In this document: piece after piece, positions 1 to 64,000 of the stretch
Layout of the letters: every line of letters begins with the position of its first letter
Position numbering within the stretch: position 1 is the stretch's first letter
Source: an archaeon GW2011_AR20
GTDB lineage: Archaea; Nanobdellota; Nanobdellia; SCGC-AAA011-G17; GW2011-AR20
Length of the DNA: 64,000 nt
Reading direction: 5' to 3'
Assembly (NCBI GenBank): GCA_000830315.1
Contig: CP010426.1
Span: 60,670 to 124,669, forward strand
Notes under the pieces: generated by a model
The model's database searches: none
Told to the model about the DNA's origin: nothing
What the model saw: only the letters and a program-made list of their open reading frames with translations
Translations under genes and position numbers: made by a program

Positions 1-682
1 TACAATTAACTGTACAAGGCAAACGGATTATGCTTCTTGTATTTAAGGTAACACTTGAATCAAGATTTATGTTATTTTTTAATAAATAATTAAGAAGTTC
101 TTTTCTCTTTTCCTTGTAATATAGCTCTCTTTTAATCGGGTCTTTAATGTTGATTTTGGTTTTATCTTTGAAGAATACATGAAAACCCTTTGCCCCTGTA
201 AATCTTATTGATTCTAGATTATAACCCAATTTAGTCATAATTTCTATTAAATTAATTGCGTCTTTTCTTGCATCTTCAAGATTTATATTATCAATATCAA
301 AAACTAAATCGTTGTATAAAAATAAATTATTTGTTAAATTTGGGCTTAATGAACCGATTTTTCTGGGGTTTAACCAAGCAGATGTTGAATAAAAAACAGC
401 TGTCGGTAAATACCTTAATAAATACTTTCTTAAAGTTTTAACATCTCTTATCTGATCATTTATTTTAATTACCCCATCTCTTAAAAAAAACCTGAAATGC
501 CTCCATTTGCTATCTTTTGGCAGATATAGTTCGCAATTTTCATAATATCTTCTTAATTCTTTATCAGACTTGTTAAATAAGATGTTTAATTTATTTACCG
601 CCTTAATTAGCTTATAATAAACTAGGTAATTCCTCAAAAATTCTCTTATCTTATGGGTAAAATAAAGCGATTTTTTTAGCAT
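1..682 (-). CDS. Partial CDS (start at 682, runs off window start): archaeo-eukaryotic primase small subunit (PriS)-like, N-terminal ~227 aa
   Basis: Own reverse-strand translation from ATG at 680-682 is open to position 1 with no stop; absent from supplied ORF track, consistent with edge truncation. Contains LVFDIDNINLED (primase motif I-like DxD) and ~30 aa later FTGAKGFHVFF (motif II-like). Confidence 0.5.
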   Translation of the reverse strand, partial: MLKKSLYFTHKIREFLRNYLVYYKLIKAVNKLNILFNKSDKELRRYYENCELYLPKDSKWRHFRFFLRDGVIKINDQIRDVKTLRKYLLRYLPTAVFYSTSAWLNPRKIGSLSPNLTNNLFLYNDLVFDIDNINLEDARKDAINLIEIMTKLGYNLESIRFTGAKGFHVFFKDKTKINIKDPIKRELYYKEKRKELLNYLLKNNINLDSSVTLNTRSIIRLPCTVNC

Positions 683-683
683 T

Positions 684-1904
684 TTAATATCTTTTTATAT
701 AAATGTAAAATATTATAAATGATATTATTTCTGAAATCAAGGTAGTAATGCTAGCGCCGATATAACTATATCTTGGTATAAAATAAAAATTTAATAGAAT
801 ATTCAGTCCAGCACCAAACAAAATAACATTTCTAACAATCCTTTGTTTATTTATTGAATTTAAAAAAGTTTTAATAATTATATTCAGGGTTATAAAAATG
901 TAAAATATGCTTAATATTCTTAAGGCATTAGTTGCCTGTAAAAATTGTTCGCCATATACTATTAGAATTATTTTATCTGCGAAGATTAATACAAATAAGC
1001 TTATTAAAATGCTTATTAAAAACGCGTATTTTAAAGATTTTTTAAGCAATTTATTTAGTGGTTTTTTTGATCTTTTATGATATAAGGACATTATTGGAAA
1101 TATGGTTTGTGCCAATATCAGGGGTATAAAAGTAGAATGCACTATTAGTCTAGTTACTGCATTATATAACCCTACTGCTGCATTATCTTTTAATAGAAGT
1201 GCTAACATTATTATGTCTATTTTAAAATAAACTAAAGAAAAAATTGTATTTAAACCAAAAGGGAGTGCATTTTTAAATAAATTTTTGGCAAAATTTAGGC
1301 TAAACTTATGCTTTAATCTGAAAAAATATTTCTTGAGTAAGCCATAGTTAATTAAAGCCATAAAAATATTTACGAAAATTGTTGCTGTCGCTAATCCCAC
1401 GATTCCATAACCTAAGGTTATGGAGCCCATATAAAGAACAAATAATAAAATTGCATTAAAAATTTTAGAAAATGCGTTAAACTCCATTTTTTGAAATGCA
1501 TTAAAAATGGAATTAAATGAGCCAGAAATTGAGGAAAATATGAAAGATATTCCAAGTAAATATATCGTTAATGTTGTATCGTAAGGGTTTTTTATTATAT
1601 TTATAAAAATTATTATAAAAAATAATGTCAATATTGATAAGATAACCTTTAGAATTAATAAATTGCTCAAATAAACTTGTGCTCTGTTTTTAAATTTAGA
1701 TATTTCCCTTATTGAGTATGTATTTAATCCTAAATCGGTAAATATCATAAAAAATGATGTAAATGCCAAAGCAAAACCCCATTTACCATAATCGACTACG
1801 CCCAATTTTCTAGCTATGAAAATTGTTATAAGAAAAAATATTAATTTTTCTATTATTGAAGCCGTTAATAATACAAAGTTGTTCTTTAATATCTTATTTT
1901 TCAT
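684..1904 (-). CDS. Polysaccharide biosynthesis / Wzx-like flippase family polytopic membrane protein
   Basis: 406 aa, about 12 hydrophobic segments, organisation typical of MOP-superfamily oligosaccharide flippases; overlaps next gene by 4 nt (operon). Confidence 0.5.
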   Translation of the reverse strand: MKNKILKNNFVLLTASIIEKLIFFLITIFIARKLGVVDYGKWGFALAFTSFFMIFTDLGLNTYSIREISKFKNRAQVYLSNLLILKVILSILTLFFIIIFINIIKNPYDTTLTIYLLGISFIFSSISGSFNSIFNAFQKMEFNAFSKIFNAILLFVLYMGSITLGYGIVGLATATIFVNIFMALINYGLLKKYFFRLKHKFSLNFAKNLFKNALPFGLNTIFSLVYFKIDIIMLALLLKDNAAVGLYNAVTRLIVHSTFIPLILAQTIFPIMSLYHKRSKKPLNKLLKKSLKYAFLISILISLFVLIFADKIILIVYGEQFLQATNALRILSIFYIFITLNIIIKTFLNSINKQRIVRNVILFGAGLNILLNFYFIPRYSYIGASITTLISEIISFIIFYIYIKRY

Positions 1905-3388
1905 TTTGCTTCATAAACATAAACCTTCTTATTATAAACCTCTTTTAAAAAACCACAATTGATCTTATCATAATCATAAACTAAATTAATGTCATTTTTT
2001 TCTAATATTTCTTTCTTGGTTTCACAGTTGGAGTTATAAAACTTATTAACTAATTCTTCATTCCCGCCCCGTAGATTAGATAAAGGCATTGCTACAACAT
2101 AATTCTGGCTTATTGGGTAAACGCCGAAAGCTGTTAATAAATTAGTCATCATTAAATTGTTTTCACCATAATTTTCCCTTACCCATTTCAATGCAAGGTA
2201 ATCATCTTCATTAATAAAATGTAGCGGTAAAAAGCGTTTATCGTCTATTTTATAATAATTATTAAATTGATTTATAAAAATTAATGCAAAAATTAAAATT
2301 ATAATAAATAAAGCTAAACTTTTATCATATTTTTTAATAAAATCGTAAACATTTTCTAGCAGATAATACAGACCAATTCCGGATAATGGCGCTAGGCCGA
2401 TTAATAAATAAAAAAACGCCCTTTGGTAAGGCAAAAACAAAGTAAAATTCAAAATAGAATACATAATTACCAAAACCAGGCAGATTAATGGCCATATCAA
2501 TAGTATTCTATTCAACCTTTTCCTGTAAACATAAATTATTCCGATTACAGCAAATAAAAATGCGATTAAGCCATACATCATAAATATTGAATAATTAAAT
2601 TCAAATGCCCCGGTCCATCCATACCTAAATATAAAAATATTAAATAAATGTTTTAAATTATTCCTGAATAAGAATAAGGCAATAAATATTGGGGCCAATA
2701 AGAGCAGGAAATAAGTACGATTTATTTTTTTTTCTAAAAAAAGATAGATAAATAAGATTAAGGTTATTAATATGGTTGATAGGGGATAAACAAAAATTGA
2801 GGTTATATAAAATAACATGCTTAGGTAATTCAATCTTTTATTTTTATGCAAAAAGCAATAAAAAAACAGATACATTAAAAATATGGAAAAAGTTAATGGA
2901 ACCAAGAACCATATTCCCATCAAATTAACGTTATTCTTGATGCTCAAGAAAAACAAGCTTGACAGGAAAGAAATGTAAAAATTATTGGTTAATAATAAAA
3001 TCAGCAAAATCAATCCAAGAAGATAAATAATGGTAAATATTGCAGGCAAATATTGGTAATTTAAAATTGGGTCTGTGTTTGTTAGGGTAAAAAATTGTGC
3101 TAGAAAACTATGAAATCCAGATTCTAGATTAAGCTTTGGCCTCGAATCCTTAATATAAGGATTTAATTCGGGAATTTTTTGGTTTTTCATTAAATAAACA
3201 GTTTGGGCCAAGTGTGTCCATTCATCCCCGTGCAGAGGATATTGATAGTAATTGTTTTCTTTTTGGACAATAAAATCCGGTTCATGCGGGTCTTGGTAAT
3301 AATAACCATAATCTAGATGAACTTTATAAACTAAAAAAAATACGAATGGTATTAAGATAATTAAGAGTAATTTATGATAATTTTTCAT
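1901..3388 (-). CDS. Polytopic membrane protein, possible GT-C-type glycosyltransferase
   Basis: 495 aa, many TM helices, acidic HGDEW motif in first extracytoplasmic loop, translationally coupled to the flippase-like gene. Confidence 0.3.
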   Translation of the reverse strand: MKNYHKLLLIILIPFVFFLVYKVHLDYGYYYQDPHEPDFIVQKENNYYQYPLHGDEWTHLAQTVYLMKNQKIPELNPYIKDSRPKLNLESGFHSFLAQFFTLTNTDPILNYQYLPAIFTIIYLLGLILLILLLTNNFYISFLSSLFFLSIKNNVNLMGIWFLVPLTFSIFLMYLFFYCFLHKNKRLNYLSMLFYITSIFVYPLSTILITLILFIYLFLEKKINRTYFLLLLAPIFIALFLFRNNLKHLFNIFIFRYGWTGAFEFNYSIFMMYGLIAFLFAVIGIIYVYRKRLNRILLIWPLICLVLVIMYSILNFTLFLPYQRAFFYLLIGLAPLSGIGLYYLLENVYDFIKKYDKSLALFIIILIFALIFINQFNNYYKIDDKRFLPLHFINEDDYLALKWVRENYGENNLMMTNLLTAFGVYPISQNYVVAMPLSNLRGGNEELVNKFYNSNCETKKEILEKNDINLVYDYDKINCGFLKEVYNKKVYVYEAK

Positions 3389-3436
3389 GCTTGAATGATA
3401 AGTAGATTTTTATATAAATATTGCGAAAAAAAAAGG

Positions 3437-3444
3437 TTTATATA
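3437..3444 (+). promoter_or_regulatory. Candidate archaeal TATA box upstream of surface-protein gene
   Basis: TTTATATA about 32-39 nt upstream of ATG at 3476 in a divergent intergenic region. Confidence 0.3.
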
Positions 3445-3475
3445 TGGGGTTGTTTAATAAAGTCTAGTGATATAA

Positions 3476-5833
3476 ATGAAAAAATGGCTTTTAATATTTA
3501 TTGTTATGCTAGTTTCTCTTTATAATGTGGGTGCTGCGTTGCCAGATGTAAGTTTAAGTGCGAGTGCTTACGGAGACTACGTTGTCCTAAGATGGTCATA
3601 TGAAATAATAGAGCAAAGCCCTTATGGAAGTTATGGTGTTGAGCAAGGTTATTATGAAGAAGGTGGCGCTTCAACAGCCCAAAGACCGACTATAAATTAT
3701 TTCATTGCGAATCCAACATCTATATCAAACCCAAACCAATCCGTTTATCTTTCATGGTCTGTTGATCAAGCTGATTCGTGTACAGGCTCCGGTCCCGGAT
3801 TCACAGGTTCAAAAGCAGTAGGAGATGAAGTACAAAGCGTTACTCCAACCTCAACAACAAATTATACTTTAACATGTACGAATTCGGCTGGAAGTATTTC
3901 TAGGTCCATTAATATTATTGTTTCTTATGGGAGTTATGGCGGAAGTTATGGCACAACCCAAGCAATAAGAAAAATAACAAGCAATGCAGTTTTAGATAAT
4001 ATAAAAGATCTTTTCTCAAGATTAATAGATGCTATAAAAAATCTGCTTGGACTGCAGACCGCTGGTTCTGCAATAAACTACGATTTCGAGATTTATAGAA
4101 ACTCTCAATTAATCGCATCAGGTGATAAATATGAGTTCAATTGTGAAAGCAATCAATGTAGTTATAGGGATAATCGCTTAAGAAACGAAAACTACAATTA
4201 TTATGTTAAAATTAAAAACGTTGAAGGGACCGAATCAAGAAATTCTAATTCAATTAATGTAATAATAAATTTCGATAGTGGGGGCGAGACAGCTCCGAGT
4301 CCAGGTATCCCCCCTCCAAGAATAACGATAGCGAGTGTTGATGAGGATAACGATGAACCTTATGAAACAACAAACTTTATGCCGAGAATTAGTTTAAATA
4401 CAGATGAGTCTGCTAATTGTAAAATTTCTCTCGCTGACATTTCATATACAAACATGGTTCATTCATGCCCAAACAATGAGCTGAAAACAAGCCATATTTG
4501 CAATTCTCCTGAAAACTTAAGTTTGGGAGAGAAGATTCTTTATGTAGCATGCCAAGACGAATCTGGAAATTCAAACAATGAAACAAATAACAAAGAAGTT
4601 AGATTTACAATCATCAATAGAACTTCAGTAGCATCAACGAGTTTAGAGAATATAGAAGTTTATCCAAGTGCGTTTTTGATGGAAATTGGCTCTTCAAGAT
4701 TATTAAAGTTCAATGACCCGCAAGTTACTTCAGCTTATGGGACTAATGAAAGTTTAAATTATGTGTGGTCAAAAGAAGGGGTAAGCTGTAATGTATTAAA
4801 TGGAATGGTTTCTGCATTGAAAGAAGGGAATTGTAAAGTCATAATAAATAACCGCGATAGGAGTGCAAATGGGATATCTCATGTAAAAGTTATAAACAGA
4901 TCCATTTACAGTCAAATGATAGTGTTCTCCTACGATAAAAATGAATTAACCTTTAATGATAACACAACCATTCAGCTGAACTTATCAAAAAATATCAGCG
5001 GCGGGATAATAATTAAATTTTATAATACAAGTCCTGTCGGAACACCAAATAATCTAAAACTCTTGAACAAATACTTGCTGATAGAGGCAGATGATTTGAT
5101 AACAAATAACCTTAATAATGTGGTCCTATCAATGACCTATAATAAAGTCTTCTTAAACAACAATAACATAAACGAGGATTTATTAAAAACTTATTATTAT
5201 AGTGACCTAAATGATGAGTGGATAGGATATTCTAGTTCTATAGACAAGAATTCAATGCGGGTTTCTATAGGATTAAATCACTTGTCATTATTCGGCTTGT
5301 TTGGGCAAACCGAATCATCATCACAGGGAGGGGAAGGAGGGAATGCGGGGGGTGCAGGAGGAGAAGGAAGATGCATAGAACAGTGGTCATGTGGATCATG
5401 GGGTCCTTGTATAAACAACCAGCAAAGAAGAACATGCGCTGATTTAAATAGCTGCAACAACAGGAACCCAAGAATAGCAAAGCCGGTGGGATACACTTCA
5501 TGTTCCCAAGGAGATGACTTTCTACAAAATCAGCCGAGTGAAGAATCTGATGTCAGGAACATCTTTGGCGAGACTCCCCAACCATCGGAAGAAAAAAATA
5601 ATTTAATTAATTATCTAATAATATCTCTACTACTGGCAGGAGCAATAGTTTTTGTATTTAGAAAGAGAATATTCAGGAAAAAAACCGGAATTGCTGATAA
5701 TAACTTAGATGCCATAATTGGGTTAGTAAAAAGAATAAGAGCAAGAGGGTATAGTGATGATGAAATTAAGCAAAAATTGTATGACGAGGGCTTTAATCAG
5801 AAGCAGGTAGAAAAAATATTCAGGAAATTATGA
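3476..5833 (+). CDS. Large secreted cell-surface protein with N-terminal signal peptide, Gly-rich linker, Cys-rich module and C-terminal TM anchor with basic tail
   Basis: 785 aa; MKKWLLIFIVMLVSLYNVGAA signal; GGEGGNAGGAGGEG linker; CIEQWSCGSWGPC...C module; C-terminal LINYLIISLLLAGAIVFVFRKR. Confidence 0.5.
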   Translation: MKKWLLIFIVMLVSLYNVGAALPDVSLSASAYGDYVVLRWSYEIIEQSPYGSYGVEQGYYEEGGASTAQRPTINYFIANPTSISNPNQSVYLSWSVDQADSCTGSGPGFTGSKAVGDEVQSVTPTSTTNYTLTCTNSAGSISRSINIIVSYGSYGGSYGTTQAIRKITSNAVLDNIKDLFSRLIDAIKNLLGLQTAGSAINYDFEIYRNSQLIASGDKYEFNCESNQCSYRDNRLRNENYNYYVKIKNVEGTESRNSNSINVIINFDSGGETAPSPGIPPPRITIASVDEDNDEPYETTNFMPRISLNTDESANCKISLADISYTNMVHSCPNNELKTSHICNSPENLSLGEKILYVACQDESGNSNNETNNKEVRFTIINRTSVASTSLENIEVYPSAFLMEIGSSRLLKFNDPQVTSAYGTNESLNYVWSKEGVSCNVLNGMVSALKEGNCKVIINNRDRSANGISHVKVINRSIYSQMIVFSYDKNELTFNDNTTIQLNLSKNISGGIIIKFYNTSPVGTPNNLKLLNKYLLIEADDLITNNLNNVVLSMTYNKVFLNNNNINEDLLKTYYYSDLNDEWIGYSSSIDKNSMRVSIGLNHLSLFGLFGQTESSSQGGEGGNAGGAGGEGRCIEQWSCGSWGPCINNQQRRTCADLNSCNNRNPRIAKPVGYTSCSQGDDFLQNQPSEESDVRNIFGETPQPSEEKNNLINYLIISLLLAGAIVFVFRKRIFRKKTGIADNNLDAIIGLVKRIRARGYSDDEIKQKLYDEGFNQKQVEKIFRKL

Positions 5834-6276
5834 AAAAAGGTTTTATCTTTTCATTGGATTCATTTTTTGCAATAATATTATTCACATTAGTTATATTTTT
5901 GATTTATGTATTCTCAATAAATTCCTTCGGATTGAACCAGCAGTATTTTTTTTCTGAAGACTTGCTTACAACGCTTTCAAATGTAAAGATAAGCGAGCTC
6001 GATTTATCAAATTATCCCGACATAAATAGTATGGTATCATCTGGAAAAATAAATTACACAGAAGCAACAATTGTAGAACAGATAGTAAATTTCCAGCTGA
6101 ATGATGATCAGGAATCTTCAAACCTTTTCATTGACGACATATTTATCAAAGTAGCTGATGAGAGTCTAAAAACAGCCATTTTCATAGGAAATGTTAAAAT
6201 TTATGGGGCAGATCCTGAAAACGTAAAGAATTTATTGTCAAGAACAAGGTTGGCGATTGGTAAAAAAAATTCTTAA
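5830..6276 (+). CDS. Small N-terminally anchored protein, possible class-III-signal (pilin-like) protein
   Basis: 148 aa; MKKG followed by hydrophobic FIFSLDSFFAIILFTLVIFLIYVF; start overlaps upstream gene stop. Confidence 0.3.
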   Translation: MKKGFIFSLDSFFAIILFTLVIFLIYVFSINSFGLNQQYFFSEDLLTTLSNVKISELDLSNYPDINSMVSSGKINYTEATIVEQIVNFQLNDDQESSNLFIDDIFIKVADESLKTAIFIGNVKIYGADPENVKNLLSRTRLAIGKKNS

Positions 6277-6281
6277 AAAAA

Positions 6282-7223
6282 TCAGCATTCAGTCCTGTCA
6301 TAATAATCAATGTGTTGAGTATCTAATTTGAAATTGCTTGGCATTCCAAATACACAAGAACCAACAACCCCATTTAAATATTGATAATCTAAACTTGAAA
6401 GCCCGGAAGGATTTGAATAATAATTTGGATCGAGAATGCTCTCAATTCCATTCGAACTTGGTGTGAAATCCCCTTCTAATCTAACTAAAAAACTCGGTGC
6501 ATTTGAGTTTGCCCTGAAATAAACTTTTTTGATGTGATCATTAAAATCATTGATGTCTGAAAAATCACCATATGGGGTTTTTCTTATTCTTACCCCGAAT
6601 TTGCCAAGTTCTGGCTCAATTAGGTAAAATGGATCGCGATAATTTTCAACATTTAGGGTAGAGTAGATATTTGCATTGTTTATTTCCCAACTAACTTCAT
6701 TTTTGATATCACTTACTCTGTACTTAAAGTTCATGCTAACCTTCAAAGTCCATGGTGTTTCATGACTAATCGTTAAAGAATTAATTGCATTATCAACATC
6801 CTCTTGCGTATATTCAAGAGTCGCACCTTGCTGTTCTGCCAAAAGTCTTATTTCATTTAAGGTATTGTTTAATGTATAATCCAAAGAACCCTGAAACATA
6901 GATTCCTGTATCCCCCCGCCATATCTACCGTTGCTTATTACCTGTTTAAGATAATCTAACGAATCCGGCGCATAAGAATTATTTGATTCATAGTCCAGCA
7001 ATGATATAATAGCCTGATTTGAGGAGGCCCCCAGTGCATCTGGAAGATATGTTGAATTCAGGTTCTTAACAAAGCTGTTCAGAGTTTCAACTTTTACATT
7101 AACAGTCTGGATTTTAGTCTGGAATCTATTATTGACATTAATCAAAAAGATAATGATTACTATAGACAAGAGAATTACGACAATAAATGTAAATACAATC
7201 CCTTTTTTGTTCACGAAATCCAT
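6282..7223 (-). CDS. Hypothetical N-terminally membrane-anchored extracellular protein
   Basis: 313 aa; MDFVNKKG + hydrophobic helix; last gene of a 3-gene minus-strand operon (8522 to 6282). Confidence 0.4.
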   Translation of the reverse strand: MDFVNKKGIVFTFIVVILLSIVIIIFLINVNNRFQTKIQTVNVKVETLNSFVKNLNSTYLPDALGASSNQAIISLLDYESNNSYAPDSLDYLKQVISNGRYGGGIQESMFQGSLDYTLNNTLNEIRLLAEQQGATLEYTQEDVDNAINSLTISHETPWTLKVSMNFKYRVSDIKNEVSWEINNANIYSTLNVENYRDPFYLIEPELGKFGVRIRKTPYGDFSDINDFNDHIKKVYFRANSNAPSFLVRLEGDFTPSSNGIESILDPNYYSNPSGLSSLDYQYLNGVVGSCVFGMPSNFKLDTQHIDYYDRTEC

Positions 7224-8185
7224 GATTTTATCTTTAAATAAACTGTATTTAATAATTCAGAATTAAAAGGATAGCATTGATCTATACACGGGGGGTTCTC
7301 ATTGTTTAGAGTTAAGGTACTTTCATCATCATTAAAATTGCCCAAAGAGTCGAATCCATATGCCTTTATTTTAAATTCCATATTATCACATTTTCTACTG
7401 TCCCAATCAAACCGAAAGTCGTATGCGCCTGTTCTCGGGGCACTTACATCTTGGCTAAACAACAGGTTACAATTTTTTGTACCCGAGCATCTAAAAGAGC
7501 AGTAATCATTGCTAGTTGGGTTATTCATATTCACGGGCTTAAATTCATCTGTTCTTGGATCTTTTTTAAATAGATATATTTCCCCCTTAGCAACTTCTTG
7601 CAAACTTTGAACGCGGGCATTTAAGGGAATTATATTATTTGTTCCTGTTGCTGTTAAAACAACTGCCGGATTAATTTGAATGCAGTTGGTTGCTTTAATA
7701 TTGCTTGATCTTAAATCCGAGGTCGTTGCTGTAAAACATTCGGTGTCTCCTCCAGTTGATGAAACAGTATAACTAAATTTCCTTAAACAAGTTGTTTCGT
7801 CTTTTGCGCAGTTTGATGTTCTTGCTTTTTGACCGCTTAAATCAGTTCCTTCCAAAAGCTGCATCTCATCTGTTTTATCTCCACTTAAGTGGGCTATAAC
7901 AGTAATCTCAACGGTTGCTCCAGGATTTGCTTTTGCAGCTGTGATAATCTCTATGCTACCACAAGATCCACAATCAGAATCGCATGGAGAGCATTTTCCG
8001 TAACTTTGCATGTCGCAAGCACCCCAGTCACCATAAGTCTGTGGACAAAACCCATCCTTTATAAAATTACAGTCAACATCGTAGTCAGCGCATATTTGAA
8101 CCCCCGTACAAATGGCAGATTCTGCAGAGCCCATATAAAACAAGCTGATAAAAATGACCAATGAGACAATTATCGGTCCTTTCAT
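7211..8185 (-). CDS. Cysteine-rich secreted protein
   Basis: 324 aa; signal peptide MKGPIIVSLVIFISLFYMGSAESA; numerous Cys; 13-nt overlap with downstream gene. Confidence 0.4.
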   Translation of the reverse strand: MKGPIIVSLVIFISLFYMGSAESAICTGVQICADYDVDCNFIKDGFCPQTYGDWGACDMQSYGKCSPCDSDCGSCGSIEIITAAKANPGATVEITVIAHLSGDKTDEMQLLEGTDLSGQKARTSNCAKDETTCLRKFSYTVSSTGGDTECFTATTSDLRSSNIKATNCIQINPAVVLTATGTNNIIPLNARVQSLQEVAKGEIYLFKKDPRTDEFKPVNMNNPTSNDYCSFRCSGTKNCNLLFSQDVSAPRTGAYDFRFDWDSRKCDNMEFKIKAYGFDSLGNFNDDESTLTLNNENPPCIDQCYPFNSELLNTVYLKIKSWIS

Positions 8186-8186
8186 T

Positions 8187-8522
8187 TTAACACAATTCCC
8201 TTAACCCTTGATTAACTATTTTATTGCAATTTTTTAAGGCTAAATTAACTTGGTCGAGGCATGATTGTTTTGTTGCATCGGATTTTATTTCATTACATCT
8301 GTCGATATTACCTTCGGCAACTGCCAAGTTTATGGTTGATGAATAACAGCCATATAGGCATGCCTCTGTTTTGCAAGTTTCGCCGCACGATTTCTGAACA
8401 GTAGTTTCCCCGCCTAAATCGGTTTTCTCTTGAACGTTAAGATTTTTTAAGTAGCTTATAACAATAAGTACAACAACTAATGCTACCAGAAATATAATTA
8501 AGTTATTATACTTTTTATTCAA
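8187..8522 (-). CDS. Small Cys-rich membrane-anchored protein
   Basis: 111 aa; N-terminal TM helix; 8 Cys; stop abuts next gene start. Confidence 0.35.
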   Translation of the reverse strand: MNKKYNNLIIFLVALVVVLIVISYLKNLNVQEKTDLGGETTVQKSCGETCKTEACLYGCYSSTINLAVAEGNIDRCNEIKSDATKQSCLDQVNLALKNCNKIVNQGLRELC

Positions 8523-8624
8523 TATATCACCTCTAAATTTTAGTAGGTTTAGTTACTATTTAAATATTATTGTTTGGTTCAAATTACGATTAATTTATAT
8601 ATTTTTAGGTTTAATTAGATATAT

Positions 8625-9485
8625 ATGAATTTGTTGCAAAAACTTGCATTATATGGATTAACGATCGGGGGTTTAAGCGGATTATTTTATAATAAAGCCG
8701 ATTCCCAGATTATTAATCATCATAAGAATAAGTTAGAGCATATTGTCAGCAATCATAATTCCTTTAATTTTAGCAATAATCTAGAAGATGGGCTGGAAGA
8801 ACAGGATGTCTTGTATCTTAAAAATGGAAGTATAATACGCGGCAAAATTATTGAGATGCTGCCGGATAAAACTGTAAAAATTAGAACTGCAGACGGAAGC
8901 TTATTTGTCTATCAAATGACCGAGGTTGAAAAAATTGTAATGGAAGAAGCTAAAAAAGAGGAAACAGCACCGGCGAAATACGCGGAAGATACAATGAAAA
9001 AAGAGGAAGTGCCAGACAAAATGTACAATACCCAAATCTCATTTGGCTATGGCAATTCATTCGGCGGTTTTGGTGCATCCTTGCAGGGAGAGCTGTCAGA
9101 AAATATTTCGGTGCACGCTGGGGGAGGATATTTTCCCCTGTCCAAGATTTACAGCAATGCAAAAGACATGTTCATGGTCGCGGGAGGAATTAAAATATAT
9201 TTCAATAAAAAATCTCCCGCAAGGTTTTTTCTTGATTCGCAATTTGGAATGCTTGGAGGCGAATACAAAGAAACAACAACTTATTCTGGAAGAACAACGA
9301 CAAGCAACAAAGAGCAACAGGCATTATACGGACCGGGTGCTTTATTGGGGGGAGAAATTTTTCTTGGCGACGGCGCTTTTGGCTTATTATTTGCAGGAGG
9401 CGCTTCTTACAATCTCGCTAAAATAACTTGGAAAGAAATCGGGGTTGTTGGAGCCCTTGATTTGGGACTGGCTGTAAGATTTTAG
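8625..9485 (+). CDS. Secreted Gly-rich beta-rich protein (bacterial-type signal peptide)
   Basis: 286 aa; MNLLQKLALYGLTIGGLSGLF signal; Gly/aromatic-rich C-terminal half; TATA-like TTTATATAT at 8594-8602. Confidence 0.4.
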   Translation: MNLLQKLALYGLTIGGLSGLFYNKADSQIINHHKNKLEHIVSNHNSFNFSNNLEDGLEEQDVLYLKNGSIIRGKIIEMLPDKTVKIRTADGSLFVYQMTEVEKIVMEEAKKEETAPAKYAEDTMKKEEVPDKMYNTQISFGYGNSFGGFGASLQGELSENISVHAGGGYFPLSKIYSNAKDMFMVAGGIKIYFNKKSPARFFLDSQFGMLGGEYKETTTYSGRTTTSNKEQQALYGPGALLGGEIFLGDGAFGLLFAGGASYNLAKITWKEIGVVGALDLGLAVRF

Positions 9486-9559
9486 TCTGCTCTTTTAATA
9501 ATTTTAAAAAGATTTGTTCAAAAAGTTAAGCTTATATATTTTTGCACCTGTAATTCAAT

Positions 9560-10051
9560 ATGGTTCTGATGAGAAAACTAACTTTGCTTGGATTAATGAC
9601 AGCGGGTTTAAGTGGAATTCCATCTTGCTCTGAAAAAAGCACAACTACTACAGAAAACAGTAACACTGAAACAACAAAACGCGAATACAAGCATGTTGTA
9701 TTTAAAGCTTTATGCAGAGACGAAAGCGAAAACAGGGATAGGGGATTAGTTTTAACCGTCATGATTTTTGACGAAGCATCAAACAATAGAATAGAGCTAG
9801 GAGGTACGGGATCAAATGGAGGCTATTGCTCAATAAAATTGGATATAAGTGGTAGCTATCGTATAGAACTTTTTGAATATATTAATAACCAAAGAAAATG
9901 TGTTGCACAAATTAAAAACTTTAATTATAATAATTATCCCAGCTACTGGTCAGATAATTGCGATGCGGGATATTCTGGAAGCGCCCCCATACTTTACGGT
10001 TTTGAATCATGCTATAATATTTCTGCAATCAATGGTTGCTGGGGTCAGTAA
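9560..10051 (+). CDS. Putative lipoprotein
   Basis: 163 aa; signal peptide ending in lipobox-like GIPSC. Confidence 0.35.
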   Translation: MVLMRKLTLLGLMTAGLSGIPSCSEKSTTTTENSNTETTKREYKHVVFKALCRDESENRDRGLVLTVMIFDEASNNRIELGGTGSNGGYCSIKLDISGSYRIELFEYINNQRKCVAQIKNFNYNNYPSYWSDNCDAGYSGSAPILYGFESCYNISAINGCWGQ

Positions 10052-10479
10052 AAATGATATCTTTGAAGAAAATGTTTTTTTATGGAATGACCTTAGTTTC
10101 ATTAAATTTATTGTCATGCAACAAAGAATCATTAACGGAGGTTGTAGAAGAGACCGATTATTTAGCACCACTTATAGGAACATGGCAGATGCTTGAACAA
10201 AACAATCAGCACGTGCCATATGACGTTAAAAAGATTTTCAGCAGAAACAATTCATATACCTTTTCTGTTGAGGATACCATAAACCATTCTTTCCGTTCCT
10301 TTAGGGCAAGCATTTATGAAATCAATGAAAGCAAATATAAAGCGGAGATAAAAGAACAGTATGGCGAATGGCACGTTAATGCTATCGGGCGATTGGAAGA
10401 ATGGAATTATCGCATAATTGGCAACCAGCTATACGAAGATGGCAATGAAGAACTGTATAATGTTTATATTAAGAAATAA
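10036..10479 (+). CDS. Putative lipoprotein
   Basis: 147 aa; signal peptide with lipobox-like LLSC; overlaps upstream gene. Confidence 0.35.
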   Translation: MLGSVKMISLKKMFFYGMTLVSLNLLSCNKESLTEVVEETDYLAPLIGTWQMLEQNNQHVPYDVKKIFSRNNSYTFSVEDTINHSFRSFRASIYEINESKYKAEIKEQYGEWHVNAIGRLEEWNYRIIGNQLYEDGNEELYNVYIKK

Positions 10480-10654
10480 ATTATAATTTTTATGGGTTTA
10501 TTCTAGTAACTCACAAATAAATATTAAGCGACATAAATTTTGTTTTAATTTTTATGCTTTTTGATATTCAACAATCGAGATTTGATAAGTTAAAACCTTT
10601 GTCATATATTAAAAAATAGAAAAGTTTATATATTAGTTCTGTTACATCACTTTT

Positions 10655-11284
10655 ATGAATCAATCTATAATAAACAAAATTGGAGAAATATCTACAATAA
10701 AGGATATAGAAAAAAAACTGAATATTAAGAGAGTTACAGCTATAAATTATGTTCACCTATTAAGAAAAAATGGCCTAATAAAAACATGGTATAAAAGAGA
10801 TAAAAGTAGGCTATATATAATAAAAAAGCTAGCAAAGCCAATAATCGGAAATGAAAGTTTTTATGATATAATTAATAAATATTCTCCAATGAAGCTTGCA
10901 TTTAGATCTAATTATAGGGTAATTGGCAGAAAAATAGGTGTGGAAGAAGCAATAATAAGAGCAATAGAAACAAAACACCCAAAGGTGATTTTGGCAAGCT
11001 TGGCCTTATTTAACCATTTAAACGACTGGCCTTTATTATTAAAGTTATCTAAAAAATACAATGTTAGGAGGAAGGTTGGAGCATTATATGAATTAACAAA
11101 AACATTTATGAGGATAAGAAGAATTGATAAAAGAACTTTAAAGGCTTTATTAAAAGCAAAGAATGAACCAAAGTTTATAGTTGATAATTTTAAGACTAAA
11201 GATTTTAAAGATATAGAAAAAAAATGGAATATTTTTTTGCCATTTAATAAAGTTGATATCTTGGAGTATGAACAATGGTGGTAA
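10655..11284 (+). CDS. wHTH protein, AbiEi-like antitoxin/regulator candidate
   Basis: 209 aa; N-terminal HTH-like segment (ISTIKDIEKKLNIKRVTAINYVHLLRKNGLIK); 10-nt overlap with downstream nucleotidyltransferase-like gene. Confidence 0.35.
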   Translation: MNQSIINKIGEISTIKDIEKKLNIKRVTAINYVHLLRKNGLIKTWYKRDKSRLYIIKKLAKPIIGNESFYDIINKYSPMKLAFRSNYRVIGRKIGVEEAIIRAIETKHPKVILASLALFNHLNDWPLLLKLSKKYNVRRKVGALYELTKTFMRIRRIDKRTLKALLKAKNEPKFIVDNFKTKDFKDIEKKWNIFLPFNKVDILEYEQWW

Positions 11285-11946
11285 ACTTAGAATCCCAAAA
11301 TGAATTATTTTTAATTATAGGCAAAGAATTAAAAAAGAGGGTAGAATGTTATGCTATTGGCGAATCTGCAATGATATATCATGGGGCAAAAAGAGAGACC
11401 AAAGATATAGATCTTGTTTTTTCAAACGAAAGAGACCAAAAAGAAATTGTAAATCTTTTAAAAAGAAATGGGTTTAAAGAAAGATTAACAAGATTGGTAT
11501 ATATTAAAAGATTAGCACATTTAAAAAAACAAAGCCCCATAATGCTGGAAAAAGATGAATTTAGAATAGATTTATTTAATCAAAAAGTTATATGTTTTTA
11601 TTTGACAAAGGAGATAGAAAACAGGGTAACAGACCTATTTGAATTTGGTAATTTATTTGTTAAAATTATCAGCCCAGAAGATATAATATTATTAAAATGC
11701 GCCACAGAAAGGGCGGGCGATAGAATAGACGCCTTGGAGCTGATAAAACTTTTCAAAATTAATTGGGATATTATAATAAATGAAAGCGTTGAACAAACTA
11801 AATTGGGGGAGAACATTTTTCCAGTATTCCTTTATGATTTCTTGCTTGAGCTAAAAGAAGATCTAAAAGCAGAAATTCCAAATGATGTTTTAAAGAAATT
11901 AATGGAAATTTCTGAAAAAGAATTAAGCAAAAGACTAAAAAAATAA
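11275..11946 (+). CDS. Nucleotidyltransferase-fold protein, AbiEii-like toxin candidate
   Basis: 223 aa; G-E-S motif followed by DIDLV (GS...DxD pattern of Pol-beta-type NTases). Confidence 0.35.
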   Translation: MVVNLESQNELFLIIGKELKKRVECYAIGESAMIYHGAKRETKDIDLVFSNERDQKEIVNLLKRNGFKERLTRLVYIKRLAHLKKQSPIMLEKDEFRIDLFNQKVICFYLTKEIENRVTDLFEFGNLFVKIISPEDIILLKCATERAGDRIDALELIKLFKINWDIIINESVEQTKLGENIFPVFLYDFLLELKEDLKAEIPNDVLKKLMEISEKELSKRLKK

Positions 11947-12005
11947 ACTTTATTATTACTATAAAGTAACGAAATATTTATAAAGTCTAAAAACATGCTA
12001 TTTCT

Positions 12006-13325
12006 ATGAAAACCTGGCAAAGATTAGCCTTATTAGGAAGCTTATTTGGAGCATTAAATCTTGGTTTTAATAGCCAAAGTAATGCACAAACGCAAACCAA
12101 GAAGGTTAGAATTGTTGATGCAATACTGAATTGTGTTGACTCATTGAGGAATGTTGCAGGAATTCCAAATTTAAAAATCACTTGGGATGGCAATGCCTAT
12201 ACAACAAATTCAGAGGGCTATGTTGATCTGGTAACTGGTGTAAAAGATGACTATGATAACCAAAACAAAGATTTCCTAAATGTTTCTTTGCAGAATAATA
12301 GTTTAAATTTTAGTTACAATGGTAACGCCAGCATAAAATTCTATGATATTTTAGGCAGGGAAATTAAATCTTATGACGATTCTGAAAAGAACATTAACTG
12401 GGATTTTACAAATAGTTCAAATCATAGAATCAATTCCGGAACTTATTTTTATGTTCTGAATAAAAATGGGAACATTAAAGCAGGAAAATTGGTATTTGGA
12501 AAAGATTTCGGGGTTTATTTGGGAAATGAAACAAATGACAAAAAAGCAAATGTTATTTTAGAAGATAGAATACTAGCTAAGACCCAAGTTTTAGAAAATC
12601 AAACTTTAAGCATAAAAGATGAGGAGATGCTAAGTACAGACGGAACAAATAATCTGGGGGAATATTTTGACATTGAAGCTAATTATTCGGGCTTGGATGA
12701 AGTTCCGGATACAATTAATATGATTCCTGTTTTGCCTTTTGAATCAGCTAATTACAGGAATATTCTGCATTTCGTTAAGTATATAACAAAAACAGACGGG
12801 ACAACCCCAAATACAAGATTGAAGCGTTTCGAACTTCCAATAAAATCTTTTAGAAATGCTTCTACTGCACCGAATTCAAACTATGTTGCTGCATTTGATT
12901 CCGCCACTTCATCGAATCATGACAATTCTTGGGAAAGCATGACCTCATTTAATCATAAAGGACATATGTTGCCAAAAATGAATTTGTTTGAGGAAGTTTT
13001 TGTTGACCCAGATACGGGAATCACACTGGATTATACGAGTAATTTCAGTCATATGATATTTGATAAAAGAGATCCCAATAACTCTCCTTTACATGCAATC
13101 GTTTACGTGGATAAAGATAACTTAAGTAATAATCTGGCAATAATTAGTGATACTAAACACGAGAACGGACACGGGTTATTTGGGACAGACGTTCATAGTT
13201 CAGACTCGAAACATGCTATGCTCGGCGGGGGGGGTTTAGTAATATCTAACGGTGAAGGTAAATCAATTAGGATAATATATTCGTTATCAAATTTGGATGA
13301 TATAAAAATATATAAAGAAGATTAA
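12006..13325 (+). CDS. Secreted protein with HExxH-type motif (possible zinc metalloprotease)
   Basis: 439 aa; signal peptide MKTWQRLALLGSLFGALNLGF; HENGH near C-terminus. Confidence 0.35.
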   Translation: MKTWQRLALLGSLFGALNLGFNSQSNAQTQTKKVRIVDAILNCVDSLRNVAGIPNLKITWDGNAYTTNSEGYVDLVTGVKDDYDNQNKDFLNVSLQNNSLNFSYNGNASIKFYDILGREIKSYDDSEKNINWDFTNSSNHRINSGTYFYVLNKNGNIKAGKLVFGKDFGVYLGNETNDKKANVILEDRILAKTQVLENQTLSIKDEEMLSTDGTNNLGEYFDIEANYSGLDEVPDTINMIPVLPFESANYRNILHFVKYITKTDGTTPNTRLKRFELPIKSFRNASTAPNSNYVAAFDSATSSNHDNSWESMTSFNHKGHMLPKMNLFEEVFVDPDTGITLDYTSNFSHMIFDKRDPNNSPLHAIVYVDKDNLSNNLAIISDTKHENGHGLFGTDVHSSDSKHAMLGGGGLVISNGEGKSIRIIYSLSNLDDIKIYKED

Positions 13326-13354
13326 ACTTGATACTCTATAAAAAAATAAACAAA

Positions 13355-13783
13355 TTATTTAATAAAATATTCTTTATGTTTGTAGGTATAATAAAATATT
13401 ATTATATTAATAATTATATCAGCCATAAGCATTACAAAACTTAGATAAACTGCTTTTGCAATAAAATTTACATCATTGCCGTCAATGGGTTTCTTTGATA
13501 CTAAAAAAACAATGGTAATAATTAAAGTATAGATTATAGAATATAACGTTGACATATAAATTACATATCTTCCGAATTTATATCTTTTATTTATACCAAA
13601 AATAATAACACCGGCTATTATAATAAATACAAGGTTTGTTAAAGTTTCGAATAAATTTTCTTTGAATAAATCAAATAAATTTAATAAAATATAAATAATA
13701 AAATACACCTTTATAAGTTTGAAACCTGCTGGTGTTCCTTGTTTATTTTTGTTAGATGATTTTTGCATTTGATTGTTATGCAA
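13355..13783 (-). CDS. Small integral membrane protein
   Basis: 142 aa with about 4 hydrophobic helices. Confidence 0.35.
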   Translation of the reverse strand: MHNNQMQKSSNKNKQGTPAGFKLIKVYFIIYILLNLFDLFKENLFETLTNLVFIIIAGVIIFGINKRYKFGRYVIYMSTLYSIIYTLIITIVFLVSKKPIDGNDVNFIAKAVYLSFVMLMADIIINIIIFYYTYKHKEYFIK

Positions 13784-13794
13784 TTTAAGATGAA

Positions 13795-15690
13795 TTAGAT
13801 TGTTTTAACAATTATGTTGCTAAACTCCCCATATTCTTTGTTACTAAAATTAGTTAAGTAACAACAAGATTGTGTGTTACCTATCCTAAAGCAATCTGGT
13901 TCATCAGAGTCAATTGCATCTTTCCAATAAGGTTGATTTTGTCCATAAAAGCTTGTTGCACTAGTATAGGGATCTCTCCATCTCGCTAAACAAGATTGAC
14001 CAGGTTCTCCGGTTGAATTTCCGACAGTTCCCTTGTAACAAGCGGCAAATGCAAATGCAACTACGCAAGTTTGAGCATCCAGATCCCAGGTAAAACCATC
14101 AGGGCAACCACATGCTCCATCAATACAATATAACCCAGAACAACATTCAGCATCGCTTGTACATCCACTTGTAAGTCCGCCTGCAAAAGTAAAACTTCCA
14201 GACAAACTGTCTGCACCATCTGGTCTAAATTCGCTTCCGACTTCGCCGTCCCAAAATGCGGCTGCTCTTGGTGTAACTGTTCTGCCACAACACGCTACGG
14301 GAACTGAAGGAATTTTCCAGTTAGTGTTGATGTTTCCGCTTGTTGACAACATTGTGCTAAGTGTTATCCCTGAAATATCACCACCGGTAAATTGAATGTC
14401 ACAACTTCCGCTTGAATCTTGCGCATCAATTTGCAATTTATCAACTTGGGGGCAATAAAGACCAGAATAACCTGCATTAACCTTAATATTCTCATCTTGT
14501 TCACATAAATCAGATGCTCCGCTAATATAAGAACAGCCAGAAATCTTATTACATTTATCTCTATTCAAACCATTACAAGAGGTTACCACACATTTGTATG
14601 ACTCACTTAATTGTTTTTTCCATTCGCATCCAGGTCGTGATCTACAATATTCTAAATCTTTAAATTGATAACAATCAATGCTTGGGGTTCCTGTACAAGA
14701 ACCTCCAACACATAAAGTACCATCCATAGAAACAGCTCCCAAATCACATTGACAATCTTCATCTACTTTATCGATTTTCCCATCACAATCGTCATCTAAA
14801 CCATTATAACATAATTCTGTTTGAGGTAAAACTTGCCCGGTACAAGAGTAAAGAAATGAGCCGGCAGAACAAGTCTGAGTTCCATCTCTACATATTCCTC
14901 TATTTCTAGTATCTAATGAACCTGTATAACAGGCTCGCACAATATTCTCATCAGAAATACCATTACAATTATTGTCAGCACCATCGCATATCTCTGGATC
15001 ATTCCTCTTATCATAATAAGAACATTGACTACCATCACACAGGTCTTCCGTACAAACATTGTTATCGTCGCATAGACTATCTTCAGCATACCCAAATATA
15101 CCGTTGTGACAAACATTACATTGGGTGTTGACTTTTATCTGACCTTCTTGACACACACAAGCACCATTATCACAAATAGGGGTTTCTCCAAAACATAAGA
15201 TGGGATCATTAGAACAAACTCCGCTTAAGCAAGAATCTGTAGTACATGAATCGTCATCTGAACAAGATTCGGCGACTTGGAATTTGGTACATCCGTTGTC
15301 AAGGCCTACACAGTTTAATGCATCGAGTCCGCTACAAGAAACAGGAGAACTTCTTTCATCTCCACATTCTCTACAATTTTGACAGGAACCACTAGAACAA
15401 ATTGTCCCTGATTCACAATAGCTAGCAAAAAGCCATTCAGTACAACCATTTGTATTAAGAATTGTATCACAAACCTCAATAACAGTAGAACTTTTACATT
15501 GAACCGAGCCATCAAAGCATGATTGGCAACTTTGGCAATATCCCGAAGATCCGGGATTGATGCATACATTACCATAACTACACTCTGAATCGGAGCTGCA
15601 TGCAGCATTTACATCATTGGAATTATAAATAGAAAAAATTGAAATAATTAAAACTAAGCAAACTAACCTAACAACCTCTTTTTTCATCAA
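13795..15690 (-). CDS. Large cysteine-rich secreted protein with repeated Cys-knot/EGF-like modules (candidate adhesin)
   Basis: 631 aa; signal peptide; very high Cys content in recurring CxxxC / DxNxC patterns. Confidence 0.5.
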   Translation of the reverse strand: MMKKEVVRLVCLVLIISIFSIYNSNDVNAACSSDSECSYGNVCINPGSSGYCQSCQSCFDGSVQCKSSTVIEVCDTILNTNGCTEWLFASYCESGTICSSGSCQNCRECGDERSSPVSCSGLDALNCVGLDNGCTKFQVAESCSDDDSCTTDSCLSGVCSNDPILCFGETPICDNGACVCQEGQIKVNTQCNVCHNGIFGYAEDSLCDDNNVCTEDLCDGSQCSYYDKRNDPEICDGADNNCNGISDENIVRACYTGSLDTRNRGICRDGTQTCSAGSFLYSCTGQVLPQTELCYNGLDDDCDGKIDKVDEDCQCDLGAVSMDGTLCVGGSCTGTPSIDCYQFKDLEYCRSRPGCEWKKQLSESYKCVVTSCNGLNRDKCNKISGCSYISGASDLCEQDENIKVNAGYSGLYCPQVDKLQIDAQDSSGSCDIQFTGGDISGITLSTMLSTSGNINTNWKIPSVPVACCGRTVTPRAAAFWDGEVGSEFRPDGADSLSGSFTFAGGLTSGCTSDAECCSGLYCIDGACGCPDGFTWDLDAQTCVVAFAFAACYKGTVGNSTGEPGQSCLARWRDPYTSATSFYGQNQPYWKDAIDSDEPDCFRIGNTQSCCYLTNFSNKEYGEFSNIIVKTI

Positions 15691-15751
15691 TTTAAATAAG
15701 AATTAAGGATATAAAAACCTTACTAAAAGAAAACCTTTTATAGTATGGTTA

Positions 15752-16297
15752 TTGTTTAATATCATGCCTGTAAATATTTCAACTGCAGTAGACAGTTTAG
15801 TTGAGCTAGTAAATAATAAAAAAAGAATTCCCTTAGAAGAAGCTGCAAAAGAATTGGGACTGCCAGAGCATATAATAAATGAGTGGGCTGTTTTCTTGGA
15901 AGAAGAGGAAATATTAACAATTGAATATCAGTTTACAACCCCTTTCTTGATAGCTAAAGGCAAAAAAACTGTGGAAGAGTCAAGGGATTATTCACAGGAC
16001 ATTGAGATATTAACCAGGCAGATAGAAATAATGCAGTCTGGCTTAAACAAGATTGTCATTAAACATGCTATTGTCATTAAAGATGTTGATGACGTCAAAA
16101 TAGCATTGACAAAAAAATTAAGCAGGGAAGATATGATTTACACACAAAAGTTTGTCTTGGATTATGAAATTAAGCAATTGCTGCATAAAGTAAGCAGATT
16201 GAAAGTCTTCAACAAAGAAAATTACGATGAGATAAATAAAGAATTTGAAAATATTAAAAGAAGAAAGCAAATATTTGATAAAAACTTGACCAGATAA
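15752..16297 (+). CDS. Hypothetical protein upstream of pilus locus
   Basis: 181 aa ORF, no recognised motif. Confidence 0.3.
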   Translation: MFNIMPVNISTAVDSLVELVNNKKRIPLEEAAKELGLPEHIINEWAVFLEEEEILTIEYQFTTPFLIAKGKKTVEESRDYSQDIEILTRQIEIMQSGLNKIVIKHAIVIKDVDDVKIALTKKLSREDMIYTQKFVLDYEIKQLLHKVSRLKVFNKENYDEINKEFENIKRRKQIFDKNLTR

Positions 16298-16382
16298 AAA
16301 TGTTAATTTTATTTTACATATTTTAAATTTTCTTAGCAGAAAGATTTATAAATGTCCCGATTATGGTACAATTGTACTAAAA

Positions 16383-16895
16383 ATGGGACAAATAAATAAA
16401 ATAGAGAACTTATTCTTTGAAAATCCGTCTAGGGAGTTTTATCTCAGGGAAATCAGCAAATTAATAAAAATACCAAAAACCACCGTTCAAAGAAAATTAA
16501 TAGATTTAAAAAATAAAGAATTGATTAATAAGCTCAAGACCAAGCCCCATCCAAGATATAGGGCGAATACAGAGAATTTCTACTATAAATACTACAAAAA
16601 AAACAGGATTATAGAGAATTTATACAAATCTAATTTAATTGAATTCTTAATTAAAGAAGCAAATCCAAGCGCTATAATTCTTTTCGGAAGTTGTGCTAAG
16701 GGAGAATATGATGCTAAAAGCGATATAGACTTATTTTTGGGGTCTAATGAATTTAGATTAGATCTAAAAAACTATGAGGAAAAATTAAAGCATAAAATAA
16801 ATATAATCTTTAAGCAAAACATAGGCGATTTCAATACGGAACTGAAGAATAATATTATAAATGGGGAAAAACTATATGGTGTTATAAGAATATGA
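16383..16895 (+). CDS. Nucleotidyltransferase-domain protein (MNT-like) with N-terminal wHTH
   Basis: 170 aa; ILFGSCAKGEYDAKSDIDLFL (GS-x9-DxD NTase signature). Confidence 0.5.
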   Translation: MGQINKIENLFFENPSREFYLREISKLIKIPKTTVQRKLIDLKNKELINKLKTKPHPRYRANTENFYYKYYKKNRIIENLYKSNLIEFLIKEANPSAIILFGSCAKGEYDAKSDIDLFLGSNEFRLDLKNYEEKLKHKINIIFKQNIGDFNTELKNNIINGEKLYGVIRI

Positions 16896-17059
16896 TAAAA
16901 GAAATCATGGATTGGGAAATTTGTTTAAAAGAACACATTAAAAATATTAGAAATAGGATTTATTACGAAGGCGTGTTTGCTAGAGAATCTTATTTAGATA
17001 AAAATGAGTTAGAATTAAACCACATTATAGAATTATTAAAAAGATTAATAAATGAATAA
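16892..17059 (+). CDS. Small ORF (55 aa) overlapping NTase gene stop (ATGA), possible cognate partner
   Basis: ATG at 16892 overlaps TGA of upstream gene; not in ORF track (<60 aa); no HEPN Rx4-6H motif seen. Confidence 0.25.
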   Translation: MIKEIMDWEICLKEHIKNIRNRIYYEGVFARESYLDKNELELNHIIELLKRLINE

Positions 17060-17109
17060 AATCTTAATAAAGCTAAATAAAAAAGAGGTGATGGCTTTTT
17101 GCTATGTAA

Positions 17110-18567
17110 ATGGTTGTAAAAGAGACATATAGCTTCTACTCTGAGAATATTCCGATAACTGTAACTATAGAGAGTACAAAGGATGAATTTGTGCTAGTCT
17201 ATAATGTAAGCATTGCAAAAATAAGCCCAAATACAGAGATTATTCTTGATAAAATAAAGCAGGAAATCTCCAGTAAGGTTAAACTTGGATTAAGTGATAT
17301 TTCGGATTTAAAAAAATCGGAATTTGTGAGGAAAAGATTTGAGGATGCAATATTATATCTGCTAAATAAATATCTTCCAACAATTTCGGATGACATTAAA
17401 AAATTTCTCACAACATATTTGATGCACAAGGCACTTGGCTTGGGGAAGATTGAATTGTTGCTTGATGATAAAAATCTTGAAGAAGTTGTTATTAATAATG
17501 CAGAAGAGCCGGTGTGGGTTTATCACCACAAGCATGGCTGGTTAAAAACAAACATAAAACTTGAGAATGAAGAGCAGGTTAAGCATTACTCGTCATTAAT
17601 TGGAAGAAGGGTCGGAAGAAGCATTTCTCTGCTTACCCCATTATTGGATGCACAATTAGAAACAGGAGACAGGGTAAATGCAACATTAAACCCCATTTCT
17701 ATAAAAGGAAACACAATTACATTCAGGAAGTTTGCAACAAAACCAATCACAATGACAGACATGATTAACCAGAAAACAATTTCCATCTCAGCTGCTTCTT
17801 TAATATGGCTGGGAATAGAATATGAGCTGAGCGCGTTAGTAACCGGGGGCACGGCGACGGGAAAAACTTCTTTCCTCGGGGCAATATGCTCTTTCTTCCA
17901 GCCAAATCAGAGGATTATCTCTGCTGAGGACACTGCTGAACTAAGACTCGCAAAATACCTGCAATGGATCCCCATGTTGACAAGACAGCCGAATGTAGAA
18001 GGAAAGGGAGAAGTTACCCTGCTCGACTTAATAGTCAATTCATTGAGGATGAGGCCGGACAGAATTGTTGTTGGTGAGATAAGAAGGCAGAGGGAAGCTG
18101 AAACCTTGTTTGAGGCAATGCATACTGGACATAGTGTTTATGCAACATTGCATGCAAATGATGTAAATGAAACAATAAACAGAATTACAAACCCGCCCCT
18201 TAATATTCCAAAAAATTTGCTTCCTGCTATTTCAATGATAATTGTAATGTACAGAAACAGAAGAACAGGAATAAGGAGAATTTACCAGATAGCTGAAATC
18301 CTGAGTAATGCAGAGCCAAATGTTTTATTGCAACTAGATTTGAGGCAGGATAAAATTTTGACTGTTAACAGATCATCAAGATTAATGCCTGAATTAGAAT
18401 TAACTACCGGATTAACGACACAGGAGATTAACCAAAATTTGAAGGAAAAATCATTGATCTTAACATGGTTAGCAAAGAAAAATATCAATGAGGTAAATGA
18501 CATCGGAAAGGTAATTGCTACTTATTACACAAACAAAAATGCCGTTTTAAACCTGCTTAAAAAATGA
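17110..18567 (+). CDS. Type II/IV secretion-family ATPase (archaeal pilus/archaellum assembly ATPase, FlaI/PilB/VirB11-like)
   Basis: 485 aa; Walker A GTATGKTS; Asp-box and His-box region ...IVVGEIRRQREAETLFEAMHTGHSVYATLHAN. Confidence 0.8.
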   Translation: MVVKETYSFYSENIPITVTIESTKDEFVLVYNVSIAKISPNTEIILDKIKQEISSKVKLGLSDISDLKKSEFVRKRFEDAILYLLNKYLPTISDDIKKFLTTYLMHKALGLGKIELLLDDKNLEEVVINNAEEPVWVYHHKHGWLKTNIKLENEEQVKHYSSLIGRRVGRSISLLTPLLDAQLETGDRVNATLNPISIKGNTITFRKFATKPITMTDMINQKTISISAASLIWLGIEYELSALVTGGTATGKTSFLGAICSFFQPNQRIISAEDTAELRLAKYLQWIPMLTRQPNVEGKGEVTLLDLIVNSLRMRPDRIVVGEIRRQREAETLFEAMHTGHSVYATLHANDVNETINRITNPPLNIPKNLLPAISMIIVMYRNRRTGIRRIYQIAEILSNAEPNVLLQLDLRQDKILTVNRSSRLMPELELTTGLTTQEINQNLKEKSLILTWLAKKNINEVNDIGKVIATYYTNKNAVLNLLKK

Positions 18568-19364
18568 TAATTCCAATTTTAGCAAAAAAATTTCCTTATT
18601 TGAAGATAGGGCTTATGCAAGCTGATATAAATCAGACTCCCGAGCAGTTTATTAAAAAAAGTCTTATTACAAGTTTAATTGTAAGCATAACATTAACGCT
18701 TGCTTCAATAATGGTTTTTTCAAGGCTGGAGGTTAGTTTATTAATCCCCTTATTATTGTTCCCGGTTATTTATATTGCCGTGTTTTTCTTTTTCATGCAT
18801 TCGCCAACTGCAAAATCAAATAAAGTCGTCCGTGAAATAGACCGTGAGATTGTTTATGCCGGAAGATTTTTATTAATTGAACTAAGCGCGGGAATTCCAC
18901 TGTTTGATTCAATAAGAAATGTCTCTTACGCCTATCCGACGATTGGAAGATACTTTAAAAAAATCGTTGATAAAGTTGAAACAGGAATGCCGATAGAGCA
19001 GGCGATAAACGAAGTTATAGAAATCACTCCAAGCGATAATTTCAGGAAAGTTTTATTTCAGATTCTCAATTCAATGAAAACCGGGGGAGATGTAAGCAAG
19101 GCCCTGGAAAGCATAACAGAGCAGATTTCCAAGGAACAATTAATTAAAATCAAAGAATATGGGAAAAAATTAAACCCCATGGTTTTGTTTTATTTGTTAA
19201 TTGCTGTTATACTTCCTAGTTTGGGGGTTACAATACTTTCTTTGATGTCAACGTTTACTGGATTAACATTATCGTTGTCAAATTTAATAGGAATTAACTT
19301 TGCCATAGGTGTATTACAGTTTTCATTTTTATCAATAATCGGAAATCTGAGGAAAGGTGTGTAA
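18564..19364 (+). CDS. Pilus platform membrane protein (T2SS-F / TadB-TadC / FlaJ-like), part 1
   Basis: 266 aa polytopic membrane protein immediately downstream of and overlapping the ATPase gene. Confidence 0.55.
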   Translation: MIIPILAKKFPYLKIGLMQADINQTPEQFIKKSLITSLIVSITLTLASIMVFSRLEVSLLIPLLLFPVIYIAVFFFFMHSPTAKSNKVVREIDREIVYAGRFLLIELSAGIPLFDSIRNVSYAYPTIGRYFKKIVDKVETGMPIEQAINEVIEITPSDNFRKVLFQILNSMKTGGDVSKALESITEQISKEQLIKIKEYGKKLNPMVLFYLLIAVILPSLGVTILSLMSTFTGLTLSLSNLIGINFAIGVLQFSFLSIIGNLRKGV

Positions 19365-20359
19365 TGGAATCAGGATTGATAATAAAAGCCAGAAAAAAGT
19401 TTGAAAATGAATTGATAAAATCCGACATTAAGATTGATGTAAATAAACTATTAATTCAGTCTTCCATAGGAACATTTGTTTTAAGCATAATAATATTATT
19501 GTTTTTCAGGACCCAGTTAAAGCTTGCTGCTAATTTTACAAGCTCGTTAATAAGCTTTTATATGCTATCTTTGCTAATTGCCTTGGCCATCGCAATATTT
19601 TTTATTTATTCCTGGATAACTTTAAAGAAAATAAAAAGAAAAAAGGAAATTGAAAATGTTCTTGCAGATTACTTGCAGTTGGTTGCTACAAACTTGAATG
19701 CGGGGATGCCTATTGACCAGGCAATGTGGTATGCTGTAAGAGAAAGATTCGGAATTTTGGCGAATGAAGTTGAGGTAATTGCAAGAAAAGTTACCAGTGG
19801 TTATGATTTGGAGCAGGCATTAATGGAATTCACAGATAAATATGATTCTGATTTGCTAAAAAAAAGTATGGTATTATTAGTTGAAGGATTGAAATCAGGC
19901 GGGGAACTGGCAGGTTTAGTGAGCAAGATATCCTGGAATATCAAAGAAACACAGGTGCTTGAAAGAGAAATAAGTGCAGAGGTAACGACCTATGTAATCT
20001 TTATAACATTAGCTGCGATTATAATAGCCCCATTTTTATATGCATTATCCCACAGGATCATTATTTTAATGAGTGAAATACTTGCAAGCATTAATGTTGA
20101 AAGCATAGCTGGTCTGGGAAACAATTTACCGTTAAGTTTTTCCGGCGGCGAAGCAATTTCTCCAAGCGATTTCAAGACATTTGTTTTTATCAATCTGGGG
20201 ATAAGCGCTGTCTTAGCGGCCATGATAATCTCAACAATCAAAAAAGGAAACATTAAGTCTGGGTTAAAATCAATTCCGATTTTTTTAGCAGTGAGCATAA
20301 TTATATTTTTAATAGCATCTATAATACTAACTGCGGTATTCAAGAACATAACAGTATAG
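19364..20359 (+). CDS. Pilus platform membrane protein (T2SS-F / TadB-TadC / FlaJ-like), part 2
   Basis: 331 aa polytopic membrane protein; start overlaps previous stop. Confidence 0.55.
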   Translation: MESGLIIKARKKFENELIKSDIKIDVNKLLIQSSIGTFVLSIIILLFFRTQLKLAANFTSSLISFYMLSLLIALAIAIFFIYSWITLKKIKRKKEIENVLADYLQLVATNLNAGMPIDQAMWYAVRERFGILANEVEVIARKVTSGYDLEQALMEFTDKYDSDLLKKSMVLLVEGLKSGGELAGLVSKISWNIKETQVLEREISAEVTTYVIFITLAAIIIAPFLYALSHRIIILMSEILASINVESIAGLGNNLPLSFSGGEAISPSDFKTFVFINLGISAVLAAMIISTIKKGNIKSGLKSIPIFLAVSIIIFLIASIILTAVFKNITV

Positions 20360-20393
20360 CAAGATTTATTAATAACCAAAATTCAACATTATT

Positions 20394-20843
20394 ATGAAAA
20401 GAGCTCAAACTGCTATGGAGTTTTTGATGACATATGGTTGGGCGATATTAATAATTTTAGCGGTTATTGCAATATTATTCAGCTTAGATGTATTTAATCC
20501 AAAAGTTCCAAATAATTGTGTTTCTGTTTCTCCTGTAACATGCTACGATATCAAATTAGCAGACGATGGTTTTATGCAGATTACCTTAAGCAGTTCAGAC
20601 ACAGACACGGCAACATTAACAAGCATAACATTAACCAATCCAAGCACAGCACCGGGCTCATGCATACCTTCTCCAAATACAATTCCTGTTGATGCAAAAT
20701 ATACACTAAATTGCGATTTAAGCACTGACGTTTTAACATCTGGAACAAGGTTTGAAGGAAATGCAAATATAGGTTACAGGTTATCCGGCGGCACAATTGA
20801 TCATGGAATTGTTGTTAAATTCTCCGGCACCATAGAGGATTAA
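20394..20843 (+). CDS. Archaeal type IV pilin-like protein with class III signal peptide
   Basis: 149 aa; N-terminus MKRAQTAMEFLMTYGWAILIILAVIAILF (the QTAMEFLMTYGWAIL class-III/DUF361-type motif). Confidence 0.7.
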   Translation: MKRAQTAMEFLMTYGWAILIILAVIAILFSLDVFNPKVPNNCVSVSPVTCYDIKLADDGFMQITLSSSDTDTATLTSITLTNPSTAPGSCIPSPNTIPVDAKYTLNCDLSTDVLTSGTRFEGNANIGYRLSGGTIDHGIVVKFSGTIED

Positions 20844-20916
20844 TAGGCTAAAAACAATAGATTTATATATTATTAAATAGTATTAATTTTATTAGGATAA
20901 TATAAAGAGGTGGTAA

Positions 20917-21402
20917 TTGATGCATAAAAATCATAATAAAAAAGCTCAAACTGCTATGGAGTTTTTGATGACATATGGTTGGGCGATATTAATAGTTCTA
21001 ATTGTCTTGGCTGTATTATTCTCATTTGGTGTGTTTAACCCCGGAACAGGACAGAATACTTGTAGAAGCGATGATACTGGTGTTTTATGTAGAGATGTAA
21101 AATTAGATGACAGCGATAATCAATTACAATTGCGTTTAAGAGCATCTGGCGTAAATACTGTTACATATGTCGCTGCAAGTGCGATAACATTAAATGGAGT
21201 TGCATGTGCAGTTACAAATGATGGCGATGGAAATGCTGATGGAACAATGACAAATGTAAAAACACAAGATGTTACAGTTACATGTGCTTCAACATTAGCA
21301 ACAGGAGATGCGTTCAGTGGTAAATTTGTAGTAAGCGCAACAAAAGTTGGTGGATTAGCTCACGATGTTATACTAACCATTGAAGGAACAGCAGAAGCTT
21401 AA
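20917..21402 (+). CDS. Archaeal type IV pilin-like protein with class III signal peptide
   Basis: 161 aa; KKAQTAMEFLMTYGWAILIVLIVLAVLF. Confidence 0.7.
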   Translation: MMHKNHNKKAQTAMEFLMTYGWAILIVLIVLAVLFSFGVFNPGTGQNTCRSDDTGVLCRDVKLDDSDNQLQLRLRASGVNTVTYVAASAITLNGVACAVTNDGDGNADGTMTNVKTQDVTVTCASTLATGDAFSGKFVVSATKVGGLAHDVILTIEGTAEA

Positions 21403-21457
21403 TTTTCTTTTTTCTTTATTTAATTATATTTAAATATTAGTTAATTTTTATATAATC

Positions 21458-21937
21458 ATGAGAAAAGCCCAGACAGCAATGGAATTTCTAATGACATATA
21501 GCTGGGTCGCAATAATAATGCTAATTGTATTGGCTGCTTTATTTGCTTTAGGGGTATTTAACCCTAACATAAACAAAGGAATTTGCAATTCAGAAGTTCC
21601 ATTTAGCTGTACAGATATCAAATTAGGTGAAAATACTGATTCATTGTCATTATCCCTCAGGGCATCTGGTGTAAAATATATCGGTTATAACATAAATAAT
21701 GCTGTAAAAATAAATGATGTAAATTGCCCGATAACAGATGATGGGGACCCTGCTCCAAATAATTTGGACGAGAAAATGGTTAATGCAAAAACAGCTTATG
21801 TTGAAGTTAAATGTGATGCGGGTGCTCTGAACTTAATCAAAGACGATGAATTTAGTGGGAGCATAATTTTGGATTACACTGAAATTAATGGGTTAATGCA
21901 TAATGCAGAAATAACATTTAATGGGCTTGTTGAATAA
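21458..21937 (+). CDS. Archaeal type IV pilin-like protein with class III signal peptide
   Basis: 159 aa; MRKAQTAMEFLMTYSWVAIIMLIVLAALF. Confidence 0.7.
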   Translation: MRKAQTAMEFLMTYSWVAIIMLIVLAALFALGVFNPNINKGICNSEVPFSCTDIKLGENTDSLSLSLRASGVKYIGYNINNAVKINDVNCPITDDGDPAPNNLDEKMVNAKTAYVEVKCDAGALNLIKDDEFSGSIILDYTEINGLMHNAEITFNGLVE

Positions 21938-22224
21938 TGAAATTCAAGTTTTATAACAAAAATTTTGGATTAATGTTTAGAAATATTAAAAATAATGCTG
22001 CTGTCTTAAAAGATTACAATAATGAATATTTGCATACTTTTTTTGTTTTTTATCCGATTGATATTGTATTTCTAGATAGCAAATTCAAAGTTATTAAGAT
22101 TAAAAGAAGGGTTAAACCGTTTACATTAAAAATCATGGGAGAAAAAAAGGCAAAATATGTTTTGGAGTTCAGAACAGGAAATACAAAAAATATAAAAATA
22201 GGGAAAAAAATAAAACTACGATGA
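21937..22224 (+). CDS. Small basic hypothetical protein
   Basis: 95 aa; start overlaps pilin stop, stop overlaps next gene. Confidence 0.3.
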   Translation: MKFKFYNKNFGLMFRNIKNNAAVLKDYNNEYLHTFFVFYPIDIVFLDSKFKVIKIKRRVKPFTLKIMGEKKAKYVLEFRTGNTKNIKIGKKIKLR

Positions 22225-23558
22225 TAGAAGTTTTTGCAATTGGTGGCTATAGCGAAGTTGGAAAAAACATGACTGCCATTAAAGTAGATGATGAAATAAT
22301 CATTCTTGATATGGGGCTTTACCTGCCTGCTGTTTTGAAGTATGAAGAAGGGGATCCTCGTGAATTAACAACAAAGGATTTAATTAAAATAGGGGCTATT
22401 CCAGATGATGAAGTTCTTCACAAGTATAAAAATCAGGTCAAGGCAATTGTTCTAGGACACTGCCATCTGGATCATATTGGCGCGGCTCCTTTTTTAGCCA
22501 GGCATTATGACTGTCCTGTAATCGGAACAAGATACACAATTGAAGTCCTAAAAAAATTGCTTGAGGAGCATGAATATAAGCTAGAAGGGAGGCTAAAACC
22601 GATAAATTCAGGCACTCATCTTGAAATCTCTGAAAACTTAAAGATAGAATTCATTAACATCACACATTCGACACCGCAAACAGTTTTGATTGCAATCCAT
22701 ACAAAATATGGAATTATTTTTTATGCCAATGATTTCAAGCTAGATAATTATCCTGTAATTGGGGCTAAACCAAACTATGATAGATTAAAGCATTTGGCTG
22801 AAAAAGAAAATGTTTTATTGTTAATCATGGATTCTTTGTATTCAAATTCAGAAGGAAAAACCCCGAGCGAAAAAGTCGCGAAAGAAATGCTTAAGGATGT
22901 TTTGCTCGGAACAAAAAGCGAAGGCAATTTAATCATCATTACAACGTTTTCAAGTCACATCGCGAGATTAAAGAGCATAATTGAATTCGGCAAAAACTTG
23001 AATAGAAAAATTGTATTCCTTGGAAGAAGCTTGTTTAATTATGTCAAGGCTGCTGAAGCTTCAGGTATCGTTAATTTCAGCAAGAATGTTGAAATTATTG
23101 GATACAGGTCTTTGGTGAAAAAGAAATTACGGGAGATAGAAAAACAGGGGAGAAGCAATTATCTTATTGTTTGTACAGGTAATCAAGGCGAGCCAGACGC
23201 AATATTAACTAAAATAGCAAATAAAAAAGACATACAATTTGAATTACTGCCGAACGATGTTATAATTTTTTCATGCAGAACAATTCCTACGGAGATGACA
23301 ATTAAGAATCGTGAAAATTTGGAAAAAAGACTTAAGCAGTTCCATGCAAGAATTTTCAAGGAAGTTCATGTTTCCGGGCATGCATTTCATGAAGATCATA
23401 GGGAAATAATTAATTTGCTAAAGCCCAAGCATATCCTGCCCATACATGGCGATCACGAGATTACGAAAGGATTGGAAATTTTGGCCCTGGAACTAGGATA
23501 TAAATTAAACAAGACGGTCCATCTTGGCGAGGATGGAAAAATAATAGAGATTAATTAG
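22221..23558 (+). CDS. Metallo-beta-lactamase / beta-CASP ribonuclease (archaeal RNase J-like)
   Basis: 445 aa; HCHLDHIGA (HxHxDH) motif; size and layout of archaeal RNase J. Confidence 0.65.
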   Translation: MIEVFAIGGYSEVGKNMTAIKVDDEIIILDMGLYLPAVLKYEEGDPRELTTKDLIKIGAIPDDEVLHKYKNQVKAIVLGHCHLDHIGAAPFLARHYDCPVIGTRYTIEVLKKLLEEHEYKLEGRLKPINSGTHLEISENLKIEFINITHSTPQTVLIAIHTKYGIIFYANDFKLDNYPVIGAKPNYDRLKHLAEKENVLLLIMDSLYSNSEGKTPSEKVAKEMLKDVLLGTKSEGNLIIITTFSSHIARLKSIIEFGKNLNRKIVFLGRSLFNYVKAAEASGIVNFSKNVEIIGYRSLVKKKLREIEKQGRSNYLIVCTGNQGEPDAILTKIANKKDIQFELLPNDVIIFSCRTIPTEMTIKNRENLEKRLKQFHARIFKEVHVSGHAFHEDHREIINLLKPKHILPIHGDHEITKGLEILALELGYKLNKTVHLGEDGKIIEIN

Positions 23559-24027
23559 TTTTAAACTGCAATAAGCTCGAGCTTGTTTCTTCTAAAATTT
23601 TTCCGCTTTTTGTGTCCACTTTAATGTTAATTAAATTAAAATCAGTTGTTACCAAACTGATATTCCACAATAATTTTGAATCTAAGCTCTGGATTATGAT
23701 TATTTCTTTTGTAAAATTCTTATTTTTGTATTTTGGCTTGACTAATTTCACGACATTATCAAAACCGAATTTAACGTCATCCAGGTTTATCTCTTCAATT
23801 TTTTTAGATGCGGAGAATATTTTTTGATTATCTGTAAACTTTATACTTTTATCAACCAGAAAAGTGGATATCTTGTTTTTCTTCGGCAAATAATAATCAA
23901 ACTGCCACCCGCTTGACTTCTCTTCGTCTTTTAGCAGAAAAACGCTGCATAAGTAGGCATTTTTATGCTTATTTTTCCAGGATTTGAATTTTTCATCCTT
24001 CATTAACTGTTGGTATTCTTTAATCAT
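23551..24027 (-). CDS. Hypothetical protein
   Basis: 158 aa; 4-nt overlap with thrS start. Confidence 0.3.
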   Translation of the reverse strand: MIKEYQQLMKDEKFKSWKNKHKNAYLCSVFLLKDEEKSSGWQFDYYLPKKNKISTFLVDKSIKFTDNQKIFSASKKIEEINLDDVKFGFDNVVKLVKPKYKNKNFTKEIIIIQSLDSKLLWNISLVTTDFNLINIKVDTKSGKILEETSSSLLQFKTN

Positions 24028-25727
24028 TTAATTTCCTTGTTTTGAATTTCCTTTAAAACATCTTTTAGAAAGCTTTCTAATTTTACATCAAACTTAACTT
24101 TTCCGTCTCTTGTTCTTACTGCCAAAGTTTTCTTCTTTTGTTCTTTATCGCCGATTGTAAGCATATAGTTAATTTGCCTAATCTGGGCCTCTCTTACTTT
24201 CTTTGGAATGCTTTCATTTCTGTCATCTAATTCAACGCGGATATTGTCTTCTTTTAATTTATTGTAAACTTCTTTTGAAAATTTCAAATTATTTTCATTA
24301 ATGTTCATCACAATTACTTGCACGGGACTTAGCCATAAAGGAAATTTACCTGAAAAATGCTCTGTTAATATTCCGATAAATCTTTCAAAACTCCCGAATA
24401 TTGCTCTGTGAATCATGGCAACATGATGTTTCTTGCCGTCCTTCCCTTCATACATTAATTCAAGACGCTGTGGCATCTGAAAATCTAGCTGTATTGTAGC
24501 AAGTTGCCAGTCACGATTTAAAGAATCCTTAATATGAATGTCAATTTTTGGACCGTAAAAAGCGCCATCTTTTTCTTTAATCTCGTATTTAACTTTATTA
24601 GTTTTTAATGCTGCTTCCAAGGCTTTTTCTGCTTTTTCCCAAGTTTTTTTATCGCCAAGTGCTTTATCTGGCATTGTTGCAAGTTTGAAATTTGGTTTAA
24701 AATCAAATATTGAATAAAATTTCTTGACCAAATCAAGAACCTTTGTAACCTCTTCTTGTATCTGGTCTTCTCTGCAGAATATATGGGCATCATCCATTGT
24801 TATCTGACGAACGCGGAACATGCCGCCTAAAGCCCCCGACAACTCATTTCTATGTAATCTCCCTATTTCACTTAATTTTATTGGCAAATCTTTATAGCTG
24901 CGTAATTTTGAAGAATAAACTAAAGTTGCTTCGGGGCAATTCATCGGTTTAAGATAATAATTTTCCTTATCCAAATCTAAAGGAAACATATTCTCCTTGT
25001 AATGCTCAAGGTGTCCTGATTTTTTAAATAAATCTTCCTTGACGATTATGGGGGTGTTAATTTCCTTGTAACCATCTTTATCGTGAATTTCTCTCCAGTG
25101 TCTTTCAAGTTCTCTGAAAACTATCATTCCATTTGGCAACCAAAAAGGTGCTCCTGGACTAACTTCATTAAAAAAGAATAGTTCTAGTTCCTTTCCTATT
25201 TTTCTATGGTCTCTTTTTTCAGCTTCTTCTAATCTTTTTAAATAATCTTTAAGCTCATCTTTTGTATTCCATGCTGTTCCGTATATCCTGGTTAATTGCT
25301 TGTTTTTACTGTCTCCTTTCCAGTAAGCCTGGGCAATTTTAGTTAATTTAAATGCTTTTAACTCCGACGTATTTTTTACATGTCCCCCCTTACATAAATC
25401 ATAATAATTTCCATGTTTGTAAAACTGAACTTTTTCTCCCGGAATTTCTCTTAATAATTCTAATTTGTATTTCTGGTCTTTAAGGAATTTTTCGGCGTCT
25501 TTTCTCTTCATCAAAACCCTTTCAAAATTTAATTTTTTATTGCCAATTTCCTGCATTTTTGCTTCGATTTTCGGCAAATCTTTTTCTGTAATGTTAAGGT
25601 TGTCAAAGTCGTAGTAAAATCCGTCTTCTATGCTTGGCCCGATTGCCATTTTAGCATCTGGATAAAGTTCTTTTACTGCGCTTGCTAATAAATGTGCACA
25701 AGAATGACGTAATGCATCTAAATCCAT
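24024..25727 (-). CDS. thrS: Threonyl-tRNA synthetase (starts at editing domain; no N-terminal TGS domain)
   Basis: 567 aa; RHSCAHLLA motif at N-terminus; class II aaRS core and C-terminal anticodon-binding region. Confidence 0.8.
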   Translation of the reverse strand: MDLDALRHSCAHLLASAVKELYPDAKMAIGPSIEDGFYYDFDNLNITEKDLPKIEAKMQEIGNKKLNFERVLMKRKDAEKFLKDQKYKLELLREIPGEKVQFYKHGNYYDLCKGGHVKNTSELKAFKLTKIAQAYWKGDSKNKQLTRIYGTAWNTKDELKDYLKRLEEAEKRDHRKIGKELELFFFNEVSPGAPFWLPNGMIVFRELERHWREIHDKDGYKEINTPIIVKEDLFKKSGHLEHYKENMFPLDLDKENYYLKPMNCPEATLVYSSKLRSYKDLPIKLSEIGRLHRNELSGALGGMFRVRQITMDDAHIFCREDQIQEEVTKVLDLVKKFYSIFDFKPNFKLATMPDKALGDKKTWEKAEKALEAALKTNKVKYEIKEKDGAFYGPKIDIHIKDSLNRDWQLATIQLDFQMPQRLELMYEGKDGKKHHVAMIHRAIFGSFERFIGILTEHFSGKFPLWLSPVQVIVMNINENNLKFSKEVYNKLKEDNIRVELDDRNESIPKKVREAQIRQINYMLTIGDKEQKKKTLAVRTRDGKVKFDVKLESFLKDVLKEIQNKEIK

Positions 25728-25757
25728 AAAATTAAGTAATATTAAGGTTATTTAAAA

Positions 25758-26309
25758 TTAACTTTTATATTCATTTAAACTTTCAACCAAATCTTTTTCT
25801 GGTTTGTGTAAAGCATCATTATAAGCCCATTCAAGAGCTCTATATGCTGCTTCATATCCGTATTTTGATATCTCATGATCGGAATTGGATACATAACGAC
25901 CCATTACAGCAGATGCATATCCAAAGTTTATATGGCTATGACCTCTTAATGGCTTATCTAATTCTACTTTTATACATAAACTTGTTGCTTCAATAATTCT
26001 GCCTTCAAGAGAAATTCCTTTATATTTGGTTTTTATTGGTATATGATTTTTTCTTATGTTTTCTTCTATCTCTTCATACTTCTTCCATTCTCTTTTATGT
26101 TCTTCAATTTTTTGATGAACATAATTTAGTATTTTCTCTTCCCCTAATTTTGATATATGGGTGGGAACAACTTCATGTATTTCATGATAACATCCTTCTT
26201 CTACTTTCTCGGCATAAGTAAATTCAACTTTTCCAAAATGCTCTCTAAATCTAAGACCTTCTTCTGGTAAAATTATGTCTAATAAATTTTTATCAATTGT
26301 TCCTGTCAT
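25758..26309 (-). CDS. Hypothetical protein (gene 4 of tight 4-gene operon)
   Basis: 183 aa; no recognised motif. Confidence 0.35.
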   Translation of the reverse strand: MTGTIDKNLLDIILPEEGLRFREHFGKVEFTYAEKVEEGCYHEIHEVVPTHISKLGEEKILNYVHQKIEEHKREWKKYEEIEENIRKNHIPIKTKYKGISLEGRIIEATSLCIKVELDKPLRGHSHINFGYASAVMGRYVSNSDHEISKYGYEAAYRALEWAYNDALHKPEKDLVESLNEYKS

Positions 26310-26316
26310 TTTAGTT

Positions 26317-26619
26317 TTATTTATATTTCTTTAATAAATTAAAAATATCTTCTATATACTGAACCCCTTCTAGAAAATAAGTATCATAATTAGGGTCAAA
26401 TTCTCCGGCATTAAATGGTTGGCTCATTCTTCCATACCAACTACCTCCCATTCCCCCAGAAATCCCGCCATCTAAGATGCTTACAGATTTAGCATTTGCA
26501 TCTTTGATTAGAGCTTCTAATCTATAATTATCCGGCACACTAATTGGGGCGATACCTTTCAAGTGTTCTGCTGTATCTTTATCTGTTACAATATATGCAA
26601 CTTTAATTTGTTTTGTCAT
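26317..26619 (-). CDS. Hypothetical protein (gene 3 of operon)
   Basis: 100 aa; Gly-rich GGISGGMGGSWYG segment. Confidence 0.35.
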   Translation of the reverse strand: MTKQIKVAYIVTDKDTAEHLKGIAPISVPDNYRLEALIKDANAKSVSILDGGISGGMGGSWYGRMSQPFNAGEFDPNYDTYFLEGVQYIEDIFNLLKKYK

Positions 26620-26620
26620 T

Positions 26621-27235
26621 TTATTGGTTAATTTTTACCGCAGATAAAAGAGATTCATTTGGAGATTTTTTTCTATATAGCACCTCTATCAACGTATCCA
26701 ACGCAATTATTGTATGTTTTGAACAAAAATCAGCATCTGGGATTCTAAAGGAATATTTTTGTGCTTTGAATAATGCAGATAGATAAGGAAGATCCTCTCT
26801 TAAATAAATCGCTCTCGGAAATTGATTTGGCGATGACGAATATTGCAATGCGGAAGAATTCGGAGGCAGTAACCTAGACTCTAAAGTTATGCCTTTATGC
26901 CAGACAAAATCTATTTCTTCAAGGATTAATTGCTTGTTAGGACCAAAAGATCTTTGCTCATAAAATCTGTAAATTAAATTAATTCCATCTATGGGCTTAT
27001 AAATGCTATCTCCGTTTGGATTCAATTCAAACAGTGCATAATAATCAAGTTTTTTGCCTGAACGCTGTTTTGGAGTTTCCAGTAAAAATTTGAACTTAGG
27101 ACTTTTGTCTTTAACTTTTACTTTCCATCTTAAATCTTCAATTTCTCTTAAGTTTAATTCTAAATCTAATTTCTGCCTTCGAAAATCTTTGCCACTTTCC
27201 GCCTGTGAATATGAGTATATTAATTCTTTTGTCAT
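26621..27235 (-). CDS. Hypothetical protein (gene 2 of operon)
   Basis: 204 aa; 1-nt gap to neighbours. Confidence 0.35.
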   Translation of the reverse strand: MTKELIYSYSQAESGKDFRRQKLDLELNLREIEDLRWKVKVKDKSPKFKFLLETPKQRSGKKLDYYALFELNPNGDSIYKPIDGINLIYRFYEQRSFGPNKQLILEEIDFVWHKGITLESRLLPPNSSALQYSSSPNQFPRAIYLREDLPYLSALFKAQKYSFRIPDADFCSKHTIIALDTLIEVLYRKKSPNESLLSAVKINQ

Positions 27236-27236
27236 T

Positions 27237-28280
27237 TCAGTCTCTCCGAGATAAACTTTGACTATTTATCTTATTATCAGATATAGAAGTAAATGAAAAA
27301 ATTTCGCCACATAATTTTTCATCAAGACTTGCTAATAATCGATTATCTTGTGTTGAAAATATGGCGTATTCTCCTCCATTATATTCTTCTCCAAATTGCC
27401 TAACATCATATAAAGTGTTGCCGTGATTTACAAAATGGATAATTTTTCCTCCTCTAACATTTAATACAGGTTGTAACTCTGCAGGATCAGACAGAGTATC
27501 AAAAAATTTATTGTGGGAAAAATCCAATAATCTATCATTAAGCACGATAAATCTTGACCAACATTTTCTTTTTGCCACTGGTTTTTTATTCAAAATATCA
27601 AAAATAATTCCATCAATCCTTGATCCATAAAGATTTCCATTATAAGTGATTAGCTCAACGAAAGTATTTTCTTCCATTCTATTTGCCTCAAAAATCAATT
27701 TATTATCTAAAGTTTTATAAACTCCTGCGCGCCCATCATCGCAGAATGTTTCATCAGACGAGTCATATAAAACATTTTTGTGAGAACATATTGCATGGAT
27801 AGCACGATTCCTTGTAGCGATTGGTTTAATTCCCTTTTTTGTAGGATCCTTATCATAAATTTTATGATAAAGCCCATTTTCTTCATTGCCATTATACCAC
27901 ACATAATATAGTTTATTATCTTGAGCATAAACTTGGGTAATGTGGCCGTCAGACTTGCTCAATGCTTTTCTCCCTCTTGAATCATTTATAGTATTAAAAA
28001 TAAAACTATCCTGGGGAGTTGACCAAACATCAAACAATTTTCCCCTATCCAAATACAAAAAGCCATCAGAATTAAATGAATATACATAGTCCCCTACATG
28101 GGTCTTATTAGGGGGTCTTTCAGCTATTACCTCAATTTCTTGATTACTTAGATTTAATTTAAGGACATATGAATGATTTGATAAAAAGTTGTGTGCGCAT
28201 AAATAAAGACCATCTAAATTTTCTCCATTATTATTTTTTGTCATTTTGTCTTTCTCCTTAATTATTTTAAAACCACCCAT
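27237..28280 (-). CDS. Hypothetical protein, repeat-rich (possible beta-propeller) (gene 1 of operon)
   Basis: 347 aa; recurring hydrophobic-Tyr/Asn-Gly segments. Confidence 0.35.
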   Translation of the reverse strand: MGGFKIIKEKDKMTKNNNGENLDGLYLCAHNFLSNHSYVLKLNLSNQEIEVIAERPPNKTHVGDYVYSFNSDGFLYLDRGKLFDVWSTPQDSFIFNTINDSRGRKALSKSDGHITQVYAQDNKLYYVWYNGNEENGLYHKIYDKDPTKKGIKPIATRNRAIHAICSHKNVLYDSSDETFCDDGRAGVYKTLDNKLIFEANRMEENTFVELITYNGNLYGSRIDGIIFDILNKKPVAKRKCWSRFIVLNDRLLDFSHNKFFDTLSDPAELQPVLNVRGGKIIHFVNHGNTLYDVRQFGEEYNGGEYAIFSTQDNRLLASLDEKLCGEIFSFTSISDNKINSQSLSRRD

Positions 28281-28347
28281 ATAAATAATTTCTTGACAAA
28301 AATATTCCTATAAGAATATTTATAAATATAGGAAAATTCATTAAAGC

Positions 28348-28893
28348 ATGGTATTTGACATAACCCAATTAAAGAAAATCAGAAAACAGTTGAATTTAAC
28401 ACAACATCAATTTGCGATAAAAGCTGGAATAAGTCAAAGCATGGTTGCTAAAATAGAAGCAGGTAAATTAGACCCAACATACTCTAATATAAAAAAGATA
28501 GAACAAGCATTGGAATCATTAACTAAACAAGAGGAAAAGGAAGCCAAAGACATTATGATTAAAAATATTATCTCTGTAAATCAAAATGAAAAAATTTCAA
28601 ATATAATAAAAATAATGAATAAACATTCGATATCCCAATTGCCTGTACTGGATAATGAAAAAGTAATTGGATTAGTTTCGGAATCATCGATTTTGAACAA
28701 AAATTTAAAAGGCATAAAAAATTTAACAGCCAAAGGCATCATGGAGGAAGCACCTCCGATAATAGGCAAAAATGCCAGACTAGAGGTTATAAAACAGTTA
28801 CTGAGATTTTATCCATTAATATTAGTTAAAGAAAGGGGGAAATTGATAGGATTGATTACAAAAGCTGATTTAATTAATAGCTTAGTTTCATAA
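28348..28893 (+). CDS. HTH (XRE-like) + CBS-domain regulator
   Basis: 181 aa; LNLTQHQFAIKAGISQSMVAKIEAG HTH; two CBS-like segments. Confidence 0.55.
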   Translation: MVFDITQLKKIRKQLNLTQHQFAIKAGISQSMVAKIEAGKLDPTYSNIKKIEQALESLTKQEEKEAKDIMIKNIISVNQNEKISNIIKIMNKHSISQLPVLDNEKVIGLVSESSILNKNLKGIKNLTAKGIMEEAPPIIGKNARLEVIKQLLRFYPLILVKERGKLIGLITKADLINSLVS

Positions 28894-28941
28894 ACATTAT
28901 TTACCCAAAAATATTTAAACTAGCTTATACCCTTAATCAAG

Positions 28942-30489
28942 ATGAAGAAACTTGCCTTAGCATTAATTTTTCTTTTTTTTGTACCTTTTGTTACTGCAGA
29001 AATTGATGTTTTAACCCAGGCAGAGGACTTCTATAACATAAATGAGAGAATTCCTGTAAAAATTGTCGTTGCACATACGCAAGAAGAAGACGGATTTGTT
29101 AAAGCGGGAGCGATATGCGACAATGCAAATTTGGATTATTTTGTCAGTCCGATTTTATTAAAGACAAGCCCTCAAGAACTAACTATTCCTGATTTAAAAT
29201 TAACCAAAACCATGGCTGGGAAATGCTCTTTAGAAATTTCTTTGCTTGACTCGAGTAATGCTTTAATTGAGAAAGAAGTTGTTAAGGTTTTTGAAATAAG
29301 CTCTGAATTAATATTAAGCACTTCGTTGAATAAAGACACCCTCTCGCCGGGCGAAGAACTAAAAATTAAAGGTGATCTAAAAAACATACGCGGAGAATTG
29401 CTTGATAAAGGCCAGGTTAAAATATTCCTGGATGAAAATGAATTTAGCACTGAATTAAATAAAGGTGAATTTTCCTACACTTATTCGATTCCAAGCAATA
29501 TCAAATCAAATTCCCATTCATTAAAGATAAGCTATGAAGATGGTTTTGAGAACAAGGCAAGCAAGGAGTTCAGCATTTTTATTGCACCAAGACCAAGCAA
29601 ATTAAAAATTTTAATTAATAAGCTTGATTTCCTGCCGGACGATCAAATAACAATAGAATCATTGCTTTATGACCAGGCAGATGACTTAATGGAAAATGAT
29701 GCGGAAATTAAGGTTTATGGTCCCGATGGAAAATTATCAAGGCAGGGAACAAATAAACTGGATTTTAATTTGGAGGATCATGCCTTGCCAGGATCTTGGG
29801 TAATCAAGGCAAGCACAGATGAATTTAAGGTGGAAAGCACCTTCAATGTCGCGGAAGTTAAAAAAGTTGAAGTTTATGTTGAGGATGGCATAGTCTATGT
29901 AAGAAATATTGGAAACGTGCCATATGATGATGAAGTTGAAGTCAAGGCAATAGGAGAAGACGGCAAGGAATTTACAAAAAGAGTTCAAGTTGATCCTAGT
30001 GAATCGAGAATAATTAAATTAAGCGACGAGTTAAAGGAAGGAATTTATAACTTAAATCTCGCAACAAATGGCGAAGCAAAAAGCTTTGAAGAAGTAAGTG
30101 TTCCGGAGAGTGACGACCCATTGTATGTTACAGGAAAATCAGTCAGCAATACAATAAATGATTTAATTGATAAGCCTCTATTGTTATTCGCAATACTCCT
30201 TGCAATCATATTGGGAGGTTATTTCACAATTAGAAATAGAAGAATAAAGCAATTTAGGAAAGAGAAGGAAATACAGCAGGGATATACAAGGGCAAGGGAA
30301 ATAGAACAGCAAAAAATTAAGCAGGGGATTACTCCAAGAAAATTCAATATAAACAAAGACGAAGCAAAAGACTTCACAAGCCAGATGCTGAAAAGAATGG
30401 ATGAAAAAAGGCAGAATAATGAAAACCCCTCCAGCAAATCCAGAAGAGATGAGGATAACAAACCGGGATTATTTGGAATGTTTAACTAA
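28942..30489 (+). CDS. Secreted surface protein with C-terminal TM anchor and basic cytoplasmic tail
   Basis: 515 aa; signal peptide MKKLALALIFLFFVPFVTA; C-terminal LLLFAILLAIILGGYFTIRNRR. Confidence 0.4.
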   Translation: MKKLALALIFLFFVPFVTAEIDVLTQAEDFYNINERIPVKIVVAHTQEEDGFVKAGAICDNANLDYFVSPILLKTSPQELTIPDLKLTKTMAGKCSLEISLLDSSNALIEKEVVKVFEISSELILSTSLNKDTLSPGEELKIKGDLKNIRGELLDKGQVKIFLDENEFSTELNKGEFSYTYSIPSNIKSNSHSLKISYEDGFENKASKEFSIFIAPRPSKLKILINKLDFLPDDQITIESLLYDQADDLMENDAEIKVYGPDGKLSRQGTNKLDFNLEDHALPGSWVIKASTDEFKVESTFNVAEVKKVEVYVEDGIVYVRNIGNVPYDDEVEVKAIGEDGKEFTKRVQVDPSESRIIKLSDELKEGIYNLNLATNGEAKSFEEVSVPESDDPLYVTGKSVSNTINDLIDKPLLLFAILLAIILGGYFTIRNRRIKQFRKEKEIQQGYTRAREIEQQKIKQGITPRKFNINKDEAKDFTSQMLKRMDEKRQNNENPSSKSRRDEDNKPGLFGMFN

Positions 30490-31104
30490 TTCGTCTGCTT
30501 TATTAAAAATATCTTTGCTTTTATCCTTAATTTTTGAAACTTGTTTTTCTAAAGGAAATAAACTCTTATCCTGCTTTCTGTTTCCGTATTTTTCAAAAAA
30601 AGTGAATATTGAGGGATCATAGCGTTTTTTATGATTTGGATGTTTTTCATTGCTATAACCGAGGGGAATTATCGCATAGACATCAACATTTTCAGGTATG
30701 CTCAATTCCCGCTTAACCATTGCATCATCAAACGCCCCGACCCAGCATGTTGATAATCCTGAATCTGCCGCAAGCAATAGAATATTCTCAATGAATGCCG
30801 CACAATCCTGTTTTGCATAAAGATCGCCTTTAACCTTGTAGAATTTCTTGACATAATTTACATTTCCGCAGATAACCAAATGAACAGGGGCTTCCTTCAT
30901 CCATGTCTGGCTTAAAGAAGCAACACTTAGAGAATATCGTTTTAATTTATCCTTAACAACAATAACCTGCCATGGCTGTAAATTTCCTGCGCTCGGGGCA
31001 AGAGAAGCGTGGTTTATTATCTTACCAATGTCCTTATCATCGACATCCTTATCAGAATATTTTCTGCAAGAATATCTTTTTTGCAAGAGTTCAACCAAAT
31101 TCAT
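30469..31104 (-). CDS. Nitroreductase-family flavoprotein
   Basis: 211 aa; LLQKRYSCRKYSDKDV...LAPSAGNLQPWQVIVV N-terminal signature. Confidence 0.6.
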   Translation of the reverse strand: MNLVELLQKRYSCRKYSDKDVDDKDIGKIINHASLAPSAGNLQPWQVIVVKDKLKRYSLSVASLSQTWMKEAPVHLVICGNVNYVKKFYKVKGDLYAKQDCAAFIENILLLAADSGLSTCWVGAFDDAMVKRELSIPENVDVYAIIPLGYSNEKHPNHKKRYDPSIFTFFEKYGNRKQDKSLFPLEKQVSKIKDKSKDIFNKADELVKHSK

Positions 31105-31144
31105 TTCAAAAACTTTAAATGCTAGTAAATATTTAAAGGTTGCT

Positions 31145-32830
31145 ATGAACTATATTGAGTTAGTTAGAGTTTACCTTGAGCTTGAAAAAACCACCAAAAA
31201 GCTGGAGAAGACAGATATTATTGCAAATTTTCTCAAACATGTTTCAGGCAGCGAGATTAAGGACGTAATCTATTTATTAGAAGGAAGGGTTTTTCCAGAA
31301 TACGACGAAAGAAAAATAGGGATGAGTTCTAGATTAATATTAAAAGTCATCTCAAGTTCAAGCGGGGATTCTATTAACGATGTCGAGAAATTATGGAAAG
31401 AAACAGGGGACTTGGGAAAAGTAGCAGAACAACTAATGAATAAGAGAAAACAAATGACCCTTGCCAAAAAAGAGTTAACAGTTAAAAAAGTAATTGAAAA
31501 CATTCGTAAACTATCGCAATTCACAGGACACGGAACAGTCGATAAAAAAATCAATTTAATTAGTGAATTGCTAAACTCAAGCGGCCAGGAAGAATCAAGG
31601 TTTATTGTTGCAACAATCTTGGAGGAATTGCGTGTAGGTGTTTCAACAGGATTAATAAGAGATGCTCTTGCAAAGGCATTTGATGCGGATGTTGAAAACG
31701 TTGAAAGAGCATATAATTTGACAACAGACTACGGCGAAGTTGCTGAATTGTTAAAAGAAAATGGGATTAAAGCCTTAGAAAAAATCTCTTTAAAGCCAGG
31801 AACTCCGGTTAAATCAATGCTTGCTGTTTTGTCAGAAAGTGTTGAAGAAGCCTTTGAAGCACTTGGTAAACCTACACAATTTGAATATAAATTGGATGGC
31901 TTTCGAGTTCAGATAAGTAAAGATAAGGATATCAAAGTATTCACGAGAAATTTGGAGGATGTTACCAAACAATTTCCGGATATTGTAAAATTTGTTAAGG
32001 AAAATGTTAAGGCAAAGAATTTTATTTTAGACGGCGAGGCTGTTGCATATGACAAAAAAACTAAAAAATATCTGCCATTCCAGACTATTTCCCAGAGAAT
32101 TAAAAGAAAATATGACATTTATGAAATGGTTAAAAAATTTCCAATAGAATTAAACTTGTTTGATGTTGTTTACTCCAACGGTAGAAACTTAATAAATGAA
32201 CCTTTACTTGAAAGGCGCAAAGTTCTTGAGGGAATAACAAAGCAAGTTCCAGGAAAAATAATTTTAACAAAAAAATTAGTTACAGATGATGAAAAAAAGG
32301 CAATAAAATTTTTTGAAGAATCTTTAAATGCCGGCAATGAAGGAGTAATGATTAAGAATATTGATTCAACCTATGTTGCTGGAAGATATGTTAATGGATG
32401 GATGAAATTAAAGAACATTCTTGAACCTTTGGATCTAGTTATTGTCAAGGCAGAATATGGTGAAGGCAAGAGAGCGAAGTGGCTAAGCAGTTTTACTATA
32501 TCTTGCAAATCAGGAAATGAATTACTGGAAGTTGGAAAAGTCGGCACAGGGATTAAAGAGAAGGGTGAAGGTTTGACTTATAATGAAATGACTAAGTTGC
32601 TTAAGCCGTTAATAATGCATGAAGATGACAAGGAGGTTATTGTAAAGCCAAAGATCATAATTGAGGTTGGTTATGAAGAAATACAAAAAAGTCCGAGTTA
32701 TTCCAGCGGTTATGCGCTTCGTTTCCCGAGATATTTGAGAAGAAGAGACCCTGAGAAAAGTTTAAACGAGATAAACACAATAAAGGATATAGAAAAGATT
32801 TACAATTCCCAGAGAGCTAAAAAATTGTAG
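31145..32830 (+). CDS. lig: ATP-dependent DNA ligase (archaeal/eukaryotic type)
   Basis: Adenylation motif I EYKLDGFRVQI (KxDG); start moved to Met at 31145 (MNYIELVRVY...) to avoid 77-nt overlap with convergent gene; about 562 aa. Confidence 0.8.
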   Translation: MNYIELVRVYLELEKTTKKLEKTDIIANFLKHVSGSEIKDVIYLLEGRVFPEYDERKIGMSSRLILKVISSSSGDSINDVEKLWKETGDLGKVAEQLMNKRKQMTLAKKELTVKKVIENIRKLSQFTGHGTVDKKINLISELLNSSGQEESRFIVATILEELRVGVSTGLIRDALAKAFDADVENVERAYNLTTDYGEVAELLKENGIKALEKISLKPGTPVKSMLAVLSESVEEAFEALGKPTQFEYKLDGFRVQISKDKDIKVFTRNLEDVTKQFPDIVKFVKENVKAKNFILDGEAVAYDKKTKKYLPFQTISQRIKRKYDIYEMVKKFPIELNLFDVVYSNGRNLINEPLLERRKVLEGITKQVPGKIILTKKLVTDDEKKAIKFFEESLNAGNEGVMIKNIDSTYVAGRYVNGWMKLKNILEPLDLVIVKAEYGEGKRAKWLSSFTISCKSGNELLEVGKVGTGIKEKGEGLTYNEMTKLLKPLIMHEDDKEVIVKPKIIIEVGYEEIQKSPSYSSGYALRFPRYLRRRDPEKSLNEINTIKDIEKIYNSQRAKKL

Positions 32831-32957
32831 TGTAACAGTATACCTAAAAACAATAATGTTTATATATAAGTAAGTTTACCTTTTTAGAAGTAATAACGAT
32901 AATATACTTGATAATAATAAAAAAAGAGGGGGTTTATTTCCTAGGAGGGACTAATAC

Positions 32958-33776
32958 ATGATTGTAAAAGAGGATTTTTTAAATAAACTACGTCAATATT
33001 TTGGCCTAAACTTATACGAAGCTAAGATATGGACTGCTTTGCTTTCTCGTGGTGTTTCAACCGCAGGTGAATTAGCCGATATTGGAAATGTTCCAAGATC
33101 AAGGGCATATGATATTCTTGAATCATTAGAAAAAAAAGGATTTGTTTTAATGAAATTAGGAAAGCCAATAAAGTACTTGGCAGTTGAGCCGAAAGAAGTT
33201 GTTGAAAGGGTTAAGAAATTAATGAGGGAAAATGCAGAAGACCAAGTTAAAAATTTAGAAAGTTTAAGAGGAACTGACTTGCATAAAGAATTAGAATTAC
33301 TGCATAAACAAGGAATAGAATTTGTAGAGCCGACTGATTTATCAGGTGCAATAAGAGGAAGACATAATATTTACTCGCATTTAGATTTAATGGTTAGGGG
33401 TGCTGAAAAATCTGTAACATTAATGACAAGCAGCAAGGGTTTGCAAAGAAAAGCTGAGGCGTTAAAGCCGGTCTTTGAAAAATTAAAAAGAAAGGGCGTT
33501 AAAATAAGAATAGCTGCTCCATTAACTAAGGAAAATATGCAGGTAGCAAAAGAATTGAGCAAATTTGCAGAAGTTAAGCACGTTGACAAGATAGGATCAA
33601 GATTCTGCGTTGTTGACGGCAAGGATTTAACATTTATGTTAATGCATGATGACAATGTGCATCCAAGCTATGATGTTGGTGTTTGGGTAAGCACACCCTA
33701 CTTTGCTGGTGCACTTGAAAATATGTTCAATTTAGCCTGGCAGGATATGAAACCGATGAACTCTGTTAAAAATTAA
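32958..33776 (+). CDS. TrmB-family wHTH transcriptional regulator
   Basis: 272 aa; N-terminal LNLYEAKIWTALLSRGVSTAGELADIGNVPRSRAYDILESLEKKGFV. Confidence 0.55.
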   Translation: MIVKEDFLNKLRQYFGLNLYEAKIWTALLSRGVSTAGELADIGNVPRSRAYDILESLEKKGFVLMKLGKPIKYLAVEPKEVVERVKKLMRENAEDQVKNLESLRGTDLHKELELLHKQGIEFVEPTDLSGAIRGRHNIYSHLDLMVRGAEKSVTLMTSSKGLQRKAEALKPVFEKLKRKGVKIRIAAPLTKENMQVAKELSKFAEVKHVDKIGSRFCVVDGKDLTFMLMHDDNVHPSYDVGVWVSTPYFAGALENMFNLAWQDMKPMNSVKN

Positions 33777-33783
33777 TTTATTT

Positions 33784-34461
33784 TTATCTTCTCCATTTAT
33801 TTATCCAGTCATCAAGCTTAAAGTACATTAAAATGCCGGCAAAGACTGTTCCAAGCGTCCCAAATATCTGGTCTAACATGCTGTCAAAATCTGCATTCTG
33901 AAAATAATCAAAGTACATTTTCGTGCCAAATAACTGGTCATTAAGCAACTGAAACCTTTCCCACAATACAACCCCAAAAATTATGTTAAAAATAAATGCG
34001 AATAAAATAACTTCGTTCTTCCTTATTTCTTTTTTAGCAATCTTATTTTTTATTACATAATACAAAATTCCCCAGAGAATTGTGTAAAATATCGCGTTTG
34101 AAAAATGAAGATAACTATCAATATCAATCGGCAAATATTTTAATCCCAAGGGAAGTCCTGCCCCGCTTATTAAAAATATAAGAACAAAAATCTCAAGCAC
34201 ATTTAATAGGTTTTTATTATACTTTTGGCTTATCCATGATATCTTGTATAAATTCCTGGGCAACAACATTAAAACAGGTGTAAGAACAATCCAGATAAAG
34301 GCAAGGTAATATTCTTTCTTTAATAGATAAATTATCCCGAGGATGAAAATTGCCAATATTGCCAGGTTATAGATTACCTTGAAGAATTTCATGATTATGG
34401 TTAAACAATTACTTTTATAAATCTTATTTTTAATTAGCAGATTATGAAAAAAGTCGAGCAC
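33784..34461 (-). CDS. Integral membrane protein, hypothetical
   Basis: 225 aa; about 6 TM helices. Confidence 0.35.
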   Translation of the reverse strand: MLDFFHNLLIKNKIYKSNCLTIIMKFFKVIYNLAILAIFILGIIYLLKKEYYLAFIWIVLTPVLMLLPRNLYKISWISQKYNKNLLNVLEIFVLIFLISGAGLPLGLKYLPIDIDSYLHFSNAIFYTILWGILYYVIKNKIAKKEIRKNEVILFAFIFNIIFGVVLWERFQLLNDQLFGTKMYFDYFQNADFDSMLDQIFGTLGTVFAGILMYFKLDDWINKWRR

Positions 34462-35364
34462 ATTAAAATCAGTAAGGAAATGAAAGTCAATGATTTAATT
34501 CTTGCAATGGGAAAAGCAGGAGTAATGCAGGCCGGCAAGCTCGCTTTAGCAGTTGATATTTTGGAAGAAGCAATCAATGATAAGGAATGCAAGGTATTTT
34601 TCGGATTGGCTGGCGCGATGGTTCCTGGAGGAATGAAAGAAATTATTTTAGATTTAATAAATAACAAGTGGATTGATGTTATGGTTACTACAGGGGCTAA
34701 TTTAACCCATGATTTGGGAGAATCCTTGGGTTATGAGCATTATCAAGGTGATGAAAATATGGATGACAATAAATTAAGAAAAGAAGGTTACAATAGAATT
34801 TACAATAGCCTGATGCCAAATGAGATATATATCGGATTAGAAAAATTCATTAAAGGTAATTTTGATGAATTAAGCAAAGCAAAAAATATCAAGGAATTTT
34901 TGAATATTCTCGGGAAATTGGCTCCGGAAAACACAATCGTAAATGCCTGCTATAAAAATAATATTCCTTTATTCTGTCCTGCATTGGCCGATTCTGGAAT
35001 TGGGTTGATGGTTTGGGGGCAGATAGCACAGGGTAAAACTACAGATGTAAATGCATTCGATGATTTAAAGGAAATTTTAGATATTTCATGGACGTCTAGA
35101 AAATCTGCTGTCTGGTATGTCAATGGCGGGGTTCCTAAAAATTATATTCAGCAGGCAATGCAATTGTCCCCAAACAAGGCGGTTTATGGCGTGCAGATTA
35201 CAACAGACCGGGAAGAGTCTGGCGGAAGTTCAGGGGCAAAATTAAAAGAAGGGTTAAGCTGGGATAAGATGAGTGAGAAAGCAAAATTTGTAGATGTTTC
35301 TCTCGATAGCACGGTAGCATTGCCATTGATTACTGCTGCGTTAAAAACAAGGTTTAAATATTAA
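34444..35364 (+). CDS. Deoxyhypusine synthase-like protein
   Basis: 306 aa; NAD-binding-like Gly-rich segments, VMVTTGANLTHDLGE region; aIF5A substrate encoded in same window. Confidence 0.5.
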   Translation: MKKVEHIKISKEMKVNDLILAMGKAGVMQAGKLALAVDILEEAINDKECKVFFGLAGAMVPGGMKEIILDLINNKWIDVMVTTGANLTHDLGESLGYEHYQGDENMDDNKLRKEGYNRIYNSLMPNEIYIGLEKFIKGNFDELSKAKNIKEFLNILGKLAPENTIVNACYKNNIPLFCPALADSGIGLMVWGQIAQGKTTDVNAFDDLKEILDISWTSRKSAVWYVNGGVPKNYIQQAMQLSPNKAVYGVQITTDREESGGSSGAKLKEGLSWDKMSEKAKFVDVSLDSTVALPLITAALKTRFKY

Positions 35365-35444
35365 TTTGCTTTTTCGTAAAATTCTTTTATCTTCTTAATG
35401 ATGATTTATGCATTAAAAATTAAATATGAATGAAGTTTAAATAT

Positions 35445-38400
35445 TTAACCACAGGCACCTTCTATAAAAGTGCATTTCGGGCTTGTGCATTTCCAGCAGT
35501 TGACAGATCCTCCAAATCTAATTAAAAGGGAGCTGCAATTGGGACAAACTCTACCAGAGATTCCGCTTTCTTGATTGCTTTCACTAGAAGATGGGATAGA
35601 ATGTTCATTGCCATTACCATTTTTATTATTCATTCCTAGCAAAAATTTTACTTGATCTTCATTCACATTTCCATTACCATTTTTAGATTTCAAAAAATCA
35701 CGAACGTAGTCTTCTTTTAATTCAAATTCTTCATTATTTAACATTCGATAAACCTGCTCAAATTTCTTATGCCTTTTTAATTTATTAATTCTTAATTCAG
35801 ACTTAACTGGAGGCATATCTGCAAGCTCTTTCATCCCCAAATATTCAATACCATAAATCTTGCTCAATAAACTTCTTAATGAGCTACATTGGTTTATGTA
35901 AGGATATCCAGACACAGAGCCATAGATTTCTGCAGATTTTACGCCAAGTCCTTTTTCAACGAATTTTTTTAAATTCATGCCGTGCTGAAGCTGGAATGAA
36001 ACGTCAATGCCTTGTTGTTTTAAATTTTCCTCTAAAAATGTTCCTGCATCGGCCATGTGCAAAAATACCTCGCTTGGCATCAAGGTGTCTTTATACTCTG
36101 TTGTTATAATTATCAGGCTTTTGCCACCAACTTTAACTTTTATTTTATATGAATCGCCTAATTCCGGGGGTTCTTTTGATTGTCCCCAAACTTTTTTCTC
36201 TAAACTATCTGTCAAAAATTCTTCGGTTTCTTTGACATTTAATGGCTGAGATAATTTACTTCCATCTCTATAAGCAGCAACTGCTTTTAATCCAAGTTTC
36301 CATGCCTTGAGATAGAAATTATAAAAGTCTTCTCTAGTAGCTTCATGAGGCATGTTAAATGTTTTTGATATTGCTCCTGATATAAACGGTTGGGAAGCTG
36401 CCATAATCATAAGATGATCGTCTATGCTCAAAGATTTCTTGGCTTTCTTTGGTTTAAGCGCCGTAAGAAATACAGGTAAATGTTCTTCTTTAATATCTGG
36501 TGAACCTTCAATAGTATTATTTTCTGCTATATACTCTAATATTAATTCAATTTTTTTGTCAGAATATCCTAGCATTCTTAAACCAAGTTCAGGTCCTTTC
36601 AAACCCTTTAGTTCAATTCTACCTCCCCCAGAAAGTTTTTTATCTGCGACAAATATGGCATAAGGTTCTCCGCCCAAGGTTTCGTTTTCCATCCACAACC
36701 CTATTGTACCTACCGGGGCGATTACAGTAGCTTGTGCATTTCTATAACCATACTCTTTCCCTAAACCTATTGTTTCATTCCATGTATCAAGGGCAACATC
36801 AAATAAAGAGCTTAATAAGTTTTGGTGGGGTATTTTATTTTTGTTAACCTTAAATAGGTGGTCTCTATGCATGTTCATCACTTTTAACATTGGTTCTTTA
36901 TTATCGTTAAACCTCTCAAATGGTCCCATTTCCTTAGCAATTAAAGAAGATTGCCTATAAACTCTGCCGGTTAATATCGCTGATAAAACAGACGTAAGCG
37001 CCTGTGCTTCTTCACTACCATAAGACAAACCGTAAGACATTATTAATGCTCCAAGATTAGAATAACCTGTGCCAATTGTTCTATGTTTATGAGTCATTTC
37101 GGCTATATTTTTTGTTGGATAGCTTGAATAATCTACAAAAATTTCCTGGGCCGTTGATACAATATCTATGGTATGTGTATAACCCAAAACATCAAAAGAC
37201 CCGTCAGCTTTTCTGAATTTCAATAAATTAAGTGATGCCAAATTACAAGCTGTATCATCTAAGTATAAATATTCTGAACATGGATTTGAACTGTTTTGGT
37301 TACCATCGTTTGGCGTGGTATGCCAAAGGTTTATTGTCGTATCATATTGAAGCCCGGGATCCCCAGAATACCATGACGCATCAGAAATTTGCATTAAGAT
37401 TTCTCGTGCTTTAACTGTTTTTGCAATTTCGCCAGAGGTTATATATCTTAAATCCCAGGTGCTATCTTTTTCAACAGCGTGCATATAATCATCTGGAACC
37501 CTAATTGAGATATTTTCATTTTGAAAAGATAAAATGTCCTGATAAACTTCTCCTTCCCAGTCTGTATTAAAACCCATAACATCTAATGCACGTGCTATTT
37601 CCTCTTGTCTTTTTTTAACATTAATAACTTCCTCGACATCCGGATGACTTACATCAAAGGTGGCCATTTTCGCAGCCCTTCTTGTTTTTCCGCCTGATTT
37701 TATTAATCCAGCCCATACATCATAGCCTTTCATCCAAGAAACTGCTCCAGAAGATTTTCCACCCCCTTTTATTGGTTCGTCTCTAGCACGACGTGTGGAA
37801 AAATTAGAGCCTGTTCCAGAACCATCTTCAAAAATGCTTGTTTCTGTAACTTGATGTCCAACTATTGAGTCCAAATCATCTCCGGTTTTTAAGATAAAAC
37901 AAGCAGAGCATTGCGGCCTTTCATAACTATCGTTCACTGGAATAGCTTCTCCTTTTTTGTCATCCCATGCGAATTTTTTTCCTTCTTTGCCTTTAAAACC
38001 ATAAATATGATTTAAACCAACATTAAACCATACAGGAGAATTAAATGCTGCTCTTTGATCTGTTAAAATAAAAACAAGTTCATCATAAAAAGTCTGGTAA
38101 TCTTCTTGCGATGCAAAATATCCTCTTTTCAGTCCTTCATCTGCAACGGTTTTTGCTACCCTATAAATCACTTGCTTTGCACTTGTCTCTTTGCCAATTT
38201 TAGGAACATCGGCAGATTTAGCATATTTATCAGCCAGAACCATTTCCGCAGGAGTTCCCCAATGTTTTGGCAATTCAAGATACTTGTCAACGACAGGTTT
38301 GTCTGGATCTGCGCGATTCTCTGTTATAATATGCCTGGTTTCCCATTGAAAATAATCAAAGGGGTCCTTTCCTGGTTCTGTATAAAGACGATTAAATTTT

Positions 38401-38483
38401 AAACCCTTATTACCATTTCCAGAATATTTTGTAATTTCTTCTAAATTCGAGACGGGTTCCTTTGTCGCGAGTCCTACAGCCAT
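35445..38483 (-). CDS. nrdJ: Ribonucleotide reductase, probable class II (adenosylcobalamin-dependent) with C-terminal zinc ribbon
   Basis: 1012 aa; active-site-like NPCSEY...LDDTACNLASLNL; C-terminal CPNCSS...CWKCTSPKC; no NrdB-like partner nearby; NrdR gene immediately upstream. Confidence 0.75.
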   Translation of the reverse strand: MAVGLATKEPVSNLEEITKYSGNGNKGLKFNRLYTEPGKDPFDYFQWETRHIITENRADPDKPVVDKYLELPKHWGTPAEMVLADKYAKSADVPKIGKETSAKQVIYRVAKTVADEGLKRGYFASQEDYQTFYDELVFILTDQRAAFNSPVWFNVGLNHIYGFKGKEGKKFAWDDKKGEAIPVNDSYERPQCSACFILKTGDDLDSIVGHQVTETSIFEDGSGTGSNFSTRRARDEPIKGGGKSSGAVSWMKGYDVWAGLIKSGGKTRRAAKMATFDVSHPDVEEVINVKKRQEEIARALDVMGFNTDWEGEVYQDILSFQNENISIRVPDDYMHAVEKDSTWDLRYITSGEIAKTVKAREILMQISDASWYSGDPGLQYDTTINLWHTTPNDGNQNSSNPCSEYLYLDDTACNLASLNLLKFRKADGSFDVLGYTHTIDIVSTAQEIFVDYSSYPTKNIAEMTHKHRTIGTGYSNLGALIMSYGLSYGSEEAQALTSVLSAILTGRVYRQSSLIAKEMGPFERFNDNKEPMLKVMNMHRDHLFKVNKNKIPHQNLLSSLFDVALDTWNETIGLGKEYGYRNAQATVIAPVGTIGLWMENETLGGEPYAIFVADKKLSGGGRIELKGLKGPELGLRMLGYSDKKIELILEYIAENNTIEGSPDIKEEHLPVFLTALKPKKAKKSLSIDDHLMIMAASQPFISGAISKTFNMPHEATREDFYNFYLKAWKLGLKAVAAYRDGSKLSQPLNVKETEEFLTDSLEKKVWGQSKEPPELGDSYKIKVKVGGKSLIIITTEYKDTLMPSEVFLHMADAGTFLEENLKQQGIDVSFQLQHGMNLKKFVEKGLGVKSAEIYGSVSGYPYINQCSSLRSLLSKIYGIEYLGMKELADMPPVKSELRINKLKRHKKFEQVYRMLNNEEFELKEDYVRDFLKSKNGNGNVNEDQVKFLLGMNNKNGNGNEHSIPSSSESNQESGISGRVCPNCSSLLIRFGGSVNCWKCTSPKCTFIEGACG

Positions 38484-38661
38484 TTTTATAAAACCTTCCC
38501 AGAATTAACATAAAAAATTGAGCGTTTTGTCAATATTAAAATCATGATATCACCTTTTTAGTTATCTCTTCCTTCCATTTAGTAAATCTAATTCTTCTCT
38601 TAGAAGCTTATATGCTTCCTGAAGCTCTTTGTAGGCTTCATTTAAGTTTTGTTTTTTCATT

Positions 38662-39117
38662 TTACCTCTTCTTTACCAGATCTTTAAGTTCTTTTTCAAA
38701 GTCTGTAACATCTGCAAAGCTCCTGTAAACAGAAGCAAATCTTATGTAGGCTATTTTGTCCAGTTTTTTTAATTTTGAGACTATTTTCTCCCCAATTACG
38801 CTGCTTGCAACCTCTTTTGACTTAAGCTTGCGCAATTCAGCCTCAACCTTGTTAACTATGTCGTCAACTTGCTCGCAACTTACTGGTCGTTTTTCGCATG
38901 CCTTAAGTATTCCCCGTTTTATTTTTTCAGGATCAAAACTTTCTCTTCTTCCATCTTTCTTGACTATAATCAATCCCAAATCCTCAACTCTTTCGTAAGT
39001 TGTAAAGCGTTTCTTGCACTTGAGGCATTCCCGCCTTCTCCTAGTTACATCAAAGTCTTCTGTTTCTCTCTTATCCACTACCTTGGTCTCTTCATAAAAA
39101 CAAAACGGGCATTTCAT
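38662..39117 (-). CDS. nrdR: NrdR-family transcriptional repressor (Zn ribbon + ATP-cone)
   Basis: 151 aa; MKCPFCFYEETKVVDKRETED...RRRRECLKCKKRFTTYERVE closely matches the NrdR N-terminus; ATP-cone region follows. Confidence 0.8.
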   Translation of the reverse strand: MKCPFCFYEETKVVDKRETEDFDVTRRRRECLKCKKRFTTYERVEDLGLIIVKKDGRRESFDPEKIKRGILKACEKRPVSCEQVDDIVNKVEAELRKLKSKEVASSVIGEKIVSKLKKLDKIAYIRFASVYRSFADVTDFEKELKDLVKKR

Positions 39118-39172
39118 ATGGAATTACAACCTTCTAATGAATACAACCTATTGTGTATCACTTATGCCATCA

Positions 39173-39188
39173 ACACAATATATAGCAC
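39173..39188 (+). promoter_or_regulatory. NrdR-box-like 16-mer (ACACAATATATAGCAC) upstream of nrdR, with partner inverted repeat TATTGTGT at 39149-39156
   Basis: 13 of 16 positions match my recalled NrdR-box consensus acaCwAtATaTwGtgt; lies 56-71 nt upstream of nrdR start. Confidence 0.25.
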
Positions 39189-39204
39189 TTTAAATTATAA
39201 GTAG

Positions 39205-39228
39205 TATTTAAATATTTCTGTGGTAAAA
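39205..39228 (+). repeat. 24-nt intergenic motif TATTTAAATATTTCTGTGGTAAAA (copy A)
   Basis: Near-identical copy at 50725-50748 (1 mismatch), with flanking similarity over about 35 nt. Confidence 0.6.
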
Positions 39229-39264
39229 ATGCTATTTTAGAAAAAATATTTGCGAAAATCAGTT

Positions 39265-57243: not shown

Positions 57244-57987
57244 TTAGAAAAAATTTTGGAAATTTTTGAAAATTATCTTTTCGACTTCACTTTTATCCAA
57301 ATTTTTTATTTTTGAGATGACTTTGATTGTCTCGACGATAAAACTTGGTTCATTCATTTTATCTTTGTAAGGACTTAAATACGGCGAATCTGTTTCTGTC
57401 AAAATTTGATTTAAATTAAAATTTTTTACAATATTTTGGAAATGTTCACTCCTAACAACATTGCATGGTATTGATAACATAAAATTATTTTTTTCAATTT
57501 CTTTAACCAATTTAAAATTTCCAGTAAAACTGTGAAACAATGCTTTCTTAAATTTTAATTCTTTCAATAAATTTATGCATTCTGCTTCTGCTTTTCTCGA
57601 ATGTATTATCAGGGGTTTTTTGATTTTTTCTGCCAATTCAATTATTTTAATGAAAACTTCTTTTTGTTTATTCAAATTTTTATTGTGATGCAGATCTAGT
57701 CCGACCTCTCCTATTGCAACAATTTTATTTTTATTTATCTTAATGAATTCAAGATTTTCTTCGATTTCCTCAAAAGTAGATTTAATTATTTCATCCGGAT
57801 AAAAACCAATTGCGGCTTTAACAATATCATATTTTTTGCATAGTTCAAGAATTTTTTTATTATCTTCAAGATTAATTCCGTTGGTAATTATCGCTACAAA
57901 ATTATTTTTCCTTGCAGTATTAACAACTTTATCTAATTTATCATCAAAATAAGGATCTGTTAAATGTGCGTGCGCATCAATGAGCAT
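57244..57987 (-). CDS. TatD-family metal-dependent hydrolase/DNase
   Basis: 247 aa; MLIDAHAHLTD N-terminal signature. Confidence 0.7.
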   Translation of the reverse strand: MLIDAHAHLTDPYFDDKLDKVVNTARKNNFVAIITNGINLEDNKKILELCKKYDIVKAAIGFYPDEIIKSTFEEIEENLEFIKINKNKIVAIGEVGLDLHHNKNLNKQKEVFIKIIELAEKIKKPLIIHSRKAEAECINLLKELKFKKALFHSFTGNFKLVKEIEKNNFMLSIPCNVVRSEHFQNIVKNFNLNQILTETDSPYLSPYKDKMNEPSFIVETIKVISKIKNLDKSEVEKIIFKNFQNFF

Positions 57988-58021
57988 AAGGGTAATATGA
58001 AAAAGTTTTATTTAAGGTTAA

Positions 58022-59173
58022 CTAAAATAAGTTTATTATCCACTTAAATAGTTTTAATAAATAAGGAAGCAGGTTAATTACAATCAGAGTCAGGCTAATA
58101 AAACTTACGACCTTAAAGATTTGCATTGCTTTTCTATCATTAAAGAAACTTAACATTGCAACATAAAACATTCTTCCTCCGTCAATCGGGCCAAGGGGAA
58201 GTAAATTAAACAATCCGATTCCCAGACTTATAACCCAGAGCCAATAAATAAGCATGTTAAACCATTTTACCAAAGGTAAAATAAATTCAGGAATATTATT
58301 TTTGACAGCAACATTGTTTGTTACACTTACACCAACATAATATTTATCATTTTTAAATTCTGGTTTAACTTCAAATTCGCCTTTATCTGTAATAAAATTA
58401 ACGCTTTCGCCATTGGAATCTTGAATTACTGTAACGAGTCGTCCTTGATCCAAAACTTCTTCGTTGTTGATTTGAGTGATTAAAGTTCCTGAGGTTAATC
58501 CAGATAATGCTGCGGGACTATTCTGCTCCACATTAACGATGTTTACACCATCTACAACAAATAAATTAGATTGCAATGGTAAAAATATAAAAATAAAAAA
58601 CAGTAAAAATAAAAATCCCAGGACAATATTTATGAAAGGTCCTGCGCTAATGATTGTTAATTGCTTTTTATTAGAAGCTTTCTTCATGATTTTTTCATCA
58701 GGTTCTACAAAGGCTGCCAATATTGGTCCGAGAAATGCGAATCCGGAACTTTTTATTTTAATATTGTACAGGCGCGCATAAACTCCGTGTGCAAATTCAT
58801 GGATTACGGCTACAAAAAATATTGCAATAATCCAATGCCAAAAACTTAGCACTGGCAAACCAGGTATTGAAATTCCGGGCAGGACAGGAGCAAGTACGGG
58901 TGCTGAATCAGGAACAAAGATTAAACCGTAAGTTCCTTTTATTAAAATATAAAAAATAGACAACATTCCAATAAAACCGATAAAAACACTGAAGTAGCCT
59001 AAGAAATTTAATAATTTAGGATATTTTTTTGCAAGTTTGTCCATTAATAATAATCCGAGTTTTGTTCTGTATAATAATAAGAGACCCTCTTTGGAAAACT
59101 TTTTTTTATTTTTTATATAAAAAAGAACCAATAATCCGTAGAATATCAAAGCGAATATTAAATCAAAATTCAT
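58022..59173 (-). CDS. Site-2 protease (M50 family) with PDZ-like segment
   Basis: 383 aa; HEFAHG (HExxH) within a TM helix; multiple TM segments. Confidence 0.7.
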   Translation of the reverse strand: MNFDLIFALIFYGLLVLFYIKNKKKFSKEGLLLLYRTKLGLLLMDKLAKKYPKLLNFLGYFSVFIGFIGMLSIFYILIKGTYGLIFVPDSAPVLAPVLPGISIPGLPVLSFWHWIIAIFFVAVIHEFAHGVYARLYNIKIKSSGFAFLGPILAAFVEPDEKIMKKASNKKQLTIISAGPFINIVLGFLFLLFFIFIFLPLQSNLFVVDGVNIVNVEQNSPAALSGLTSGTLITQINNEEVLDQGRLVTVIQDSNGESVNFITDKGEFEVKPEFKNDKYYVGVSVTNNVAVKNNIPEFILPLVKWFNMLIYWLWVISLGIGLFNLLPLGPIDGGRMFYVAMLSFFNDRKAMQIFKVVSFISLTLIVINLLPYLLKLFKWIINLF

Positions 59174-59332
59174 TTTTTCCTTACTACCCTGAAGCTTTTA
59201 CCACCGCATTTCCTGCATACGAGTTTTTTCTGTATGACTTTTATCGGTCTGCTCCTCATTCTTGTCTTACATTTTTTGCATACAAATATATTATGAAAAA
59301 GACGTGCGTTCGCTTCTGGAAATTTTACCATT

Positions 59333-59722
59333 TTATTTTACCTGTCTTATTATTTTTTGATCCATTACAACCCAATATACAACCTGGATTCCCTCTTTAA
59401 TCTGGTTCTTTAATTCATCCGGTATTAATATGTCGAATGTTTCGTAAGTTTCTATATCCATGACGTTTGCTTTGTTTTCATGAACGCTTAAAACCTGCGC
59501 TTCTTTTTTCTCAACTATCGGAACATCTATCTTATCTGATGTTGGTGAAATGAAGATTCTTTTCTTATCATCAAAAACCCCCATTGCCTCAACCCTTGCC
59601 TTTGTGCTTCCATGCTTTCCAGGCTTGGAAATTTGTATATCTTTAATGACGCATGGCGCATTATCAATAACAACATAGCCTCCAACCCTTAAACTGCCAA
59701 CCGTCACAACTTTTTTATCCAT
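59333..59722 (-). CDS. Translation initiation factor 5A (aIF5A)
   Basis: 129 aa; hypusine-loop-like SKPGKHGSTKA. Confidence 0.8.
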   Translation of the reverse strand: MDKKVVTVGSLRVGGYVVIDNAPCVIKDIQISKPGKHGSTKARVEAMGVFDDKKRIFISPTSDKIDVPIVEKKEAQVLSVHENKANVMDIETYETFDILIPDELKNQIKEGIQVVYWVVMDQKIIRQVK

Positions 59723-59780
59723 TATAAATGAAATTGCTTTATGAATGTTTATAAAAGTTTTGTTTTTCCAAATGAAAAGA

Positions 59781-59790
59781 TTTATATAAA
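59781..59790 (+). promoter_or_regulatory. Candidate archaeal TATA box upstream of FKBP gene
   Basis: TTTATATAAA 20-29 nt upstream of ATG 59810 (leaderless-type spacing). Confidence 0.3.
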
Positions 59791-59809
59791 TTTATTTTAG
59801 AACAAGTTT

Positions 59810-60460
59810 ATGAAATTAAAGAAAAACGATTTTATTGAAATAGATTACGTTGGCAGGATTAAAGATGATAATAAAATCTTTGATGTCACAAGCGAGGAAG
59901 TTGCTAAAAGAGAAAATTTGTATCATAAAGAGCATAAATACAAACCAATTATAATATGTCTTGGTTTCAATGATATTATCAAGGGGTTGGATGAAGAATT
60001 AATAAACAAAGATCTCGGTAAATATGTCATAGAGATTCAAGCAGAGAAAGCTTTTGGGAAAAAAACTTATAGTTTAATTAAGTTAGTTCCTAATTCGATA
60101 TTCAAGGAAGGATTAAGGCCCTTTCCTGGGATGCAGGTTAACATAGAGGGTTTGATGGGAACAGTAAGAAGCATTTCTGGCGGCAGAAGCTTAATTGATT
60201 TTAATCATCCTTTGGCTGGAAAGGATTTAATTTATGAAGTTGAAATTAAGAGAATTGTTACAAATACGGAGGAAAAATTAAAGTCTTTATTGGAATTAAA
60301 ATTAGGAAATGAGGTTGAAGTTAGCATAAGTGATAACAAGGCAGTAATAAAACTCGAGATAAAACAGGATCTGAAGAAAATATTAGAGGGAGAGATAAAA
60401 ACCAGGATTCCTGAGATAAAAGAAATTGTTTTTGAGAAACAACCACTAGAGAATAAATAA
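59810..60460 (+). CDS. FKBP-type peptidyl-prolyl cis-trans isomerase (long archaeal form)
   Basis: 216 aa; FKBP-like N-terminal domain with insert-in-flap-like region. Confidence 0.65.
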   Translation: MKLKKNDFIEIDYVGRIKDDNKIFDVTSEEVAKRENLYHKEHKYKPIIICLGFNDIIKGLDEELINKDLGKYVIEIQAEKAFGKKTYSLIKLVPNSIFKEGLRPFPGMQVNIEGLMGTVRSISGGRSLIDFNHPLAGKDLIYEVEIKRIVTNTEEKLKSLLELKLGNEVEVSISDNKAVIKLEIKQDLKKILEGEIKTRIPEIKEIVFEKQPLENK

Positions 60461-60474
60461 ATTTAAATATTAGC

Positions 60475-61602
60475 ATGTTTTCATTATGTAAGAAAATGGA
60501 ATACCAAAACCCGCAGCAAAAAGCAAGTTTATCATTTAAAACTATTGCACAAAAAACTTCTAACATTGATGAGGAATTGGAGCAGTTATTAAACAACCAG
60601 AAAGCCAAGATCAAAGTTATTGGATGTGGCGGCGCTGGCAATAATACAATAAACAGAATGAGCGAGATTGGAATCACAGGAACAGAAACAGTAGCAATTA
60701 ACACAGATGCTCAGGATTTACTTTATACAAATGCCCATTCCAAGATACTTATTGGAAAAGAAGTTACAGGCGGCTTAGGTGCCGGAAGTATACCCCAGAT
60801 AGGAGAAGAAGCTGCCAAGGAAAGCGAACAGGACATTAAACATATTTTAACTGGTTGCGATATGATTTTTATTACAGGCGGTTTAGGGGGAGGAACAGGA
60901 ACAGGAAGCATGCCTGTGGTAGCAGATGTTGCTAAAAAATTAGGAATATTAACTGTTGGTGTGGTAACATTGCCATTTAGCATGGAAGGGCAAAGAAGAT
61001 ATGAAAATGCGATAATGGGCTTAGAGAAATTAGAGAACATTGTTGATACGTTAATTGTTATTCCAAATGATAAATTATTAGAATTAGCCCCTGATTTACC
61101 TCTGCATACTGCTTTTAAAATTGCGGATGAAATTTTAACAAACGCTGTAAAGGGAATAGCTGAATTAGTTACAAAAGCGGGTTTAGTTAATCTGGATTTT
61201 GCCGATATTAAAACTGTCATGGGGAAGGGAGGCGTAGCAATGATTGGTGTTGGTGAAAGCGACACAGAAAGCAGGGCAGTTGAAGCTGTGGAGAAAGCCC
61301 TGAATAATCCTTTATTAGATGTTGATATTACAGGTGCAAATGGCGCTTTGATAAATGTTATGGGCGGTCCTGACATGACATTGGAAGAAGCCAGAAAAGT
61401 TGTTGAAACAGTTTCTGAAAAATTAGATGAGGATGCGAGAATAATCTGGGGTGCTCAGATTTCAGAAGATATGGACAAAACCATTCGTGCAATGCTGATC
61501 ATTACAGGTGTTTCGAGTCCGCAGATTTTAGGACCAAAAAGAGGAAATGTAAAAAAGAAGAGAGATATTCAAAATGAACTTGGCATTGAATTCATAAGTT
61601 AA
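60475..61602 (+). CDS. ftsZ: Cell division GTPase FtsZ
   Basis: 375 aa; tubulin signature GGLGGGTGTGSMPVVA; VIGCGGAGNN nucleotide-binding segment. Confidence 0.9.
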   Translation: MFSLCKKMEYQNPQQKASLSFKTIAQKTSNIDEELEQLLNNQKAKIKVIGCGGAGNNTINRMSEIGITGTETVAINTDAQDLLYTNAHSKILIGKEVTGGLGAGSIPQIGEEAAKESEQDIKHILTGCDMIFITGGLGGGTGTGSMPVVADVAKKLGILTVGVVTLPFSMEGQRRYENAIMGLEKLENIVDTLIVIPNDKLLELAPDLPLHTAFKIADEILTNAVKGIAELVTKAGLVNLDFADIKTVMGKGGVAMIGVGESDTESRAVEAVEKALNNPLLDVDITGANGALINVMGGPDMTLEEARKVVETVSEKLDEDARIIWGAQISEDMDKTIRAMLIITGVSSPQILGPKRGNVKKKRDIQNELGIEFIS

Positions 61603-61650
61603 TTCTCATAAATCGTTATATTTATAAATGCATTTTTTAAGTTTTTAAAT

Positions 61651-61851
61651 ATGTTTGAGCCGGAATTTCAAAAACCTACTTTCAGGCAAAAAATCAAGGA
61701 TTTTATAGTTGAAAGTGGCAGGGTATTTAGGTTGACTAAAAAACCCAGCAATGAAGAATTCAAGATAATAGCCAAGGTAGCCGGAATCGGGGCATTAGTA
61801 ATAGGATTTATAGGGTTTTTGATACATTTAATCGCTCAATCAATAAAATGA
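61651..61851 (+). CDS. secE: Protein translocase subunit SecE / Sec61-gamma
   Basis: 66 aa; single C-terminal TM helix; position upstream of spt5-rpl11. Confidence 0.7.
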   Translation: MFEPEFQKPTFRQKIKDFIVESGRVFRLTKKPSNEEFKIIAKVAGIGALVIGFIGFLIHLIAQSIK

Positions 61852-62321
61852 CAAAAATATTTGCTTTGAGAACAACGGCAAACAGAGAAGAACAGGTACT
61901 GGAGTTTGTTAGTTCAAACGCTAAAAAAAAGAACTTAAATGTCTATTCTCTGGTAAGACCTCACGGAATGAAAGGTTATATCTTCATTGAGGCAGAGACA
62001 AAAGACGATGCCGAAAATGCTTATCGCGGGGTCCCATATGCACGTGGACTGCTTCCAAGCCCTGTTGCTTATCAGGAAATAGAGCACATGCTTGAACAGG
62101 CAAAAACCCAATTTAACATTAAGAAGAATGATATTGTTGAGATCATTTCAGGTCCGTTTAAAAGAGAGAAAGCAAAAATTTCTAGGATTGACAAGCAGAA
62201 AGAAGAGGTTGTTGTTGAATTGCTTGAAGCAGCTGTTCCAATTCCAATTACAGTAAAAATGGACTCTGTAAAGGTCATAAGAAGGGAAGGCGAGGAAGCT
62301 GTTGAGGAAGAAGATGACTAA
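61848..62321 (+). CDS. spt5: Transcription elongation factor Spt5 (NusG homologue)
   Basis: 157 aa; NGN-like N-terminus and KOW-like NDIVEIISGPFKREKAKI; conserved secE-spt5-rpl11 order. Confidence 0.8.
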   Translation: MTKIFALRTTANREEQVLEFVSSNAKKKNLNVYSLVRPHGMKGYIFIEAETKDDAENAYRGVPYARGLLPSPVAYQEIEHMLEQAKTQFNIKKNDIVEIISGPFKREKAKISRIDKQKEEVVVELLEAAVPIPITVKMDSVKVIRREGEEAVEEEDD

Positions 62322-63093
62322 GGAAAAAATCCAGTTGATGATTGAGGGCGGAAAAGCTGCTCCGAATGCAGAGCTCTCGCAAAAACTCGGCCCATTGGGA
62401 ATAAATATAATGAATGTTGTAAGCTCAATTAATGATAAAACAAATGCTTTTAAGGGAATGAAGATTCCGGTTAAGATTGTTGTTGACACAAATTCTAAAA
62501 ATCTTGATTATGAGATTGGAAGTCCGCCTGTTTCTGAGTTAATCAAAAAAGAAATTAATGCCGAGAAAGGTTCAGGAACGCCGGATAAAGAAAAAATTGG
62601 AAATCTTGCGATTGAACAAGTAATTAAAATTGCGTTGATGAAAAAAGATGGTATGCTTGTAAAAACATTAAAGGCTGCTGTAAAAAATGTTGTGGGAAGC
62701 TGCAATTCATTTGGTGTTTTGGTCGAGGGGAAGAAAGCAGTTGAAATAAACAAAGAAATTGATTCTGGACTTTATAATAATAAAATTGATTCTCAGTTAA
62801 CAGAAATAAGCAATGAAAGGCTGGAGCAACTTAAATTACAGTTAGAAGAAGTTAACAAAGAAATTAAGAAACAGATTGAGAAAGAAAAGGCTCTTGCTGA
62901 AAAACTTGCAGAAAAGAAGCCGGAAGTTGCAAAGGTAGAGGCTCCTAAAGAAGGGGAAGCTGCTGCAACTCCTGTTGTTGGTGGAAAAGTTCCTGCTGGA
63001 AAGGTTGAAGCTGGTAAAGAAGCTGCCCCTGCAGTTCCTGCTGTTGGTGGAAAAGCTCCCGCTAAAGAATTTGAGAAAAAAGGTAAAAAATAA
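62302..63093 (+). CDS. rpl11: Ribosomal protein uL11 with about 100-aa C-terminal coiled-coil and Ala/Pro/Lys-rich extension
   Basis: 263 aa; N-terminal LMIEGGKAAPNAELSQKLGPLGINIMNVV; extension ...EAAATPVVGGKVPAGKVEAGKEAAPAVPAVGGKAPAK. Confidence 0.7.
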   Translation: MRKKMTKEKIQLMIEGGKAAPNAELSQKLGPLGINIMNVVSSINDKTNAFKGMKIPVKIVVDTNSKNLDYEIGSPPVSELIKKEINAEKGSGTPDKEKIGNLAIEQVIKIALMKKDGMLVKTLKAAVKNVVGSCNSFGVLVEGKKAVEINKEIDSGLYNNKIDSQLTEISNERLEQLKLQLEEVNKEIKKQIEKEKALAEKLAEKKPEVAKVEAPKEGEAAATPVVGGKVPAGKVEAGKEAAPAVPAVGGKAPAKEFEKKGKK

Positions 63094-63137
63094 TTCTTCA
63101 ATAGTTTTATAAATTAAATTTTCTTATCCTATTCTGT

Positions 63138-63238
63138 GGGGATATGGTCTAGCTTGGAATCCTAACAAAAATTAGGGTGAGTAATTATGATGAGAGGTTT
63201 GGGACCTTTCGACCCCGGTTCAAATCCGGGTATCCCCA
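63138..63238 (+). tRNA. tRNA-Pro (anticodon TGG) with about 28-nt non-canonical intron in the D-arm
   Basis: Acceptor GGGGATA/TATCCCC + A; intact anticodon arm AGAGG-TTTGGGA-CCTTT (63193-63209); T-arm CCCGG-TTCAAAT-CCGGG; 48 nt between acceptor and anticodon stem versus about 19 expected, containing hairpin CCTAA-CAAAAA-TTAGG. Confidence 0.55.
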
Positions 63239-63282
63239 CTTATTACGAAACCTTTTTAAAACAATTGTATACTAAATAAAAC

Positions 63283-63495
63283 ATGGCAACAAAAAAGGTC
63301 GGTTCTAGTGGACGTTTTGGTGCACGTTATGGTAGAAGATTAAGGCAAAAAGTTACTGAAATCGAAAAAAAATTAAAACAGTGGCATAAATGCCCTTACT
63401 GCAATAAAAAAAGAGTAAGAAGGTTGGCAGCAGGAATCTGGTTTTGTAGATCCTGTAAATCAAAATTCACTGGAAAAGCATACGAGGTTAAATAA
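63283..63495 (+). CDS. rpl37ae: Ribosomal protein L37Ae (eL43)
   Basis: 70 aa; GRFGARYG N-terminal motif and CPYC...CRSC zinc ribbon. Confidence 0.8.
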   Translation: MATKKVGSSGRFGARYGRRLRQKVTEIEKKLKQWHKCPYCNKKRVRRLAAGIWFCRSCKSKFTGKAYEVK

Positions 63496-63632
63496 TGGTA
63501 GTGCATAAATGTTTCGATTGCGGAAAAATAATCAAGGCAGAATATTTAAAGAAAAAAGTAAGATGTCCTTATTGTGGTTCTAAGATTTTATACAAACCGA
63601 GGGTAATCTCTTCGGTAGTCAAGGCAGATTAG
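63495..63632 (+). CDS. Small Zn-ribbon protein, probable RNA polymerase subunit Rpo12/RpoP
   Basis: 45 aa; MVVHKCFDCGKII...RCPYCGSKILYKPR; ATG overlaps L37Ae stop by 1 nt; not in ORF track. Confidence 0.5.
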   Translation: MVVHKCFDCGKIIKAEYLKKKVRCPYCGSKILYKPRVISSVVKAD

Positions 63633-63633
63633 A

Positions 63634-63957
63634 ATGGATAAAGATTCAGAAAAAAAAGTTCAAGAATTACAATTAATTGAGCAAAATCTATCTAATTTAT
63701 TGATGCAGAAACAAACTTTTCAGGCAAGATTACTGGAAAATGAAAATGCGTTGAAGGAATTAAACGAAACAAAAAAGCAAAGTTACAGAATTATTGGAAA
63801 CATTTTAGTTGCAATGGACAAAGAAAGATTAAAAAAAGATTTAGAAAGTGAAAAAGAAATCTTTGATTTAAGGATCAAAAACATTGAAAAACAAGAGGAT
63901 AAACTAAAGGAGCATGCACAAAGGTTACAGGCAGAAGTTTTAAAAAATTTAAAATAA
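63634..63957 (+). CDS. Prefoldin beta subunit-like coiled-coil protein
   Basis: 107 aa; two coiled-coil segments around a central beta-hairpin-like region; conserved archaeal neighbourhood with L37Ae. Confidence 0.6.
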   Translation: MDKDSEKKVQELQLIEQNLSNLLMQKQTFQARLLENENALKELNETKKQSYRIIGNILVAMDKERLKKDLESEKEIFDLRIKNIEKQEDKLKEHAQRLQAEVLKNLK

Positions 63958-64000
63958 AAAATGGTGAATGAACAAATTGGTGTAATATTATCAACATTAA

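Follow-up and report, generated by a model that had tools for sequence, protein, structure and literature searches.

Archaeal splice sites have as their hallmark a motif termed bulge-helix-bulge (BHB), in which a central 4-bp helix has a 3-nt bulge on either side, the two lying on opposite strands and each 3' of its own helix strand (PMC4090602). Non-canonical intron positions in tRNA genes have been amply described, 20/21 and 22/23 among them (PMC4090602), and introns of the D-arm have been documented (PMC12397907). Among these are two D-loop introns removed by the splicing endonuclease EndA, those of Methanopyrus kandleri pre-tRNA-Glu(UUC), at 20b/21, and of Aeropyrum pernix pre-tRNA-Thr(UGU) (PMC5829648; PMC3241643); the mature M. 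kandleri product is backed by RNA-seq, and the A. pernix precursor is spliced efficiently in vitro by A. pernix EndA (PMC5829648). In Pyrobaculum islandicum, tRNA-Pro(UGG) carries non-canonical BHB introns at 25/26, 37/38, and 56/57, and among the multi-intron tRNAs of the Thermoproteales the occupied positions vary between related genomes (PMC4090602). Non-canonical introns occur in the DPANN superphylum too, in ARMAN-2/Micrarchaeota and Nanoarchaeum (PMC3239211, PMC3488258, PMC5829648), where tRNA gene disruption is reported to be raised and has been connected with EndA variants that carry an L3 loop insertion; the same study surveyed one Woesearchaeota genome with tRNAscan-SE (PMC5829648). 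The broad specificity of such enzymes is tied to relaxed motifs named hBH, HBh', and BHL (PMC5829648, PMC4090602).

The locus described here is a further addition to the D-loop BHB introns already known in archaea. It lies in a 64,000-nt stretch of DNA from GW2011_AR20, a tiny archaeon of groundwater (hereafter the window), and it is very probably a functional tRNA-Pro(UGG) gene of a member of the Woesearchaeota (DPANN) with one intron, to be removed by protein enzymes, after G19 of the D-loop. As in the M. kandleri and A. pernix genes, the splice sites, predicted in our case from sequence, fall in bulges beside a short helix, whereas the position (19/20), the tRNA (Pro), and the host (a mesophilic DPANN archaeon) are different. 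M. kandleri has a relaxed HBh' motif that is poorly cut by enzymes lacking the specificity loop; the window motif, in contrast, has both 3-nt bulges and the 4-bp helix. P. islandicum interrupts the same tRNA species, and the variable occupation of positions in the Thermoproteales recurs among the relatives of the window, but the Thermoproteales are Crenarchaeota with introns at other positions, whereas the window gene is from DPANN and has a single intron. The ARMAN-2 and Nanoarchaeum cases come from the same superphylum as our host, yet the studies on them centre on relaxed motifs and the enzyme, while the motif of the window is strict. In the literature searched, whose coverage is incomplete, we found no description of a conserved 19/20 tRNA-Pro intron family in Woesearchaeota.

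The genes that flank the locus are archaeal and encode FtsZ, SecE, Spt5, ribosomal protein L11, a tRNA, L37Ae, and prefoldin. One protein encoded in the window, of 382 aa, has an identical counterpart on record from archaeon GW2011_AR20. GW2011_AR20 has been treated as part of the Woesearchaeota subgroup Woese-3 (PMC5994134), and the NCBI taxonomy places it among unclassified Archaea. A scan for a T arm combined with a 7-bp acceptor closure returned four tRNA-like genes in the 64 kb, and the tRNA-Pro gene is one of them. Its parts are as follows.

63106..63113, plus strand: TTTATAAA, which resembles an archaeal TATA box and lies 32 nt upstream of the tRNA start.
63138..63238, plus strand: pre-tRNA-Pro(UGG) gene, 101 nt, from G1 to the discriminator A73, defined from the sequence and from ARAGORN on the spliced form.
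63138..63157, plus strand: 5' exon, tRNA positions 1-19, in the register given by the BHB geometry and by the homologues, which fit that register alone.
63158..63184, plus strand: intron AAUCCUAACAAAAAUUAGGGUGAGUAA, 27 nt, between G19 and U20 of the D-loop.
63185..63238, plus strand: 3' exon, tRNA positions 20-73.

The 5' exon holds the 5' strand of the acceptor, U8, G9, the D-stem strand GUCU, and the D-loop nucleotides A14, G15, C16, U17, U17a, G18, and G19. The 3' exon continues with U20, U20a, A21, the D-stem 3' strand UGAU, G26, the anticodon arm with G37, a 4-nt variable loop (CGAC), the T arm, the 3' strand of the acceptor, and A73. The first-pass annotation had described the acceptor, the anticodon arm, and the T arm as intact, and all of its statements about the sequence hold. 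The acceptor stem has 7 bp (GGGGATA at 63138-63144 with TATCCCC at 63231-63237, followed by A73 at 63238), the anticodon arm AGAGG-TTTGGGA-CCTTT occupies 63193-63209 with the anticodon TGG at 63200-63202, and the T arm, CCCGG-TTCAAAT-CCGGG, is standard. CCA is not encoded at the 3' end. Read from the sequence and from ARAGORN's drawing of the gene after splicing, it carries the features that identify a tRNA-Pro(UGG), namely the UGG anticodon, G37, A73, G1-C72, U8, A14, G18G19, A21, G53-C61, and TTCRAAT. The TTTATAAA element is likely the promoter of the pre-tRNA, judging from its sequence and place: the window and the orthologous loci L005-L008 and L010, with or without the intron, all have TTTATA at -32 to -34.

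The distance between the acceptor stem and the anticodon stem is 48 nt (63145-63192), just as the first-pass annotation had counted; the length expected for a D-arm of this type is about 21 nt, not the 19 or so that it had given. The hairpin CCTAA-CAAAAA-TTAGG that it had noticed in the extra segment is present at 63161-63176, and its stem extends to 7 bp. In a canonical BHB intron, tRNA positions 32-35 form the helix and the intron follows position 37, and the cut therefore falls after the second nucleotide of the bulge. A 3-4-3 BHB lies where the annotation had suggested looking for one, around 63160-63190, and is composed of the following elements.

63152..63155, plus strand: exon strand of the central helix, GCUU (positions 15-17a), present in the minimum free energy (MFE) fold with pair probabilities of 0.70-0.74.
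63179..63182, plus strand: intron strand of the central helix, GAGU, which pairs with GCUU.
63156..63158, plus strand: 5' bulge G18 G19/A, a 3-nt bulge in the MFE fold, with the predicted cut at 63157/63158.
63183..63185, plus strand: 3' bulge A A/U20, with the cut predicted from the geometry at 63184/63185.
63159..63178, plus strand: inner helix h', AUCCUAA/UUAGGGU, 7 bp with the loop CAAAAA, pair probabilities 0.72-1.0.

The outer helix h consists of A14-U and U13-A (63150-63151 with 63186-63187) and runs on into the D-stem. The locus thus has the 4-bp central helix, the 3-nt bulge on each strand, and the flanking helices of at least 2 bp by which a BHB is defined. It is none of the relaxed variants hBH, HBh', or BHL; its weak point is the outer helix, which is short and made of two A-U pairs. 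The first-pass annotation had also held that a broad-specificity endonuclease is required. That part is unsupported as it stands, because neither bulge and neither flanking helix is missing, and the motif is a strict one, with two 3-nt bulges around a 4-bp helix.

Removal of 63158-63184 gives a 74-nt tRNA that ARAGORN calls as tRNA-Pro(tgg), with the canonical D-loop AGCUUGGUUA, A14, G18G19, A21, G15/C48, G37, A73, and a standard T loop. The predicted exon junction is GCTTGG/TTATGATG, which in the RNA would read ...GCUUGG/UUAUGAU..., and we infer that the boundaries are exact to +/-1 nt. Before splicing, the gene is poorly visible to standard programs. With default settings on the window, ARAGORN missed it and made a tRNA-Thr elsewhere its sole call; in intron mode it reported at this place a tRNA-Ile(tat) with a 7-nt intron, an artefact of forcing the intron into the anticodon loop, and the same artefact accounts for the 'tRNA-Glu' and 'tRNA-Phe' that this mode assigned to the other interrupted genes. 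Several other identities were discarded. The tmRNA model of Rfam, whose threshold is 47 bits, gives 63138-63241 a score of 23, a match that reflects the tRNA-like ends alone. A split or permuted tRNA gene is excluded by the two exons, which are contiguous and collinear within 101 nt, and a group I or group II self-splicing intron, which would take at least some hundreds of nucleotides and a ribozyme core, by the 27-nt size of the insert; the region matched no intron family of Rfam at E values up to 10.

The MFE fold of the 101 nt (z = -2.76) contains the 4-bp helix with its GGA bulge as well as the 7-bp hairpin. Little stability is seen for the outer helix, whose pair probability in the thermodynamic ensemble is about 0.1. 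A complete cloverleaf combined with the BHB reaches -28.7 kcal/mol; the MFE fold, at -37.3 kcal/mol, is the more stable by 8.6 kcal/mol and, unlike it, pairs 63145-63149 with the variable region. The occurrence of the motif was rejected as evidence, since the motif is too common in AT-rich DNA: its minimal form is found about 3 times per 100 nt in the window, and its strong form (4-bp central helix, inner helix of at least 5 bp) 317 times, versus about 220 in shuffled sequences. The motif alone is not significant, and a second register also fits; the case therefore rests on the context of the gene and on its relatives.

Orthologous loci were collected with the L37Ae protein as the query against a single genome from each species, which gave 80 loci, mostly from Woesearchaeota and Nanoarchaeota metagenome-assembled genomes, picked blind to the tRNA. 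In most of the related Woesearchaeota/Nanoarchaeota loci, the tRNA-Pro gene lies just upstream of the L37Ae gene. Among the close orthologues, L005, L007, and L008 are free of the intron, while L006, L009, and L010 have an insert at the identical place; D-loop inserts were present in five further protein-anchored loci (L025, L031, L077, L078, and L080). After splicing in silico, the window tRNA is identical to the intronless tRNA of L007 at 70 of 75 positions, with the acceptor stem in common and a D-loop 1 nt longer. L115 and L144 match the window tRNA at 71 of 74 positions after splicing, and their hairpins differ. In the metagenome contigs L001-L003, which are independent, the tRNA region is identical to ours; likewise, an exact look-up of the L37Ae protein (86 index blocks) led only to same-species contigs whose tRNA region does not differ, and these are uninformative on covariation.

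We also scanned metagenomes with a pattern written to exclude the window's own sequence, and obtained 68 loci, about 7 of them chance matches; the pattern largely forced three of the four central-helix pairs and left the inner helix and the Y17/R choice free. The compilation comprises 53 genes, about 45 of them metagenomic, in which the insert ranges from 15 to 59 nt (median 27) and its position is identical in all. In total, about 50 distinct tRNA-Pro genes of Woesearchaeota and Nanoarchaeota carry an intron at this position, some of those compiled being tRNA-Pro(GGG). The 5' splice site, GG/N, is conserved in all homologues, and the 3' splice site, AA/Y, in 52 of the 53 (the exception, L077, has AU/C). 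The tRNA-Pro of some relatives has introns also in the anticodon loop, the T arm, or the acceptor region.

For the covariation analysis, 48 distinct sequences were set without gaps in a fixed frame of 34 columns anchored on the predicted splice sites; from the 5' exon the frame takes in the D-stem 5' strand together with A14 and positions 15-19, from the intron its first five and its last ten nucleotides, and from the 3' exon the eight nucleotides that follow. Nine of the sequences are protein-anchored and were chosen without reference to the tRNA. The proposed partners are paired in 92.9% of the cells versus 72.9% in shuffles, none of 500 of which reached the observed value, and sliding the partner by 1-3 columns leaves 29-47% paired. 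Nine of the 13 pairs have changes on both sides, in an alignment anchored on the splice sites and with part of the central helix fixed by the search pattern. In the inner helix, the four pairs nearest to the motif are 91.7% paired, and all four show every Watson-Crick type. At the central-helix pair of position 17, 34 sequences have U-A, 11 have C-G, 3 have C.A, and none has U.G (Fisher p = 1.6e-8). The outer helix has A-U in 41 of 48 homologues at one pair and U-A or U-G in 43 of 48 at the other. The BHB geometry is thus maintained in 48 distinct homologues. The main claim of the first-pass annotation, a tRNA-Pro(UGG) with a non-canonical D-arm intron, is borne out by the presence of the BHB, by the canonical tRNA that excision yields, and by a motif that covaries across about 48 homologues.

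The reading of the locus as a gene with a 27-nt intron after G19 has to be weighed against several others, of which the nearest keeps the intron and moves it by 1 nt. In that register a 25-nt intron, 63159-63183, would go with the bulges GA/A and UA/A around the helix CUUG/UGAG, and the mature tRNA would have 76 nt and a 12-nt D-loop. The window sequence satisfies the minimal BHB definition in this register too, and several junctions displaced by 1 nt still yield a tRNA-Pro call from ARAGORN. The relatives discriminate: in L009 and L010 the shifted register is impossible, since it breaks either the inner helix or pair four of the central helix, sliding the partner by +/-1 lowers pairing across the 48 sequences from 92.9% to 38-40%, and the D-loop would be 3 nt longer than that of L007, versus 1 nt in the preferred register. 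We regard the shift as improbable. Less credible again is a tRNA without the 5' part of the gene, made of 63175-63238 only and poor in D-arm, which is how the Rfam tRNA model aligns the locus: with 63175-63181 in the role of a false, mismatched acceptor strand, it scores 29.1 bits, the threshold being 29. Such a molecule would have two mismatches in its acceptor and a 4-nt loop in its D arm, while a perfect 7-bp acceptor partner is available at 63138-63144 and the 5' part is conserved in all orthologues; of all the readings considered, we give this one the least credence.

Two other explanations accept the gene as delimited here and deny the splicing. The failure of standard tRNA finders on the locus would suit a decaying, unspliced pseudogene with a 27-nt insertion, the tRNA-Pro(UGG) of the cell being supplied by another gene. 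Every conserved tRNA feature outside the insert is intact, however, the promoter box and the place beside L37Ae are kept, and the sequence is identical in independent assemblies. Moreover, many compensatory changes keep the BHB geometry while the sequence and the length of the insert vary, which fits selection for splicing, not decay, so that we consider a pseudogene very unlikely. Nor is it at all probable, the chance being slightly smaller still, that the hairpin, thermodynamically very stable as it is, escapes excision altogether and persists after maturation as an expanded D-loop or as a site for binding. Among orthologues the insert varies from 15 to 59 nt, and it is missing in close relatives; what is conserved is the BHB geometry at its base, whereas the hairpin itself has nothing conserved; and a retained insert would part G18G19 from A21 and the D-stem 3' strand. 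D-arm inserts are described as introns, and none that is retained appears in PMC4090602, PMC5829648, or PMC12397907, the three sources consulted on this point.

For the spliced gene that we prefer, a pathway can be proposed. The gene would be transcribed from its own TATA-box promoter, and in the precursor, D-loop positions 15-17a would pair with the 3' end of the intron into a 4-bp helix, set between the 7-bp intron hairpin and the short outer helix (A14-U20a and U13-A21), with 3-nt bulges on either side. The archaeal splicing endonuclease EndA would recognise this BHB by shape and cut after the second nucleotide of each bulge, at 63157/63158 and 63184/63185. RtcB, which is encoded 15 kb away in the window, would then ligate the exons and probably circularise the 27-nt intron, and RNase P, RNase Z, and the CCA-adding enzyme would complete a mature tRNA of 74+3 nt. 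Transcription, cleavage, and ligation are all inferred here, as are the splice points, to within 1 nt. In a tblastn search with an approximate M. jannaschii EndA query, EndA was not found in the 64-kb window or in 725 kb of related loci; a weak match at 45773-45817 was rejected, since it lies in an open reading frame that Pfam identifies as adenylate kinase. The ligase gene, by comparison with Pfam, is as follows.

46915..48442, minus strand: RtcB RNA-splicing ligase gene, Pfam PF01139, E = 7.9e-143.

This ligase gene is itself interrupted. On the minus strand it consists of three reading-frame pieces separated by two 32-nt BHB-like inserts, at 48224-48193 and 48109-48078; the first has a BHB-like fold with the helix CCAU/AUGG, and the second a BHB-like fold with the helix GGUU/AACC and an 8-bp hairpin. 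Removing both after the second bulge nucleotide yields a single frame of 487 aa, with the predicted junctions CATTG/GGGCTAC and GGGTTTG/ACATCAAC. The repaired protein aligns end to end with Pyrococcus horikoshii RtcB (E = 1e-172), without gaps at the junctions (MPDGHwGYGFP and GIGfDINCG), and the motifs MPDGHWGYG and GFDINCG are exactly restored. The broken gene is on record on 39 contigs, so it is no assembly error. The closest relatives have an uninterrupted RtcB gene of 485 aa, while in L153-L155 the first site alone holds a homologous insert of 32 nt, where the hairpin shows a compensatory change (UCUCU/AGAGA versus UUUCU/AGAAA) and the splice point an apparent shift of 2 nt that still produces H-W-G-Y-G. 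Protein-coding BHB introns have a precedent in the crenarchaeal cbf5 gene (PMC2738675); no report of BHB introns in RtcB was found in the literature searched.

The tRNA-Leu(UAA) gene of the window (44422-44583, 162 nt) is also broken. Removing four segments from it leaves a perfect class II tRNA-Leu(UAA) of 85 nt, and from its sequence the gene appears to carry four introns.

44437-44451: segment 1, 15 nt, at 15/16, relaxed motif.
44459-44479: segment 2, 21 nt, at about 20a/21, relaxed motif.
44490-44513: segment 3, 24 nt, at 30/31, strict BHB.
44521-44537: segment 4, 17 nt, at 37/38, strict BHB.

A review of 2014 gave three introns as the maximum per tRNA gene (PMC4033280). Orthologues of the tRNA-Leu gene were found neither in the related loci nor beside the RtcB genes of relatives, where the synteny of the neighbouring tRNA-Thr is kept. 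Of the window's four tRNA genes, three are interrupted.

As regards mechanism, the tRNA-Pro gene leaves existing knowledge of such introns unchanged and is an ordinary, though firmly supported, example of them; the RtcB inserts and the tRNA-Leu gene are more unusual. Its value lies in part in annotation. The gene is invisible to default tRNA finders, and the genomes of this lineage therefore appear to be without a tRNA-Pro(UGG); the homologues provide a signature with which such genes can be recovered, A-R-C-Y-U-G-G/N, a hairpin, 4 nt complementary to positions 15-17a, and A-A/Y. One orthologous gene, with or without an intron at one position, also offers a clean system for following intron gain, loss, and sliding. 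We lean, by a modest degree, toward the view that this Woesearchaeota lineage makes unusually wide use of endonuclease/ligase splicing and that the tRNA-Pro intron is one visible part of it. If the RtcB inserts are indeed introns, they would be rare protein-coding BHB introns beyond crenarchaeal cbf5, and if they are spliced by EndA and RtcB, production of the ligase would depend on the ligase itself, in a self-referential loop.

The orthologous tRNA-Pro genes found upstream of the L37Ae gene in relatives carry inserts at sites other than that of the gene in the window: in the anticodon loop at 37/38, within the T arm (in its stem, or in its loop after TTCAAA), and in the acceptor or 5' region. 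This observation comes from a set of loci (L010, L011, L022-L028, L031, L038, L039, L048, L052, L054, L061-L063, L066, L077, L078, L080, L084 and many of L085-L152). Each gene has at most three inserts among these relatives, and those of L077 and L145, for instance, have them in the D-loop, at 37/38 and in the T-loop. The D-loop intron is also present in genes for tRNA-Pro(GGG), for example in L118, L120 and L121.

Part of the tRNA-Pro gene is directly repeated, downstream or upstream of it, in four of the compared loci. The 3' end is present twice in L031 and L060, the initial 27 nt are duplicated in L061, and in L068 the 3' end together with about 60 nt of downstream sequence recurs about 150 nt further on. 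These repeats appear to be duplicated attachment sites, resulting from the integration of elements into the tRNA gene. The window itself encodes the following protein.

62302-63093, forward strand: ribosomal protein L11, 263 aa

Its C-terminal extension of about 100 aa is rich in lysine, glutamate, alanine and proline (…KEIKKQIEKEKALAEKLAEKKPEVAKVEAPKEGEAAATPVVGGKVPAGK…); the protein measures 252-259 aa in the relatives L001-L003, compared to 263 aa in the window.

Inserts were also identified in the gene of the splicing ligase RtcB.

46915-48442, reverse strand: RtcB gene, in three reading-frame pieces
48193-48224, reverse strand: first insert, 32 nt, with a fold similar to a bulge-helix-bulge (BHB)
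48078-48109, reverse strand: second insert, 32 nt, with a BHB-like fold

When both inserts are removed by cutting at the predicted bulge sites, an in-frame UGA disappears and a 487-aa product is restored, which aligns with P. horikoshii RtcB without gaps at either junction (MPDGHWGYG and GFDINCG). The two inserts are probably BHB introns within the ligase's own mRNA. The interrupted form is recorded on 39 contigs, and its entry for archaeon GW2011_AR20 is annotated as a hypothetical protein. RtcB is uninterrupted in the closest relatives, and the genes of L153-L155 contain the first insert only, with a compensatory change within its hairpin.

Directly downstream of RtcB lies an ORF of 138 aa (46467-46883, reverse strand). 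At the matching place, the relatives L155, L156 and L160 encode archease (PF01951), a cofactor of RtcB; the likeness between the ORF and these genes is one of position.

Two further interrupted tRNA genes, the second with four predicted introns, are located in the same region.

44632-44717, forward strand: tRNA with a 13-nt anticodon-loop insert (Rfam, 61 bits)
44422-44583, forward strand: tRNA-like gene of 162 nt, predicted tRNA-Leu(UAA)
44437-44451, forward strand: predicted intron 1, position 15/16, D-loop, relaxed motif
44459-44479, forward strand: predicted intron 2, position ~20a/21, D-loop, relaxed motif
44490-44513, forward strand: predicted intron 3, position 30/31, strict BHB
44521-44537, forward strand: predicted intron 4, position 37/38, strict BHB

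The first of these genes most likely encodes tRNA-Thr(GGU) with U73. A relative whose RtcB is 77% identical (L160-L162) has a syntenic orthologue near ADK and Fic genes; at about 102 nt it is longer than the gene in the window, and it seems to have an additional insert near position 26/27.

The 162-nt gene was missed by Rfam and by ARAGORN with default settings, and no orthologue of it appeared among the fetched loci or beside RtcB in relatives. Excision of the four segments yields a perfect 85-nt tRNA-Leu(UAA). A 2014 review gives three introns as the maximum per tRNA (PMC4033280); four introns in this tRNA-Leu(UAA), if true, would exceed that number.
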